Assembly (NCBI GenBank): GCA_044229845.1 | Contig: JBGASG010000002.1 | Location: 224,001-288,000 of the forward strand | DNA from: Candidatus Obscuribacteraceae bacterium | Lineage (GTDB): Bacteria > Cyanobacteriota > Vampirovibrionia > Obscuribacterales > Obscuribacteraceae | Length of the DNA stretch: 64,000 bases | Direction of reading: 5' to 3' | In this document: positions 1-64,000 of the stretch, piece after piece | Layout: each line of letters begins with the position of its first letter | Numbering within the stretch: position 1 is the stretch's first letter | The notes under the pieces: generated by a model | Database searches by the model: none | Told to the model about the DNA's origin: nothing | What the model saw: only the letters and a program-made list of their open reading frames with translations | Made by a program: the position numbers and the translations under genes

Positions 1-339
1 GAAGGCCTGCGCACAGACCTCCGCGGCTTCAGGCAAGGCACCGTTTCGTGCATAGAAACCAGCCAGTTGCATGCGCATACAGAAAGGAAACGACAACAAG
101 TTTTGATAGGTCTGATGCAATTCATCAACACCGACGCCAGGCAAGCTTTCATATTTCGGGTCGGATGAATACTGTCCCAACTCCTTCTCGTAATCAGCCT
201 TATATGTCGAAAGCGGCAAGGCATCAGCGACAGCAACAGCCTTCTTCAATTCAGTTTCTGCAGCGCGCAAATCGCCTTCCTCTTCCAGCGTGAAGGCACG
301 CGTCAGGTGCGTGTGCGGATGCGCTTTTGTCTCGCTCAT
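1..339 (-). CDS. Partial helical/TPR-like hypothetical protein (runs off window start)
   Basis: Manual translation: ATG at 339 overlaps the peroxiredoxin stop (ATGA). The frame MSETKAHPHTHLTRAFTLEEEGDLRAAETELKKA...QLAGFYARNGALPEAAEVCAQAF stays open to the window edge. Confidence 0.65.
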   Translation of the reverse strand, partial: MSETKAHPHTHLTRAFTLEEEGDLRAAETELKKAVAVADALPLSTYKADYEKELGQYSSDPKYESLPGVGVDELHQTYQNLLSFPFCMRMQLAGFYARNGALPEAAEVCAQAF

Positions 340-920
340 TTGTCCTTCACTGGTGAGTCGATGGTTTTCAAAACACGCAGAGCTTCTGAAACATGCTCTT
401 CCGCATTCATTAGAGAACGGTGCGCGAGGCGAACAGTCCCGTCTTTGTCGATGACAAACGTGACCCGGTCGTGCAGCAGTCCGCCTGCGGCTTTCGGGAT
501 GCCGTAGAGTTTGCGAACCGAGCCGTCACGATCGGAAAGCAATCGGTACGGCAAGTTGCGTTTGCTGACAAATGCACGATGCGACTCCAGTGAATCGGCG
601 CTGACGCCCAGGACCTCGGCGCCGGCATCGACAAATTGACTGTAGCTGTCGCGAATCAGGCAAGCTTCTTTTTTGCAAACAAGCTTGTCATCTTTTGGAT
701 AGAAACAGAGGACCACAGCCTTCTTGCCGCGGAACTCTTTGAGCGAAACTGAGGTGCCGTCCTGTGCCGGCAGCGTAAAGTCGGGAGCCTGCTCGCCGAC
801 TTGAACGAGCCCGTGTTTTTTCTCGGCGGTCGAGGCGCCCGTTGCGCCTGGCGATGTGACAGCCAGCGAGCCGGCGAGCAGAACCAGCGAAATCAGCCCG
901 TTGAAGAACCTGCGCGACAT
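336..920 (-). CDS. bcp: Peroxiredoxin, BCP/PrxQ family, with N-terminal signal peptide
   Basis: APDFTL, FYPKDDKLVCKKEAC (CxxxxC), GVSADS and RVTFVIDKDG motifs; hydrophobic N-terminus. Confidence 0.85.
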   Translation of the reverse strand: MSRRFFNGLISLVLLAGSLAVTSPGATGASTAEKKHGLVQVGEQAPDFTLPAQDGTSVSLKEFRGKKAVVLCFYPKDDKLVCKKEACLIRDSYSQFVDAGAEVLGVSADSLESHRAFVSKRNLPYRLLSDRDGSVRKLYGIPKAAGGLLHDRVTFVIDKDGTVRLAHRSLMNAEEHVSEALRVLKTIDSPVKDK

Positions 921-1057
921 TGTGAAACTCCAGCAAACATGTCTATTTTACGACCTCGCGGAGCGAAAAGATATATGGGGTACCCCTTTTATGCCGGTGT
1001 GACCTAAGTCATCAATTGGTCACATGACCCAGCGCAACTCATTCCAATGCTGTTAGG

Positions 1058-2263
1058 ATGGCTCGCAGTACTTGGTTTGGATGGGGAAAGGAAAGCGTGT
1101 CCGGCGACATAGGGATCAAGTTTGGCGGCACTACTTTGAGTGTGGTGGCGCGCGCCGGTGGCTGTTACTTCGTGATCGGCGAAAATGATGATTGCGACGA
1201 AATACCTTCGGTGTTGGCTAACACGAGTAGCGGTCGACCTATTTACGGCAGCAGCGCCGAACAACAGATGTGGATCGACCGTACTCGCACAGTGCGCCCC
1301 ACCTACCGCGCCTGGGACACACTGCCATATCCGCCCGAAGCGATTACCTTATTTAGAGAAATCAGGAAGCAGATAGAAAAAAAGATCGGAGAAAGAGCTC
1401 CTGCGATTGTCGCAACCTGCCCCTTGTTTTTCGGGGACAGAGAACGGCAAGCGTTGAAAAACGCTATTCTTGAGTCGGGTTGGGATTGCCTTCGCATCAT
1501 CAATGAGTCGACCGCCGCAATCACTGCACTGCAACTGCACCAGGCAGGTTTTAGCGGTACAGAAAATACAATCCTGGTTGTAAAAGTTGGTGGCACCATG
1601 ACGTCATCAGCCGTTGTGGACTACAACGCGGAAGATGATTTTACGGAGGTGCAGTCCGAGGTGCACGACCTTGATCTCGGAGGCGAACAGTTTACCTACC
1701 GCATAATCGACCACCTGAGCGAAGAGTTTGTACGCGCCCACGGCGTCGATCCCAGGGGCACTCCTTATGCGATGCAGCGACTGTTTGATGCGGCGGAAAA
1801 AGCTAAACGCGCTCTTGGCACCGCCGATGATACCGCTATCTGGCTACCCAGCATCATCTCAACGCCAACTGGATCTCACGCTATTGAGGCTGACCTATCG
1901 CGCGCTCAGTTCGACGACATGACTGCGCCGCTGGTGCGCCGCATCGGTAAATTGGTTGAGCAATCAATGGTCGAAGCCGCTATCGCCCCAGACGAAGTCG
2001 ATGCAGTCCTGATCCTCGGCAGAGCTTCCCAAACGAAGGCGGTAAAGGCAGAGATAGTACGAGTTGCCGGACAGCAACCACTGCACACAGGCGACACCAA
2101 CACGCTGGCTGCGCATGGCGCATCTATTTTCGCCGGCAGGTTGGGCGGATTTGTGTGCGGCATGAGGTTGCTCGATGAAGACGAATTCTCGGACAGGTCG
2201 ACGAAATCTTCCGAGGCAGACGAACCCGAGGAAGAAGAGGATCCTGAAACCGATCACTGGTAG
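1058..2263 (+). CDS. Hsp70-family protein, nucleotide-binding domain only, divergent
   Basis: IPSV, CPLFF...RQALKNA, RIINESTAAI, LGGEQF and RLFDAAEKAKRAL motifs; no substrate-binding domain; acidic tail. Confidence 0.8.
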   Translation: MARSTWFGWGKESVSGDIGIKFGGTTLSVVARAGGCYFVIGENDDCDEIPSVLANTSSGRPIYGSSAEQQMWIDRTRTVRPTYRAWDTLPYPPEAITLFREIRKQIEKKIGERAPAIVATCPLFFGDRERQALKNAILESGWDCLRIINESTAAITALQLHQAGFSGTENTILVVKVGGTMTSSAVVDYNAEDDFTEVQSEVHDLDLGGEQFTYRIIDHLSEEFVRAHGVDPRGTPYAMQRLFDAAEKAKRALGTADDTAIWLPSIISTPTGSHAIEADLSRAQFDDMTAPLVRRIGKLVEQSMVEAAIAPDEVDAVLILGRASQTKAVKAEIVRVAGQQPLHTGDTNTLAAHGASIFAGRLGGFVCGMRLLDEDEFSDRSTKSSEADEPEEEEDPETDHW

Positions 2264-2304
2264 AAGCGTGGACTGCGAAAGCGTGGACTGCGAAAGCGCG
2301 GACT
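2264..2304. repeat. 15-bp tandem repeat (AAGCGTGGACTGCGA, about 2.7 copies)
   Basis: Copies start at 2264, 2279 and 2294, immediately after the Hsp70 stop. Confidence 0.85.
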
Positions 2305-2374
2305 ATCTGCGCAACTGAACGAGAGCAGTACTACTCTCGTTCGAGTTGTTATCATTCTAGTAGCGACCTACACG

Positions 2375-2749
2375 TTACGGGCGATACACCGCGTTGCCGG
2401 GGTAGTACCACTGTCCTTGACCTGGTGGATTCCATGTCCAGCCGCGGCCGGCGCCGCCGGCCGGACCGGGTTGGTTGTAGGTCCAATATGGACCGTGACC
2501 GGCTCCGCCCGCCAAACCAGGTGGATTGACGTGCGGGCGGTAGTTGACATAAGAGACACGTCCCGGACCTGGCGGGTTGTAGTTCCACCCGCGGCCCCAA
2601 CCGCCCGCGGCACCTGCCGGATTGCGGTGCCAATAACGACCATGTCCTATGCCACCAACCGGACCCGGCGGATTAATCGCATTCGCGTCAGGCAGCGAAA
2701 CGCTGGACCAGACTAAACCGAACGCGAGCAATGAGGTTAGCCATCTCAT
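2375..2749 (-). CDS. Small secreted Gly/Pro/aromatic-rich repeat protein (NPPGP-GG-G repeats)
   Basis: Signal peptide MRWLTSLLAFGLVWSSVSLPDANA followed by six N-P/Q-P/A-G units. Confidence 0.75.
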   Translation of the reverse strand: MRWLTSLLAFGLVWSSVSLPDANAINPPGPVGGIGHGRYWHRNPAGAAGGWGRGWNYNPPGPGRVSYVNYRPHVNPPGLAGGAGHGPYWTYNQPGPAGGAGRGWTWNPPGQGQWYYPGNAVYRP

Positions 2750-3144
2750 TGTATTTGCCTCCATTCTTTGTGTTGCTTTATACAGGTTGTCTTTTCGAAC
2801 GGTTGTTGACCGCTCCCTACCTAATACGTTCGACCCCCGCAAAAAGTTCAAAGGAATCGAAGGAAGTTCCTTTAATTTTTTGGCGGGGATGTCATACGCT
2901 CAACCGGAACTTGTTTCTTACTGAACCAATCAATGAATCCGCACGATGCGATAGATCGAGTGTTAATCGAATTCTCAGAGATCTGCATAAGGCTTCAGCG
3001 GATTCAGTAAGCGCGCTGGTGCAAATCTATATCGGCGCACATAATAGAAATATCGCCTGTGCTCCAACATGAAGAGCATACAAACTCGAAGGTAGAAAGA
3101 ACTGCTCTCCGAACTCGCATAGGCGGAACCTTTTATATTAGTCG

Positions 3145-4335
3145 TTATCGGTTCGGCAGTGTTTCGCGCAAGACGCGCATGGCATTGCCGCCCATCACTT
3201 TCCTAATTTCGTCGTCGGAAAATCTCTGTTCGATTAGTGCATCAGTTATAAGAATCAGTTGCGACGCATCGAACGGCATCGTTACAGCCCCATCGAAATC
3301 AGAACCCAGTGCCACGTGATCCACACCGACCAGATCGGCTGTATATCTGATCGCTTTCGCAATTGCGGTGGCATCCTCGCCGCAAACGGCAGTCGACCAG
3401 TAGCCGATACCGATGACGCCCCCGGTTTTGGCGATGCCGATCAATTGCTGATCCGACAGATTGCGGTCGTTGTCGCAGGTGCCTTTGACACCAGTGTGAG
3501 AAACAACGACCGGCCGGCTTGAAATTGCCAGAGTATCTCGAATGACGGCAGACGATGCATGCGCCAGATCGACGATCATGTTCTTAGCCTGCATGCGCTT
3601 CACCATCTCCTTCCCTTTGGCAGTTAGCCCCCCTTTCGAGAAGCCATGCGCCGACCCACCCATATCGCTGTCGAAAAAGTGCGACGGCGCCATCATGCGA
3701 ATCCCGTGATCGAAGAAGACATCCACGTTTTCTAAATTGCCTTCCAGACAATGCGCGCCTTCAACTCCCAGAAAACCGGCAGTAATGGAAGGGTTCGTTT
3801 CTCGACGTTTGAGATATCGGTTCAGGTCCTCCACACTCTTGATGATGGTGAACTTGCCATCCGAGCGCGCAGTCGCATCGTCGAGCTTCGCACACTGATA
3901 GAGCGCGCGCTCGCGCAAACTGCTCCATGTTTGAGGCGGCCACATTCCCAAAATCGCCAGAGCGGTGATGTCGTCGGTTTCTCCACTGTTGCTGTGTATG
4001 TTCATTTCGCGCGGCACCTTGGTGACGATCGTGAAGGCTTGCAGCGCAACGTTTCCTTCGATCAATCGCGGTATGTCCGCGTGCCCGCGGCTGTTTCTGC
4101 TAAGCAAATCGCGGTTCCACAAAAGTGAATCAGCATGCAGATCTACGATCAACAACGAAGCATGCAGTTTCTTCGCGCGTTCAGAAGGCGCATGCTCAGC
4201 AGCCACCGGCATGACTTTATTCAAGTGATCATCGATCTGCGCGGGTCCAAAAATCAAAGCCGCCGCCACTGCCAAAACGAGCATGACCGCTGCGACTTTG
4301 AGGATGTTCAAAAGTATTCCGCGCATGCTTTGCAT
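3145..4335 (-). CDS. Membrane dipeptidase (peptidase M19)
   Basis: DLHAD, GVEGAH, IVDLAH, VSHTG, RNLSD and LGSDFDG motifs; N-terminal membrane anchor. Confidence 0.92.
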   Translation of the reverse strand: MQSMRGILLNILKVAAVMLVLAVAAALIFGPAQIDDHLNKVMPVAAEHAPSERAKKLHASLLIVDLHADSLLWNRDLLSRNSRGHADIPRLIEGNVALQAFTIVTKVPREMNIHSNSGETDDITALAILGMWPPQTWSSLRERALYQCAKLDDATARSDGKFTIIKSVEDLNRYLKRRETNPSITAGFLGVEGAHCLEGNLENVDVFFDHGIRMMAPSHFFDSDMGGSAHGFSKGGLTAKGKEMVKRMQAKNMIVDLAHASSAVIRDTLAISSRPVVVSHTGVKGTCDNDRNLSDQQLIGIAKTGGVIGIGYWSTAVCGEDATAIAKAIRYTADLVGVDHVALGSDFDGAVTMPFDASQLILITDALIEQRFSDDEIRKVMGGNAMRVLRETLPNR

Positions 4336-4372
4336 TCAGCTTTCGCCGACTAGCCTTGAGATTACAACCTCA

Positions 4373-5215
4373 CTAGTCAGCCGGCTTCACCAGGTTCATA
4401 ACCTGCTGGCAGACCTCGCGCGCGAGATCCGGCGGCAACGCCCCAATTTTTTCCACCACGCAGCTTTTGGGAAAAGAATAGACGACGGTGCATGCCACCA
4501 CCGAGTCATCCCTGATACCAGCTGCCTGTCCGGCGGCGCTGCTGGCACGAATTGCAATATCGAGCACGTCTGAGTGCATATCTTTGATGCGGATTTTTAC
4601 CGGCACCACAACGATCTTCTTGAGGCGTATGTTGCACTCGTCACTGGAGACGACGACCATAGGACGTTTCTTACTGCGAATCTTGCCGTCAAGATCGCGC
4701 GTGTCCTGCAAGATCAGCACCACATCACCCTGGCGGTAAGTGTGCGGATTTGGTGTCAAACGGGCTTCTTCGATGCGGCGCGCGCGCTGTTCGACAATTT
4801 CGCGACGCAGTGAATCGGCGCTGATACCCATGGCGGCCAGAATGGTGACACCGGAGCCACCACGCTCTTCCAGCAGTGCCAGCATCAGGCTCTCGCCGCT
4901 CACCTCATTTTCTTTGAGTGCGGAAGCATGCGCCGCTGCCCGTTCGAGAATCTTGTTGCAGCGAGACGTAAACGGAATTTCTTTGGGAGAGCCGGTGCCA
5001 CGCTCGATGAGATTTTCGCATTCCCGGCGCACACGTTCTTTAGTGACGCCGGCGGCTTTGAGTATCTTCGCTACTGGACCGCGGCTCTCCATGACGAACC
5101 CGACCAGCAGCAAGGCGGAACCGACCGTCGGGAGACGCAGTCGCCGCGCCTCATCCTTAGCCAGGAGAAAGACTCGTATGGCGTCATCGGTATACTTGTC
5201 AACCTTCTGACTCAT
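4373..5215 (-). CDS. Clp protease N-terminal (Clp-repeat) domain fused to a PemK/MazF toxin domain
   Basis: N-half KYTDDAIRVFLLAKDEARRL...IPFTSRCNKILERA...LMLALLEE is ClpC-N-like. C-half YRQGDVV...KKRPMVVVS...N...IVVVPV...DSVV...KIGAL is MazF/PemK-like. Confidence 0.8.
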   Translation of the reverse strand: MSQKVDKYTDDAIRVFLLAKDEARRLRLPTVGSALLLVGFVMESRGPVAKILKAAGVTKERVRRECENLIERGTGSPKEIPFTSRCNKILERAAAHASALKENEVSGESLMLALLEERGGSGVTILAAMGISADSLRREIVEQRARRIEEARLTPNPHTYRQGDVVLILQDTRDLDGKIRSKKRPMVVVSSDECNIRLKKIVVVPVKIRIKDMHSDVLDIAIRASSAAGQAAGIRDDSVVACTVVYSFPKSCVVEKIGALPPDLAREVCQQVMNLVKPAD

Positions 5216-5331
5216 TACCCAAGCCGAAGAACCCACCCCAATATAGCCAATACACTACCATTTGGCAGACCGGACGACAACGAATTTCAGGCAGGCACCC
5301 ACCTTGGCAGCCGCCGCAATCGCCTGAATCC

Positions 5332-6765
5332 CTAGTGGGCAGTCATGCCTCGCATGGGCAGTTTTCCATCCGCTTTACTAGTCAGCGCCAGAAAGTCTTT
5401 GTCTTTGACGAGCGAATCAAACACACGATCGACGCGCGCTTCCATCATCTCTTCGGCGCGCACAGCATCGTTGGTTTCATACTCGTAAAAGTGGCGCTTG
5501 AGGAGCGCCAACGCCTTATCCTTCATACCGGCTTGCGCGTAGATCGCCGCCAGGTTGTAGCTGGCGGGAAGCAAGTGTTCGTGATCGTGCGCGATGCGCA
5601 AGGCTTCCTCGCGTCGTCCGTTTCCTGCCATGAACACTGCAGCGAACACACGATTGAAGGGATCATTCGGCGCCAACTTGAGGGCTTCGTCGATGTAAGA
5701 GTTGCACTGCTTGGGGTCGCCTTCGCTGTTCCAATAAACTGCCAGGTTGCGGCAAGTGAGCGCCAGCGGATACACCGTCAGCGACTCTTCCATCATCTTC
5801 TCGCCTTTAATGAACTCACCGTTGTGGATGGTGATTTTGCCCAGTCCATGCAATGCCACCGCGCGCGAGAGCGGATCCGAATCCATCGAGAGTATCTGGC
5901 GATAGATGCGGCTCGCCTCGTCCCAGTCGCCGATATCATGGCGATACAGCTCGGCGAGGAAACGCAGCGGCGCCGGATCTTGCGTATCCAGCTTGTGCGC
6001 CGCCTTATATAAGGATAGGGCACCGGCATAGTCTCCATTCTCTTCCTTATCCAATCCGGCCACGAGCGCTCGCCGGATTTTTTCACCGACCGCTTTGCTG
6101 AAGTTCGGCAGCTGCGACGGAATCTCTAAAGAAACATCATCGACGCCCAGTTTTTTCAACTCGGTTTGCGCCTGCTTGGCCAGCTGAGGAACCAGGCAGC
6201 GATGTTCCAGCACCGCGCGATAATCTCTGATCGCACCGTCCTTATCGCCGGCTTCTGCCTTAGTACGCGCCGTCTCCAGTTTTGCACGCAGCGACTCGCG
6301 TTGTTTATCAATTTCCGAGCGCAGCAAATTCTCGACATCGGCAAGCGCCCATTTGGGACCTTCCAATTTGCCGACCGTGGTGCCGTCACGCTGGCACAGC
6401 ACCACCAGCGGTGCGTGAGTAGCATCGGGGCAAAGCTCTGTTCCCAATGGTGACTTCAAGTCAGCCTCGCACATATCTATGCAGCGTCCGGAGAACAGCG
6501 ACAAGACGCGAGACACGCGCAGCGGCGATTGATCGTACTCGGCAGTCGAGGCAGGGATCCAATACAGAGTCATGCTGGCTTTCGAATTAGTATTGCGTTT
6601 GGTGATTTGCTTCCACGGCACATCGAAGATCTTGCCGCCGTTGAGTCCACCCATGCCACCACCACCGCCACCGCCGCAGGTGGCTTGAACAGCCAGCGGA
6701 GCCGCGCTTAAAGCAAGCGCAACCAGACCAGTTAAGATACGCCGACCCATCAATGGTCTCTTCAT
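5332..6765 (-). CDS. Secreted tetratricopeptide repeat protein
   Basis: Signal peptide, TCGGGGGGG segment and multiple TPR-like helical pairs. Confidence 0.8.
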   Translation of the reverse strand: MKRPLMGRRILTGLVALALSAAPLAVQATCGGGGGGGMGGLNGGKIFDVPWKQITKRNTNSKASMTLYWIPASTAEYDQSPLRVSRVLSLFSGRCIDMCEADLKSPLGTELCPDATHAPLVVLCQRDGTTVGKLEGPKWALADVENLLRSEIDKQRESLRAKLETARTKAEAGDKDGAIRDYRAVLEHRCLVPQLAKQAQTELKKLGVDDVSLEIPSQLPNFSKAVGEKIRRALVAGLDKEENGDYAGALSLYKAAHKLDTQDPAPLRFLAELYRHDIGDWDEASRIYRQILSMDSDPLSRAVALHGLGKITIHNGEFIKGEKMMEESLTVYPLALTCRNLAVYWNSEGDPKQCNSYIDEALKLAPNDPFNRVFAAVFMAGNGRREEALRIAHDHEHLLPASYNLAAIYAQAGMKDKALALLKRHFYEYETNDAVRAEEMMEARVDRVFDSLVKDKDFLALTSKADGKLPMRGMTAH

Positions 6766-6902
6766 AATTCAGTCCCCTGCTGATCAGTTTGCAACTCGGC
6801 AGATAGCCGCCAACTGAGCCATGATATCAGAAAACCGCTCTACTGTAGGAGCTTAGCGCATTGATTTACGTCATAGTAACCAGCGAAAGCGAGGTGAATC
6901 TT

Positions 6903-7220
6903 ATGAAGAAAGCAATAGTGACCACTCTTGCAGCCATGCTGCTCAGCTCATTAATTCCGGCTGCTGAGGCAAGAGATGGATGGCACCATGGCCGATTCGT
7001 AGGCTACCCGTACGGATATTATTCGCACAACTACCACCGCAGCAATGTTGGCAGACAAATCGGCTGGGGGCTCGCCGGTTTGGGTATTGGACTGGGACTG
7101 GGAGCACTGGCCGGTTCGCGTGATCGCGTGATCTACACTGAACCCGCACCGTTGTATACGAATGAATACGTCTATCCGTCGGGATATTCGGCCAGTTATG
7201 GCGATGGCTACTGGTACTAG
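6903..7220 (+). CDS. Small secreted Tyr/Gly-rich protein with glycine-zipper segment
   Basis: GAGGTG RBS, signal peptide ending AEA, and GWGLAGLGIGLGLGALAG. Confidence 0.75.
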   Translation: MKKAIVTTLAAMLLSSLIPAAEARDGWHHGRFVGYPYGYYSHNYHRSNVGRQIGWGLAGLGIGLGLGALAGSRDRVIYTEPAPLYTNEYVYPSGYSASYGDGYWY

Positions 7221-7310
7221 AACCAGAGCTGAGTGAAACAATTGAATAGTCCACGATGCGCGGCTCACCAATTATCTTGGCGAGCCGCGCTCCTTGTACG
7301 GGCGTGGTGC

Positions 7311-8429
7311 TTAGCTGAGTTGTCGGCGAATACGAATCACGCAAGCGATGCCGAGCAGCAAGCAAAATCCTACCAGGCACATTATTTCGTGCGACAACTC
7401 CTGGGGCCCCAGCCCCTTCAGAATCACGTCACGCGAGATTACCTGGTAGTAACGCAGCGGATCGATGCACGATAGCATCTGCAGCACCGGCGGCATCGAC
7501 TCGAGAGGCACCACGCTCCCCGAGAGCAGTATCGCCGGAATGTTTATGAAAAACGAGAGCAACTGTGACTGCCGCTGACTGTTGCAGACGGTGGCCATTA
7601 ACGACCCCATAGCGATACTGGTCAGTATATACACGCCTGAACAAGCGAGGTACAGCGGCACGCTGCCGCGCAGCGGCAGGGCGAAGAGAAATGTGGTGAT
7701 CACAATCGCCACACACAGATCGGCAAACAACAGGAGAAACAGCGGCACCGTCTTCGCCACCAGAATCTCTGCACTGCTTACCGGCAAAACGAGCAGTTGC
7801 TCGAGCGTTCCCGACTCGCGCTCACGCAGCATGGCGGCAGAAGAGACCAGCGTACCCGACAACGTAAGCGCCGCACCGAGCACACCAGGCACGAAGTACC
7901 AGGCGCTGATCAAACCAGGATTGAAAGCAATGCGCACGATGCTCTGCACGAGGCCGATCTGTTGCCCGGCAATGGCGTGCGCGGCGATCAACTGAAAGTA
8001 GCCACGGGCAACATTGGCGGTGAATGCATCGACACCATTCAGTATCACCTGGAACTCACCTTTGTGGGATCGCTCCAGAGTCTCGCTGAAGTCGGCTGGA
8101 ATAACGATGCCGGCATCGGCACGCTGATTGATGATCTCTTTAGCGAGCAGACGCGGGTCGGGCGGCAGAAACTGCGGTATGAAGAGTTGGCGATTGCTGG
8201 CGATCACCTGCGCAAGCGAGCGGCTCTCCACGGTGTTAGCCAGGTCGACAATCGCGACACGCATATTGCGCACCTGAGGGTCGAGGCAGTAGGCGAGTAT
8301 CACCACCTGCACTATCGGCGGAAAAATCAGCAGGAACAGCAGGTGCTTGTTTCGCAAAGTGAGGCGAAACTCTTTTAGTATGAGCCCATAGATGGGCCAA
8401 TCTGCAATCGACTTTTTCACAGCCTGCAC
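7311..8429 (-). CDS. ABC-2 type transporter permease (YbhR-like)
   Basis: KEFRLTLR, FNPGL, RERESGTLEQLLVLP, LLSG..P...MP and PLRYY motifs. Confidence 0.9.
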   Translation of the reverse strand: MQAVKKSIADWPIYGLILKEFRLTLRNKHLLFLLIFPPIVQVVILAYCLDPQVRNMRVAIVDLANTVESRSLAQVIASNRQLFIPQFLPPDPRLLAKEIINQRADAGIVIPADFSETLERSHKGEFQVILNGVDAFTANVARGYFQLIAAHAIAGQQIGLVQSIVRIAFNPGLISAWYFVPGVLGAALTLSGTLVSSAAMLRERESGTLEQLLVLPVSSAEILVAKTVPLFLLLFADLCVAIVITTFLFALPLRGSVPLYLACSGVYILTSIAMGSLMATVCNSQRQSQLLSFFINIPAILLSGSVVPLESMPPVLQMLSCIDPLRYYQVISRDVILKGLGPQELSHEIMCLVGFCLLLGIACVIRIRRQLS

Positions 8430-9512
8430 CTAGTCCTTGAGTCGCATATCGCGCAGTTGCCACCAGCACAGGAAAAGCAGCAAACAGGCAAATCCACAGA
8501 GGGGCGCCACATCGCGTGTGACGACTTGCCACCCGGTGCCGCGCATGAAAGTGTCACGCGTGACGTCGATGTAATACCGAGCGGGCACCAGATAGGAGAG
8601 CAATGACAGAGGAAACGGAATATTGCTCAATGGATATACAAATCCACTCAGCAGCAGGCTGGGGAAGAAACCACCGGAGGATGTGGCTTGCACCGCGGCG
8701 GTCTGGCTGCGTGTCAGCAAGCCCAGCCACAAACCGAAAAGAATCGCCACCACCAGATACAGCACCGTGCACAGCGCAAACAAGAGGGGCGAGTCGACCA
8801 GCTTTAGATTGAACAACAGGCAGCCGACTACTGTAATCAGCGCCGATTGCACGACGCCAATGATCAGGTAAACGCCGAGCTTGCCCAGCAGAAACGAGAG
8901 CGGCTTGAGATTTGCGCAAAAAGGTTGAACGATGGAGCCGTGTTCAAGATCACGCGACATGGATACTGCCGCCAGCAAGGAAGGAAACATCCAGAGAATG
9001 ACGCCAAAGGCACCGCTCACGATAAAGAGCGATTCCTGCAGTCCCGGATTGAACCAGACTGTGATGCGCGGAAGAATGTATTGAAGTCGCGGATCGGGTG
9101 GCTTCACCGCCGCCGAGAAAACCGGTCCGAAGGCTTGCGCTATTGTCGACGCGGTATGAGCCTCCGTCAGCGCCGTGCCGTCGATGGTGAAAAGCACACT
9201 GGCCGGCTTATTGAGATTTATGCTGCCTTCAAACCCATATGGAATGTCGATGCGCGTGCGCACCACTTTGATGTCGTCGCTCTCGGCCGGCACAAAAGTC
9301 TCGCTGGCGAAGATGCGTCGCGCAAAACTGCGACTGGCAATCGTGTTGTCGCGATCGACGATTTCGGTAGGGATGTGCTTGGTCTCCAGGCGAATGCCGA
9401 AGCTGAAAAGAAACAGCGAAGCAAGCGGCAGCAAAAACGCCAGCGCCAGACTCAATAGATCTCGCCTGAACTCCAACCAATCTTTATATAGCTGTGCCAG
9501 AAACCCGCGCAT
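8430..9512 (-). CDS. ABC-2 type transporter permease (YbhS-like)
   Basis: WFNPGL, LLSGFVYPLSNIP and PARYY motifs; start overlaps the ATPase stop (TGATG). Confidence 0.9.
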   Translation of the reverse strand: MRGFLAQLYKDWLEFRRDLLSLALAFLLPLASLFLFSFGIRLETKHIPTEIVDRDNTIASRSFARRIFASETFVPAESDDIKVVRTRIDIPYGFEGSINLNKPASVLFTIDGTALTEAHTASTIAQAFGPVFSAAVKPPDPRLQYILPRITVWFNPGLQESLFIVSGAFGVILWMFPSLLAAVSMSRDLEHGSIVQPFCANLKPLSFLLGKLGVYLIIGVVQSALITVVGCLLFNLKLVDSPLLFALCTVLYLVVAILFGLWLGLLTRSQTAAVQATSSGGFFPSLLLSGFVYPLSNIPFPLSLLSYLVPARYYIDVTRDTFMRGTGWQVVTRDVAPLCGFACLLLFLCWWQLRDMRLKD

Positions 9513-11284
9513 CAGCCGGCACCTCCGCCGCCACCGCTGCCGCTTTCGGCAATGGCGGCAATGAACGCTTCCTCCAGGCTGCACAATTCGATGTCGGTAT
9601 GTTCGACAACGATTTGCGACGATTGCAGTATCTGCTGCACCCGAGTCAGATCAGCGCGCGGGTCGTCCGAAAGGATGCGCACCACGTCGGGGTGCAGCCC
9701 GAGGCGCCAGGAAGGATAGTGCTGCGTCAGGATTTGACTGGCCTCTTGCGGCGAGGGCGTATCAATTCGCACAGCACGCTGAATGCAACTTTCCCTCACT
9801 TCAGCCGGGGGACCCTGGCGGACAAATTTACCCGCCACCATCAACGCCAGACGATCGCAAAACTCCGCCTCGTCCAAATAATGTGTGGTCACAAGCACCG
9901 CGGTGCCTCTGGCGGCGGCACCATTGATCAACGACCACAAAAGGTGGCGTGTGTGCGAATCGGTGCCGGCAGTCGGCTCATCGAGAAACAATATGTCCGG
10001 CTCATGCAAGGTGGCGGCGGCGAAGGCAACACGTTGTTTCCAGCCACGCGGCAGATTGCCCACCATCTCACGGCGAATCTCGCCCAGATCAAGGCGATCT
10101 ATTCCATCGTTTACTCTGGTCTTGCGCTCAGAAGCCGGAATTCCATAACTGCATGCGTAGAAATCGATGTTTTCTTCAACGGTCAATCCGTCATACAGCG
10201 AAAAGCGCTGGTTCATGTAGCCCATTCGTCCATGCACCAACTTCGCCGATGCTCCGCGCGGGTCTTTTCCCAGCAGCCGCACCGACCCTTCCGTAGGTCG
10301 CTGCAACCCGCACAACATCTGGATTGCGGTGCTCTTGCCGGCGCCATTGGCTCCCAGAAGTCCGAATATTTCACCGCGCGCCACGGCGAAGGAGATGCCA
10401 TTAACAGCCGTGAACGCACCAAAGCGTTTCAACACATCCTTCGCCTCGATACTGATCTGCGGCTGTTGCAGATCAGGCAGAGCAAAACTGCCTGTCTTCT
10501 TAGTCGACAGGTCCAGTTTCTTCACCGTAGTTGAGATCTTTGTGCGCGCGTCTTTTTTATGCAGCAGCTCTTGCTCGCGGTCATGCCACGCTTCCAGCGA
10601 AGCACTCGAATCAAGCTTGCCGTGCTCCATATGGACGATGCGATCGCTGATTTCGACTTCTTCCAGGTCTGATGTAGCCAGCAACACCGACGTGCCTTGC
10701 CGCGACAATGCCACCAACATGTGTTGAATTTCGCGTCGCCCCAGCGGATCGACGCCGGTGGTCGGTTCATCCAGAATCAGGACCGCCGGATTCGAGATCA
10801 GCGCACAGGCAATCGCCAGTTTCTCCTTCATGCCGCCGGACAATTTGCCGGCCAGCCGGTTAGGAAACTTTTCGAGTCCGACCATGCGCAACAGTCGTTC
10901 CATTTCGTACGGAAACCGATCTCGCGGCACTGAATGCAGGTCGGCGGCATACTGCATATTCTCCCGCACGCTCAGGTCTTGCGAGAAGGTAAAGTGCTGC
11001 GCAACATAGCCACAGCGCCGGCGACCAGTGTGAATGCTCTCACCATATATGGTGACAGCGCCGGATGTCGGCTTGATCAGTCCAGAGAGCATTTGCAGGA
11101 GCGAAGTTTTGCCCGCACCATCCGGTCCGAAAAGCGCCAGTATCTCTCCTTGCTTGATCGATAGATCGACGTTGTCGACGGCTAATACTGAACCATACCG
11201 TTTACTGACTCCGCGGGCGTTCAGGGAAACGCCGCCGCCGGATGGTGGAGGAACATCAGCGCGTGGCGAGACTTGTTGTTGCAT
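9512..11284 (-). CDS. ABC transporter ATP-binding protein with two NBDs (YbhF-like)
   Basis: Two Walker A motifs (GPDGAGKT, GANGAGKS), LSGG signature and two LDEPT Walker B motifs. Confidence 0.93.
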   Translation of the reverse strand: MQQQVSPRADVPPPSGGGVSLNARGVSKRYGSVLAVDNVDLSIKQGEILALFGPDGAGKTSLLQMLSGLIKPTSGAVTIYGESIHTGRRRCGYVAQHFTFSQDLSVRENMQYAADLHSVPRDRFPYEMERLLRMVGLEKFPNRLAGKLSGGMKEKLAIACALISNPAVLILDEPTTGVDPLGRREIQHMLVALSRQGTSVLLATSDLEEVEISDRIVHMEHGKLDSSASLEAWHDREQELLHKKDARTKISTTVKKLDLSTKKTGSFALPDLQQPQISIEAKDVLKRFGAFTAVNGISFAVARGEIFGLLGANGAGKSTAIQMLCGLQRPTEGSVRLLGKDPRGASAKLVHGRMGYMNQRFSLYDGLTVEENIDFYACSYGIPASERKTRVNDGIDRLDLGEIRREMVGNLPRGWKQRVAFAAATLHEPDILFLDEPTAGTDSHTRHLLWSLINGAAARGTAVLVTTHYLDEAEFCDRLALMVAGKFVRQGPPAEVRESCIQRAVRIDTPSPQEASQILTQHYPSWRLGLHPDVVRILSDDPRADLTRVQQILQSSQIVVEHTDIELCSLEEAFIAAIAESGSGGGGGAG

Positions 11285-11301
11285 GCGCCGTCTCGCTGTG
11301 G

Positions 11302-12864
11302 TTAGTTAACTTCGAGATAGGCGTCGGCAGGCATGCCCGGTTTTGCATAATCACCGGCGTTGCTCTTCAGCAAAAGACGTACGCCAAATACCTGGCGCAC
11401 GCGATCTTCCGGCAAAGAAACGTTTTCCGGCGTGAACTGCGCTTGCTGATCTATCGAAGTCACAGTCGCGTCGAATGTCGGGGCTTGTTTGTAATCTATT
11501 TTCACCCAGGCTTTCTGTCCGACTTTGACACCGCCTAACATGTTTTCCGGAACGTACGCCCGCAGATACACTTTATTGGGATTCAGGATCGTGATCAGCG
11601 TTTGCCCTGGAATCGGCATTTCGCCGACTTGAATACTTCTGGTGGCACAGATGCCTGAGATCGGACTGACGACTTTGAGACTCTTAGCCTTGGCTTGAAT
11701 TTCCAGCTGTGCACCGCGCGCGGTAGCAATCGATGACTCCACCGCCAGCAAGCGAGTGCGCGCTGATTCCAATTGCAGTTCGAGCACGCCCGATTGCGAG
11801 GCAGCCAACGCCGAAGCAATGCCGCCGCCGGACTGCGCGGCGCCAGCCATACTGCTGGACATACCGGCCATGCTGGATTGAAACGACGATAGTTGCGCCT
11901 GAATCTGTTTCTGCTGATCGGATGCGGCCTGTTGCATGGCGTTCATAGATGCCGCCACTTGTTCGACCGCCGACTTGCGAGCTTTGTAAACCAGCTCAAG
12001 CGCCTGCCGCTTGGCGGCAAATGATTCCTGCATGGCTTGCTGCTGGCTGGCAAGCACCCGTTTCATGCCCTCTTGCTGCTGCGCGTAACCCTGGTCGAGC
12101 GCATCTTCTTTGGCTTTCACGACTTCTTTAATGGCTTGCGCTTTGGCATTCTTCAATTTAGCCGGCACCAGAAAACTGAACAGCCCGTGTTTGTTGGCGG
12201 CTTCCAGCTTTGCTTGTTCCACTTCTTGCAATGCCGTTTTCTGAGCTCCATACGCTTTTGCCGCCGCGTCACTGGTCGCTTTTGCCGACGCAGCCAGCAT
12301 CTGCTGTTGTTCCGCTGCCGCTTTGTTGAGCTCGTTCGTTTGTTCTTGCAACTCCATATCGAGAGCCTGCGTTTGCGAACCGAATAAAGTGGCGCTCAGC
12401 AGAGACGAAGTTGTCGGTTTGCCGGCGGCGGCAGCGTTGCCGGCCTCGGGCACCACCTTTGGTGATCGCGTTTTGGCGGCACCTTTATGCAATTGACCGG
12501 ACACCTGCAATTGATTGCTGTTCGCTCCCCCACCCGGAGACACCTTGCTTTGCAGCAGGGCGATTGACTTACGCAGACGGTCTCGCTCGGTAGTCAGCGC
12601 AGAGAGCGCCATTTGCGCCGCCTGGGATTTGGCTTTGAATTCGCTGTCATCCAGCGTCAGCAAAACTTGCCCCGCGCTGACATGGTCACCTTCGGCAACG
12701 TTGACGGACGTGACGCGCAACGGAAAAGGTACGCCGATACGCACTTGCTCGGCTTCGATTTGGCCGCTGATCGTAATCTTGCCTTCCGCCGAAATGGGCA
12801 CGCCAATAGACAGCCAAACTGCCGCGAACGCGCACATCAAATCTCGGTGCCGGATTTTCGCCAT
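11302..12864 (-). CDS. HlyD-family membrane fusion protein (YbhG-like) with long coiled-coil insert
   Basis: ISGQIEA, V.EGD.V..GQVL..LD, SPISG, AQFTPENV and KPGMPADA motifs. Confidence 0.88.
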   Translation of the reverse strand: MAKIRHRDLMCAFAAVWLSIGVPISAEGKITISGQIEAEQVRIGVPFPLRVTSVNVAEGDHVSAGQVLLTLDDSEFKAKSQAAQMALSALTTERDRLRKSIALLQSKVSPGGGANSNQLQVSGQLHKGAAKTRSPKVVPEAGNAAAAGKPTTSSLLSATLFGSQTQALDMELQEQTNELNKAAAEQQQMLAASAKATSDAAAKAYGAQKTALQEVEQAKLEAANKHGLFSFLVPAKLKNAKAQAIKEVVKAKEDALDQGYAQQQEGMKRVLASQQQAMQESFAAKRQALELVYKARKSAVEQVAASMNAMQQAASDQQKQIQAQLSSFQSSMAGMSSSMAGAAQSGGGIASALAASQSGVLELQLESARTRLLAVESSIATARGAQLEIQAKAKSLKVVSPISGICATRSIQVGEMPIPGQTLITILNPNKVYLRAYVPENMLGGVKVGQKAWVKIDYKQAPTFDATVTSIDQQAQFTPENVSLPEDRVRQVFGVRLLLKSNAGDYAKPGMPADAYLEVN

Positions 12865-12913
12865 AGAACAGTACAGTCTACACCGCTTGGCTTCCCCGAT
12901 CGGCAGACGTCAA

Positions 12914-13756
12914 TCAGGCGGGCTGCAACTGTTGCGTTATGGCGTCGAGAACTTCAGCCTCGTTCTGGATGTGAGGCGCGTGACCGCAGTGGGGGATGAC
13001 GAGCAACCGGGCGTGCGGAATTTTCGCGGCCAGTAAACGCATGTCTTGAATCGCAATCAGCCGGTCTTCGTCACCGGCGATTACCGTCACCGGCATCGTG
13101 AGCGCTGACAATAAAGGCGCGCCGTCAAACTGGCGAAAAGCCACGTCGTGCCCAGACAACGTGGTGGCGCCGATCAAGAAGTTCTTCGACTGTTGATATA
13201 TGCCGCGAATGGTTTCCATCACTGACGGCATCACATCCTCGGGAAACATCAATTGAAACGTCGACAGATACATCTCCCAGAGAGTTGCCCCCGGCGGATT
13301 CACCAGTGTCTCCCGCACCTCGGGAGCAGGGCGGGTCCGGTCCTTGCCACCAGCTGTGGTGGAAAGCAGCACCAGCGATTGTATCTGAGCAGCATGATCG
13401 TGGGCATATTGCATGGCGATGCACCCACCCATGCTGTACCCGAGCAGGTGGAAGTGCTGCCACTGCAGATGGTCGGTGATCTCGGCAATGCTCTGCGCCA
13501 TCGCTGAAATGCTGTAGTCGTTAGGTGTCGCCAGAGCGGCGGTCAGTCCCGTGCCGACATTGTCGTAACTGAGAACCACAAACGATTGCGCCAGCTGCTC
13601 GATAAATATAATCGGCCAGGTGCGCAAGCTGCCGGCATATCCCATCACCATAAGCAGGCGCGGCGCGTCACCATCCGTCTGGCTGATGCGATAAAACACG
13701 CCGCCTGGAGTCGCGGCCTCAGTGTGAACTACAGGTTTGAGCAGGTTGCCGCCCAT
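12914..13756 (-). CDS. Alpha/beta fold hydrolase
   Basis: GYSMGG nucleophile elbow, GDEDRL and CGHAP motifs. Confidence 0.9.
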   Translation of the reverse strand: MGGNLLKPVVHTEAATPGGVFYRISQTDGDAPRLLMVMGYAGSLRTWPIIFIEQLAQSFVVLSYDNVGTGLTAALATPNDYSISAMAQSIAEITDHLQWQHFHLLGYSMGGCIAMQYAHDHAAQIQSLVLLSTTAGGKDRTRPAPEVRETLVNPPGATLWEMYLSTFQLMFPEDVMPSVMETIRGIYQQSKNFLIGATTLSGHDVAFRQFDGAPLLSALTMPVTVIAGDEDRLIAIQDMRLLAAKIPHARLLVIPHCGHAPHIQNEAEVLDAITQQLQPA

Positions 13757-13896
13757 GTCGGTTTCTCTTAACTGCGCGGCTCAGTATAAACTGCACCACC
13801 CCGACAAATTAATCAGCACGACAGAGATAGTTGGACCTGGGCTTGTAAGTTGGCTACAATAGGCGAAGTTACTCCGATTGGCGGGAGTTAGCAACG

Positions 13897-15462
13897 ATGT
13901 CCGAAAGCGACTTTGAGAGCCACTTCGACCGTGGCTGCAACGCATATATCACCTATAGATACGAACTGGCTGCCACCGAGTTCGGAAAGTGCGTCGAACT
14001 CAATCCGGATGACCCGCAAGCTCGGTTCAGACTGGCGCTGTCCCTGACCCGATTTAATCAATTGGGTCCGGCGTGGCAGCATTTTCAGGCTTCGCTGCCA
14101 CGCATCGTCCTGGAAGCCCTTCCCGACAAAGCCAAGCAGCAACTATTCGGACTGAAAGTAATCAGCGAGCTTTGCAAATCAGCCGAACAGGCCGGTGTGC
14201 CGGCCGACGACATCACCTACTGCCGGGGACTGGTGCACCTTGCCAACCACATTGCCATTCCCTTTGACAAAGACGAGTCGGCGCGGGCAATGACCGAATT
14301 GCTCAAGTTGCAGAGCAGCCCTAAGGCGTTTTTATTTCGCGGTCTGGCGATGGCAGCCAACAACGACGTTATCAATGCTATCGATCAGTTCAGCAAGGCT
14401 ATCGAATTAGATCCCAATTTCGGACTGGCTTATCAACATCGCGCCATTCATCAAGCTGCCGCCAAACATCACCGCGAAGCGATTGAAGATGCCACGAAAG
14501 CGATGCAACTGGGATTCGGCACCGAAGCCCTGACACTGCTGCGAGTCGAACAATACCTGACCATCGGCAAATTCGATGAGTGCGTCGCTGATGCCACCAT
14601 GGCAATCCCCTCACTCAAAGACCGGCGGCGCGCTTACTTCATTCGCGGCGCAGCTCATTTCCATCTGGAGAAACTGGACGAAGCAGCCGCCGACTTCAAT
14701 GAAGCGATCAAACTGACGACATCGGACCGTTCCGGCACCACCAGTGCCGACACCATCTGGGCACGCAGTGAAGCGGTCAGTACATTCGAAACGAGATTGG
14801 CAAACGAACCGAGCGATCATCAGGCGCTGTGCAATCGCGGCATGGCCTATTACTTCAAGGGCTGCCCCGGACGCGTGGAAGAAGATTGGAACAAGGCAGA
14901 GCGCGACCTTTCCGCAGCGATCAATCTGGACCCGACAAACCCTCGTTATTACTTGAGTCGCGCCATTTTGAAATCACTCTTCAAGCATGCGGAATCGCGT
15001 GAAGATTGCAACAAGGCGATCGGATTGCAGCCCGACCTGGTGGAAGCATATCTCGTTCGCGCCAATCTATCAGGCGATGCCGAACTAAAGAAAGAGGAAT
15101 TCGCTGAGGCGCTGATGGTGGCACCGAACAACAGCGACCTCTTGCGCGCTCACAGCTTTTATCATTCGACAAGAGGCACCGCGCAATCCAAGCTGGAAGC
15201 CGTGGACATGCAAATCACTCGCTCCGAAGTCGCCGTACCGGTGCACCTCTGGAATGAGCGCGGTCAACTCAAGCTCAAAGCTAACGATGCCATCGGCGCC
15301 ATGGAAGACTTCGTGCGCGCATTGAAGATCAATCCGGAACTCGCCGATGCTCTGCGCGGACGCAGACAAGCCTACTTGATGCAAGGCGATTGGGATACAG
15401 CCAAGCTGGACGAAGCAGAACTGGTCAGACTGGACGCACCGCTGGCGACATCGTCGCTTTAG
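13897..15462 (+). CDS. Tetratricopeptide repeat protein
   Basis: Many TPR signatures (AIELDPNFGLAYQHRA, AINLDPTNPRYYLSRA). Confidence 0.88.
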   Translation: MSESDFESHFDRGCNAYITYRYELAATEFGKCVELNPDDPQARFRLALSLTRFNQLGPAWQHFQASLPRIVLEALPDKAKQQLFGLKVISELCKSAEQAGVPADDITYCRGLVHLANHIAIPFDKDESARAMTELLKLQSSPKAFLFRGLAMAANNDVINAIDQFSKAIELDPNFGLAYQHRAIHQAAAKHHREAIEDATKAMQLGFGTEALTLLRVEQYLTIGKFDECVADATMAIPSLKDRRRAYFIRGAAHFHLEKLDEAAADFNEAIKLTTSDRSGTTSADTIWARSEAVSTFETRLANEPSDHQALCNRGMAYYFKGCPGRVEEDWNKAERDLSAAINLDPTNPRYYLSRAILKSLFKHAESREDCNKAIGLQPDLVEAYLVRANLSGDAELKKEEFAEALMVAPNNSDLLRAHSFYHSTRGTAQSKLEAVDMQITRSEVAVPVHLWNERGQLKLKANDAIGAMEDFVRALKINPELADALRGRRQAYLMQGDWDTAKLDEAELVRLDAPLATSSL

Positions 15463-15464
15463 AT

Positions 15465-17237
15465 TTAGACATTGTCGTCCAACCAGGATAAAGGCTTGCG
15501 ATCCAACGGCGGTGAGCCGCCCGTGGCCTTAGGCGGAGTCGGATTGCGAGAGCTCTCTCTTCTCACATCGAGGTGATTCAAGATCGCACCTTCAATATAG
15601 GAGTGCGCCTGGCAAATCTCTCGCATCTCAGCGCGATTGAGAATGTCCTTGACCCAAATCTCGTGCAACACCGGCACGGCAACCGGAAAGTAATTGGCTC
15701 CGAAGGAAACTTGCGGCTCGGGGAGTTGCCCCCGATAATATGCGAATTGCGCTTTCCATGAGTCATTGATGTGCTGGTTGATAATTCTAGGTTGCGTCGC
15801 CCACGAAAAAGTCACGCCATGACGGCGCCATCCCAGAAACACCCAGACTTTCGTCAAGCCGGTCCTGATGTCTCTGTAGACAGGCAGCATCATGATAGCG
15901 TTCTGCGACAGATCGGTATCAGTGGTCATGTTGCGAGCAAATTCGACGAACTGCTGCACGCACGTTTGCTCGTTCAAATTATGATCGTCGAAGCGAGGCA
16001 AGTCGAGATCCTCACATGCAACAAGATATGCCCCGAAGAAGATCTGTTCGATCTGCGAAAGCTCTGCCAGCAGCGGCATCTGCTTGGCACCGCCGGCGGT
16101 GAGTCGATAAGCGTCCTTAAGCCCGCCTTCGCCAAAAAGATCCAAGAGAACGGACCTGATGAAGAGATAAGACTCCGCGCGCCGCAAGTACATACTCGGG
16201 AGCGGCTCGACCCTCAGTTGCGGCTTGATGTAGATTGATATCGGGAAGGGAGCGCACCCATAGGCTCCGGGAGGAAACTGCTTCGCGTGCGTCTCACGGG
16301 TCAGAGCATTGAACGCCTTGAAAATCTCTACGGCGAATTTGCGATAGCCGTCGGAGGTCTTGACCATCTTCCACTCCGGACAACGCTCAGGCACCAGAAG
16401 CGGTTCCAGAGCGTACTGGCAATACTCGTACCAACCAGAATTGGCTTGCGGTCTCAGGTCGATCTTCCGCGCCTTGATAGCAGCGATGAAGTCATCCATA
16501 AGGCTGAAGCCCGGACGACCTAGATCGCTCTTGTCCAATAAGTCATCTTCTTTGCTCCCCGATGCCGGGAAAAAAGATTCCGGCATCGAGGGATCATAAT
16601 GCTTCGAGTGCAGCAGTCGCTCGGCAAGACTTTGTCCGCTCAGACGATTCGTCATTTTGGACATCAGCTGCAGATACTGATAGTACGCGGACTGCAGTGC
16701 GCTGTGCGAACCAATCGCTGTCACCAGCGCATCGGCATCAGCTCTCTCCAACTGCCGCTGCAAGAAACGATCCTGCGTGAAAATCGCCTGCAAACTTTCC
16801 GACCATGTGTAGAACGAAATTGGCTTAGCCAGCGGAGACGACGCGAATTGCTCGGCCGCGTGTCTTGCATCTTCGCTGAGCGTGGCGGCATCCAGCCAAC
16901 GCCCCAGCGCGCCCGCCGCTCCAATTACGTCACAAGCACCGGACGGACCACCGCGCAGCACTTGCAGCAATTGCCCGAGCAACTTCACCTTGCCAGTGAA
17001 CTTGCCTGCACCATTCTGCGCCAGAAGCTCGACCGCGGCATACAATCCGTCATCGAACTGTTTTGCCTTCATGCCCAGCACGGACATCGGCACGACTGCG
17101 GCGCCGTGGAGTACGCTGCTCAAATTGTGCTGCAGCGGGCCGCCGACGATCTCCTCACTGCTACCGAGAGCAAAATTTTGGCCCGTCGTATCAATGACAA
17201 AGCGATGCCCGCCTTCCACTAGGACTTCTTTTTGCAT
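15465..17237 (-). CDS. Hypothetical protein, possibly a distant DUF3160 relative
   Basis: Long ORF; segments GWYEYCQYALEPLL, ALTRETHAKQ and RVEPLPSMY recall DUF3160-type motifs. Confidence 0.6.
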   Translation of the reverse strand: MQKEVLVEGGHRFVIDTTGQNFALGSSEEIVGGPLQHNLSSVLHGAAVVPMSVLGMKAKQFDDGLYAAVELLAQNGAGKFTGKVKLLGQLLQVLRGGPSGACDVIGAAGALGRWLDAATLSEDARHAAEQFASSPLAKPISFYTWSESLQAIFTQDRFLQRQLERADADALVTAIGSHSALQSAYYQYLQLMSKMTNRLSGQSLAERLLHSKHYDPSMPESFFPASGSKEDDLLDKSDLGRPGFSLMDDFIAAIKARKIDLRPQANSGWYEYCQYALEPLLVPERCPEWKMVKTSDGYRKFAVEIFKAFNALTRETHAKQFPPGAYGCAPFPISIYIKPQLRVEPLPSMYLRRAESYLFIRSVLLDLFGEGGLKDAYRLTAGGAKQMPLLAELSQIEQIFFGAYLVACEDLDLPRFDDHNLNEQTCVQQFVEFARNMTTDTDLSQNAIMMLPVYRDIRTGLTKVWVFLGWRRHGVTFSWATQPRIINQHINDSWKAQFAYYRGQLPEPQVSFGANYFPVAVPVLHEIWVKDILNRAEMREICQAHSYIEGAILNHLDVRRESSRNPTPPKATGGSPPLDRKPLSWLDDNV

Positions 17238-17425
17238 AATCCCACCAACCTGGTTTGTGCCGAGCCTACTGCGGTGACTTCTAGACAAGTCATTCCCGCG
17301 GGCCCGTGAAACTATATATAAGTAGATGGGAACGAAGAGACGTGAGCCGAGCTTTTGCCGAGATACCAATGCGGTGCTGGGGTCGCAGCACCTAACGCCA
17401 TTAACCAGGTTAATACGCCGGACTT

Positions 17426-18040
17426 TTAGTTGTCAACGGGCGGCGTTACAATGAACTCGATGTCGGTGTATGTACCGGGTTGTTGAGGTTCAGGCTCGTA
17501 ATGTGCTCGATCGTCATCCTGGCTTTCCCTGAACTTCTCGCTGTCGAACGGTTTGTATTTGACTTCGATAGCCACGACGCGATCTGTGTTTGAGGCAAAA
17601 ACATAACTCACTTCCAGAGGATCGAAGTTGTATCGATCCTCCCACGTTTCGTTGTGATAGCACTGAGGACAGTGCATTCTCGGGCTGTCGGACGAGTGCT
17701 CCGGCGACAATCCCAACTTAGAAGCAACATTGCTTCGACTGTCGGAAGGCAGAATTCCGTTGGGCAGCGGATGCGCAAACGGAGAGAGTCCCTGCTCGTC
17801 TTCCTCCGTCCATTTCGGGTCAACATGAATCTCAAGACCAGTCAGCCAATCATGAAGCTTGTCATAGCGAAACCTCACACCAAGCCGCCTGAAAAGAAGA
17901 ACATGACTGTTCCGCGACGATTCTCGATATTCGATGTCGTTGAACATTTGCTGAGTCAGCAATTCCTGAAAGGATGGGTCTGATTGCGACCGACCGACCA
18001 TCGCGATCAGTTGCTCGGCTAGATTGTTTTCTGCATTCAT
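17426..18040 (-). CDS. Hypothetical protein (immunity-protein-like alpha/beta pattern)
   Basis: ORF with LPNGI..SDSRSNVASKLG...WEDRY pattern; divergent from the DUF1643 gene. Confidence 0.6.
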   Translation of the reverse strand: MNAENNLAEQLIAMVGRSQSDPSFQELLTQQMFNDIEYRESSRNSHVLLFRRLGVRFRYDKLHDWLTGLEIHVDPKWTEEDEQGLSPFAHPLPNGILPSDSRSNVASKLGLSPEHSSDSPRMHCPQCYHNETWEDRYNFDPLEVSYVFASNTDRVVAIEVKYKPFDSEKFRESQDDDRAHYEPEPQQPGTYTDIEFIVTPPVDN

Positions 18041-18093
18041 AATTCGCGAAGCGCTGAGCGCCTTTGCCACTCTCTCAGTATATTATCTTAGGC

Positions 18094-18576
18094 ATGAAGA
18101 GCGGCGCCACATTCGATAGAAGTCAGAAGTATCGCTACCTCCTTTGGAGGGAGTGGGACCGCGCTAAGCCGTCGTGCGTTTTCATCATGCTCAATCCCAG
18201 CACCGCCGATGCCACCAAAAACGATCCGACAATTCGGCGCGCAATGTCGTTCGCGGAGCAGTTCGGATTCGGGCGCTTCGAAGCAGTCAATCTCTTCGCG
18301 TATCGAGCAACGGACAGCAGTACTCTGGCGCGTGTGCGCAACCCGGTCGGGCGGGACAACGACAGTTTCATTCTTGAAAGCATCGATCGGTGCGACGAGT
18401 GTTTTGTCGCATGGGGAAATCATGGAGCACTGCGCGAACGCAGCCGGATGGTGTTGAATCTGATTCCGGCGACCACGACTTTGAAGTGCCTGGGCGTCAA
18501 CAAGTCGGGCGAACCGAAGCACCCGCTCTACTTGCCAACTGAAACTCAGATTCTCAAATTCACCCGCATCTCCTGA
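18094..18576 (+). CDS. DUF1643 domain-containing protein
   Basis: YRYLLWREW, FIMLNPSTADA..NDPTIRR, NLFAYRAT, AWGNHG and PKHPLY motifs. Confidence 0.9.
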   Translation: MKSGATFDRSQKYRYLLWREWDRAKPSCVFIMLNPSTADATKNDPTIRRAMSFAEQFGFGRFEAVNLFAYRATDSSTLARVRNPVGRDNDSFILESIDRCDECFVAWGNHGALRERSRMVLNLIPATTTLKCLGVNKSGEPKHPLYLPTETQILKFTRIS

Positions 18577-18747
18577 AAACCGAAGCGATATCGTTTGAGG
18601 TTGCCGCTCCGAGCTGAAGTGATATCACTTCAGTTTCGGCAAACTGCGGCCCATGGATTGGGCGTTTCGGGGAAATGCTCAAGCGATATCGCTTGAGGTT
18701 TGAGGCAAACACAGTAGACAAGGTTCCTTTTACCCGGATAAAAAGAT
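18577..18747. repeat. Dispersed ~170-bp palindromic element, copy A
   Basis: Colinear with 54197-54369. Palindromes have GATATC cores at 18587, 18621 and 18685, plus TTTTACCCGGATAAAA at about 18728. Confidence 0.9.
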
Positions 18748-18855
18748 AGCCGCCGAGCAATTGCTCCGATCATCTTTGCAAGCTTCACGAATCAAGGAAT
18801 AGACACCCTATATACTGTCGGGGTTTTCGAAAACTCTGCCTCCGAGGTATAGGTC

Positions 18856-20202
18856 ATGCCAGTCAGTTCTCCGGTGACGCTGCGGGACATCGATCGGGAT
18901 CATCATCTGCACCCCTTCACGAATCATGCCGAGATGCATGAAAAGGGAACCCACATCATCGAGTCAGCCGATGGTGTGTGGGTGACGAACGTCGAAGGAC
19001 GCAAACTGCTGGACGGCATGGCGGGCTTGTGGTGCGTCAACGTCGGATACGGCTGCAAACCGATCATCGACGCCGTGCACGCGCAAATGCAGAAGATGGC
19101 GTACTACACCAGTTTCTTCAACAGCACCACTCCGCCGACAATTGAATTGACCGGACGACTGGCGGCGCTGGCACCAGCAAATTTAAAGTACACATTTTTC
19201 AGTAACTCCGGTTCGGAGGCCAATGAGACGGCCCTGAAGTTCATTCGTGCGTACTATCACATCAAAGGGCAACCGAAAAAACAAAAAATCGTCAGCCGCA
19301 AATATGCGTACCATGGCGTCACGCTGGCAACAGCAAGCGTAACCGGCTTGGCACCGCTGCATGGCCTATTCGATTTGCCTCTGCCGCAGTTCATCCACGC
19401 TCCCGCGCCGTACCCGTGGGGCGAGAACAGCGACATGAGCCAGGAAGAATACGGCAAGTGGTGCTTGCAAGAAACCGCCAAGCTGATCGAACGCGAGGAC
19501 CCGGAAACCATCGCCGCAATCTTTGCGGAACCGGTGCAGGGCGCAGGTGGTGTCATTCCTCCGCCGCCCGGTTACCTCGCCGGTCTACGCAGTTTGGCCA
19601 GCGAGTACAACTTGTTGTTCGTCGCCGATGAAGTAATCACAGGCTTCGGTCGTCTGGGCGATTGGTTCGCCAGCAAATTGTGGGACCTGAAGCCCGACAT
19701 CATGACCCTCGCGAAAGGCTTGACCAGCGGATACATCCCCATGGGTGCCACCATGGTCAGTGCCGAGATCGGCGACACAATTATCAATGGCGGCAGCTTC
19801 ACGCATGGCTTCACGTACAGCGGACATCCGGTAGCCGCTGCCGCCGCGCTGGCGGCGATAGATTACACGGAGAAGGAAAACCTGATCGGTCGCGTACGAG
19901 ATGATGTCGGTCCCTATATGCAGGATAAGTTGAAGAAACTAGCTGCGCACAAGGTGGTCGGCGAAGTGCGCGGGCACGGATTGATCGGCGCAATCGAAGT
20001 GGTGCCGCGCGGCGGCAAGGCGGAACTGAAACCCGATGCTTACCTGGGTTTCAAGCTGCAAGCATTGTGCCGCGAAGAAGGCGTGATTGTGCGCGGCATT
20101 CGCAATATGGTGGCAGTATCGCCGCCGCTGGTGATCACGCGCGATGAGATCGACAAGTTGTTCGAGGGCATCGAACGCGGACTCGACCGCTTCTGGGATT
20201 AG
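18856..20202 (+). CDS. Class-III PLP aminotransferase (SpuC/omega-amino acid:pyruvate type)
   Basis: HHLHPFT, DGMAGLWCVNVGYG, SGSEANE, AYHG, DEVITGFGR, LAKGLTSGY and HGFTYSGHP motifs. Confidence 0.93.
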   Translation: MPVSSPVTLRDIDRDHHLHPFTNHAEMHEKGTHIIESADGVWVTNVEGRKLLDGMAGLWCVNVGYGCKPIIDAVHAQMQKMAYYTSFFNSTTPPTIELTGRLAALAPANLKYTFFSNSGSEANETALKFIRAYYHIKGQPKKQKIVSRKYAYHGVTLATASVTGLAPLHGLFDLPLPQFIHAPAPYPWGENSDMSQEEYGKWCLQETAKLIEREDPETIAAIFAEPVQGAGGVIPPPPGYLAGLRSLASEYNLLFVADEVITGFGRLGDWFASKLWDLKPDIMTLAKGLTSGYIPMGATMVSAEIGDTIINGGSFTHGFTYSGHPVAAAAALAAIDYTEKENLIGRVRDDVGPYMQDKLKKLAAHKVVGEVRGHGLIGAIEVVPRGGKAELKPDAYLGFKLQALCREEGVIVRGIRNMVAVSPPLVITRDEIDKLFEGIERGLDRFWD

Positions 20203-20294
20203 CCGGATAACAGGCTGGTTTCGGCTCATTATTAGTGATTCATAGGACACGGCGGCGCGATCAGCGGATGGGCGTCCCGGCGTATCATTGCGGC

Positions 20295-21977
20295 ATGATG
20301 AATGAATTCGATACCATCATTGTCGGCGGCGGGTCGGCAGGGTGCGTCCTCGCCAATAGATTGAGCGCGGAGCCGTCACACAAAGTGCTCGTTTTGGAGG
20401 CGGGGCGCCCGGACTCGTTCTGGGACATCTTCATCCACATGCCGGCAGGGCTCATGCACCCGCTTGGTAATCGCCATTATGACTGGTGCTACAAGTCTGA
20501 GCCGGAGCCCTTCATGAACGGGCGCCAGATTGCGCACGCTCGCGGCAAGTTGTTAGGTGGGTCCAGCTCCATCAACGGCATGATATTCATCCGCGGCAAC
20601 CCGATGGACTACCAGAAGTGGGCGCGCGATCCGGGCATGCAAGCCTGGGATTACCAGCACTGCCTGCCGTATTTCATGCGTTCTGAAACCCGCATGGCAG
20701 GCGCCGATCAGTTTCACGGCGGGCAAGGTCCCCTGGTTCTCGAACCGGGGCCGTGCACCAATCCGCTGTTCAAAGCGTTCTTCGAAGCAACACAACAAGC
20801 GGGCCATCCGTTGACAAGCGACGTTAATGGCGCGCAGCAAGAGGGCTTCGGTGTCTTCGATCGCAACATCAAAAAAGGGCACCGCTTCTCCGCTCCTAAA
20901 GCGTACCTGCCTCGCGAAGTCAAAGAGCGCGCTAATCTAACCATCCACTGCCGCGCTTTCACCCGCCGCATTCTTTTCGAAGGAAATCGAGCCGTCGGTG
21001 TCGAATACGAGAAGGACGGCAGGATTGCAGTCGCGCGCGCCCGCGAAATCGTGTGTTGCGGCGGCGCCATCAACTCGCCGCAGTTGTTGCAACTCTCCGG
21101 AGTCGGCAATGCGCGCGACCTGATCAATCTGGAGATTCCAGTCGTCGAACACTTGCCCGGCGTCGGTGAAAACCTGCAGGACCACCTGGAGGTCTACATC
21201 CAGTACGCATGCAAACAACCGGTCAGCATGATTCCTGCCACCAAGTGGTGGAACGCACCATGGATCGGATTCCAATGGCTCTTCTTCCGTTCGGGACCGG
21301 CTGCCACCAATCATTTTGAAGCCGGCGGTTTCATTCGCAGCAACGATGAAGTCGAATACCCGAATCTGCAGTTTCACTTCTTGCCCCTCTCGGTCAGGTA
21401 CGACGGCACTTCGCCTTCGACCGGGCACGGATACCAGGTGCACGTCGGACCGATGAATTCCGATGCGCGCGGCTCGATCAAAATCAAGTCGACCGATCCG
21501 CACCAACATCCGGCGCTGCGCTTCAACTATCTGTCGACGGCGCAGGATCGTCGCGAGTGGGTGGAAGCGGTGCGTTGCGCGCGGCACATTCTCAATCAAC
21601 CGGCAATGGATGATTTCAACGCCGGCGAAACCTCTCCCGGACCCGACATTCAATCTGATCAAGACATCCTCGATTGGGTGGCGCGCGACGGCGAGACGGC
21701 GCTGCATCCCAGCGGCACATGCAAAATGGGTGTGGACGAGATGGCGGTTATCGACCCGAAGACGATGCGGGTGCACGGCGTCGAAGGACTGCGTGTCGTC
21801 GATGCATCGCTGATTCCCCACATCACCAACGGCAATCTCTACGCGCCGGTAATGATGATCGCCGAGAAAGCCGCCGACATTATTTTAGGCAACACGCCGC
21901 TCGCACCGATGGCGGTGCCCTACTACCGACACGTGAGTGAGCGTGATCTAGCACTGACACTCTCGGGGCGAAGATAG
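20295..21977 (+). CDS. betA: Choline dehydrogenase (GMC oxidoreductase)
   Basis: GGGSAG FAD motif, [37 protein letters not shown] and [18 protein letters not shown]. Confidence 0.88.
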
Positions 21978-21983
21978 CAACCC

Positions 21984-23072
21984 ATGTCTGCCGATCTGAT
22001 GGTCAACAGCCTGGTGTTGGTCTCCCTGCTTTTGTGGGGAGCGTGGGGCATCTTTGATAAGAAAGCGCTGGGTTACACGCAACCGGTCGGACAACTGGCG
22101 GCAGTCTATTCCTTCTCACCGTTGATGGCTGTGTTCATGGTGGCGGTGCTGTCCATGTTTCTTCCCGGCTGGAAGTTGAGCGGACACACGCTCGGGTATG
22201 AGTTTCTCGCTCAGCTTTGCTATTTCGTGGCGGTCGCCGCCTATCTGATCGCTATGTCGCGAGGCGAAGCCAGCTTGATACTGGGCGCCACAGCCAGCTA
22301 TCCGGTGGTGGCACAGGTGCTGGCCAAATTTATGCTGGGGGAACCGCTCGTGCCCGCCCGCATCATCGGATGCCTGGTGGTCGTTGCGGGTATCGTTGCC
22401 ATCAGTGGCTCCAGCTTGCCCTTGGGCAAAATCTGGAAGAAACGCTTGCCGGCGCCGGCAAGCGCATCAGATGCCTGGGGCGACGCCGTCACTGCAACAG
22501 CGCCCGCCACTGCAACTGCCCCCGTCACTGCGACTACACCCGCCACCGCGACAGCCACGCTGGTCAGACCGACCGCAACCGCAACCGCTTTCGCTGCGTC
22601 CACCACCACCATCGACCAGCGTGGCACCGCAGTCAATGTTTTGATCACCGTGGTCTGCATCGGGCTTGCCGTGTTGGGCTGGGCGCTGCGTGGCATATTC
22701 GACAAAACCGCAGTAACTCACGCGCATCCGTTCGAGGTTTATCTAGGCAAGTATGTTGCCGATTCCGTTTTCGGTGCTCTAGCCATCGGCTGGGTTCTGC
22801 ACAAGCGACGCGGCGACAAGCTGTTTCGTCGCGAGATGTGGCCGTACGCTGGCGGATCCGCCTTGTGCCTCGCCGGCGGCAGCGCGGCATACTACGTGGT
22901 GCTGTCGATGACTTCCGCCTCCTACGTGATTGCTATCACGGGCTGCTATCCACTAATAATGTATGTCCTCGCATTATGCATTCTCAAAGAGAAATTCAAC
23001 ATAACGCGAGCTTTCGGAATTGCGCTTATTACCCTTGGTGGCATCCTCACTCAAACCACTCAGGGTTCATGA
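21984..23072 (+). CDS. EamA/DMT family transporter with Ala/Thr-rich linker
   Basis: Two 5-TM halves (WGAWGIFDK; WALRGIFDK) joined by an ATAPATATAP linker. Confidence 0.85.
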   Translation: MSADLMVNSLVLVSLLLWGAWGIFDKKALGYTQPVGQLAAVYSFSPLMAVFMVAVLSMFLPGWKLSGHTLGYEFLAQLCYFVAVAAYLIAMSRGEASLILGATASYPVVAQVLAKFMLGEPLVPARIIGCLVVVAGIVAISGSSLPLGKIWKKRLPAPASASDAWGDAVTATAPATATAPVTATTPATATATLVRPTATATAFAASTTTIDQRGTAVNVLITVVCIGLAVLGWALRGIFDKTAVTHAHPFEVYLGKYVADSVFGALAIGWVLHKRRGDKLFRREMWPYAGGSALCLAGGSAAYYVVLSMTSASYVIAITGCYPLIMYVLALCILKEKFNITRAFGIALITLGGILTQTTQGS

Positions 23073-23227
23073 TCGAGTGTCCGCCGTGGCGGACGCCCGC
23101 CGCAACGATGCAACACCGCATCGTAAAGAAGATACAGCCTAGGTAACGTAAGGTGTCGAGCAAGGCTGCCTAGCTCTTCCGTGAAATCGTGACTTGAGAT
23201 AGAAGTAGATTTGGAGGGGTTCGTTGG

Positions 23228-24058
23228 GTGAATCCAGTCTCTCAAGAAGTCCTGGCAAATGCAGCGGCAGCGATCAAGCATGCTAAAAGCTTGATTGTCA
23301 CCGCAGGCGCTGGAATGGGGGTTGACTCCGGTCTCCCCAGTTTTCGCGACGATCAAGGATTCTGGAATGCGTATCCGGAATACCAGAAGCTGGGGATGAA
23401 TTTCATGAACATCGCGAATCCGCGGCACTTCTCCGAGGATCCGCAACTGGGCTGGGGTTTTTATGGGCACCGCGCCAATCTCTATCGTGGTGCTCAACCT
23501 CACGAAGGCTTTGCCATCATTCTCGATTGGATAAAGCGCTTCGATTTGCCGTGGTTCGTTGTCACATCGAATGTCGATGGGCAATTTCAGAAAGCAGGTT
23601 TTGACGAGGAGCGTGTTGTGGAGGTTCACGGTTCCATTCACCATATGCAGTGCATGGGACCGTGCCTACCACACATCTGGCCGCACGACGAAGTGTTCGA
23701 TATAAACATGTCGAACATGCGCTCGCAGACCATTCCCAAGTGTCCGCATTGCGGTCACACCGCTCGTCCAAACATACTGATGTTCGGTGACTTCCAGTGG
23801 ATACCAACACGCAGCAATGCTCAACAAAGACGCTTTGAAAGGTTTCTTGACGGCTGTCCAAAACCGATCACTGTAGTCGAGATTGGAGCGGGACGTGCAA
23901 TTCCCACGATACGACGCGAAGGCGAGAAATTGGCGCGCGTGCATGGCGGCATAGTTGTGCGCATCAATCCGCGCGAACCGGAGATTGATGCACCGCATAT
24001 CTCAATGCCGGCCGCCGGCGCATTTACACTCGCCGAAGTGAACAAGCTGCTGAAGTAA
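23228..24058 (+). CDS. Sir2-family NAD-dependent deacylase
   Basis: TAGAGMGVDSGLPSFR, TSNVDGQFQKAG, EVHGS, two Cys pairs, RPNILMFGD and RINP motifs. Confidence 0.92.
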   Translation: MNPVSQEVLANAAAAIKHAKSLIVTAGAGMGVDSGLPSFRDDQGFWNAYPEYQKLGMNFMNIANPRHFSEDPQLGWGFYGHRANLYRGAQPHEGFAIILDWIKRFDLPWFVVTSNVDGQFQKAGFDEERVVEVHGSIHHMQCMGPCLPHIWPHDEVFDINMSNMRSQTIPKCPHCGHTARPNILMFGDFQWIPTRSNAQQRRFERFLDGCPKPITVVEIGAGRAIPTIRREGEKLARVHGGIVVRINPREPEIDAPHISMPAAGAFTLAEVNKLLK

Positions 24059-24121
24059 CCACGCCAGCGGAGGAGTGCGCGGGTAGTTGCTTGCCGCCCG
24101 GGTCCCGCAATCAATTCCCGG

Positions 24122-24235
24122 TGGCCGCCATGGCGGCCAGGAGCTCGGCTGTTTTGACCGCCGGGGCGGCCAAGACTGGTGCCCGTGACCGGCGGGGCGG
24201 CCAAAACTGACTGCCGCCGGCCGCCACGGCGGTCA
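24122..24235. repeat. Array of four 18-bp GC-rich palindromes (consensus TGRCCGCCnnGGCGGYCA), 31-33 bp period
   Basis: Units start at 24122, 24155, 24186 and 24218. Confidence 0.8.
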
Positions 24236-24309
24236 CACAACAGGCGATGGTCCAATTGGAGCGATGGCTGGACCACATTACTAGACGATAAAACGACGGA
24301 GGTGGAGCA

Positions 24310-24813
24310 ATGCTCTTCCGATTCATTCTGTGTCCGCAGTGTCACGAACGTTATGCAGGACTGCGATTCAACACCGAGGCAAAATGCGCCATGTGCATCA
24401 TGCCACTGTGCTCACTTGTGTGGGACGACGAGCATCCGGAAGCCAACTTTGTCTCCGACCGTGAGGGAATACACGGCGCCTGCCGAGCCTCGATCATTCG
24501 GTTGGCAAACGCGCGCACTCAGCTCTGGAAGACCGGTGCGATTCCGCCCGATTGCCGCGAATTGTGGAACGAAGCACGTCAGACATTGCCGGATTGGCCA
24601 GGCTTTCACAGATTGAATTTAAACGCTGACGAGCAACAGTCTCTGCGTATGTGTGCCGAAGAACTTGATGACATGATGGGCGCGATCAGGGAAGACTTTC
24701 CGAATGTCACCAAAACCGATTATGGTGGCGGCTACACATCGTTCGTCGCAACGCGTGGTGGCGGTGCAGAATCTGCCACCACCGAAAAACGATGGTGGCA
24801 ATTCTGGAAATAG
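24310..24813 (+). CDS. Hypothetical protein with N-terminal CxxC/CxxC and C-terminal KRWWQFWK motif
   Basis: GGAGG RBS; CPQC...CAMC; WWQFWK tail. Confidence 0.7.
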   Translation: MLFRFILCPQCHERYAGLRFNTEAKCAMCIMPLCSLVWDDEHPEANFVSDREGIHGACRASIIRLANARTQLWKTGAIPPDCRELWNEARQTLPDWPGFHRLNLNADEQQSLRMCAEELDDMMGAIREDFPNVTKTDYGGGYTSFVATRGGGAESATTEKRWWQFWK

Positions 24814-24828
24814 ACGCGGAGGCAACCA

Positions 24829-24905
24829 TGGCGGCGCCAGCGGGATTCGAACCCGCGATCTTCGCGCTGACAACGCGACATCCTAGGCCACTGAACGATG
24901 GCGCC
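24829..24905 (-). tRNA. tRNA-Asp (GTC)
   Basis: Cloverleaf: GGCGCCA/TGGCGCC acceptor, TCGCG-TTGTCAG-CGCGA anticodon arm, GGTTCGAATCC, encoded CCA. Confidence 0.93.
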
Positions 24906-24931
24906 CAGATGGTTACCTCCGCGAGATAAAT

Positions 24932-25003
24932 CAGGGCAGACGGGAATTGAACCCGTGTTTCCAGGTTGAAAATCTGGCGTCCTAACCGTTAGACGACAGC
25001 CCC
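24932..25003 (-). tRNA. tRNA-Glu (TTC), atypical
   Basis: GGGGCTG/CTGCCCT acceptor with a U-U mismatch; CCAGA-TTTTCAA-CCTGG anticodon arm with an A-C pair; GGTTCAATTCC; no encoded CCA. Confidence 0.82.
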
Positions 25004-25033
25004 TGAAGAGCCAGGTCGCACACGAATCTAGGA

Positions 25034-25138
25034 CTAGCGCTCGATATAGTCATGATCCAGCAGCTGCACTGCGGCGCGCGCATCCGACCAGCAGGGCAGC
25101 TGGCTATCGATGCATGGCAGGTGTAGGTGGCGGAACAT
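25034..25138 (-). CDS. Putative 34-aa leader peptide upstream of the tRNA pair
   Basis: GAGGT RBS 7 nt before ATG; MFRHLHLPCIDSQLPCWSDARAAVQLLDHDYIER. Confidence 0.45.
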   Translation of the reverse strand: MFRHLHLPCIDSQLPCWSDARAAVQLLDHDYIER

Positions 25139-25186
25139 GAGATTGACCTCTGAATAAAAACGCGCGGTGTTGCCGCGCTTGTATTG

Positions 25187-25216
25187 ATACTAACTGCGGC
25201 ACGACAGTTCTGTCAA
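25187..25216 (-). promoter_or_regulatory. Sigma70-type promoter for the tRNA unit
   Basis: TTGACA-N18-TAGTAT on the minus strand. Confidence 0.6.
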
Positions 25217-25241
25217 GCGAGTCCTGCCTGTCGTACAATAG

Positions 25242-26102
25242 GTGTTCAGGAGCGAACAGGATCTGCACATTGTGAACACGAGACGCTTATTTGAATGGGC
25301 GATATCAGCTCTGGTAGCGGTTTCGGTCGGCAGTGCGTGCGGTCCGGAATTGGCGGGCGCAGCCGATTCAAATGCCGACTTCAAGAATAAAATACTTAAC
25401 GGCACGTGCTGCGTCCCGAATTTGAGCAGCGGATATCGGCCGGTGACATTGGTGAACGGAAAGTACAAGAAGACCGACGAAAACGGAAACACGATCACAA
25501 TTCAACTCGGCGACAAGTTTTTATTCGGCACCATGGATAAAACACCGGTCGCGATCGCGGTGCTATATGACTGCGAAGGCGGCAGCGGCAACTTTGGTAG
25601 CCTGATGCTTTTCGAATTGACGGATGGACGCGCCGTCACAATCGGTTCACGAGCCATCGGTGATCGTGCCATCGTCCGATCGCTAACTATGGTCGGCGAC
25701 AAAATCAAAATCGTGAGCGAGGAATCAATTGGATTGCAGGCAGGCAAGCAACGCACCGAGGTCATCAAACGCACTGATTTCGATCCCGCTGAGTGCCTCG
25801 AGCAACCCTTGACTCCATCCATGCTTGAAGACGTAAAAGCACTGATGAACATCTATAACGTCATCACAGATAAGCAACCGGATCTGAGCACCGAGAAAAA
25901 ACAGAAAGCGCTGGAAATTTGCAAGAAGCACGAGAACGATCAAAGTTACTTCGCTAGAGCATTTCGCTTGACCTTATCCGCGGAAGGTTGGGCACCCGGT
26001 CCAACTCCACTTATATATGATGCGGCTGGTAATCCGAGCTTCAAGATCGACGACAACGTCAGCAAGTTTCACCGGACAATAAACCTCGCCGAAGAGAAAT
26101 AA
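25242..26102 (+). CDS. Hypothetical exported protein
   Basis: Hydrophobic N-terminal segment; VTLVNGKY...GGSGNF..L..F pattern. Confidence 0.7.
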   Translation: MFRSEQDLHIVNTRRLFEWAISALVAVSVGSACGPELAGAADSNADFKNKILNGTCCVPNLSSGYRPVTLVNGKYKKTDENGNTITIQLGDKFLFGTMDKTPVAIAVLYDCEGGSGNFGSLMLFELTDGRAVTIGSRAIGDRAIVRSLTMVGDKIKIVSEESIGLQAGKQRTEVIKRTDFDPAECLEQPLTPSMLEDVKALMNIYNVITDKQPDLSTEKKQKALEICKKHENDQSYFARAFRLTLSAEGWAPGPTPLIYDAAGNPSFKIDDNVSKFHRTINLAEEK

Positions 26103-26194
26103 CTTGTCAGATCCCGCCACCTGACATCACGAGCGGTGCGATCTTCATATGCTCATCGATATACAATTTGGCAGTTCAGTCGGAGGAGCGCCCC

Positions 26195-27466
26195 ATGCGC
26201 AGGTTTCTCACAGGAGCCATAGTTCTCTCCCTCTTCGCAAACGGCAGTGCAGCCAATGCGCAGAACTTCAAAAAGGATGAGACCGTCTACTTCAAATACT
26301 TCGATCAATGGCGCGAAGCTCGAGTTGCGCGCGATGAGAAGCCGGGAGAAGGTGGAGTTACAGTACTCATAAAGAATGCTCTCACCGGGCAATGGGACGG
26401 CGACAGCAGATGGGAAGCCGATGCCGAACTTCATCGTGAACGTCCGGCCGACTTCGACCCAGAAGGGTATGGCAACAGCGACAAGGGAATGCAGGGGCAA
26501 ATCAAAGACGCGCAATTCCAGCCCGGTCAACTGGTGAACTTCCAGCACGGCGGCGCTCCCCAGGATGGAGTTGTCGTCCGGCAGGACAAAGATGGAGTCC
26601 TCGTCAAATTCCGCAATTGGGCAACCGGAAAATTCGATGGTGACTTCCAGGCGTACTATCCTGCTAATGCGCTCAAACTGGGAGCGATTCAGCAGGGCGC
26701 GCCGAACGTCGCGGTGAACCCGCAACCGCAGCCCAATCCCGCCGCAAATCCACAGCCCAATCCCGCCGCAAATCCGCAGCCCAATCCCGCTGCAAATCCA
26801 CAGCCGGCTCAGTGGCAACCGGGACAAGGGTTCGAGCCGCCGCTCAATTTATTGCCGCAAGTCAATCCCGGTGCGGCACTCACCGCCAACGAAGTGCTCA
26901 AATTCCTGGATGAGAAACTCGGACCCGATCCGTTCGCACCTGGCGATGCAGTGCGCCAGACAGTCTTCAAAGAACTGGAAGCCATGGCGATGAAGCGCGG
27001 TGTGAATTTTACCTACGACGTCAACAAAGGCATGCAAGATCCCTTCTATGGACCATTCATGAAATATGGTGCGCCCAACAGCGTGAAGGATGCACTGAAA
27101 GAAAATCTCGGAGTTCCGGTTCAGAACCTCGATTTCTTCCACGGCAATTTCGTGACGTCGGTCACGCCCACCGGCAACCCGCAGGACACAACAATTGACG
27201 GGCAATTGAGAATTGGTCCTAACAACACCTACACCTGGCAGTATGGCGAGCAGACACTGGAAGGAAGATGGCGCGAAGCCACCGAACTAGAAATGAATCA
27301 ATCCCACAAAGGTGGCAAAGGCGTAGTGCTTCTCGATGCGAAGAGTGGACGAGACTGGATCGTCTACGAAGACGACGGCGACGGAGACGGCGCAGGCAAG
27401 AACAATATCTATGTCGCCGACTTGAAAGAACGCAAGAGTCCCGAGCGTGCCACCAAACTGCCTTGA
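26195..27466 (+). CDS. Secreted protein with two Tudor/SH3-like modules and PQPNPAAN repeats
   Basis: GGAGGA RBS, signal peptide ending ANA, internal duplicated module. Confidence 0.8.
   Translation: MRRFLTGAIVLSLFANGSAANAQNFKKDETVYFKYFDQWREARVARDEKPGEGGVTVLIKNALTGQWDGDSRWEADAELHRERPADFDPEGYGNSDKGMQGQIKDAQFQPGQLVNFQHGGAPQDGVVVRQDKDGVLVKFRNWATGKFDGDFQAYYPANALKLGAIQQGAPNVAVNPQPQPNPAANPQPNPAANPQPNPAANPQPAQWQPGQGFEPPLNLLPQVNPGAALTANEVLKFLDEKLGPDPFAPGDAVRQTVFKELEAMAMKRGVNFTYDVNKGMQDPFYGPFMKYGAPNSVKDALKENLGVPVQNLDFFHGNFVTSVTPTGNPQDTTIDGQLRIGPNNTYTWQYGEQTLEGRWREATELEMNQSHKGGKGVVLLDAKSGRDWIVYEDDGDGDGAGKNNIYVADLKERKSPERATKLP
26729..26805 (+). repeat. 24-bp coding tandem repeat (QPNPAANP x3)
   Basis: Units at 26729, 26753 and 26777. 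Confidence 0.9.
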
Positions 27467-27620
27467 TCAAGGCCCTACTTCGAGTGACGTGCTCCGATTA
27501 AAACTTCGGCTGCGACCCGGCTATCCGGATCTATTGAGCATAGGATTAGCTACAATTGGAACTTCGCGCCGACACAGTGACAAGAGAAGAACAAGAGCCA
27601 ACAGGAGGGAGGACGCTAAC

Positions 27621-28322
27621 ATGTTTCGCAGTTTTCTAGTGGCAGGCATTTTGACTACTTCGTTGCTGATGGCTCCAACCGCATTGGCACAAGTTTCGGC
27701 AGACCAGCTGAAGCCAGGTCAGGTGATTTTCTTCAGATATTGCGGTGAGGTCACTGAAGGAAAAATACTGAGCGTCGAATCGAGCCAGGTCAGAATCGAA
27801 GCACCGAATCCACTCACGAAACAGTACGATGGCAGCAATACCAGATATGTGGAACTCTCTGGCGTAATGCTCTCCAAACCCGGCGCCGGCGGTGGTGCCA
27901 CGGCAGGTGGTGGCACTAGCGCATCATCCGGGAGACCAGGCGCCACCGCTGGTAATACTCAGTCAGGCGGTGTTGGACAGCACACCGTGCATACCGCGCA
28001 GCAGCAGCAATCTAAACCAGACGGGGGCACACCGCGCACAGGTCGGTATCACATGTACGGCTTTCCCTCGATGTCCAGTCCCATGCAGCTGGTCGGATGG
28101 TTCGATCTGATGCCGGGGGGAACCTACAAAACCCAAGCAGGCGGCACTGGCACTTACAGATTTGGTGGCGACGGCATCCAATGGTTGAGCGGCCCGTACA
28201 AGGAGCAAGGTTTCCTCGGAATTGTGCGCATCGATCGAGGTGGACTGACCTCGCGCATCACGCTCACGAAGACCGCCGGAGGCAACGATAGAATGGTGGC
28301 TTTCTGTTCCGCGGATAAATAG
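27621..28322 (+). CDS. Secreted protein with one Tudor/SH3-like module and Gly-rich linker
   Basis: GGAGGA RBS, signal peptide ending ALA; module related to the upstream gene. Confidence 0.8.
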   Translation: MFRSFLVAGILTTSLLMAPTALAQVSADQLKPGQVIFFRYCGEVTEGKILSVESSQVRIEAPNPLTKQYDGSNTRYVELSGVMLSKPGAGGGATAGGGTSASSGRPGATAGNTQSGGVGQHTVHTAQQQQSKPDGGTPRTGRYHMYGFPSMSSPMQLVGWFDLMPGGTYKTQAGGTGTYRFGGDGIQWLSGPYKEQGFLGIVRIDRGGLTSRITLTKTAGGNDRMVAFCSADK

Positions 28323-28336
28323 CCACCAATCCAGCG

Positions 28337-28984
28337 CTACTTCCGGGAGCCGAAGTCTTTTTGGCGCACGACCTGATCATTAAAGTGAGTTGTGATGTAG
28401 ACCACGGTTCCGGGACGCACCATGCCGTAGAGTTTGGAGATGTCCGAATTGGAGTGACGGACACATCCATGGCTCACATCCTTGCGGATTGATTTGGGAT
28501 CGTTCGTCCCATGCAGCATCAACTCTTCGCGGTCGAGGTAAAGCGCCGCCACGCCGAGTGGGTTTTTGCGATCCTTATTATATGGATGAATTGCCTTCTG
28601 CTTGGGGTCGATAGTTTTGGGTGGAATCCAGGAAGGCCACTTGAGTTTGCGCACTATCGTGTATCGCCCGGGCGGCGTCGGAGTGTCGTCGCTGCCGATC
28701 GAATTGGAAAAACTGTAGGCGCGAACCACCTTGGTCCCCTGCAATTGCAACACGTGAGTGAAGTGCGTGCTCGTATCCACTACCAGCAAAGTCGGCGAAG
28801 TCGAGCGATAGGGCGCAGTCGGCACCGGAGTTTTGATCACGTAATTTCCGTGAATGAAGGGAGCCTTACTAGCGGCTGACGATGCCGCACTGACGGGAAC
28901 GATCACCAGCATCAAAAGTGAGAGCGCCAGGCTGAAGATTTGCACGATTTGCAGCGGCAGTTGACGGTAGTTTTGGAGAAACAC
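28337..28984 (-). CDS. L,D-transpeptidase (YkuD/ErfK family)
   Basis: PTPPGRY, P.WIPP, NPLG and LHGT...SHGCVR catalytic motif. Confidence 0.92.
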   Translation of the reverse strand: MFLQNYRQLPLQIVQIFSLALSLLMLVIVPVSAASSAASKAPFIHGNYVIKTPVPTAPYRSTSPTLLVVDTSTHFTHVLQLQGTKVVRAYSFSNSIGSDDTPTPPGRYTIVRKLKWPSWIPPKTIDPKQKAIHPYNKDRKNPLGVAALYLDREELMLHGTNDPKSIRKDVSHGCVRHSNSDISKLYGMVRPGTVVYITTHFNDQVVRQKDFGSRK

Positions 28985-29020
28985 GATGTTCGATGCTCCG
29001 TAAGTAGATGTGATGTGATC

Positions 29021-29632
29021 TCAATGCGACGCGGCGCCGGCGGCATAGACCTCATATGGATCTATGTCGAAGGTCTTCCAGCTCTGTTTCTTGGGTCCCA
29101 TGACGCCAATTGAAAAATGCAAGTGAGGAGTGTTGGGCGGCGCGTTGCCGGAGGTTCCGACATAGCCGATCACCTGTCCCTTTTTAACGGCATCGCCGTC
29201 CTTCAGTCCGTTCGCATAACTTTCCAGATGGGCGTAGTAATAAACAAACCTGGTGCTCGGATCGATCTCGTAAATCGTGTGCCCACCCAACCGGCTTTCG
29301 AAAAGGCGAGCGATGGTGCCGTCTTCCACAGCATGGATCGGTGTATTTCGTGGTGACAAGATGTCGACCGCCTTGTGCTGCGACCCGCCATGTGTTTCGT
29401 AAAAGCTGCCCTTCAATCGCTCGACGTCGATTTTTTCGAGCGGCATCAACAGTTTCTTCGCTTTGAGCTCTGAGAGAGCCTGCTGTTTCCCCGCTTCACT
29501 CAGCACCACATCTGGTGCAGAGAATCCGGGCTTGGCAGTAGTCTCACCAAAAGATGACTGCGCAAAACCGACCGTCGCTACCAGTGCAATTGTCAGTGCT
29601 CCAGTTATGCCTGCAACGTGCGCCTTCATCAA
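29021..29632 (-). CDS. M23 family metallopeptidase
   Basis: HKAVD, YYAHL, GQVIGYVGTSGNA and HLHF motifs. Confidence 0.92.
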   Translation of the reverse strand: MMKAHVAGITGALTIALVATVGFAQSSFGETTAKPGFSAPDVVLSEAGKQQALSELKAKKLLMPLEKIDVERLKGSFYETHGGSQHKAVDILSPRNTPIHAVEDGTIARLFESRLGGHTIYEIDPSTRFVYYYAHLESYANGLKDGDAVKKGQVIGYVGTSGNAPPNTPHLHFSIGVMGPKKQSWKTFDIDPYEVYAAGAASH

Positions 29633-29787
29633 CCCTCCTGCCCCAGCAACGAAGCCGTCTATCCCTACTTGGAGAACAGACGAGGTTGGTGCGAAATCGG
29701 TTCCGCGGCGGCGGCGGCAACCGCGTTTACCGTGACACTCAGCCGTTCCTGAGGTAATATGGGCTTGATCCAGCTTCAGGTGAGTTC

Positions 29788-30195
29788 ATGAAGCCGTTGC
29801 TAGTGTGGTGCCTGCTCATCTCCCTCGTTTCATTAACTAACGGCGCGCCGGCTGAAGCGAAGCAGCCGACATATCGGGGCGCCCGTTCGACGGTGAAACG
29901 CAGAGCGCCACTGCCTGTGAGTGCGCCAGCACGGTGGACGGGCTGGCAGCGCACCATCAACCCACAGATATACATCCGCTTCGGCAAGTCGGCCGGCGTT
30001 AATCCGCAGTGGCACTGGCAGTTCGCCAACAAAAGCATGAGCGACGTAAAAATCAGCTTCACCCATAACACCGCGCGCCAGATGCTGCCGAAAGCCACGG
30101 TGCTGGTGGCGGGGAACAGCCTCAGCAGTGACCTATGCGACACAAACTTGGATGGCAAGCTGAAGCCGGAAATTAAAATCGAAAGTGTCGAATAA
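29788..30195 (+). CDS. Small secreted hypothetical protein
   Basis: Signal peptide ending AEA; beta-rich basic body. Confidence 0.65.
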   Translation: MKPLLVWCLLISLVSLTNGAPAEAKQPTYRGARSTVKRRAPLPVSAPARWTGWQRTINPQIYIRFGKSAGVNPQWHWQFANKSMSDVKISFTHNTARQMLPKATVLVAGNSLSSDLCDTNLDGKLKPEIKIESVE

Positions 30196-30285
30196 ACGCC
30201 CCAAACAGCGCATCAGTACGCTCTGCGGCTGAGCCAGGCACGTAAAGTTCCGCGTTTAATTCGTTGTTGCCAAGCGCCATTTCCA

Positions 30286-30312
30286 CGCAACCGGCTCGCA
30301 ACCGGCTAGAAT
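30286..30312 (+). promoter_or_regulatory. Tandem 11-bp direct repeat (CGCAACCGGCT x2) abutting a TAGAAT -10-like box
   Basis: Copies at 30286 and 30297, upstream of the repeat-protein gene. Confidence 0.4.
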
Positions 30313-30347
30313 TGCAAGATGTCACCTTCCGAGGCAGGTAAAATCCC

Positions 30348-31394
30348 ATGCAATTCCCGAAACGCTCACTGGCGCTTACTATCGGCTTACAGTTCGCCCT
30401 GATGGCGCCTGTCTGCTTTTCGGTCACCGGCGCCGGCGCAGTTGCCGAGGCAGCGCCCCAGCTAATTGCCGACAGCGCCAACGACGATGGTACCAGCCTC
30501 ACTAACGACTACGGAATCAAAAACGTCGGCACCAACGACAAGTCCAACCTGAAGGACGGCGGCAACGTGGCGAAAAACTCCGGTACCGCAGCCGCCACGA
30601 ATGACAAGGCGAACCTCAAAGACGATCAGGGCGTGACCAAAGATGCCGGTTACGCTGCCACCAACGAAAAGTCCAATCTCAAAGACGGTGCGGCACTCAC
30701 TAAAGATGCCGGCTACGCTGCCACCAACGAAAAGTCCAATCTCAAAGACGGCGCGGCACTCACTAAAGATGCCGGCTACGCCGCCACCAACGAAAAGTCC
30801 AATCTCAAAGACGGCGCGGCACTCACTAAAGATGCCGGGTATGCTGCCACCAACGAAAAGTCCAATCTCAAAGACGGCGCCGATGTCACCAAAGGCTGGG
30901 GGCGCGTTAAGACCAACAAAGCTTCCAACCTGAAGGACGATGCCGGTCTCACTAAAGATGCCGGTTACGCCGCCACCAACAACAAGTCCAACTTGAAGGA
31001 TGGTGCTGCTATCATCAAAGATTCGAACGTGGCAGATATCGCCCTCAACAAGAAGTCGAACCTCAAGGATGCCGACAAACTGAGCAAAGAAGCCGGTTAT
31101 GCTGCCACCAACAAGAAGTCCAACCTCAAGGAAGGACAGGGCACGCTCAAGACTCCGGAATACGGACCTGACAGCGAAAGCGGCAGCCTGCAGACCAAAG
31201 ACTTTGGCGGACCGGTCACCAACGATCAATCCAACTTGAAGGACGGTGCCAACGTTGCACAAGACGCCGCCAACAAGGGCACGCTCAAAACCACTGCGGC
31301 GGAAAAGAAAAACATCTCGCGTCCGAATGCCGAAAACAAAGACATCAAACGTCCGGCAGCGGAAACCAAAGACCTGAACACACCGCAAGACTAG
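30348..31394 (+). CDS. Secreted 21-aa repeat protein (11 x TNxKSNLKD motif)
   Basis: Signal peptide ending AEA; repeats AATNEKSNLKDGAALTKDAGY. Confidence 0.85.
   Translation: MQFPKRSLALTIGLQFALMAPVCFSVTGAGAVAEAAPQLIADSANDDGTSLTNDYGIKNVGTNDKSNLKDGGNVAKNSGTAAATNDKANLKDDQGVTKDAGYAATNEKSNLKDGAALTKDAGYAATNEKSNLKDGAALTKDAGYAATNEKSNLKDGAALTKDAGYAATNEKSNLKDGADVTKGWGRVKTNKASNLKDDAGLTKDAGYAATNNKSNLKDGAAIIKDSNVADIALNKKSNLKDADKLSKEAGYAATNKKSNLKEGQGTLKTPEYGPDSESGSLQTKDFGGPVTNDQSNLKDGANVAQDAANKGTLKTTAAEKKNISRPNAENKDIKRPAAETKDLNTPQD
30639..30880 (+). repeat. 63-bp near-perfect coding tandem repeat (about 4 copies)
   Basis: Units at 30639, 30702, 30765 and 30828. Confidence 0.92.
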
Positions 31395-31403
31395 GAACAG
31401 CGA

Positions 31404-32156
31404 GTGGGTATGAACTGGCAATCGATATCGCGCTGGGCGGCGACCGTGGCGACAGCAATGACGCTCGCATTCTCTTCGGGCGTTTCGCTGGCGGCTCCGG
31501 CGCCGATGTCGACCGACGTTTCTTTTCAAACAGCCTTCGACCCGCCCGGTTTTGCTTCACAGCAGTTCGTCAAAGTTCTGGAAGAAGCATTTAGAGTGCG
31601 CCTGTCCCAGACAGGCATCTTCGAGCCGCGCAATCAGCATGCCGGGGGCGAGCAGAAGAAGAAAAATAGCGATGCGAAATTGAAAAGCCTCAAGTGCCTG
31701 ATCTCAGGCACGGTCACTGTCGGCACCGACTACTACAAGACTCACGAAGCTGAAAGTCAGGAAGCAGAGCGCAATCCTAAGGTCAAGAAAAAGTCCAGCA
31801 GCAAGAGCCACAGCAGTAAATCGAAGAAAAGTAAGGCGACGGTCAACGAGCCACCGCCCACGGTGCTGGCTATTACGATCGATGCGCGGGTGATCGATCC
31901 GACTACCGGCGAGATACTGTCTGTGGCGAATACGGCGGCGAAGGCTTCGCAGCCGATCAAATTGCCGAGCGAGGACGAAATGAAATCCGAGAATTTCGGA
32001 GACTCACCATTCGGCGAATTGACGATCGATGCCGCGGCGCAGATCGTCACGCAATTCAATGCACAAGCAGAAAAGATCCAGAAGAAACTGACTCACGAGC
32101 CGACCAACTCATCGCCATCCGCGACAGGCGAACAGCCGGTGATTCAGGAACAGTAA
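31404..32156 (+). CDS. CsgG/HfaB-like exported protein
   Basis: Signal peptide; LSQTGIFE..R, LISGTVT and ITIDARVIDPTTGEILSVA match the CsgG/TolB-N-like family pattern. Confidence 0.6.
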   Translation: MGMNWQSISRWAATVATAMTLAFSSGVSLAAPAPMSTDVSFQTAFDPPGFASQQFVKVLEEAFRVRLSQTGIFEPRNQHAGGEQKKKNSDAKLKSLKCLISGTVTVGTDYYKTHEAESQEAERNPKVKKKSSSKSHSSKSKKSKATVNEPPPTVLAITIDARVIDPTTGEILSVANTAAKASQPIKLPSEDEMKSENFGDSPFGELTIDAAAQIVTQFNAQAEKIQKKLTHEPTNSSPSATGEQPVIQEQ

Positions 32157-32173
32157 CCGCTAACCGTTACTGG

Positions 32174-32971
32174 TTATTCGTCTTTGAGCAGCTCGAACTG
32201 ATTGTTCGGATCGACTTCCGGCATTGGTTTGCGGATGTCGATCAGGTGCATCAGATAGCTGGCCACTCCCAGAATCCGCGACGTGTCGGTGAGCGTGAAA
32301 TCCATAGCCGCCGGAATAGAGCGGTAGCGCAGCATGAATCCGACAAACAGGTCACGAACACCGATGCGATCGTATTCGGTGGCACTCTTATCCGTGAGCG
32401 GACCGGCTTCGGCATCGAAAGCCAGGTGCACCAGTTCGGGTCCTGTGGACATGATGCTGCCCTGCGTCGCATCGCGAACACCCGCCTCCAGCTCTTGCAC
32501 GGCAGCCTGAACAGCAGCGCGATACTGAGCCAGTTCGACGGGCCGCCAAGTGACATGAAAAATGCGGGGATGAAACTGCGCGGCTACAAACTCTCCGCAA
32601 GGAGGTTCCGGTATGACCGGCAGCGTTGATAGGAAGCCTTTTAGACGATCGATGCGCGCCCGCACCAGCACCGGAAATTCTTCCAGTTCGCGCTCCAGAT
32701 CATCCAGCTTGATGCTGGGGCGCATATAGACCTGCGATGAGAAGAACAGTGCCACCGACTCGGTCGTAAAGCACTCCTTCAGCGTATTGGATACGTTGTA
32801 GACCCAGCTGAAGTTCCTCTTCTTTAGATCTTCGATTTCTTCCAGCGTGGTGACGCGATTGCGGATCAAATCCAGCCCGTTGTTTATCTCGTTTTCGAGA
32901 ACTCGTTGCACCTGATCTTTAGGCATCTTCAGCGTCAGTCCGAGCGCTGGAACCGGGGGCAGCTGATTCAT
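32174..32971 (-). CDS. TIGR02391 (Ymh)-like domain protein
   Basis: FHPRI...YRAAVQAA..ELEAGVR...GPELVHLAF....GPL...GVRDLFVG pattern in the C-half. Confidence 0.7.
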   Translation of the reverse strand: MNQLPPVPALGLTLKMPKDQVQRVLENEINNGLDLIRNRVTTLEEIEDLKKRNFSWVYNVSNTLKECFTTESVALFFSSQVYMRPSIKLDDLERELEEFPVLVRARIDRLKGFLSTLPVIPEPPCGEFVAAQFHPRIFHVTWRPVELAQYRAAVQAAVQELEAGVRDATQGSIMSTGPELVHLAFDAEAGPLTDKSATEYDRIGVRDLFVGFMLRYRSIPAAMDFTLTDTSRILGVASYLMHLIDIRKPMPEVDPNNQFELLKDE

Positions 32972-33024
32972 TAGTAAGTCCCTTAAATCTCCGGGCGAAA
33001 AAACCGTTTCATCTTATCACCTAA

Positions 33025-33046
33025 GCCCAAGCGATATCGCTTGGGC
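33025..33046. repeat. Single 22-bp perfect palindrome of the GATATC element family
   Basis: GCCCAAGCGATATCGCTTGGGC; flank CTAAGCCCAAG is shared with 42601. Confidence 0.85.
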
Positions 33047-33063
33047 GTTTTTCCGCCCAGCCC

Positions 33064-33123
33064 TTGACATATCTAAGCCCATGCGCCAAAATGAATATTA
33101 GAGAAATCGGTTCATTATTCATT
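33064..33123 (+). promoter_or_regulatory. Promoter and candidate operator of the TetR gene
   Basis: TTGACA-N17-CAAAAT, overlapped by inverted repeat AATGAATA (33090)...TATTCATT (33116). Confidence 0.55.
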
Positions 33124-33206
33124 CGGGTTTGTGGCTATCCCGCCACAAAAACAGTCCCTGAATTGGCGTCCAGGCAGACAAACCTCCGGAAGGGCGGGCA
33201 GCTTAT

Positions 33207-33806
33207 ATGATGACCACAACCACGCAAAACCAAATACCCAGTAAGCGCGAACTGATCGTGCGCGCCGCGCGGCACCGTTTCCGCAAATACGGCATTCGCA
33301 AAACGTCGATGCTGGAGATTGCCACCGATGCCGGCATGGCAGTCGGCACCATCTACTTATACTTCAAAGATAAAAACGACCTGGTGATTGGCTGTTCGGA
33401 CTCGTTCGCCGAAAAGCACCAGAAGTTCGCCCGCAAGATTCTGCACGACCCGCGGCGCGCCGACGTCAAGTTGCTCGAGTACGTGACACATCGCTTCAAG
33501 GCCGTAGAAGAAACCCGCACCGGCTCCAACCACGCCGCCGACATCGCCCGCACTGTGATGACTCTGTTGCCGCAGCGCGCCGAAGAGGACAGACAGTGGC
33601 TGTATGACACCGTACTGGCTTTATTGAATGAAGGGGCGGAACAGGGCATTTTCCGGGTCGCGACGCCGCAGCTCGACGCGGAAGTGTTTGTTGAGTCGAT
33701 CCAATACTTCTTGCCGTGGGCGCACAAGCAGCCTTACAAAGAACCGACTCTGGAAAAACTACTGTTGATCACTAACTGGTTTATAGAGAAGTGGCTACTG
33801 GTTTAG
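33207..33806 (+). CDS. TetR/AcrR family transcriptional regulator
   Basis: AA...F...G...TS..EIA..AG.AVGTIYLYFKDKNDL HTH. Confidence 0.93.
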   Translation: MMTTTTQNQIPSKRELIVRAARHRFRKYGIRKTSMLEIATDAGMAVGTIYLYFKDKNDLVIGCSDSFAEKHQKFARKILHDPRRADVKLLEYVTHRFKAVEETRTGSNHAADIARTVMTLLPQRAEEDRQWLYDTVLALLNEGAEQGIFRVATPQLDAEVFVESIQYFLPWAHKQPYKEPTLEKLLLITNWFIEKWLLV

Positions 33807-35131
33807 CAAACGCTGACGGCGAAACCCGTATCGCGCCTTATCGCGCGGACAGACCGATTAGCCGACTGGCCACGCAGCGCGTCATCAACGATGTGTATGC
33901 CGGGCTCGGCTTACCGGCTCCGCAGATTATCTGGTGCGCCAGTCCGCGCCAGGTTATGGTACTGCCGGCGATGCTGGATTTGTGGCAGCGGCTGGTCGCC
34001 CATAAATTGCGGCACAACCCTGCGGGTGCGGCGCGCGAGGAGATTGCCGCGCAGCTGACGTTGTCTTTCTCGCAAGAACCCTGGCGCTCGTGCTGGCTGC
34101 ATCTGACCTCGCACTGCACCGACGAAGTGGTGCAAAAGCTCGATGAGATATTGTGTGATTTCGATGAACAGTACATTATGCAGATCGGCTTTCCGATCGA
34201 CGTAGACGTATTAGGCAAGCTTCAGATCAATCGTTTTCGAGGCGTGCCTTTGATCAATGAGCAAGTTCGGATGGAGAGAAACATCGGACCGGGAGTGCGG
34301 CCGTTGGCGAAATCGTCGGCGGTGAGCCAGTGGCCGCTTAACCAGCGACTGATGCGCGACTCGATTTGTATGTCGGCACAACTGGTGGAACAACTCGACG
34401 CCTACATGGCATGCGCTCCACAGTTATTTGAAAGGCAGTCGGAACTGGAGTTGACTGCCGGCACAAATAATATCTTCCCGCCGATGCGCACCGCCGAACC
34501 TCGCATTTTGCATGGCCGGTTGCGCACGGCAGTTCTGCACTCGCTGCAGGCGGTGATGCGGCGAGTCAGTATGGACATTCGTTATGACACACAACTCGAA
34601 AACAACGTGCAATTGTTATCGAGGGCGCCCGATGCGCCCTGGTGCTATCTGTTTCTCGAACACTACTGCTTCATCAGCGAACGCCCGATGGCGATAGCCA
34701 TGGATCAATTGTGGCGCCCACATAATCCGGATGGACCGGCGTTGAAATTTTTCGACGGCTATTCCGTTTATTCATTGCATGGGCGATTGAGCAACCCGCA
34801 CCTGATCGAAAAATCGGCATGCCCAATGACCGAACCCAGCGAAGCGCGAAAAGTGCAAGCGGTGAATGATTTGTGCTTGCGCCAGTTCGAGTCGCAGGAA
34901 CACTTTGATGAGACCTGCACCGTGAAGGTCTGCGAAGACGCTTCCGGTGTGCTCTACGAACGGTCCGACGTAGGAAACTTTGTCCGTGTCGAGGATGCCA
35001 CCACGACCATCCATGGAGACCGCAAGGTTTATGTCCTCTGCGTGCCGTCGGAGATCTCCTCCGCGCACGAAGCCGTCGCCTGGACCTTCCAACTCTCCGT
35101 GGATGAATACGGACCGAAAGTGGAAACCTGA
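33791..35131 (+). CDS. DUF6745-like domain protein
   Basis: Y..LGL.AP.IIW..SP, CFISERP, PHNPDGPAL.F.DGYSVYSLHG and Y.L.VP......EAVAWTF motifs. Confidence 0.7.
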   Translation: MATGLANADGETRIAPYRADRPISRLATQRVINDVYAGLGLPAPQIIWCASPRQVMVLPAMLDLWQRLVAHKLRHNPAGAAREEIAAQLTLSFSQEPWRSCWLHLTSHCTDEVVQKLDEILCDFDEQYIMQIGFPIDVDVLGKLQINRFRGVPLINEQVRMERNIGPGVRPLAKSSAVSQWPLNQRLMRDSICMSAQLVEQLDAYMACAPQLFERQSELELTAGTNNIFPPMRTAEPRILHGRLRTAVLHSLQAVMRRVSMDIRYDTQLENNVQLLSRAPDAPWCYLFLEHYCFISERPMAIAMDQLWRPHNPDGPALKFFDGYSVYSLHGRLSNPHLIEKSACPMTEPSEARKVQAVNDLCLRQFESQEHFDETCTVKVCEDASGVLYERSDVGNFVRVEDATTTIHGDRKVYVLCVPSEISSAHEAVAWTFQLSVDEYGPKVET

Positions 35132-35137
35132 ACTAAC

Positions 35138-36193
35138 TCACTTCGCTGGTTGCTTCGCTGCTTGTTCCTTGCGGTATTCATCAAGCAGAAACTGCACTCT
35201 GGCTGCCGGAATCACATAAGACTTGTTGTCGAGGTTGCTGTAGACAGTGATTCCTCTGATGGCGGAAGTGCCGGCCCTGGTGATACCATCGCTGGTTTTC
35301 TCGGATCCCGGCACACTGAGAACGACTCCACCCGAATAGCCGTGCGGAACAGTAGCTTCCAGTTCGTATATGGTTCTGTCCGGGAGGACGTATGGCGGTT
35401 GTTGATCGAACGGAACGTCTTTCTGAGTCAGCATCCGCCCATATCGAGTCTTTGCCATGCTGATCTTGCCTTCGCCGTTGGCATTGCCCATCTCAACGAG
35501 AGGCTCGCGCTCTCGCCAGCTGGTTGACTTGCTGAGCGGCAGAGCCGCAAAAGTCTCGCCGCTGGTGTGGTCGAGCTGGAGAAGAGCCAGGTCTTGTTTC
35601 TCATTTACTTTCACGACTCGCGCGTGGCGTACTTCCTCGGTTCCATCCGGTCTCAGCAATCTCACATCGAGAACACCGTTAGAGCCCTCGACGACATGGT
35701 GATTTGTGACCATGATGCCATCTTGCGAAATCATCGCGGCAGTGCCAGCACTCTTAAGCGTTCCATTTGTAAAAGAAACCGGACGCACGGCAGGCAGTGC
35801 GTGCACAAAAACATCGAGTCGGCGGCTGTCCATCGTGACGCCTTCTGTAGTCAGCCTTTCCAGCTTGGGTCTGGGTTGAAGTGTGGAGTCCCCATCGGTA
35901 TCTGCCCGCATGACGGGCGTTTTCAGCTCTCGGGAGCGACCGCTGCCATCGACCTGCCCGTAATAGCAAGAGTCGAATTCGACTGCGGAGAGCTGGGAGG
36001 CGTCTTTTCCGCTTCGGCGCACGGCATTGCAATCTGCGCCAGGAGTGCCGGGAGTATGCACCTGCTGAACGAAGGCATCGAGTGGTTTATGGACGTTTCC
36101 CTCATCGAAGGGTCCGCCCAGCTTCTTCTCCGGAGGCGCAGGCTCCGCCTTCTTCTCCTCCGGTTCGCTTTTCCAAAACCAGTTCCAGTTCAT
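35138..36193 (-). CDS. Trypsin-like serine protease (S1C-like, no PDZ)
   Basis: Triad motifs TNHHVV, QDLALL and HGYSGG. Confidence 0.85.
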   Translation of the reverse strand: MNWNWFWKSEPEEKKAEPAPPEKKLGGPFDEGNVHKPLDAFVQQVHTPGTPGADCNAVRRSGKDASQLSAVEFDSCYYGQVDGSGRSRELKTPVMRADTDGDSTLQPRPKLERLTTEGVTMDSRRLDVFVHALPAVRPVSFTNGTLKSAGTAAMISQDGIMVTNHHVVEGSNGVLDVRLLRPDGTEEVRHARVVKVNEKQDLALLQLDHTSGETFAALPLSKSTSWREREPLVEMGNANGEGKISMAKTRYGRMLTQKDVPFDQQPPYVLPDRTIYELEATVPHGYSGGVVLSVPGSEKTSDGITRAGTSAIRGITVYSNLDNKSYVIPAARVQFLLDEYRKEQAAKQPAK

Positions 36194-36273
36194 GCCAGCC
36201 TCCGGGACTCCAGGAATCCGGCTCCTTCGAGAGCAGGTTCCATTTAATTCCTTATACCCGCAAAAAGGCTGGA

Positions 36274-37141
36274 TTAAATCGTGGGGGCGGTGATGCGGGG
36301 TTGATCGGCAACCCAGCGATCGTGGCGCATCAGGGTGACGATGGCGTGACCGGTAAAGTCTTCGAATTCTTCCTGAGCCATTTGGTACAAATTGCGGCTA
36401 GGGGAGGCACCAGATGTGGTGGTGATACCAGATGGATTGGGAGCGGAGTCGCGATATGCCACCATGACAGGATCACCGAGCCATTCCTGGAAGAAACCAT
36501 CATGTCCCTTCTGCCGGCTGGCGGTGTCCGCAATCAGCAAGCCGACGGCGAACGCTGATGCACCTTGAAGCAACCGGGTAGCGCCTTCCAGAATGCGGAA
36601 ATTGCGCGCACGCAACTTGATGGATGCAGGATCGATGTATTGACGGCGTTTCAAATTGACGACTACGAATTCCGGTTCAGCAATGGTTTCATCATTCCAT
36701 TGCGCGCGCTGATCTTCGTATCCTTTCACGAGCGCACGCTGCAACGCCAGTCGTAAGTGCTCGCAGTCGGTGGTGACAGCCAACTCTGTGAGGACGCTTA
36801 ATGTTTGCGCGTCAACTTCATGCTGGTGTCGGTTTACCAAAAGCGCCAGGCGATCTGCCATGACGGGATCAAATGCGCAGAGCATGCCGATTGCTTTGAC
36901 CGGCGACATCAGGGCGACCGTGGTCATCACCAGTGACGATCACCGTGTCACCAGCCCAATAACCAATCAACTGATGCGCGCGGTGCTGCGGCGCGATATC
37001 GCTGACCAGAAGACCCAGCGTCAGCCCTTGCGTGGCGCTGAGCAAGCCGTTGAAGCGCGAATTGAATGGCAGGCGGTGATGCGACAGATATTGCCGCTTC
37101 GCTGGATTTACGGTGATGAAATATTCGCCCATCTGAACCAT
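36274..37141 (-). pseudogene. Two-domain internally duplicated hypothetical gene broken by a deletion/frameshift near 36900
   Basis: ORF 37141-36869 (YFITVNPAKRQYL...GLLVSD...WAGDTVIV) matches the second domain in ORF 36930-36274 (FVVVNLKRRQYI...GLLIAD...WLGDPVMV) and continues in another frame. Confidence 0.6.
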
Positions 37142-37231
37142 CAGGCCTCGTTGCGGGGCTTGCCCAAGCTGCCGCTTGGCATGAGATAATAGTCTATCTC
37201 GAAAAAGCTTCTCGCCAGGCTAAAGTTAAGA

Positions 37232-38983
37232 TTGGACAGCGCTCATATTATAGAACGGACTTCACGCCCTGCTGCACTGCATCGACTGCTGACGGGACTG
37301 TTCGCGCTTTTCTGCATTTTACATCTGTCCTTCGCGGCGACGGCTAACGCCGCAGGACCCGCAGATGCCGCCGCTGACAGCACCCCGATTCGCGACAAGT
37401 GGGCATTGATTATTGGCATCAGCAAGTTCGCCATGCCGTCGCTCAACTTGAAATTCGCAGCCAAGGACGCGGCTGACTTCAAAGAATTTCTGATTACGAA
37501 GTGTCACTTCGCACCTGACCACATCAAGCTCATGACAAACGAGCAGTGCACCAAAGAGCGCATCATGGACGTGCTCGGCGACAGCTGGTTGCCGAGGGTT
37601 GCCCTGCCGGACGACCTGGTTGTGGTCTTCATCTCGAGTCATGGCAGTCCGGCAGACATGGATGTGCGCGGGTCGAACTTCATCGTCACCTACGACACCA
37701 ATCCGGATCACTTGTATGCAACCGGATTGTCGTTGATGGAAATCGCAGTTTCTCTGAAAGATCGCGTGCACACTGGCCGTAGTATTTTGATTTTGGACGC
37801 GTGCCACTCCGCCGCCGACAACGACACCGGCAAAGGTCTCAATCGCGTGCTCAACTTCGACGTCAATCAAGTTGCCGCCGGCAGCGGCAGCATTGTGTTG
37901 AGCTCTAGTGAGAAATCGCAGCGCTCGTGGGAATCGAAGAACTACCAGAACGGCATCTTCACTCATACATTGATGGAAGCATTGCAAAGCAAGGGCGAAA
38001 GCACCAAATTGGGTGACGCATTTGCCTATTTGAAGGACAACGTGCAGGCGCAAACGGCGGCAGAGCGCGGCATGATTCAAACTCCGTGCATGGCGAAAGG
38101 TATGTGGAAAGGTCCCGACCTGGTGCTTGGTGCCAAGCCCGCGTCGCCGCGTAAGGCTTTGATAGATCCGAACACGGTCGGGCTCGGGCCGACTGCCATG
38201 CTTCCAAAAACGACGACGCCGACAGGTGAGCTGCCGGTGCCGGCTGCGGTTCAGCCAGCACCGCAAACGGGGCAGATACCGCCACCAAATCTCATGGGCA
38301 AGCAACCTCCGAAAATCGCGGCGAACATGACTTCGGGAACTACAGTCGCGCCTCGTCGGTTCGGCACCGCTCCCAGCATCGAGGGAGTTTGGATCGGCGG
38401 ACCGCCACTTAACCTCCGATACATATTCCAGCAGAACGGACGCAAGTGTCCGTGGCAGGTGCCCGATTATGGCACCACCGGTAATTCAACAATCAGCGAA
38501 GATGGCACCACGATGGCATCTTCCTGGAGCGGTCCCCTATCGGTGGGCAGTAACAATGCGACGCTTACCGTCAATGAAAATAACGTCGTCACTCTGATCA
38601 CTGCCGACGACGGACAAATGCTGCACCGTGAAGGTGGCGGCGGCATGACCTCGCCTAATTCGGTAAACATGCAGCAGATGCCCCAAACGACGACCACGCA
38701 AAATTACACCGGCGGCTTTCCGGATGTATCGGGTGTCTGGTTGAGCACGAGCGGATCGACTTATCAGGTGACGCAGTCAGGCAACAAGTTCGCCTGGACA
38801 AGCGCCACCGACGGCGAAGTCGGCATGGGCATGATCATGCCGGATCGCATGCATGCCACTTGCGCCTGGAAGGGGCGCACATCGGGAAGCTGCGATCTAT
38901 ATATTCAGTCCGACAGCACGGGGCGAGCCTTGAAAATGCTCAGCACCTCCGGTAGTGGCATGATCAGAGTACCGGGACAGTGA
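37232..38983 (+). CDS. Secreted caspase-family (C14) protein with C-terminal beta domains
   Basis: KWALIIGI, LKFAAKDA, ISSHGS (His), LDACHS (Cys), SWES...GIFT motifs. Confidence 0.88.
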   Translation: MDSAHIIERTSRPAALHRLLTGLFALFCILHLSFAATANAAGPADAAADSTPIRDKWALIIGISKFAMPSLNLKFAAKDAADFKEFLITKCHFAPDHIKLMTNEQCTKERIMDVLGDSWLPRVALPDDLVVVFISSHGSPADMDVRGSNFIVTYDTNPDHLYATGLSLMEIAVSLKDRVHTGRSILILDACHSAADNDTGKGLNRVLNFDVNQVAAGSGSIVLSSSEKSQRSWESKNYQNGIFTHTLMEALQSKGESTKLGDAFAYLKDNVQAQTAAERGMIQTPCMAKGMWKGPDLVLGAKPASPRKALIDPNTVGLGPTAMLPKTTTPTGELPVPAAVQPAPQTGQIPPPNLMGKQPPKIAANMTSGTTVAPRRFGTAPSIEGVWIGGPPLNLRYIFQQNGRKCPWQVPDYGTTGNSTISEDGTTMASSWSGPLSVGSNNATLTVNENNVVTLITADDGQMLHREGGGGMTSPNSVNMQQMPQTTTTQNYTGGFPDVSGVWLSTSGSTYQVTQSGNKFAWTSATDGEVGMGMIMPDRMHATCAWKGRTSGSCDLYIQSDSTGRALKMLSTSGSGMIRVPGQ

Positions 38984-38993
38984 GCAGATATCG

Positions 38994-39779
38994 ATGAAAA
39001 ACTGGCTGACTTCCAAGTTGATCACTCTGCTCTCTGCGGGCGCTGCGCTCACATTCCTAATTGTCGATGCGTCAGCCGAGACGGCGTCGAGCTTGAAGGC
39101 GGTGCAAGACCTGGAACCGAAGTTCAAACAAGATCCCAAACGCTGGAAATCAGATATGTCGAACGCCTGTTTCCGTCTCGCCACCGATTACTTCCGCGAC
39201 AAGAAATTCGCGGAGGCGAAAGCGGCATATCTGAAGTGCGAAGAAGTAGAACTCAAAGGCGTGGACGGCAAAGCTTCGTCGATGGCTCTGGCTGGTGCCG
39301 GCTACTGCTGCGTCGAACTCAAGCAATGGAATGAAGCCGAGAAATACCTCGGGCAAGCGCAGGTCATGAAGGACTCAGGCGATATGGGCGGAGAGTCGAT
39401 ATTGCTTGCCTTGGGAAAGGTCTATGAAAACACCAATCGGGTGAAGCTGGCCGAGAAGACCTTCCGCAAAGTGGCCGATGACGTGGCGAAGCGAGAAGCC
39501 GGGATGCCCCGACCGATCAGTTCGCCGGCCGCGTTCGACGCGTTGGCTCAGTTCCTGGAACACCAGGGCAACACCAAGGAAGCCGAAGAGTGGTATCAAA
39601 AGGTGGTGAAGCTGCGTCCGAATGCGCACGCTTATGGGCAACAGATTGAGTGCTTGCGACACTATGCTGCATTATTGAAGAAACAGAAACGCGCCGGTGA
39701 GGCTGCAACTCTGGAACGCCAGGCGAACGAACTTGCACAAACGCAAAAGCAATTGAATAAGTCAGGCGCGGATTACTGA
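38994..39779 (+). CDS. Secreted tetratricopeptide repeat protein
   Basis: Signal peptide; EAEKYL, LAEKTF and EAEEWY TPR helices. Confidence 0.85.
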   Translation: MKNWLTSKLITLLSAGAALTFLIVDASAETASSLKAVQDLEPKFKQDPKRWKSDMSNACFRLATDYFRDKKFAEAKAAYLKCEEVELKGVDGKASSMALAGAGYCCVELKQWNEAEKYLGQAQVMKDSGDMGGESILLALGKVYENTNRVKLAEKTFRKVADDVAKREAGMPRPISSPAAFDALAQFLEHQGNTKEAEEWYQKVVKLRPNAHAYGQQIECLRHYAALLKKQKRAGEAATLERQANELAQTQKQLNKSGADY

Positions 39780-39783
39780 CCCG

Positions 39784-40512
39784 CTAATCGTCGTGAGTGC
39801 CGTCGCCGGGGAACCAATTGTCCCACCATTCCTGTATTTGAAGTGTTTCGCCGATCTCGTCGAACTCTGCTTCCGAACTCATGGCGCAATGCATGAAATA
39901 ACCACCGGGAGTACTGTCGTCTTCAAAAGTAACGATCGACCGCCCATCGCTGTAGAACACTTCGATGTGCGACAGACGCTCTGCTTTTAACTGCAGCACC
40001 AGCGGAAACTGAGTGCGAATGCGTTTGATCGTCTCTTTATCTATTTCTGCCAGTCCACCGACTGGTGCGCCACCATTACCCAGTTGCCAGTGCAGCTCCA
40101 TGATCAAGAACTGACTCAATGTGCCACCCCATTCAAACCACTCGCCGTCAACATCTTCGGCGACCAAGACCTTCGGATCTTCTTGGTTTGGATCGTCAGC
40201 ATCAAATGAATAGAAGCCTGATTCGTGCTCTTCGTAGAACACCACACGACAGCCGGCGCGCTCCAACGGCAGTCCGGATCGCCACGAAGTTTCCGCATGC
40301 TCTACCGGTTCTCGCATGCGGTCGATAGCGCAATGCAGGCGCCTGAAGTTTCCACAAAGTCTATAGACATCTACAAGTGCGGTCGGCAACTTGGTGTTCA
40401 GCCCCGCTTCGGCGGCAGCGATTTCAGACGGCGGAACAGACCACTCAGGTTTCGGTTCACCGTAAATGCCCATCAGGACGTCGCTATAAGTGGCGAAAAA
40501 CTGACTCGGCAT
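39784..40512 (-). CDS. SMI1/KNR4 (SUKH) family protein
   Basis: EIAAAEAGLNTKLPTALVDVYRLCG, VFYEE, EDPKV and TLSQFL motifs. Confidence 0.78.
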   Translation of the reverse strand: MPSQFFATYSDVLMGIYGEPKPEWSVPPSEIAAAEAGLNTKLPTALVDVYRLCGNFRRLHCAIDRMREPVEHAETSWRSGLPLERAGCRVVFYEEHESGFYSFDADDPNQEDPKVLVAEDVDGEWFEWGGTLSQFLIMELHWQLGNGGAPVGGLAEIDKETIKRIRTQFPLVLQLKAERLSHIEVFYSDGRSIVTFEDDSTPGGYFMHCAMSSEAEFDEIGETLQIQEWWDNWFPGDGTHDD

Positions 40513-40589
40513 GAAACCTCCGGTTCGTAGACAACCGGATAGCCCGCCCTGGCTTGACAAGTATAGGTTTCGCCGGCCCTGGAGGCAAA

Positions 40590-41396
40590 TTAAACCTCGG
40601 AAGCTCCGAATTCGCCAGTTGTTTCGAGTTTGCATAACTGCTCTTCCCGAAGATCAAGAATCGCCTTGAGCAGGCGTGCATCCTCATCGACGACTTCGCA
40701 TGGAAACGTATAACCATATTGTGAATCCCACCAGCAGTCGTAAACCAAGACCTCGGTCCCTCCGGACAAATCGATTTTCGAGTCATCACCCAAACCGGAA
40801 TCGATGCCGAGTAAATCTACAGACAATACCGCACGTTCACCGGGCTTGAATGGCGCGCATTCCAGCATCTTGTAGAGTCGCGCGAAATGCGGACTTGGTT
40901 CCTCTGGGCAATCATCATCGTCTTGCCTCAACTCGACATGCGCTCCTACCTCAAGATACACCCATTCTGAGAAGTGCTCGAGCACTTTCTCGGCTTTGCC
41001 ACCAAACTCATCGATGCAGTACACCGGCGGATCGCTTTCACCGCTGGCGGTATCAAGGTAAAATACCTGTCCATCGCCGTCTGCGAATACGAACGCAGTC
41101 TTGGCCCATTCTCTCTTCCATGTTGGTTTCCACGCTCTGATGGTTTCGATGTGCTTAGTGACAAGGCTCGGGTAGGAGGCTGTGTAATCACCGAGGAAAT
41201 AACCGCGATGACGTCCGAAGCACCGGAGAAACTCTTTGTACATTTCGGGAAGCTTAACCTTGCAAGTATTTTCCAGACACGCAATGTCAAACTCAATGCA
41301 TCCATCTATCCGGCCGCTATATTCGAGATTTCCAGGAGCATTCAAAATCTCCGCCATCTCCTCGAAACTCATGCGCTTCGCGTTCTCGGATTTCAT
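40590..41396 (-). CDS. SMI1/KNR4 (SUKH) family protein with C-terminal extension
   Basis: GC...DI..LE....KLPEMYKEFL..FG, FYLD.....DPPVY and HFSEW motifs. Confidence 0.8.
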   Translation of the reverse strand: MKSENAKRMSFEEMAEILNAPGNLEYSGRIDGCIEFDIACLENTCKVKLPEMYKEFLRCFGRHRGYFLGDYTASYPSLVTKHIETIRAWKPTWKREWAKTAFVFADGDGQVFYLDTASGESDPPVYCIDEFGGKAEKVLEHFSEWVYLEVGAHVELRQDDDDCPEEPSPHFARLYKMLECAPFKPGERAVLSVDLLGIDSGLGDDSKIDLSGGTEVLVYDCWWDSQYGYTFPCEVVDEDARLLKAILDLREEQLCKLETTGEFGASEV

Positions 41397-41417
41397 AACT
41401 ACTTCGTGTGGCTCCTA

Positions 41418-42521
41418 CTAACGTGCTCGCTGCAGAAGTCGCTTGCTTTCATCCGCACGATTGGTGCGCGAGAGCATCTCGGCATAGTCTTGAAAAAATG
41501 TACGCGTGTCGCAGATCGGTTCCAGCGTGAACGTATCCACCAGCCACTCCATGTGTTTGAATCGCGGTTCGAGATACGCGAATTTTCCCGACTTGATGGC
41601 CATCGAGATGCTCTTAGAAGTAATCTCGTTTTCGCGGTTGAACTCCTGTTTGGCTCGCTCGCGCGCGCTAGCCGGTGGATAGCTGAACGACACCTTGTTC
41701 GGGATGCGATCGTCCAGAATCGCCTTGATCAAGTCATAGCCAGTGTTGAGTGCTGTTCGATTATCCGTGAGGTCCTTTTCTTCGAGCTTGAACGACTGAC
41801 TGCCGGCAGTAAAAACCAACTCGCGAATGGCTCCCAGATCCTCTATGTCGTATTCGTTTTCCTGAACCCTTGTTATAGAGTTCCAGGACATGCGCCCACC
41901 TTTGGAGTGCTCGACGCCGTTGCCGTCCATGACAAAGTGCCCGAATCTTCCTCTAAACTCGAACGGCGCTTCGTTCAATCGCTGCTGTAACTCGCTGCGC
42001 GCAGACTGTGGATCAACCAGCAATTTCAACTTGCCTGGAATTTTTGAATTGAGCGAGCGTGCCGCCAAATAGTAGCGATCCTGAGACAAGTCGACTTCGA
42101 ACGGCGACTCTCTTCTGCTCTGGATGTTCAAAATCGCCAGTTCGCGTTCTTCAACGACCGTGACATCAGACCACGGAATCGCTATTGGTTTCTTGCCACT
42201 CGATGCAAAAAACATCCCCCAGTCGTTCAGCACCAGACTCGATGCCAGTCCGGGACTGAAATCAACCTCAAGTTCCGACCGCGCACCATGCATGTGCTTG
42301 CGACCCAGATCGCGCGCCTTGCCAAGATTTGTCTTGCCCATAAGAAAAAGCACGACCAAACCAATCAGCACAAACGGGAGGAAAAACCAGAAGACCGGAA
42401 CACAACAAAGAATAATCACGAAGACAATCAGCCCGCCCGCGATAACGCCCGGATTCGAGTAATCGACTCGGTCTCGCGTTGTCATTTCGTCGCGTGGCAG
42501 GTTCTCGGACATGTCATTCAC
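41418..42521 (-). CDS. Hypothetical membrane protein (two N-terminal TMs, two PH-like repeats)
   Basis: Hydrophobic hairpin; repeated G......I/M.W..V/IT.V.E.E pattern. Confidence 0.7.
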   Translation of the reverse strand: MNDMSENLPRDEMTTRDRVDYSNPGVIAGGLIVFVIILCCVPVFWFFLPFVLIGLVVLFLMGKTNLGKARDLGRKHMHGARSELEVDFSPGLASSLVLNDWGMFFASSGKKPIAIPWSDVTVVEERELAILNIQSRRESPFEVDLSQDRYYLAARSLNSKIPGKLKLLVDPQSARSELQQRLNEAPFEFRGRFGHFVMDGNGVEHSKGGRMSWNSITRVQENEYDIEDLGAIRELVFTAGSQSFKLEEKDLTDNRTALNTGYDLIKAILDDRIPNKVSFSYPPASARERAKQEFNRENEITSKSISMAIKSGKFAYLEPRFKHMEWLVDTFTLEPICDTRTFFQDYAEMLSRTNRADESKRLLQRAR

Positions 42522-42573
42522 TTCAGCGTGTCAACGATCTATAGAAAATAGCATTTCATGGGACGCCAGAATT

Positions 42574-42627
42574 AAAGCGATATCGTTTGGGGTTTGAGGT
42601 CTAAGCCCAAGTGATATCACTTCAGCT
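42574..42627. repeat. Two-unit partial copy of the GATATC palindromic element
   Basis: AAAGCGATATCGTTT and AAGTGATATCACTT; cores at 42579 and 42613 (34 bp apart, as in copies A and B). Confidence 0.85.
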
Positions 42628-42668
42628 TTTTCGACTAAAGCCTACGGGCGCCGGCATAGTCAAGAAGA

Positions 42669-43147
42669 TTAAATATCGACTTCGACACGGGTGAGGACGG
42701 GCTGTGCGCCGGTTTCCTCCCGTTGGACGTACCAGACTTTGATCGGCACCTGACCTGTTTGCATCTTCTGCTCGAATACATCGTATGAGCCGATCTGCCA
42801 GCGGTCATAGAAGATGATCGGCTGGTCGGCGCCGTCGGAGAGCATGACCTCGAACCAACGTGGCGAGTTTTTGGATTCTGAATAGGCGCGCCAGGTGCCC
42901 GAAGTGGCGGTGCTTTCTTTGAATTTTTCGGGCAAGCCGCTCACTTCCTTATTGGTCTGACTGCCTGACCACCAGGCCAGCGGTCCGATGCAATTTGATA
43001 GGAGATTGCGAACGCAATCAGGGCTATACCGGCAACAGCAAAGAGGACGAACAAAAAACCTTGCCCGACACTCAATTTCCAGAGGCTACGATGATATATT
43101 TCCTGGTAGGCCAAAAGAGCACCCTCGACCGCATTTAGCCCTATCAT
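42669..43147 (-). other. Two small overlapping ORFs (68 and 91 aa), possibly one split membrane-protein gene
   Basis: TM-containing ORF 43147-42941 overlaps ORF 42944-42669 by 4 nt. Confidence 0.35.
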
Positions 43148-43229
43148 ACATCGGCAAATTCATACTGGCGTATGCGGACAGAGCAAAATTTAGCGTGCCA
43201 CCGCGCACGGTGAGGAATCAGTAAGAGCA

Positions 43230-44075
43230 ATGGCAACGTCTCAAGATCAGATCACGATAAAAACACTGGTGGAAGCCGGCGTGCATATGGGGCACCAGAC
43301 TCATCGCTGGAATCCTAAAATGCGTCCATACATCCATAGCACGCGCAACGGCATTCATATCATCGATCTGGAGCAGACCCTGCCGGCGCTGCAGAAGGCG
43401 TGCCAGGTCGTGGCTGAGGCGGCGAAGAAACGCAGCAACATCGTTTTTGTCGGAACGAAGAAGCAAGCCGCCGAGATCATTCAGGAAGAAGCGACGCGCT
43501 GCCGCGCTCACTACGTCAGTCGGCGCTGGCTTGGTGGCATGCTCACGAACTTCGAGACAGTGCGGTTGCGCATCGTGCGGTTGCGCGAGTTGGAACAAAT
43601 GCGCGAAACAGGCGAGTTCTACAGAAGACCGAAGAAGGAAGTTGCGGTGCTCAATCGCGAGTTGCTCAAACTCGAGAAATCGCTAGGCGGCTTGAAGAAT
43701 ATGCACGGCAAGCCGGATGTCCTCTTCGTGATTGATGTAAATCGCGAGTCTCTAGCGATTGAGGAAGCGAAGAAGATTGGAGCTACTGTAGTTGCGGTCG
43801 TCGATACGAATTGCGATCCGGATCGAGTTGATTACGTGATTCCGGGCAACGATGATTCGATGCGTTCTATTAAATTGATTGTCTCGGCGATTGCCGATGC
43901 TATTATGGGAGTTAGCCAGGACGCGCCCCCTCGCACTGACGTTCCAGACGCCCAACCGTCGGGAGTCCCTGGCAGGTCCGGTCGCCCCTCTGATGGCGGT
44001 TCCGAAAGCGGCCATGAAACCGAATCGGCATCGGCAGAGGAAGGAGAGGGCGGAGGGACCGACGAAAACGCCTGA
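43230..44075 (+). CDS. rpsB: 30S ribosomal protein S2
   Basis: EAGVHMGHQTHRWNPKM, RNGIHIIDL, FVGTKKQA, RWLGGMLTNF, DTNCDP and IPGNDD motifs. Confidence 0.95.
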   Translation: MATSQDQITIKTLVEAGVHMGHQTHRWNPKMRPYIHSTRNGIHIIDLEQTLPALQKACQVVAEAAKKRSNIVFVGTKKQAAEIIQEEATRCRAHYVSRRWLGGMLTNFETVRLRIVRLRELEQMRETGEFYRRPKKEVAVLNRELLKLEKSLGGLKNMHGKPDVLFVIDVNRESLAIEEAKKIGATVVAVVDTNCDPDRVDYVIPGNDDSMRSIKLIVSAIADAIMGVSQDAPPRTDVPDAQPSGVPGRSGRPSDGGSESGHETESASAEEGEGGGTDENA

Positions 44076-44128
44076 CGCCCAGGTGAATTCCTGAGACCCT
44101 ACGACAGTGTCGTGAAACTTCTATTTGC

Positions 44129-44551
44129 TCAGCCGACGGTGTTATTAGGCATGTAAACGGACAGCGCAAGGCGGGCACCAATCCGCGCGACTTGCCTGAT
44201 CGCTTCAACCGATAGCAGAGGCTGCCCGACTCGCAAATCGCCGGCGTCCGCGTCAAACCCGATATCGAACATGCGATCCTGGGCGTTGTTCCAGGCATCG
44301 CGGGCGGTATCGGTCAGCCCGTCGACCAGCTTGCAGAGGGCGATCACCGTGGCATCGGCAGTGTTCTCGGCATCGGTTGCGCAGGAGATGCCGCAACCAC
44401 TCAGTTCAACCGACAAGAGAAATGTCCCGGACTCGGGTTCAGTCTCGCCGCAGTAGAGAACGTCGACACTTTCACCCAGCCCGTCTCGCAGCGGTTGCAA
44501 ATCAAACTGCGAGCGAATCTCCAAATCGACGTTGCGATATCTGGCGCCCAC
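44129..44551 (-). CDS. Hypothetical protein
   Basis: ORF begins just after the kinase stop; Y.NVDLEI.S..DL..L...W......FDIGF pattern. Confidence 0.65.
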   Translation of the reverse strand: MGARYRNVDLEIRSQFDLQPLRDGLGESVDVLYCGETEPESGTFLLSVELSGCGISCATDAENTADATVIALCKLVDGLTDTARDAWNNAQDRMFDIGFDADAGDLRVGQPLLSVEAIRQVARIGARLALSVYMPNNTVG

Positions 44552-44553
44552 AA

Positions 44554-46848
44554 TTACCTGCTCAGCGAAGCTTCGATCTTGGGCAGGTCTTTTTCGCGGT
44601 GTGTTTGCTTAAGCAATTGGCGATATAAATCGCGCAGGCGGACACGTTCCACTTCGTATTCCGCATCCTTTTTGTCCACGTTTTTCAGCATGCTCAGCGA
44701 CTCGCGGAAGTTGTCTTCGGCGAGCGCCGGTTTGCGGTTCTTGAGATAGAACTCGCCCAGCAAGGTGGTGCCGTAAACCGAAAACGCGTTCTTCGGACCG
44801 AAGCTCTTCAAAAATGCTTTCTTGGCGAAGTCAAAGTACTTCTCCGCTTCGGCGAAGTTGCCTTGCTCGTGGAGGAGCGCGGCGTAGTTATCGGCGACCC
44901 CGCCCATGTACGCAGGATTGTCGCGGTAGAGCATGATGGCTTTCTGATAGTGGTCGGCGGCATCGGCCGGGCGGCGTTCGCGCTTGGCGATGTCGCCGAG
45001 GGCTTGTTCCGCGATACCGGTGATGATGGCATCGGATTTATACGTCCGCTGCAGTGCCACCAGTTGTTCATAAACCTGTTTGCCGGTCAGGTCGTTGCCC
45101 TGTTTGACGAGCACGTCTCCGTATAACTTCAGGATGCGCGCTCTTTCGGCAGGCGCGATTTTGGTTTTCGGCAGCTGTTTCACCATCGCCGCCAGTATGT
45201 CTTCAGCGCCGCTGTTCAAGCCGCGTTTCGCCAGGTCTTGCGAATAGAGAAAACCCGGTGTATTCCAACTCGGATCAGCCGGTTTGTTGTCGATAATGGC
45301 AAGCAACGTGGTGGCAGCCTTGCGATCGTCGTGCTGGGTCACGGCTTCGCGGTATCGCTGCCAGTGCCCAGGCATATCGAAGGGAGCCAGTTTCCACGAG
45401 ATGAACGTGCCGACGGCACCGACCAGTGCTACGGAACCGGCGACAGCGACCAGGCATTTGACGTTGCGGACCGCGCTCTTCAGCGAGAACTTGCGCGGCA
45501 CCTTCTTGCGTTTCTTGCACTTGAGCAAATCTTTGAGCACTTCGTCGACGTTCTTGTAACGAGCGTTCAAGTCTTTGTGCAGACACTTGAGTGTGAGCTT
45601 CTCAAGTTTCTTGTTGAACTTGATTTGCAGCTGACCGAAAGTCTTCGGTGTTTCGGTCAGTCGCGCGCGCACCGTTTCAGTAAGGTTGTCACCGCATGTA
45701 GGCAGAGAGCCGGTGGCGGTTTCGTACATGACGCAGCCGAGGCTGAAGATGTCCGAGCGCTTATCGGCGGGACGCCCCATACATTGCTCGGGACTCATGT
45801 AGAAAGGCGTTCCATGCACATCGCCCATCTTGTTGAGATTGAGGTCGATGCCGGCGGTGTTATCCGTGGATTTCGAAATGCCGAAGTCGGCAAGTTTCAC
45901 CAACCAGGAACCGTCTTCTTTTTCGGCAATTAGAATATTGCTTGGTTTAACGTCGCGGTGCACGATGCCCGCGCGATGTCCTTCGCGCAATCCCAGGCAG
46001 ACCTGCTCGAACACTTCCACGAAGCGCTCGTCGCTAAGGGTGCCGTGCTGTTTGAGGATATCGGCGAGCGTGCGTCCCTCAACGAACTCCATGACGAGAA
46101 AGGGTGTGTCTTCGGCGACACCGGATTCGAATATGGTGACGATGTTGTCGCCTGTCAGTTTGCAGGCGCGTCGGGCTTCATCGAGAAACTTCTTAACCAG
46201 GCGACGCTCTTTGTCGCGGCGCGTATCGAACAACTTGACGGCGACCGGCTGGTCGCGCTTCTTGTGCACCGCCAGATATACAGACGTCATGCCGCTGCCG
46301 CCGATGACGCCAACCGGCGCATATACTTCGGACAACAACTCGGGGAACGGCAAAATATTGAAGCGCTGCACGGTGTCGCTGGCGGTGCCCTGCCACTGGC
46401 GCGCGTCAAAAGCGTGCTGGGCAAAAACATCGACGGGATCCAGTTCAGCTTCGGCGTCCGGATCGTCATTCCAGACTATGGTCTCGGTATATACAAGGTG
46501 ATCAACATCGGCTCGGCGCGCGGTTTCTGCTGCCAGCGCCGACGCCAGCGGAGCCACCGGCACTGCCGACAGAGCCGCGGTATCGAAGGCGATGGCGTCG
46601 TCATAGAGCACCGAATCGTCGCGAACTTCGGGATCGTCGGTGTCGTACGGATCTTGATAGACCAGCGTGTCTTCGAAGAACGCGCCGAACTCATCTTCGG
46701 TAGCCTTGGGATCAAAACCGAGATGGCGGCGAGCCTCCGTCGCGGGCGGGGGCTCGGTATTAGCAGCTTCGCTGGAAGCGGGCTCTGAAGATTCCTCCGA
46801 TACTAACGAAAGTTCAGCACCACGGACAGTATCGGGATCTTGAAACAA
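44554..46848 (-). CDS. Hanks-type Ser/Thr protein kinase with TM helix and C-terminal TPRs
   Basis: GSGMTSVY, VAVK, HRDVKPSN, DFG, GTPFYMSPEQC and DIFSLG motifs. Confidence 0.93.
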   Translation of the reverse strand: MFQDPDTVRGAELSLVSEESSEPASSEAANTEPPPATEARRHLGFDPKATEDEFGAFFEDTLVYQDPYDTDDPEVRDDSVLYDDAIAFDTAALSAVPVAPLASALAAETARRADVDHLVYTETIVWNDDPDAEAELDPVDVFAQHAFDARQWQGTASDTVQRFNILPFPELLSEVYAPVGVIGGSGMTSVYLAVHKKRDQPVAVKLFDTRRDKERRLVKKFLDEARRACKLTGDNIVTIFESGVAEDTPFLVMEFVEGRTLADILKQHGTLSDERFVEVFEQVCLGLREGHRAGIVHRDVKPSNILIAEKEDGSWLVKLADFGISKSTDNTAGIDLNLNKMGDVHGTPFYMSPEQCMGRPADKRSDIFSLGCVMYETATGSLPTCGDNLTETVRARLTETPKTFGQLQIKFNKKLEKLTLKCLHKDLNARYKNVDEVLKDLLKCKKRKKVPRKFSLKSAVRNVKCLVAVAGSVALVGAVGTFISWKLAPFDMPGHWQRYREAVTQHDDRKAATTLLAIIDNKPADPSWNTPGFLYSQDLAKRGLNSGAEDILAAMVKQLPKTKIAPAERARILKLYGDVLVKQGNDLTGKQVYEQLVALQRTYKSDAIITGIAEQALGDIAKRERRPADAADHYQKAIMLYRDNPAYMGGVADNYAALLHEQGNFAEAEKYFDFAKKAFLKSFGPKNAFSVYGTTLLGEFYLKNRKPALAEDNFRESLSMLKNVDKKDAEYEVERVRLRDLYRQLLKQTHREKDLPKIEASLSR

Positions 46849-46991
46849 CGCGATCTCTTCCTCGCTTCGGGTCGCTCGAGGTAATTGTAAGGGGTATTCG
46901 CTTCATCGTGCCTTAAAAGTGCGGAAAACCTGTCGAAAACTGCGAAGAAATTTTCGACGGTATATATCAGCGATATGGAAACGCGACTCTA

Positions 46992-49316
46992 TCAGGGACC
47001 AGACGCAGAGGCTTCCTTCGCTGGTGCATCCAATCCCGCGCGCGGGCTGGATGGTATTACTCCCAGTATCACGTCGTCGCCGTCCCAGTTTTTGATGATC
47101 ACCGGTGTCTGCAGCTTGGCGCGATCTCTGAGCACTTCTTCCTCGACCTTCTCGCGCAGATATGTGCAGGCATTGGACAGCGAAGTCTTGTCTCCCTGCT
47201 GGCGCAATCCTTCCAGCAAGCGGTAGGTGAAGACGCCGTTCTTGCTGGTGCGCGACTCCCACGACACCTGATCGGCGTCGCTGGATGCAATCAATACTTG
47301 CCCTTTGCCGAGCACCACGCCGTCGACATTGAACGGGCTGGCTGCCGCGGTGCGAGCCAGTCCCTTCTGCTCGTCGCTCTTCACGGCACCGGCATGGCAA
47401 ACATCCAGTACCAGCACGGTGCGATCGCAGTGCACCATTTTCTTGATGCTGCCGGTCAACCATTGCATGGGAATGCCCGAAAGTTCCAGGTTATCCATGG
47501 AGGTTTCGTAGGTGACAATCAGGTTGGAGCCCTTCGCCGTATCGGAAGGAGCGCTGCCATGGCTCGACATATATATCACGACGAGATCATCGGGTTTGGC
47601 CACGCGCCCCAGCCATCCGGTGCCGAGCGCATTGACGATGTTGTCGTGGGTGGCCTGTTCGTTGGTCAACAGTTTGACGTGGTCGGGCTGGAAGTGCGCC
47701 TCGCCGACCAGGTAATTGCGGAAGTCCGTGGCATCCTTGGCGGCATATTTGAGATTGAGTTCCGGGTCTTCGAACGAGCTGATACCGACAACGACCGCCC
47801 ACTTATCTTTGACCGGTCGATTGAGATCGGCGGACCGACCAATTTTGACCTGGGTGCCCGTGGTGTCCTCGGCGGTGGCAGAAGCGGTGGCGCTGGTGCC
47901 TGTGCCGGCGGCGGGGGCGGGGGCGGCGGATTTCTTCTCGGGCTCGACCAGCTTGCTGGAGCCGGGCAGCGCTTTCTTGATCACCAGTGACTGCCGCGAC
48001 AATTTGTCGGCTTCCGCTTGTTTGCCCTGGGCGGCGAGCACTCGCGAGAGGTTGTCGAGATCGGCGGCGATGGCTGGATCCGTGAAGCCGAGGCGCTCCT
48101 GATCTTTAGCCAGCACCTCGCGATACATAGACTCGGCGTCGATATAATTCTCGGTGGCGCGATAGGCGGCAGCCAGATCGTTCATCGATGAAACCAGACT
48201 GGAAGGCGCGATACCCGGAGTGTTCTGCTGTATCTTCAGCACGCGGTCGTAAATTAATTGCGCCTGGGCAAATTCCCGGCGGGTCCACGCGTGCTTGGCT
48301 TTGTTTCTCAACGGCACCACCATCGATGCATGATTCGGTCCGAACATGCCTTCAACCGTTTTCAAAACTCGGTCGTTGATCGCGTCAGCTTCGGCAACGT
48401 TGCTGCCCATGCCATCGTATTCGGTGACCAGGCAATTGAGGCTGTTCAGCGAAAACAATGTGTCGACGCCGTGCTCTTTCTCATTGATCGCCAGAGCACG
48501 CTTTGTAAGCGGCAACGCTTCGGCATACTTACCCTGTTCGATCAGCAATATCGCCAGGAAGTCCAGAAGCGGTCCGTTTTGATCGTTGTCGGCGCCGCGC
48601 GCTTTCTCATTGATAGCCAGAGCGTCTTTCAGAAGCTTGGTCGCTTCGGTGTATCTGATCTGCTCTTCATAGCGAATGCCGCGATGCAGCATGCACTGCA
48701 CTACTTTCACATCCGTGGGACCCAGTTTGGTTTCATAGATCTTCTGAGCGCGCAGGGAGGTGGTTTCGGCTTCCGCATATTTCTTTTGCTTGCCGTACAG
48801 ATCTGCCAGCGATGAAAGCATGCCGGCGACGGTGGTGCTGTCGCCACCCTCGGTTTTGGTAGCCATCCCGATCGCCTTGGTGAGGAGCGCTTCCGCCTCG
48901 GGATACTGGCGCTGCCCGCTATAAACTCCGGCCAGGCTGGCGACCACCATCGCCGCATTGACCGAGCCGGCGCCGTATTCTTTTTCGCAGACAGCCAGTT
49001 CCTTTTTGTAGTTGGCTTCGGCTTCGGCGTATTTGTTTTCTTGCAGCAAGACCAGCGACAGCATCTCCATGATCACGCAGCGCTGTCCAGCTTTCACCGT
49101 CGGTTCTTCTTCGGCCGACTTGAGCGCCGAGGTCAGAAGTTTTTCCGCTTCCTGATAGTTGCCCTTGCCGAAAGCCATCATGCCTTCCTTCATGAAGGTG
49201 TTCCACATCGCCTCCTGCGCGTGCGCGGCAGGCAAGTATGCGGAAGGCGGCGAGGGCGAAAACCAGGGCAGCGTCAGGGACATAGACAAAGCGGCAAGCA
49301 CAAAACGTCTGACCAT
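46992..49316 (-). CDS. Secreted TPR-repeat protein with C-terminal caspase-family (C14) domain
   Basis: Signal peptide, kinesin-light-chain-type TPRs, KWAVVVGI, MSSHGS, LDVCHAG and NGVFT motifs. Confidence 0.9.
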   Translation of the reverse strand: MVRRFVLAALSMSLTLPWFSPSPPSAYLPAAHAQEAMWNTFMKEGMMAFGKGNYQEAEKLLTSALKSAEEEPTVKAGQRCVIMEMLSLVLLQENKYAEAEANYKKELAVCEKEYGAGSVNAAMVVASLAGVYSGQRQYPEAEALLTKAIGMATKTEGGDSTTVAGMLSSLADLYGKQKKYAEAETTSLRAQKIYETKLGPTDVKVVQCMLHRGIRYEEQIRYTEATKLLKDALAINEKARGADNDQNGPLLDFLAILLIEQGKYAEALPLTKRALAINEKEHGVDTLFSLNSLNCLVTEYDGMGSNVAEADAINDRVLKTVEGMFGPNHASMVVPLRNKAKHAWTRREFAQAQLIYDRVLKIQQNTPGIAPSSLVSSMNDLAAAYRATENYIDAESMYREVLAKDQERLGFTDPAIAADLDNLSRVLAAQGKQAEADKLSRQSLVIKKALPGSSKLVEPEKKSAAPAPAAGTGTSATASATAEDTTGTQVKIGRSADLNRPVKDKWAVVVGISSFEDPELNLKYAAKDATDFRNYLVGEAHFQPDHVKLLTNEQATHDNIVNALGTGWLGRVAKPDDLVVIYMSSHGSAPSDTAKGSNLIVTYETSMDNLELSGIPMQWLTGSIKKMVHCDRTVLVLDVCHAGAVKSDEQKGLARTAAASPFNVDGVVLGKGQVLIASSDADQVSWESRTSKNGVFTYRLLEGLRQQGDKTSLSNACTYLREKVEEEVLRDRAKLQTPVIIKNWDGDDVILGVIPSSPRAGLDAPAKEASASGP

Positions 49317-49581
49317 GCTGCGGCGACTCCGTGTCTGGGGATTAGTGTATTAGCCTCTCTCCATTGTCGGACACGGCGGCGCAAAGCGGTCCTATATATA
49401 ACGAAATTTACCGTCCGTGTAGCCTAATGACTTCCTGGCAAGCGGCGGGCAGTGGCGGGCAAGGCGTCGCGGCAAGGCAGCGTTCGCCTCCGGGGTGATC
49501 AAACAGACGTTCGACGCCTCAGGAAACCGCGGATGATAACTGGGATAATGCAGGGATGCTGGGCATGATCGGGTATCGGCG

Positions 49582-50598
49582 ATGAATCTATTGATTCTTG
49601 GTGGCACAGTTTTCCTGGGGCGGCATCTGGTTTCGGCGGCGAGAGCGGCTGGTCACACAGTGACGACGTTCAATCGCGGAACCAACAAATTGCCCGAGCA
49701 GGCATCCGCCGACTTGGAAAAGGTAACCGGTGACCGCAATCAGAACGCCGACCTGGCTCGTCTTGCCGGCGCCGGCAAAACCTGGGATGCGGTCATCGAT
49801 ACATGCGGCTACACACCGCCTGCGGTGGCGGCATCGGCGACGGCTCTCAAGGACTGTGCCGGAAAGTATGTTTTCATCTCGAGCATTTCGGTATACCAGG
49901 ACTTTCGCCAGACCGGCATGGACGAAACCGCTCCGCTGCGCAAGAAACCCATTGACGGCGAGGACGATTACGGCTCACTAAAGGCTGCGTGCGAAACCGC
50001 AGTCAGCCGGGTCTACGGCGACAACGCTATCTGCGTGCGGGCCGGTTTGATAGTCGGTCCATTTGATTCGACAGATCGATTCACCTATTGGCCGGGACGG
50101 GTGGCGGCAGGCGGGAAGGTTCTGGCGCCGGGCAATCCGGATCGGCGGGTGCAGTTTATTGATGTTCGCGACCTGTCCGATTGGATTTTGCGGGTGGTGG
50201 CAAGTGAAGGTTCCGGAGCCTACAATGCCACCGGTCCGAACTTTCCCCTTTCTATGGATCACTTTCTGGATGAGTGCAAGGCGGCTACCGAAAGTGATGC
50301 GGAGTTTGTCTGGCTATCCGACGAAGAGCTGACCGCGGCCGGCGTCGAAGACTGGACGCAGCTGCCTCTCTGGCTGCCGGAATCGAATGAAGACTTTCGT
50401 GGTTTCATGAGCATCGACTGCACCAAGGCTCACGTTGCCGAATTGACCTATCGCCCGCTTGCCGATACCATCCGCGACACGCTCACCTGGGATCGCACCC
50501 GCGACGCCGCGCTGCAGCGCAAAGCCGGCTTGCCGCCGCAGCGCGAAACCGAACTCCTGACGGCCCATGCCGCCGCGGCGTCCGCTCAAATCTCCTGA
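49582..50598 (+). CDS. NAD-dependent epimerase/dehydratase family protein
   Basis: ILGGTVFLG, FNRG, ISSISVY, YGSLK and DRFTYW motifs. Confidence 0.9.
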   Translation: MNLLILGGTVFLGRHLVSAARAAGHTVTTFNRGTNKLPEQASADLEKVTGDRNQNADLARLAGAGKTWDAVIDTCGYTPPAVAASATALKDCAGKYVFISSISVYQDFRQTGMDETAPLRKKPIDGEDDYGSLKAACETAVSRVYGDNAICVRAGLIVGPFDSTDRFTYWPGRVAAGGKVLAPGNPDRRVQFIDVRDLSDWILRVVASEGSGAYNATGPNFPLSMDHFLDECKAATESDAEFVWLSDEELTAAGVEDWTQLPLWLPESNEDFRGFMSIDCTKAHVAELTYRPLADTIRDTLTWDRTRDAALQRKAGLPPQRETELLTAHAAAASAQIS

Positions 50599-51281
50599 TG
50601 ACTGGCGACCTTTCTATGAATGGCTTCGCTGTGCAGCACGCGGTGGTGGCGCCCGAGCAATTGACGTCGCTGTTGACACAAGTCGAACCGCTGCGCGCGC
50701 GCGGCGAATCAGAAGCGGGAATGCGCCTGCTGCTGCAACGTTCGGAGGCGGTGCGCCACTTCGCTTATTCAGATAAGCTTTCGTCCATGGCGCGAAGTGC
50801 ATTGGGCGAGGGAGTTCCAAAACCGGTCCGCGCGATACTGTTTGACAAGACGCCCAATTCTAACTGGTATGTAACCTGGCATCAGGATGTCACAATCGCG
50901 GTCAAGGAGCGCATTGATGTTCCCGGTTACGGACCGTGGTCCATCAAATCAGGTGTGCACCACGTGCAACCGCCGGCGGCGGTGCTACAAAATATGGTGG
51001 CACTGCGCATACATATAGATGATTCGCCCCTGGAGAACGGACCGATCAATTTCATCCCCGAGTCGCACCGGCTGGGCATTCTCGATCCGCAATCGATCGC
51101 CGAACTGCGCACACAACGCCAGTCTGTGTCCGTTCCAGCCGCGGCCGGCGACATCATTTTGATGAAACCGCTGATCCTGCACAGCTCACCTGTTTCTTCC
51201 AATCCCGCGCATCGCCGCGTTCTGCACATCGAGTACGCCGCATACGATCTGCCCGCCGGACTACAATGGACCGAGGCGTAA
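50598..51281 (+). CDS. Phytanoyl-CoA dioxygenase (PhyH) family Fe(II)/2OG protein
   Basis: FDKTP..NW.V.WHQD, LILHSS and RRVLHIEY motifs. Confidence 0.9.
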   Translation: MTGDLSMNGFAVQHAVVAPEQLTSLLTQVEPLRARGESEAGMRLLLQRSEAVRHFAYSDKLSSMARSALGEGVPKPVRAILFDKTPNSNWYVTWHQDVTIAVKERIDVPGYGPWSIKSGVHHVQPPAAVLQNMVALRIHIDDSPLENGPINFIPESHRLGILDPQSIAELRTQRQSVSVPAAAGDIILMKPLILHSSPVSSNPAHRRVLHIEYAAYDLPAGLQWTEA

Positions 51282-51323
51282 CGGCTGAGGAAAGCGACTG
51301 ACGCATAGCGACCGAGGCATAAA

Positions 51324-51872
51324 ATGGGACTGGACACCGTTGAACTGGTAATGGCTATCGAACAAGAATTCGGCATCGAGATTCCCGACCCAGATGCCGA
51401 ACGAATGATCACCGTAGGCGATGTGTACGAATACCTGAAGACCAGGTTGAAGAGCGAACCCGTCGAAGGCTGCCTACGCCAACGCATCTTCTATAAACTG
51501 CGTCGCGCCGTAATTGAGAACTACAACCTTCCCCGAGAGGCGTTGTCACCCGACACGTGTTTGAGCGAAATCATGTATTTCAAACATGTCGAGGAAGGGT
51601 GGCCGTTTCTTCAAATGTTCATCGACTTGAGGATTCCGCAATTTCAGTCGAGGGACGAATTTCTGGGCTGGCACGTTTCCGACAAGACGCTCAAGTTGCG
51701 CGACATTGTGGATCAGTTGGTTTCACTAAATAAGGATCAGCTGGGCGCGGCAGCAAACAGTGACGAATCAATTTGGCAACGCCTCGTCACTGTAACCGTC
51801 AATCAGTTGAACGTGACGCGCGACCAGGTGATACCATCCGCATCCTTCACCCGGGATCTCGGCGCAGATTAG
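51324..51872 (+). CDS. Circularly permuted acyl-carrier-protein-like protein lacking the Ppant serine
   Basis: Starts [22 protein letters not shown] (ACP helices II-IV) and ends ...[22 protein letters not shown] (ACP helix I and loop). Confidence 0.8.
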
Positions 51873-52179
51873 CCGAACGCCAGGTCCGAACTGACACAAA
51901 GCCAGCCGAACCCAGGTTCAGCTAAACATCAGGTCCCCACTAAATCGAGCAGTCAAACATCACCAGACAGCGAGCATTGCGCTCGTTGCTCCTGGTTCAA
52001 TTTGATGCACGCCGTGTGTATCTATATCTACACCGCACGTCGAGATTCTGGACGGTCCCAATCATTATTTTTGGGGTACTTGTCAAGAGCTTGCGATTGG
52101 TCACGTTTGTGGTCAGGTTGGCGTGCGCGGGCGCCCAAATTCGGGGGCGCTGCGAGATAATGTGAGGCGAGGTGATAAC

Positions 52180-52851
52180 ATGAGCGCCAGCACACAACTG
52201 AGTGCGGAAACGATTGCCATGGCCGACGAGCTATGCGACATCGGCGCAACTTTCTATGGGAAGAACTGGTCGCTGGCGACCAGCAGCAACTATAGTTCCG
52301 TCGTCGCGCGACAACCGCTCGCGCTTCTGATGACAGCCAGCGGCATGCACAAAGGCAATCTGTCGCGTCGCGACTTCGTCATCGTTGACGATCAATGTCG
52401 AATCGTGTCGGCGCTTGATCGAGGCGCATCCACTGCACATCAAGCAAGCGCAGACGCGTTGAAGCCTTCCGCCGAAGCCGCCTTGCACGTGCAGATAGCG
52501 CGGCTCACCGGCGCCGGATCGATACTGCACACGCACTCGATGTTTGGCACACTGGTTTCGCAGAAGTTGGTGTCGGCAGGACAACTGAAGATACGCGGAC
52601 TCGAGATGCTCAAAGCCCTGCCTGGAATCACAACGCACGACACGGAAATCGCGGTGCCGATCTTCGAAAATACGCAGGACATCAAGGGACTCGCGGATCG
52701 ACTGACGAAGGAAACACTCACCGCGTCCTCAGGATTTCTCATTGCCGGGCACGGGCTGTACACGTGGGGCACCACCATTCAGGATGCGCGTCGGCATGTC
52801 GAGGCGCTCGAGTTCTTGATTGAGTATGTCTGGCATCGGGGAGAGTTTTGA
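52180..52851 (+). CDS. mtnB: Methylthioribulose-1-phosphate dehydratase
   Basis: ATSSNYS, TASG..KG, KPSAE..LH, LHTHS and GHGLYTWG motifs; operon context. Confidence 0.9.
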   Translation: MSASTQLSAETIAMADELCDIGATFYGKNWSLATSSNYSSVVARQPLALLMTASGMHKGNLSRRDFVIVDDQCRIVSALDRGASTAHQASADALKPSAEAALHVQIARLTGAGSILHTHSMFGTLVSQKLVSAGQLKIRGLEMLKALPGITTHDTEIAVPIFENTQDIKGLADRLTKETLTASSGFLIAGHGLYTWGTTIQDARRHVEALEFLIEYVWHRGEF

Positions 52852-52852
52852 A

Positions 52853-53434
52853 GTGGCGCGCGTACATATTCCTGCATCCGCAATGACGATTGAAGACAGC
52901 GAAGCAATCGCGGAATTCCTGGCGCCGCATCACATCACATACGAGTTCTGGCCTGTAGCGGGGCGACTGACTGATGGTGCCACAGATGCGCAAATACTCG
53001 ACGAGTACGCATCCGAAATCGAAACTTTGAAGAAACGCGGCGGCTACGTCACAGCCGACGTCATCAACGTGACACCAGAAACACCCGGTCTGGACGCCAT
53101 GCTCGATAAGTTCAACAAAGAGCACACGCACAGTGAAGACGAGGTTCGCTTCGTGGTGGCCGGTTCAGGCATTTTCCACATTCACAGCGGCACAGACGGG
53201 ACTGTCTTCTCCATTGAAATGATGTCCGGCGATTTGATCAACGTTCCGGCCGGCACGCGTCACTGGTTTAACCTCTGCAAAGAAAAAGCCATCAAGACAA
53301 TCCGCCTGTTTCAGGAGACAACTGGCTGGAGTCCTCAATATGTCGACGCACCGGTGCACGGAAGCTACGAACCGCTGTGTTTCGGTCCAACCTACTCGCC
53401 AATCCGGCGCGCCTCATCGGTGATCAATCCCTGA
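52853..53434 (+). CDS. mtnD: Acireductone dioxygenase (cupin)
   Basis: GYVTADVI, EHTHSEDEVRF, VPAGTRHWF and IRLF motifs. Confidence 0.92.
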   Translation: MARVHIPASAMTIEDSEAIAEFLAPHHITYEFWPVAGRLTDGATDAQILDEYASEIETLKKRGGYVTADVINVTPETPGLDAMLDKFNKEHTHSEDEVRFVVAGSGIFHIHSGTDGTVFSIEMMSGDLINVPAGTRHWFNLCKEKAIKTIRLFQETTGWSPQYVDAPVHGSYEPLCFGPTYSPIRRASSVINP

Positions 53435-53435
53435 A

Positions 53436-54176
53436 ATGCTACACTTCGCGGTTGACTTAGTTCTGCTCGACATAGAAGGCACAACGTCGCCTGTAGACTT
53501 TGTCTACCGCATTCTGTTTCCGTTCGCGCGCAAGCGGATGGACGAGTTCCTGCGCGCAACTCGCAACGAGCCGACAACTCGCGACGCCTGCAAACAGCTA
53601 GCGCGCGACATAGATCGCGTCGACCTCGTTGAACAAATCGACTCATCTATCGATCAGGCGTTGCCGGAACTAACCAAAGAAGCACTGGCGCTCATGGACG
53701 TAGATTCCAAAACAACCGGGCTGAAGGAAATTCAGGGTCTAATCTGGAAGCAAGGCTACACGTCCGGCGCATTGCGTTCGCAACTATTTTCAGATGTGCC
53801 ATCCGCATTGCAGAGATGGACTGATGACGGACTGAAGGTAGCCATCTACTCCTCAGGCAGCAGCACCGCACAAGAGGTCTTCTTCCAACACACTGAATTT
53901 GGAGACCTGACGAAGTTCCTGGTCGGCTTTTACGACACCACATTTGGTGCCAAGCGTGAAACAGAGAGCTACAAAGCCATAGCCCGTCACCTGCAAATCG
54001 ACACAGAACACATCCTCTTCGTCAGCGACGTAGGCGCGGAACTGCAGGCAGCCAGGCAAAGCGGCATGTCCACAGTCCTTTGCATCCGCTCAGGCTACAA
54101 ACCAAGTGAAGGCGATGACCAATTCGCTCCTGTCAACTCGTTCGATGAAATGCGAATTCGCAAAGTCACCACCTGA
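53436..54176 (+). CDS. mtnC: Enolase-phosphatase E1 (acireductone synthase)
   Basis: LDIEGTT, LFPFA, D.K.TGLK.IQGLIW..GY, IYSSGS and ILFVSD motifs. Confidence 0.92.
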   Translation: MLHFAVDLVLLDIEGTTSPVDFVYRILFPFARKRMDEFLRATRNEPTTRDACKQLARDIDRVDLVEQIDSSIDQALPELTKEALALMDVDSKTTGLKEIQGLIWKQGYTSGALRSQLFSDVPSALQRWTDDGLKVAIYSSGSSTAQEVFFQHTEFGDLTKFLVGFYDTTFGAKRETESYKAIARHLQIDTEHILFVSDVGAELQAARQSGMSTVLCIRSGYKPSEGDDQFAPVNSFDEMRIRKVTT

Positions 54177-54196
54177 TCTCAAGCACCCCTTTTTAT

Positions 54197-54369
54197 AAAA
54201 CCCAAAGCGATATCGTTTGACGTTGGCGCCCCAAGCTGAAGTGATATCACTTTAGTTTGGACAAGGCGCGGCCCATGGAATGGGCGTTTCGGGGAATTGC
54301 TCAAGCGATATCGTTTGAGTTTTGAGGTCGATTCGGGATACGATGGTCTTTTTACCCGGATAAAAAGAT
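54197..54369. repeat. Dispersed ~170-bp palindromic element, copy B
   Basis: GATATC cores at 54209, 54243 and 54307 and ACCCGG at 54354; spacing 34/64/47 is the same as in copy A. Confidence 0.9.
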
Positions 54370-54430
54370 GAGTCCAAGGACTTTTACCCGGGTAAAAGTA
54401 TGCTACCATGGCCTTTTACCCGGGTAAAAG
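54347..54430. promoter_or_regulatory. Three TTTTACCCGG(G/A)TAAAA palindromes at an exact 32-bp period upstream of the DUF2239 gene
   Basis: ACCCGG cores at 54354, 54386 and 54418. Confidence 0.8.
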
Positions 54431-54470
54431 TCGGGCATGAGAAGAGCTAGTCTGAAAACAGGAGTCCGCT

Positions 54471-55130
54471 ATGAACCACATGCTTCGAGATAGGCACTGC
54501 ACGGCGTTTGCTGGTTCAAGGTGCATCGCGAGCGGTCGACTGGAGGAGGTCGTCCGGGTGACCAAGGAAGCAATCGATGCCAACGATCCCGATCCTATAT
54601 ATATCTTCGACGACGATAGCGAACTGGTTGAGATCGATTTCCGAGGTTCGGTCAGCGCCGTTGTCAATCGAATCCGTAAAGCGGCCGCGGCTATAGAACA
54701 AGAGAACACCGGAGGAGCGGCGGATACGAAGGACGGCAAATCAGGGACAAGCAAACGCAAGTCCGGTTCAGCCGTCGAGAGCGAGAGCAGCAGCGGGCTG
54801 GGACGCCCAAAGCTGGGAGTAGTGGCACGCGAGGTGACGCTGTTACCGCGACATTGGGAGTGGCTTAACAGCCAACCGGGCGGAGCATCGGTGACATTGC
54901 GAAAACTGGTTGAACAGGCTCGCAAAGCCAATGATGGCGGGAATGAACTCAGGAAAGCGCGCGAAGTGACCTACAAATTCATGTCTGCTATGGCAGGAAA
55001 CGAACGCGGCTTCGAGGAAGCGACGAGAGCTCTGTTCGCCGGCGACCAGGGCGGCTTCAATCAGCACATGGAGAAGTGGCCCAAGGACATTCGCCATCAC
55101 GCGCAGAAGCTCGCGTCCACATGCTTCTAA
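54471..55130 (+). CDS. DUF2239 family protein
   Basis: TAFAG.R.IASG, IFDD, GRPKLGVVAREVTLLPRHWEWL..QPGGASVTLRKLV and FEEATRALFAGD motifs. Confidence 0.9.
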   Translation: MNHMLRDRHCTAFAGSRCIASGRLEEVVRVTKEAIDANDPDPIYIFDDDSELVEIDFRGSVSAVVNRIRKAAAAIEQENTGGAADTKDGKSGTSKRKSGSAVESESSSGLGRPKLGVVAREVTLLPRHWEWLNSQPGGASVTLRKLVEQARKANDGGNELRKAREVTYKFMSAMAGNERGFEEATRALFAGDQGGFNQHMEKWPKDIRHHAQKLASTCF

Positions 55131-55189
55131 GCAATGTCGCGTGCGTCAGGTAGAATGAAATCTGTGGGACTCGATTCGTTGGATATGCC

Positions 55190-55840
55190 ATGAAGAAACT
55201 GCTGGTCTGGAGCTTGCTGCCCGCGTTCACTATTGTCTTGTACTCAGGACAGTCGGAAGCGGCGCCGGGCGCCCAAGCTGATCCGGGCGCCAAAGCTGAT
55301 CCGAACGCCAAGGCGGTTGCGAGCACCAAGGACGCGAAGGGCGTGAAGGCCGCGAAGGAAGTCGCTCCGCAGAAACTCGAACGTGCCTTTTTCGCGCTCG
55401 GCTGTTTCTGGAAATCGCAACACGTGTTCAGTAAGGTACCAGGGGTGGTGCGCACACGAGTTGGTTATTCCGGCGGCAAGCCGGCTAATCCGTCATACGA
55501 ACAGGTGTGCACGCACACAACCGGACACGCGGAAGTGGTAGAGGTAGAGTTCGATCCGAAGAAGGTCAGCTACGAACAACTATTGAAGGTGTTCTGGAGC
55601 AATCACGATCCGACAACGTTGAATCGCCAGGGCGTGGACATTGGTGATCAATATCGTTCGGCAGTTTTCTACACTACTCCAGAACAGCTGCTCGAAGCCA
55701 TCAAGGTGCGGAAGGAACTGACGGATGCGCACAAATATATGCGCCCGATTGTCACCGACATCAAGCCAGCCGGACCGTTTTATCCGGCGGAAGATTATCA
55801 TCAGGACTATTTCAAGAAACACGGAGCCGCCTGCTTCTAG
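55190..55840 (+). CDS. msrA: Peptide-methionine (S)-S-oxide reductase with signal peptide
   Basis: GCFW, GYSGG, Y..VC...TGHAE, HDPTTLNRQG.D.G.QYRS and AEDYHQ motifs. Confidence 0.95.
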   Translation: MKKLLVWSLLPAFTIVLYSGQSEAAPGAQADPGAKADPNAKAVASTKDAKGVKAAKEVAPQKLERAFFALGCFWKSQHVFSKVPGVVRTRVGYSGGKPANPSYEQVCTHTTGHAEVVEVEFDPKKVSYEQLLKVFWSNHDPTTLNRQGVDIGDQYRSAVFYTTPEQLLEAIKVRKELTDAHKYMRPIVTDIKPAGPFYPAEDYHQDYFKKHGAACF

Positions 55841-55868
55841 CGCGACGCGGTTGGCGCGACGCGGTGCG

Positions 55869-56711
55869 CTAAGGTATGACGACGCCGAATTTTTCGCGCA
55901 GGAAGATTTTGTAAGCGGCATCATCCAGCTCGTGCTGCTCGGTGCTGCCATCGGGAAATGTGCGCGTGAATCGGCGATCCATTAGTTCCATTTTGCCGTC
56001 CGGCTGATCCATCACGATCAACGGGTGCTTGAGAAATGGCGACTCGGGGGACGTTGTGTGGTACCTGCACATCCCGAGAAAGTCATTGTACTGGCGCGGT
56101 ACCAACTTGAATCGATAGGCGGGGCGCCAGTCCTCAAGATATTTGCGTCGCATCAAGATGACGTAATCATCTTCATCGATGAACTTGTAGGATTCCACTT
56201 CTTGTTCTTGTTTCTCGCGACTGTCGAGCAACAATGGATGGCGAAATCCGATTCCAAAGCCAACATCAGCGAGCCAGCGCTGTTCGAGTTCCACCAGCAA
56301 GGTCAAGTGATCGAATTCGGGTCCATAGCTCTCGTCGCTTTTGTGTTTGACGCCGGCGGAGAGCAACGTCACCTGGTAACCCAGCTCTTTGAGCAAACGG
56401 CTGAACAAACCATTTAGCTCGTAGCAGAAGCCACCGCGCCGCTGCTCGACTATTTTGCGATAGAGTTGCTCGGGTTCCAGGCTTATGGCCAGATTGTTGT
56501 GGATGTTGAGATTCTCGAACGGAACAGAGAATAGATGCGCCTGGTGCAGTGCATCTAGAGTCTCGGCTGTCGGCTCGAGCGATCCTATATATGAGATGCG
56601 GTCGAGGTATCGCTCCACGTCGAGCGCCGGTACGGATGACTCGGGTGATACGGATGACTCGGAGTCCGGCTTCGCACCGGAAGCCCGCCTGCGATCATTC
56701 GTTTCAGACAT
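55869..56711 (-). CDS. Arylamine N-acetyltransferase
   Basis: VPFENL, RRGGFCYELN (Cys), DHL (His) and DVGFG (Asp) triad motifs. Confidence 0.93.
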   Translation of the reverse strand: MSETNDRRRASGAKPDSESSVSPESSVPALDVERYLDRISYIGSLEPTAETLDALHQAHLFSVPFENLNIHNNLAISLEPEQLYRKIVEQRRGGFCYELNGLFSRLLKELGYQVTLLSAGVKHKSDESYGPEFDHLTLLVELEQRWLADVGFGIGFRHPLLLDSREKQEQEVESYKFIDEDDYVILMRRKYLEDWRPAYRFKLVPRQYNDFLGMCRYHTTSPESPFLKHPLIVMDQPDGKMELMDRRFTRTFPDGSTEQHELDDAAYKIFLREKFGVVIP

Positions 56712-57327
56712 GGCGATGCCCCGCGCTCACCATCCCCGGTGCGGAGAAGCCAATCAACAGATCCACGACTTCGTCCACTTGCCAGGTCTGAGTGTTCGAG
56801 TAACGTCGGCGAATATTCTTGCCGCGCGTTAGAAACGTGACGATGATGCTGAGCATAAATTCAAAACGCCATTCGTAGTCGGCGTCGCTTCGGTTGGGAA
56901 TCACTTTGCGAAACGCTGCGATAAACTCATGGCGGCAGCCCGCATAATGCTTGTCGACCATCGAGAATACCGGCTCCGGCTCACTGTGACAGCGCCCCAG
57001 GAACTGCGACAGCACCTCACCTTTAGCGCCCATCTTCTTAATCAGCGCCACCGGGGGCTCATAGAACGCGCGCAGCACATCCTCGATTTTCACTCCACGG
57101 CGTTGCATCTCGGCGCGCAGCCGAGCCAGCTGTTGTTCGACAACGGGCGCGGCGAAACGTTCCGTCACGGCAGCGAACAAATCTTCCTTGGATCCAAAAT
57201 GATAGGCAACCGCCGCCACATTTACCTGGGCATCTTTAATGATGCCGCGCAAGGACGTTCCCTCATAGCCGAACTGAGCAAAGTGCTCTTCGGCAACATT
57301 CATTATCTGGGTGCGAGTATCGGTCAT
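56704..57327 (-). CDS. TetR/AcrR family regulator (PsrA-like)
   Basis: TRTQIM.VAE..FA..GYEGTSLR.I...A.VNVAAV.YHFGSKEDL HTH. Confidence 0.92.
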   Translation of the reverse strand: MTDTRTQIMNVAEEHFAQFGYEGTSLRGIIKDAQVNVAAVAYHFGSKEDLFAAVTERFAAPVVEQQLARLRAEMQRRGVKIEDVLRAFYEPPVALIKKMGAKGEVLSQFLGRCHSEPEPVFSMVDKHYAGCRHEFIAAFRKVIPNRSDADYEWRFEFMLSIIVTFLTRGKNIRRRYSNTQTWQVDEVVDLLIGFSAPGMVSAGHRHV

Positions 57328-57355
57328 CGCTACCTTTATAGGGGTCAGCACTAGT

Positions 57356-57402
57356 TTGACACACTTTTTGTTCAACTGTATGATTCAATCACTTGATTGA
57401 AT
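57356..57402 (+). promoter_or_regulatory. Sigma70 promoter with overlapping palindromic operator
   Basis: TTGACA (57356)-N17-TATGAT (57379); ATTCAATCA-CT-TGATTGAAT at 57383-57402. Confidence 0.75.
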
Positions 57403-57420
57403 TCCATAAGTGAGGCGGTT

Positions 57421-58563
57421 ATGACGACACCAGTTACAGCCGCGGCAGGCGCACGCGAAGACGCCGGCCGCATCTTGGACTCCAGCGACGCCGGCGTGGG
57501 CGCGCGGTACAAACTAAACGACATTTATTGTGCCGCCTGGCTCAGCCACGCGGTGAGCGCGGTGGTCGAACATCGGGTTCCGGACTTTCTGCCCGCCGAA
57601 GGAAAGGTTCACTACAGCGAAATTGCCGCCCGCGCCAATTTGCACGGGCCGGCACTCTATCGCGTCTTGCGCGCGCTGTCGGCCAACGGAATTTTTTCCG
57701 CGGACGGCTGCTGCGGCGAGAGCTTCGCGCACAATCCGGTTTCGCTCTTGCTGCGCACCGACCACCCCCAGAGCTGGAGCGGCATGTCGCGCATGTGGGA
57801 CCATCCATCATGCCTGAATGCCTGGCTGCACCACCGACAAAGCCTCAAAGACGGCCGCTCCGGCATCGAACACGCCTTCGGCAAACCGCTCTACGCGCAC
57901 CTCGCCGATTACCCCGAGGTAACCAGAGCCTTCTCCGACGCCATGATCAGCAACTCGGCGCACGCCGCAGACGGCATCGCCCGCCAGTTTCCGTTTGCAG
58001 AATACTCTTCTGTTGTCGATCTGGGCGGCGGAGTCGGAACACTGCTCCTGCAAATACTTCGGCACCACCCGCATCTGCAGGGCACCCTGTTCGAGATTCC
58101 CGAACTGGAAGAATTGTCCAGACAAAACATCGAGGCACACCATCTCGAGTCACGCTGCCGATTTGTGCGCGGCGACTGGTTCAGCTACGTGCCGCAGGGT
58201 GCAGACCTGTACATGGTCAAAAACTCACTCTGGAACTGGAATGACGAGCAGTGCCTGACCATTATGCGCAACGTGCGCAGAGCTATGAGTACAAACGGCG
58301 CCGAAAACTGCGGCACAAGCGACGGCGCTCCGTCCGGCACCACCAGCAGTGGCAGACCGCCCGCCTTCATGATCATCGAATACGTGATCGACGACCTCAA
58401 TCAACGCTGGACGACACTCTACGATCTGCAAATCCTCAACATGCCCGGCGGTCGCGCACGCACTGCCGATGAATACCGGCGACTCCTGGAACAAGCCGGC
58501 TTCAGCTTGCAAAGTATGCATTATGTTGAGGACCAGACGCTGGTAATCGGAGTACCCGCCTGA
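57421..58563 (+). CDS. SAM-dependent O-methyltransferase (COMT/Methyltransf_2 type)
   Basis: Dimerisation domain LYRVLRAL...GIF; VDLGGGVG, GDWF and GGRART..EY..LL..AGF motifs. Confidence 0.9.
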   Translation: MTTPVTAAAGAREDAGRILDSSDAGVGARYKLNDIYCAAWLSHAVSAVVEHRVPDFLPAEGKVHYSEIAARANLHGPALYRVLRALSANGIFSADGCCGESFAHNPVSLLLRTDHPQSWSGMSRMWDHPSCLNAWLHHRQSLKDGRSGIEHAFGKPLYAHLADYPEVTRAFSDAMISNSAHAADGIARQFPFAEYSSVVDLGGGVGTLLLQILRHHPHLQGTLFEIPELEELSRQNIEAHHLESRCRFVRGDWFSYVPQGADLYMVKNSLWNWNDEQCLTIMRNVRRAMSTNGAENCGTSDGAPSGTTSSGRPPAFMIIEYVIDDLNQRWTTLYDLQILNMPGGRARTADEYRRLLEQAGFSLQSMHYVEDQTLVIGVPA

Positions 58564-58630
58564 TTTCCAGTATTCTAATTTCAGGCGGCTGCGCACTGGG
58601 CATAATGAGCATGAGCGAGAGGGCTAATTC

Positions 58631-59683
58631 ATGACATCGGGCGCAAACGACGACGACAACCGGAACTACCTGCCCGGTCAACCGGTGATGTGCCGGATTG
58701 AAAAAGAGCAGCCCGGCGGCTACGTCGTCACGGTACTCTCACCCGCGCCCGGGGAAGACGACGTCGGGCAAGTAGCCAAGCCCGGCTTCTTAGGAACCGA
58801 TCGCGCTCATACGCCAGGCGATATCATCATGGGTCAGTTCGTGTCAGCGACCCGCAAACAAATTCTGCTGTCCGAGCACGCAGCGGCGATTGCCAAGAGC
58901 GGCGCCTTCAAAGAAGTCCTCGACCCGGCACTGGCACGACTGTGCGGAGTCCAGAAATACAAGCTGTACACATACAAGGCAATCGGCAACAGCAGCCCGG
59001 TGCGTCTCAAGCGCGCGGTCGACCTGATTCCCAATGCCACCGATCCCAAAGATGTGATCCCCGTCGAAACCGGACGCCACGGCCCCGATGTTTTGATCGA
59101 GCGCCTCGAGTCCGAGCGTTACACCGGCGTCTTGCGCGTCAACTCGGAAGAGCGCATGAGCCGTGCCGCCATGCTGTTGTTCCAGGGACGCGTCGTCGGC
59201 TGCCACTACGCCTGCAAAGAATTGCCTTATCTCGTTTCTACAGAAGGCGCACTGCAGCTGGCTCTCGGCGATATCGGATTCACGCGCACCAGCGCCACTC
59301 TCTATCCGCTTCCCGAACCAGTCATACTTTCTCTGGCGGCACTTTTCCTCGGTCAACTCCAGGATCACGAGCACGACGAAAGAGCGGGCGCAGCCATGGG
59401 TAAACTTTGCAAAGATTTCGCGGAGCAGCATGCCACCGCCTGCATCGCCATCACCTGGCCGCCGACCGAAGATATGTGTTTTGTATTCATCCACGAAGGT
59501 CAGATTCACGGCAGTTTTCGCGTCGACGAACGGGCGATCACCGCCGACCCGGAGATCGTGTTTGAACTGCTCAAACACAACGGCGAGGCCTCGCTGCAAG
59601 CCAGTGTTCTGCCAAACGAAGTGCTGGGCAGACTGAACACAATCGGTTATGCCTTGCGCGAAGCCGCCCTGAAAGTTGATTGA
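58631..59683 (+). CDS. Hypothetical protein (possibly DUF4388-like)
   Basis: Long ORF; L...RYTGVLRV......AAMLLFQGRVVG pattern. Confidence 0.65.
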   Translation: MTSGANDDDNRNYLPGQPVMCRIEKEQPGGYVVTVLSPAPGEDDVGQVAKPGFLGTDRAHTPGDIIMGQFVSATRKQILLSEHAAAIAKSGAFKEVLDPALARLCGVQKYKLYTYKAIGNSSPVRLKRAVDLIPNATDPKDVIPVETGRHGPDVLIERLESERYTGVLRVNSEERMSRAAMLLFQGRVVGCHYACKELPYLVSTEGALQLALGDIGFTRTSATLYPLPEPVILSLAALFLGQLQDHEHDERAGAAMGKLCKDFAEQHATACIAITWPPTEDMCFVFIHEGQIHGSFRVDERAITADPEIVFELLKHNGEASLQASVLPNEVLGRLNTIGYALREAALKVD

Positions 59684-59793
59684 TTCCCAGCCGACATGCA
59701 GGGATGCGCCGCACTTGTCACGCGATTAGGAAATTCCGATTGCTCTGTGGGTTGAAGCGCGTTATGCTTGATCCGTTGGGTCCTTCAGCTGTG

Positions 59794-60798
59794 ATGACTG
59801 TGCGAAAACTTGTCAGTTGCGGCTTCGCATTACTAACCATATTATTTGCGGCGAGCATCGGTCCGTCGTCGGCAGAGCCCGTCTGCAACGTCGACAGCGC
59901 CATCGGAGACAAGCTCCGGCTGCCCGTATACGAGTGGGTCGACACAACGGTGCAACCGAAAGGCATCGTGGTGGCGGTGCACGGACTGACATTCTATGCA
60001 GCCGCATACGACAAACTGGCACGGCACCTGGCCGCCAACGGATATGCAGTTTATGCAGCCGACTTGCGCGGGTTCGGCAGATGGAAAACCGAAGCGAAGA
60101 AGTTCGGCGGCGACGATCAAATTCACTTCACGCAGAGCAAAGAAGATCTGCTGCGCATCGTCACGCAGTTGCGCATTCAACATCCGGAGCAGCAAATCAT
60201 TTGCCTAGGCGAGAGCCTGGGCGCCAACTATGCACTGTGGGCACTCTCCGAAGAACAGGGACAGTTGTTTGATGCAGGCATCATTTTCGCACCGGGTGTG
60301 AAAACCCGCATTCACCCGCAGCCGCGCATGGCGATCGATTTTTTCCGCGGACTCAGACATCCCAACAAAAGACTGAACCTGGAACCATACATCACCCCTT
60401 ATCTCTCCAACGACAAACAACTGACGAACGCCTGCCTGGCGGATGCGAGCATCTGCCGCGACCTCAGCCCGGTTGAATTGATCAAGGCGCACATCACCAA
60501 TCGCCGCGCCATCGAACACGTCGAGCGCATTCCCGCCACCACTCCCATCATGCTGGTGGGCGGCGCCAACGATCAAGTCTTCAAAAGTGCAGCGCTGCCC
60601 GACTTCGCCAAACGCCTGGGTTCGCAGGACGTCAGCGTCACCACGTTATCGGGTAAGGGACACTTGCTGCTGGAGAACCAGGAAGTGGATGCGCGCATTC
60701 AGGACGCGCTGGATAACTGGCTGCAAACTCGCGAGCCCGATGTCCAGATGGCACGCGCCAACCCGCATCCCGCCCGGCTTTCAGCGCACTCGCAATAG
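59794..60798 (+). CDS. Exported alpha/beta hydrolase, lysophospholipase-like
   Basis: VHGL, DLRGFG, GESLG nucleophile, DQV and GHLL motifs. Confidence 0.88.
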   Translation: MTVRKLVSCGFALLTILFAASIGPSSAEPVCNVDSAIGDKLRLPVYEWVDTTVQPKGIVVAVHGLTFYAAAYDKLARHLAANGYAVYAADLRGFGRWKTEAKKFGGDDQIHFTQSKEDLLRIVTQLRIQHPEQQIICLGESLGANYALWALSEEQGQLFDAGIIFAPGVKTRIHPQPRMAIDFFRGLRHPNKRLNLEPYITPYLSNDKQLTNACLADASICRDLSPVELIKAHITNRRAIEHVERIPATTPIMLVGGANDQVFKSAALPDFAKRLGSQDVSVTTLSGKGHLLLENQEVDARIQDALDNWLQTREPDVQMARANPHPARLSAHSQ

Positions 60799-60924
60799 TT
60801 GCATACAATATGTGGCGTTACAATTGCCGCCCCGTCGCTAGCGCATTGCTGAGCTACGTGCATAATGGATCTAAGGATCCGATTTTGCGGCCATGTGCTC
60901 ACGGGTTCCTGCAGCACCACAAAA

Positions 60925-61054
60925 CTGGCGTTTTCTTGGGGGCGCCGGCCAACAGCCGGCTTCTATGCTGCACCAGGTAATTTGGCGTTTTCCTGGAGCG
61001 CCGGCACGTTAGCCGGCGCAGCTGGGCAGCTGGCGTTTCCCTCGAAAACGCCAG
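60925..61054. repeat. REP-like hairpin cluster
   Basis: Two ~35-bp units TGGCGTTTTC.TGG..CGCCGGC-loop-GCCGGC (60926, 60983) plus hairpin CTGGCGTTT...AAACGCCAG (61030-61054). Confidence 0.6.
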
Positions 61055-61189
61055 GGTCTGCTGCGGCATGGGACACACCAGCGGTGGTGGCGCGTAATTG
61101 AGGAGTCCCGGTATCTCGCTTTTTCGCAAAGACACGGCGCATGGCGGGGGGGAAACCATGTCGGCTACGCCGCGCGTGCAAACGCGGCT

Positions 61190-61708
61190 GTGTCTAGCGA
61201 AATAGCGAGATGCTATCTGCACCAACACAGGATAGACAGCATGCTCAGATTATGCGCACTCAAAATGTGCCTCGTGACTGGATTGATCGCTTTGTTTCTG
61301 CACACCATTCCGACCGCAGCCCAGGCCAATGTCGATTATCTAGCCTGGCCGCAGTTGACCGAGAAAGGCGCACGCGCCATGAATTCCCAACGTTATGACA
61401 CAGCGGAGGTCTGCTTCCTGGGCAGCATCCAGAGCCTCTCGCCGTATCCCAGCTGTGCCACCAAAGACTATCACCTTTACCAATCCTACTCTCAGCTAGC
61501 CAGTATTTACAAAATCAGAAACAACCCGGTCGACGAACTGCGCTGCCAGTTTGCCGCCCAGTGGCACCAGTTCTGGGGCTATGCCGTCGCTGTCGCTCCG
61601 TTCAAAATCGGCGAAGCCCTGCCGTATTTCCTGATCGTGGTGGCAGTTCTGGAGACGATCTTCGCCGTAGCGTTCGGGATGCGACCTAATAAAGTTCACG
61701 AAGAGTAG
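61190..61708 (+). CDS. Hypothetical membrane protein with TPR-like helices
   Basis: Signal-like segment, helical core and C-terminal TM. Confidence 0.6.
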   Translation: MSSEIARCYLHQHRIDSMLRLCALKMCLVTGLIALFLHTIPTAAQANVDYLAWPQLTEKGARAMNSQRYDTAEVCFLGSIQSLSPYPSCATKDYHLYQSYSQLASIYKIRNNPVDELRCQFAAQWHQFWGYAVAVAPFKIGEALPYFLIVVAVLETIFAVAFGMRPNKVHEE

Positions 61709-62735
61709 TGCGCAAGCCGCTGCCCTCGACGATGTCGGTGCTGTCGCTCAGTTGATCGATGCCACCATACAGACGGCGCGCCGCAATCGCCTTCACGGTT
61801 TCATCCTTGATTTGTCGTTTTATCGCCTCTGAAAACTCACCCATGCTGATCACTTTGAACGGGCGATCGTGAAAACTTTTTACCTCCGCAGGCAGCGCCT
61901 CGGTGATACCAAGGGCGTTATGGCGGGCGGCAACGACGGCATATGCAGCACACAGATGCCGTTCACGCTCCTGCCATTCGACAGCCGCCAGAGCGCGGCG
62001 CAAATGCGGCTGCAAATCCGCTGCGGCAGCGAGCCTGGCAAACGCCGTTCCGAACCATTTCGGGTACGGAGCGTAGCGCCTTTCCATCAAGAAACAAAGA
62101 CGCATCAAGTCGCGCACCAACCGAGCGGCGATCAGCGCCGAACCGATTTCATCGCCGACATAGCCGGCCCGCCCCATCAAGTGCTCTTCCTGCTCGATGC
62201 GCTTCCAACCGGCAGCCAGCAAGTAAAGCCAGACATCATGCGGATAGTAGAGAAACCGTTCGCGCACCGCCTGCAACAGGCCGCCGTCGTCGTGAAAAAC
62301 CCGTCCGGCGGTCGCCGTCGCCAGCTTTTGCTGAGGAAACGTCAACCAGTCGGCCGGCTCGATCCGGCGCTCGATGTCGAAACCGAGGTGTTCCATGAAG
62401 AACATCGCCGGCGTCAAAATCTCGACGCGATGCTCGCCTCCGACGCGCGTCGGGTAACCGAGAAATTCCCGGGGCAGATGCAGCGCCAGAGTTGCCGCCA
62501 TGTCCGCTGCCAGGCGCTCGTGGTCAGGGCCGGTCGAGAGAAATATCTGCGCCCGCGGACCCCAGTCATGGTCGCTGGACATCGGTGTGTCAAAACCCAG
62601 AACCTCAGAGCCGTCGCCTATCAGCGCAGCACTGTATGTGGTGCCGGACCAGTGCCGGTCGAGAACAGGCTTGATCGCTTCGCGGAAAAACCGCTCGCTC
62701 AAATCCAATCCCGGAATAAACTCGGCGCCGGTCAA
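61686..62735 (-). CDS. DUF4037 domain-containing protein (nucleotidyltransferase-like)
   Basis: G.GSEVLGFD..S.DHDWGPR, WL..PQQ.L...T.G.VFHD and YAPY.KW motifs; TTG start just after the helicase stop. Confidence 0.85.
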   Translation of the reverse strand: MTGAEFIPGLDLSERFFREAIKPVLDRHWSGTTYSAALIGDGSEVLGFDTPMSSDHDWGPRAQIFLSTGPDHERLAADMAATLALHLPREFLGYPTRVGGEHRVEILTPAMFFMEHLGFDIERRIEPADWLTFPQQKLATATAGRVFHDDGGLLQAVRERFLYYPHDVWLYLLAAGWKRIEQEEHLMGRAGYVGDEIGSALIAARLVRDLMRLCFLMERRYAPYPKWFGTAFARLAAAADLQPHLRRALAAVEWQERERHLCAAYAVVAARHNALGITEALPAEVKSFHDRPFKVISMGEFSEAIKRQIKDETVKAIAARRLYGGIDQLSDSTDIVEGSGLRTTLRELY

Positions 62736-62739
62736 GAAA

Positions 62740-63909
62740 CTAAACGATGCGACGGCGTCCGCGCCCAAACGAGCGCCCGCCGGGACTCGGTGTCTTGGAT
62801 GCCGGACGAATCGGCGGCAAAAACTCGCGACCCACCAGTTTCTCGACATCGCGCAAAAGGTGCTGTTGTTCTTCCGAAACGAATGTGACGGCGATGCCGG
62901 TCTTGCCGTTTCTTCCCGTTCTGCCGATGCGGTGCACGTACTCTTCCGGCGTGTTGGGCACGTCGTAATTGATCACGTGAGTGATGTTGGTGATGTCCAG
63001 CCCGCGGGCAGCAACGTCGGTCGCCACCAGCACCGGGAACTCACCGCGACGGAAACGAGCAATCGTGCTTTCGCGCTGCTTCTGGCTGATGTCGCCGTGC
63101 ACTTCTTCGGCAATCACTTTCGAATCGCGCAAGCGGTCGGTGACCCAGGTGGCCTTGCGGCGTGTGCCGGTGAAGACCAATACCGAAGAATCACCGAATT
63201 CCTGCAGCAGGCGGAAAAGCAGATCGTCCTTGGCAAACTCGTGCACATTAATCACACGTTGTTCGATGGTGTCCGGCTCCAGTTCTTCCGTGTTGACGCG
63301 GACAATCGCCGGTTCCATGCAAAACGTCGACGCCAGCCGTTCGATGCGATCGTCGATGGTGGCGGAAAACATCATCGTCTGCCGCTCAGTGGGCACGCGA
63401 TTGATGATGCGCCGCACCTGCGGCATAAAGCCCATGTCCATCATGCGATCCGCTTCATCCAGCACCAGCACTTCAATGGTGGCAAGACTGACGGTCTTGC
63501 TTTCCATGAAGTCGATTAAGCGACCGGGCGTGGCCACAATCACATCGACTCCGCGCTCCAGCGAATTGCGCTGTGTATGATAACTGGTGCCACCATATAG
63601 AGTGGCAACCCGCAGCTTGTTGTGCTTGGCAAACAGTTTCAGCTGTTCGCTGACCTGCATCGCCAGTTCGCGCGTCGGCACCAGGACCAGAGCCCGCGGC
63701 GACTCGTCGCGCTCTTCGAGCATGTCGACAAGTGGCAGACCATAAGCAGCTGTCTTACCGGAACCCGTGTGCGCCGATGCCACCACATCCCTGCCGTTGA
63801 GAGCGATGCCGATGGTTTGACGTTGTATATCCGTTGGCTCAACGAAGCCTATATCTTTGAGGGACTTCAGCACGGGGCCTGACAATCCCAGCTCCACAAA
63901 TGTACTCAA
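62740..63909 (-). CDS. DEAD-box RNA helicase (RhlE-like)
   Basis: Q motif, TGSGKT, PTRELA, TPGRL, DEAD, SAT, ARGLD and HRIGRTGR motifs. Confidence 0.96.
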   Translation of the reverse strand: MSTFVELGLSGPVLKSLKDIGFVEPTDIQRQTIGIALNGRDVVASAHTGSGKTAAYGLPLVDMLEERDESPRALVLVPTRELAMQVSEQLKLFAKHNKLRVATLYGGTSYHTQRNSLERGVDVIVATPGRLIDFMESKTVSLATIEVLVLDEADRMMDMGFMPQVRRIINRVPTERQTMMFSATIDDRIERLASTFCMEPAIVRVNTEELEPDTIEQRVINVHEFAKDDLLFRLLQEFGDSSVLVFTGTRRKATWVTDRLRDSKVIAEEVHGDISQKQRESTIARFRRGEFPVLVATDVAARGLDITNITHVINYDVPNTPEEYVHRIGRTGRNGKTGIAVTFVSEEQQHLLRDVEKLVGREFLPPIRPASKTPSPGGRSFGRGRRRIV

Positions 63910-64000
63910 ACTGATTTCCTTAATTCGAGCAGGATACTCACTGCTCCTTCACACTGCCTGCCGCGCGGCACTCATTTGGAAAAACCTTTCCATTCACATC

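Follow-up and report, generated by a model that had tools for sequence, protein, structure and literature searches.

We analysed a window of 64,000 nucleotides from a Candidatus Obscuribacteraceae bacterium (GenBank assembly GCA_044229845.1, contig JBGASG010000002.1). Within it, a gene for an unusual acyl carrier protein (ACP) follows genes for an NAD-dependent epimerase/dehydratase and a PhyH-family Fe/2-oxoglutarate dioxygenase (Table 1), whose H-Q-D motif we take to be of the hydroxylase type. The 3' end of the PhyH gene is repeated ahead of the ACP gene, and a GAGG inside this repeat, 6 nt 5' of the ATG, is from its sequence the likely ribosome-binding site. Promoter and terminator scans around the gene gave results at chance level, and RNA support amounts to two short fragments from one metatranscriptome, too few to show transcription. 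DNA of the gene is present in sequencing runs other than those marked as the source; in one DNA run (X17), a contig joins 51300 to 51795 and skips most of the gene, which may represent a strain whose allele differs or is deleted. At 52180-54176, genes for a class II aldolase, an ARD and a HAD hydrolase stand in a row, consistent with methionine-salvage mtnB-mtnD-mtnC. Divergently upstream, the minus strand encodes TPR-caspase (Peptidase_C14) and Ser/Thr kinase-TPR proteins (44554-49316), which showed no tie to the ACP gene at other loci.

Table 1. Features at the permuted ACP locus, in window coordinates
Feature	Position	Strand	Basis
NAD-dependent epimerase/dehydratase, local neighbor only	49582..50598	+	family match
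PhyH-family Fe/2-oxoglutarate dioxygenase, H-Q-D motif	50598..51281	+	family match
13-nt repeat of PhyH 3' end	51310..51322 (copy 51269-51281)	+	sequence
Permuted ACP gene, 182 aa	51324..51872	+	ORF translation, TIGR00517 and PDB ACP matches
N-half, residues 2-42: ACP helices II-IV, Gly2 at Ser position	51327..51449	+	
Middle, residues 47-141: predicted degenerate ACP fold without conserved Ser	51462..51746	+	
Low-confidence hairpin with hydrophobic tip FLGW, within middle	51642..51683	+	
C-half, residues 147-182: ACP helix I and loop I, last residue precedes Ser position	51762..51869	+	

The initial annotation described this protein as an ACP circularly permuted exactly at the serine that carries phosphopantetheine (Ppant), and comparison with ACPs of known structure bears this out. 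In phmmer alignments to PDB sequences, residues 3-42 match positions 36-75 of 2ehs and residues 150-182 match positions 2-34, leaving Ser35 alone unaligned (the corresponding ranges in 8jfn are 39-75 and 4-37). Because the 2ehs alignment omits only the serine, Gly2 occupies the Ser position and Asp182 corresponds to the residue just before it. The NCBIfam model TIGR00517 likewise matches the protein in two stretches (E 3e-21). The Ser of the D-S-L motif at the start of helix II is absent, Gly2 standing in its place, no conserved Ser occurs in the middle, and helix I does not come before helix II in the chain. With the chain both starting and ending at the Ser position, the usual cofactor attachment site is therefore missing; Met1 is presumably removed, leaving Gly as the N terminus. 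Three acidic residues of the recognition helix (D4, E7 and E13) are nearly invariant among permuted ACPs.

The source genome also encodes an ordinary AcpP (PF00550, TIGR00517) on the same contig, clustered with fab-like genes (named from sequence), and an AcpS. Taken together, the halves of the permuted protein share ~58% identity with this AcpP; they have the same predicted helices and keep its recognition-helix residues. They differ from it in that their order is swapped, the backbone is open between positions 35 and 36, and Gly replaces Ser; in addition, a second ACP fold is inserted, and the gene lies outside the fab cluster, evolves fast and is patchily distributed. About 47 kb from the permuted ACP gene, a PKS dehydratase domain is fused to an Sfp-type phosphopantetheinyl transferase (L307:1459-3333).

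AF2 modeling predicted a four-helix ACP bundle, with a mean pLDDT of 82 for the full protein (from 150 sequences), an equal value for the minimal form and a confidently ordered C-terminal loop (pLDDT 94-95 over residues 151-180). The model of the full protein contains isolated single-residue bridges at residues 30, 79, 124 and 174. Because 79 and 124 both sit in the middle domain, 30 most likely pairs with 174 in the model, a bridge that would join the two ends of the permuted ACP; the same end-joining bridge appears in the folded model of the minimal form. This predicted pattern, along with the natural occurrence of insert-free forms of 81-95 aa, lends indirect support to the earlier proposal that the two halves form one bundle. 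The best structural match to the minimal-form model is middling (Z 6.0), with HAD cap domains tied with carrier proteins, so the minimal model alone does not prove an ACP fold.

The region between the halves had been read as a degenerate ACP repeat, and structural and profile comparisons agree. Residues 47-141 of the model superpose on ACPs with a middling best Z of 6.8 (rmsd 2.9, 83 aligned), and carrier proteins, comprising ACPs and peptidyl carrier proteins, make up nearly all of the top 45 rows. Searching the PDB with Foldseek yielded nothing at E 0.001, though ACPs were among the top rows. A profile of the middle aligns colinearly and in normal order with 39 host ACPs (91% probability), and with its own protein's halves at 94.9% and 77%; resemblance to both would fit a minimal permuted gene that was duplicated in frame. 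Conserved residues of this domain are C50, F56, Y57, R60, W93 and P105. Cys50 was considered as a substitute thiol and rejected, as it is absent from minimal forms and, on the ACP geometry that we assume, lies at the far end from the junction. Tandem ACPs such as the mupirocin and prodigiosin doublets also carry two ACP folds per chain by duplication, but these are colinear and keep their Ser, whereas the folds of the permuted ACP are nested and Ser-less.

Relatives numbered 147 in one search and 936, ordinary ACPs included, in another at E 1e-10; removal of 3 ordinary tandem ACPs from a collected set of 279 proteins left 276. The fixed MGLD start and DLGxD stop that had been anticipated from the single sequence are constant in most of the homologs surveyed. 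The start codon directly precedes Gly in 253 of 276 proteins, a count obtained from searches that favor query-like ends; in the remainder it precedes Ser (5) or another residue (2), there is no start at the Gly position (6, of which 4 are PhyH fusions), or the N-half is missing (10). Under the same search preference, the stop falls exactly at ACP position 35 in 213 of the 223 C termini scored, and the 53 unscored ones were by eye in the same register (34), slightly short (3) or fragments and odd ends (16). Of the 16 members that a genome-wide profile search retrieved, 6 carry ends that are shifted or decayed; in the other 10 the ends are exact or nearly so. The final residue is not fixed, being D in 147 proteins, G in 21, N in 16, C in 10, E in 7, S in 7 and another residue in 5, and apparent MGGGxM starts are in-frame ATGs within the PhyH 3' end.

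Family members fall into size classes of 81-105 aa, 170-205 aa (78 of 80 without a membrane helix) and 210-260 aa, where 130 of 161 have two predicted membrane helices in the middle region. Within these classes, insert-free forms measure 81-95 aa, and the longer ones about 182-197 aa or, with the two membrane helices, about 230 aa. Double-insert forms occur too; a search for longer forms returned only these and one unrelated ACP fusion, which is weak evidence. The ESM Atlas holds several look-alike clusters of 79-213 members each. Divergent relatives at L330, L331 and L116:4800-5324 apparently have another permutation point or a C-terminal membrane helix. Estimates of dN/dS lie between 0.09 and 0.18 across all three regions of the protein, indicating purifying selection. 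Pairwise identity of the halves is 0.57-0.78, against 0.94-1.0 for AcpP, and their dN/dS is 0.09-0.17; by these measures the halves evolve far faster than AcpP and are still under purifying selection.

The gene is widespread but patchy over several phyla. Full-length matches were found in the source genome and 9 of 30 others of Obscuribacteraceae, two genomes of this family hold broken stubs, and no match at that level was found in 120 other genomes of the class. Draws centered on Planctomycetota and Bacteroidota contained the gene in at least 10 and at least 6 of 301 genomes, respectively, seeds included; both counts are lower bounds because nine candidates were scored per genome. In a Pseudomonadota-centered draw, a minimal-form profile matched 1 of 401 genomes. 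The closest named relatives belong to Obscuribacterales, and intact cassettes with the gene occur in cultured isolates; Winogradskyella haliclonae (L021) is one cultured carrier. For several loci (L056, L058, L066, L080 and L011), record titles conflict with the host ACP type and the middle-domain tree; records titled Flavobacteriaceae, for example, carry an ACP of alphaproteobacterial type, and labels or bins may be wrong. Full-text searches of the openly accessible literature, judged by title or abstract, found no paper on the family.

The placement of the gene after epimerase and PhyH genes on the same strand, pointed out in the initial annotation, holds in the window but does not generalize: the epimerase does not recur over 80 GTDB loci, and PhyH is a neighbor only in Obscuribacterales. 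In 8 of 10 carrier genomes of Obscuribacteraceae, PhyH either precedes the permuted ACP or is fused to it, and over the 80 loci PhyH is the sole neighbor tied to the gene, the five loci concerned being from Obscuribacterales; none of the loci from other phyla has it. A conserved operon was accordingly rejected, as there is no common neighbor apart from PhyH. Conversely, eight family genomes have PhyH without an intact permuted ACP, and two of these keep only a broken fused stub (at L288 and L290, a broken stub is all that remains after PhyH). The PhyH fusions (L121, L123, L125, L164, L223; P0121, P0028 and P0025) all have a W-x-E-x-S-G-L-D junction whose Ser codons are of both AGY and TCT types. 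All eight intact fusions combine the Ser-Gly-Leu-Asp junction with a C-terminal Cys, which 3 of 66 free forms have; the fusions trace to one or two events, so this link is not statistically independent. Neighbors elsewhere are mixed and include GNATs, beta-lactamase-fold proteins, ParE, HEPN, restriction-type nucleases and many proteins without known function.

Every carrier genome searched also has a canonical AcpP (50 of 50, in sets of 21, 18 and 11), and the permuted halves track it. Across 36 genomes grouped by host ACP type into 8 lineages, with L066 and two frameshifted or partial loci excluded, the excess similarity of the halves to the AcpP of their own lineage was reached by 35 of 40320 label permutations (p ~0.001); in an ungapped variant with 35 genomes, 15 of 40320 did so. 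A replication kept 8 of 11 new genomes, the host ACPs of the other 3 having been missed by the search pattern, and yielded p 0.035; in helix II it showed local matches, IAE and EDAF among them. Residues shared with the host protein include THFIxDLN in Phycisphaerae, HLNVE/MAFEE in the alphaproteobacterial type, SFTNDLG in Bacteroidota and QLNV..ASFT(K/R)DLG in Obscuribacterales. The signal is strong in Obscuribacterales, Phycisphaerae and Planctomycetia, weak in Bacteroidota and near zero in three small groups; 18 of 36 proteins pick their own lineage, where chance would give about 1 in 8. It rests on about four lineages, each a single clade, and because the groups in the middle-domain tree largely follow host lineage, few events are independent. 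We rejected recent gene conversion from acpP because identity at third positions is 0.49 to the acpP of the own genome versus 0.46 to those of same-lineage genomes. Ancient gene conversion, or halves that were replaced more than once, would give the same tracking, which fits a foreign and a host target alike.

Often the permuted ACP gene forms a single-gene integron cassette, and it is autonomous and mobile. Complementary integron core sites surround 22 of 103 permuted ACP genes, compared with 1.03 in shuffles, and at L175 a minimal form lies in an array with repeats behind an integron-type integrase. In Flavobacteriaceae the gene sits in arrays of small co-directional genes split by repeats, flanked by GTTGTAAAAC on the 5' side of the gene and GTTTTACAAC 3' of the stop. 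L021 and other Flavobacteriaceae loci form long integron-like arrays with ~160-nt repeats and mostly genes without a Pfam family. Cassette core sites (GTT... before the gene, ...AAC after the stop) are absent around the window copy, and a search of the source genome found tyrosine recombinases (best 39% over part of the query) and no clear integron integrase. Integron cassettes are rich in defense genes according to one preprint (bioRxiv 10.1101/2024.07.02.601686); ACPs are not mentioned in the main text of the two integron defense preprints that we consulted.

Scanned neighbors of the permuted ACP, many of which have no family, include no cognate toxin, and the sole immunity-like match, to SMI1_KNR4, is below the cut-off (E 0.0056); orphan immunity genes, however, would have no toxin partner beside them. 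PADLOC 2.0 with its 2023 library returned no match for 7 of 8 proteins and a weak DruH3 match for the other (E 0.014). Among viral contigs and phage genomes, the permuted form was not found in the 21 loci translated, out of 34, or in one phage gene; the ACPs there are ordinary and contain Ser. Many of the viral contigs L081-L114 encode such Ser-containing ACPs, and a Vibrio phage gene (L115:2884-3447) fuses an intact ACP to a domain of unknown kind.

A parallel family is the uncharacterized DUF1493 (PF07377), which, like the permuted ACP, is an ACP homolog with Gly at the Ser position (6 of 7 sequences; hhalign against ACP, 94.9%). The two also share a hydrophobic insert between helices II and IV and a place in variable small-gene arrays; DUF1493 proteins differ in that they are not permuted, have lost the LDTVEL helix and are found next to toxin-type genes. 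None of 18 permuted sequences (the middle domain and 17 relatives) matched PF07377 at E up to 1, the whole window protein gave no match at 0.1, and the middle domain aligned weakly with the DUF1493 profile (7.6%). The source genome likewise gave no DUF1493 match, in a search whose control also stayed silent. In one relative, a DUF1493 gene lies beside PhyH (L294:689-1111, minus strand). Rhs/MafI, STM2901-family or Tae4 genes adjoin DUF1493 in three of six plasmid regions (L309-L314): in one it comes after a MafI immunity gene downstream of an RHS gene, in another it overlaps an STM2901-family gene, and in a third it follows Tae4. A fourth copy belongs to an array of small genes without known function, and the remaining two regions are unremarkable, one of them with a weak STM2901-like remnant upstream (E 3e-4). 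These neighbors suggest that Ser-less ACPs may serve in conflict, and DUF1493 may be an unrecognized family of ACP-mimic immunity proteins; PMC6118388 and PMC12413039 list it in a table or mention it briefly. By its sequence, then, the permuted ACP would be classed as a known fold that falls outside the ACPs in its missing Ser and its chain order, and as distinct from DUF1493.

We favor, at about even confidence, the interpretation that the permuted ACP is a stand-alone, unmodifiable decoy of host AcpP directed against a foreign ACP-recognizing protein. By prediction, the two ends come together as a single ACP bundle and the middle folds as a second ACP; the decoy would then bind and neutralize a competitor toxin or phage enzyme. 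The inserted hairpin or helices could hold it at the inner membrane, and with the break the Asp35-Ser36 site would offer no target for modification or cleavage. An ACP can engage a partner without its cofactor, as apo-AcpP stimulates MukB (PMC8602292). The sequences themselves establish the permutation, the lost Ser, the fixed termini, the acidic recognition helix, the likeness to host AcpP, single-gene mobility and purifying selection. Support for the decoy comes from host tracking, the normal AcpP in every carrier genome searched, the fast divergence of the halves under purifying selection, autonomy and mobility, and the DUF1493 parallel. Its counter-points are that no cognate toxin lies among the neighbors scanned, tracking is uneven and the window copy has no cassette core sites. 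Small autonomous cassette genes and mimicry of a host molecule are shared with target-mimic proteins and integron defense cassettes. DNA mimics such as Qnr or Ocr offer an analogy, and our literature searches found no ACP mimic of comparable kind. Between the two functions first proposed, an unmodifiable mimic or a carrier that uses its free termini, the mimic is backed by host-AcpP tracking, cassette mobility and the DUF1493 parallel. The carrier is the less probable of the two, with the N-terminal PhyH fusions and the variable last residue speaking against it.

A point change of Ser would suffice for a decoy, so plain mimicry leaves the exact break unexplained. As a minority possibility, we entertain that the open Asp35/Gly36 junction is itself the working site, whether as a host-matched, pre-cut trap, as a place of terminal acyl or Ppant attachment, or through head-to-tail closure. 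An enzyme trapped in this way would be one that cleaves or modifies ACP at the serine, and in the PhyH fusions the C-terminal Cys, next to the Ser-Gly bond, might free the amine.

The break could also be a chemical site, with the free Gly amine and the C-terminal carboxyl, or a Cys at the former Ser position, being acylated, N-phosphopantetheinylated or joined head-to-tail, a proposal that we consider unlikely; the protein would then be a carrier of a novel type or would trap a partner covalently. The exactness of both ends in most members speaks for it, as do the greater complexity of permutation as a route than Ser substitution and the junction and terminal Cys of all eight intact PhyH fusions. 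Yet the last residue is variable, the amine is blocked in the fusions, which themselves stem from one or two events, and neither a ligase nor an acyltransferase accompanies the gene. The ends are shifted or decayed in 6 of the 16 members found by profile, and a pocket position that has Ala in 7 of 8 host lineages has L, V, M, I, T or F in the permuted ACP.

We regard it as unlikely that the target is instead the host's own ACP enzymes (AcpS, Fab, Pls or Lpx), which the protein would regulate or inhibit as a dead end, perhaps serving as an effector that arrests growth upon infection. Apo-ACP is toxic in E. coli, which counts for such a role. Tracking suits a host partner equally well, the acidic recognition-helix residues are retained, and the membrane helices of most long forms would sit near membrane acyltransferases. 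Against this, the single-gene cassettes come with no antitoxin or sensor, and the patchy distribution and frequent loss (presence in 9 of 30 family genomes, stubs in 2) are ill-suited to a housekeeping regulator.

We attach little credence to a role as a dedicated carrier or scaffold for the neighboring PhyH in a small pathway. The association within the family, and the persistence of fusions across divergent sequences, would favor it, but PhyH is not a neighbor in other phyla, occurs in family genomes without an intact permuted ACP and would find no Ser to tether its substrate. Carrier-dependent Fe/2OG systems of the SyrB2 type act on a Ppant-tethered substrate, whereas the permuted ACP has no Ser to carry one. 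Finally, despite the minimal RNA support and some decayed copies, the gene is hardly a functionless remnant of tandem ACP duplication, nor an artifact of assembly or annotation, given its dN/dS, hundreds of intact fixed-end relatives, intact cassettes in isolates and the presence of its DNA in runs other than those marked as the source.

Fatty-acid, lipid A, lipoate and polyketide synthesis all have ACP as their hub. A permuted form of this protein that occurs in nature, is opened precisely where ACP is modified, is matched to its host, is borne on cassettes and is spread over several phyla implies some ACP-recognizing factor worth decoying or inhibiting, which could be a novel ACP-directed toxin, a phage protein or an antibacterial mechanism. 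The 86-aa forms are ready baits for that factor and a natural engineering scaffold with free termini at the carrier site. Members of the family are now annotated as "acyl carrier protein" or "hypothetical protein," and so the annotation misleads; the permuted ACP also suggests a function for DUF1493. If the open junction were indeed the working site, the family would reveal both a hidden attack on ACP and a new carrier chemistry.
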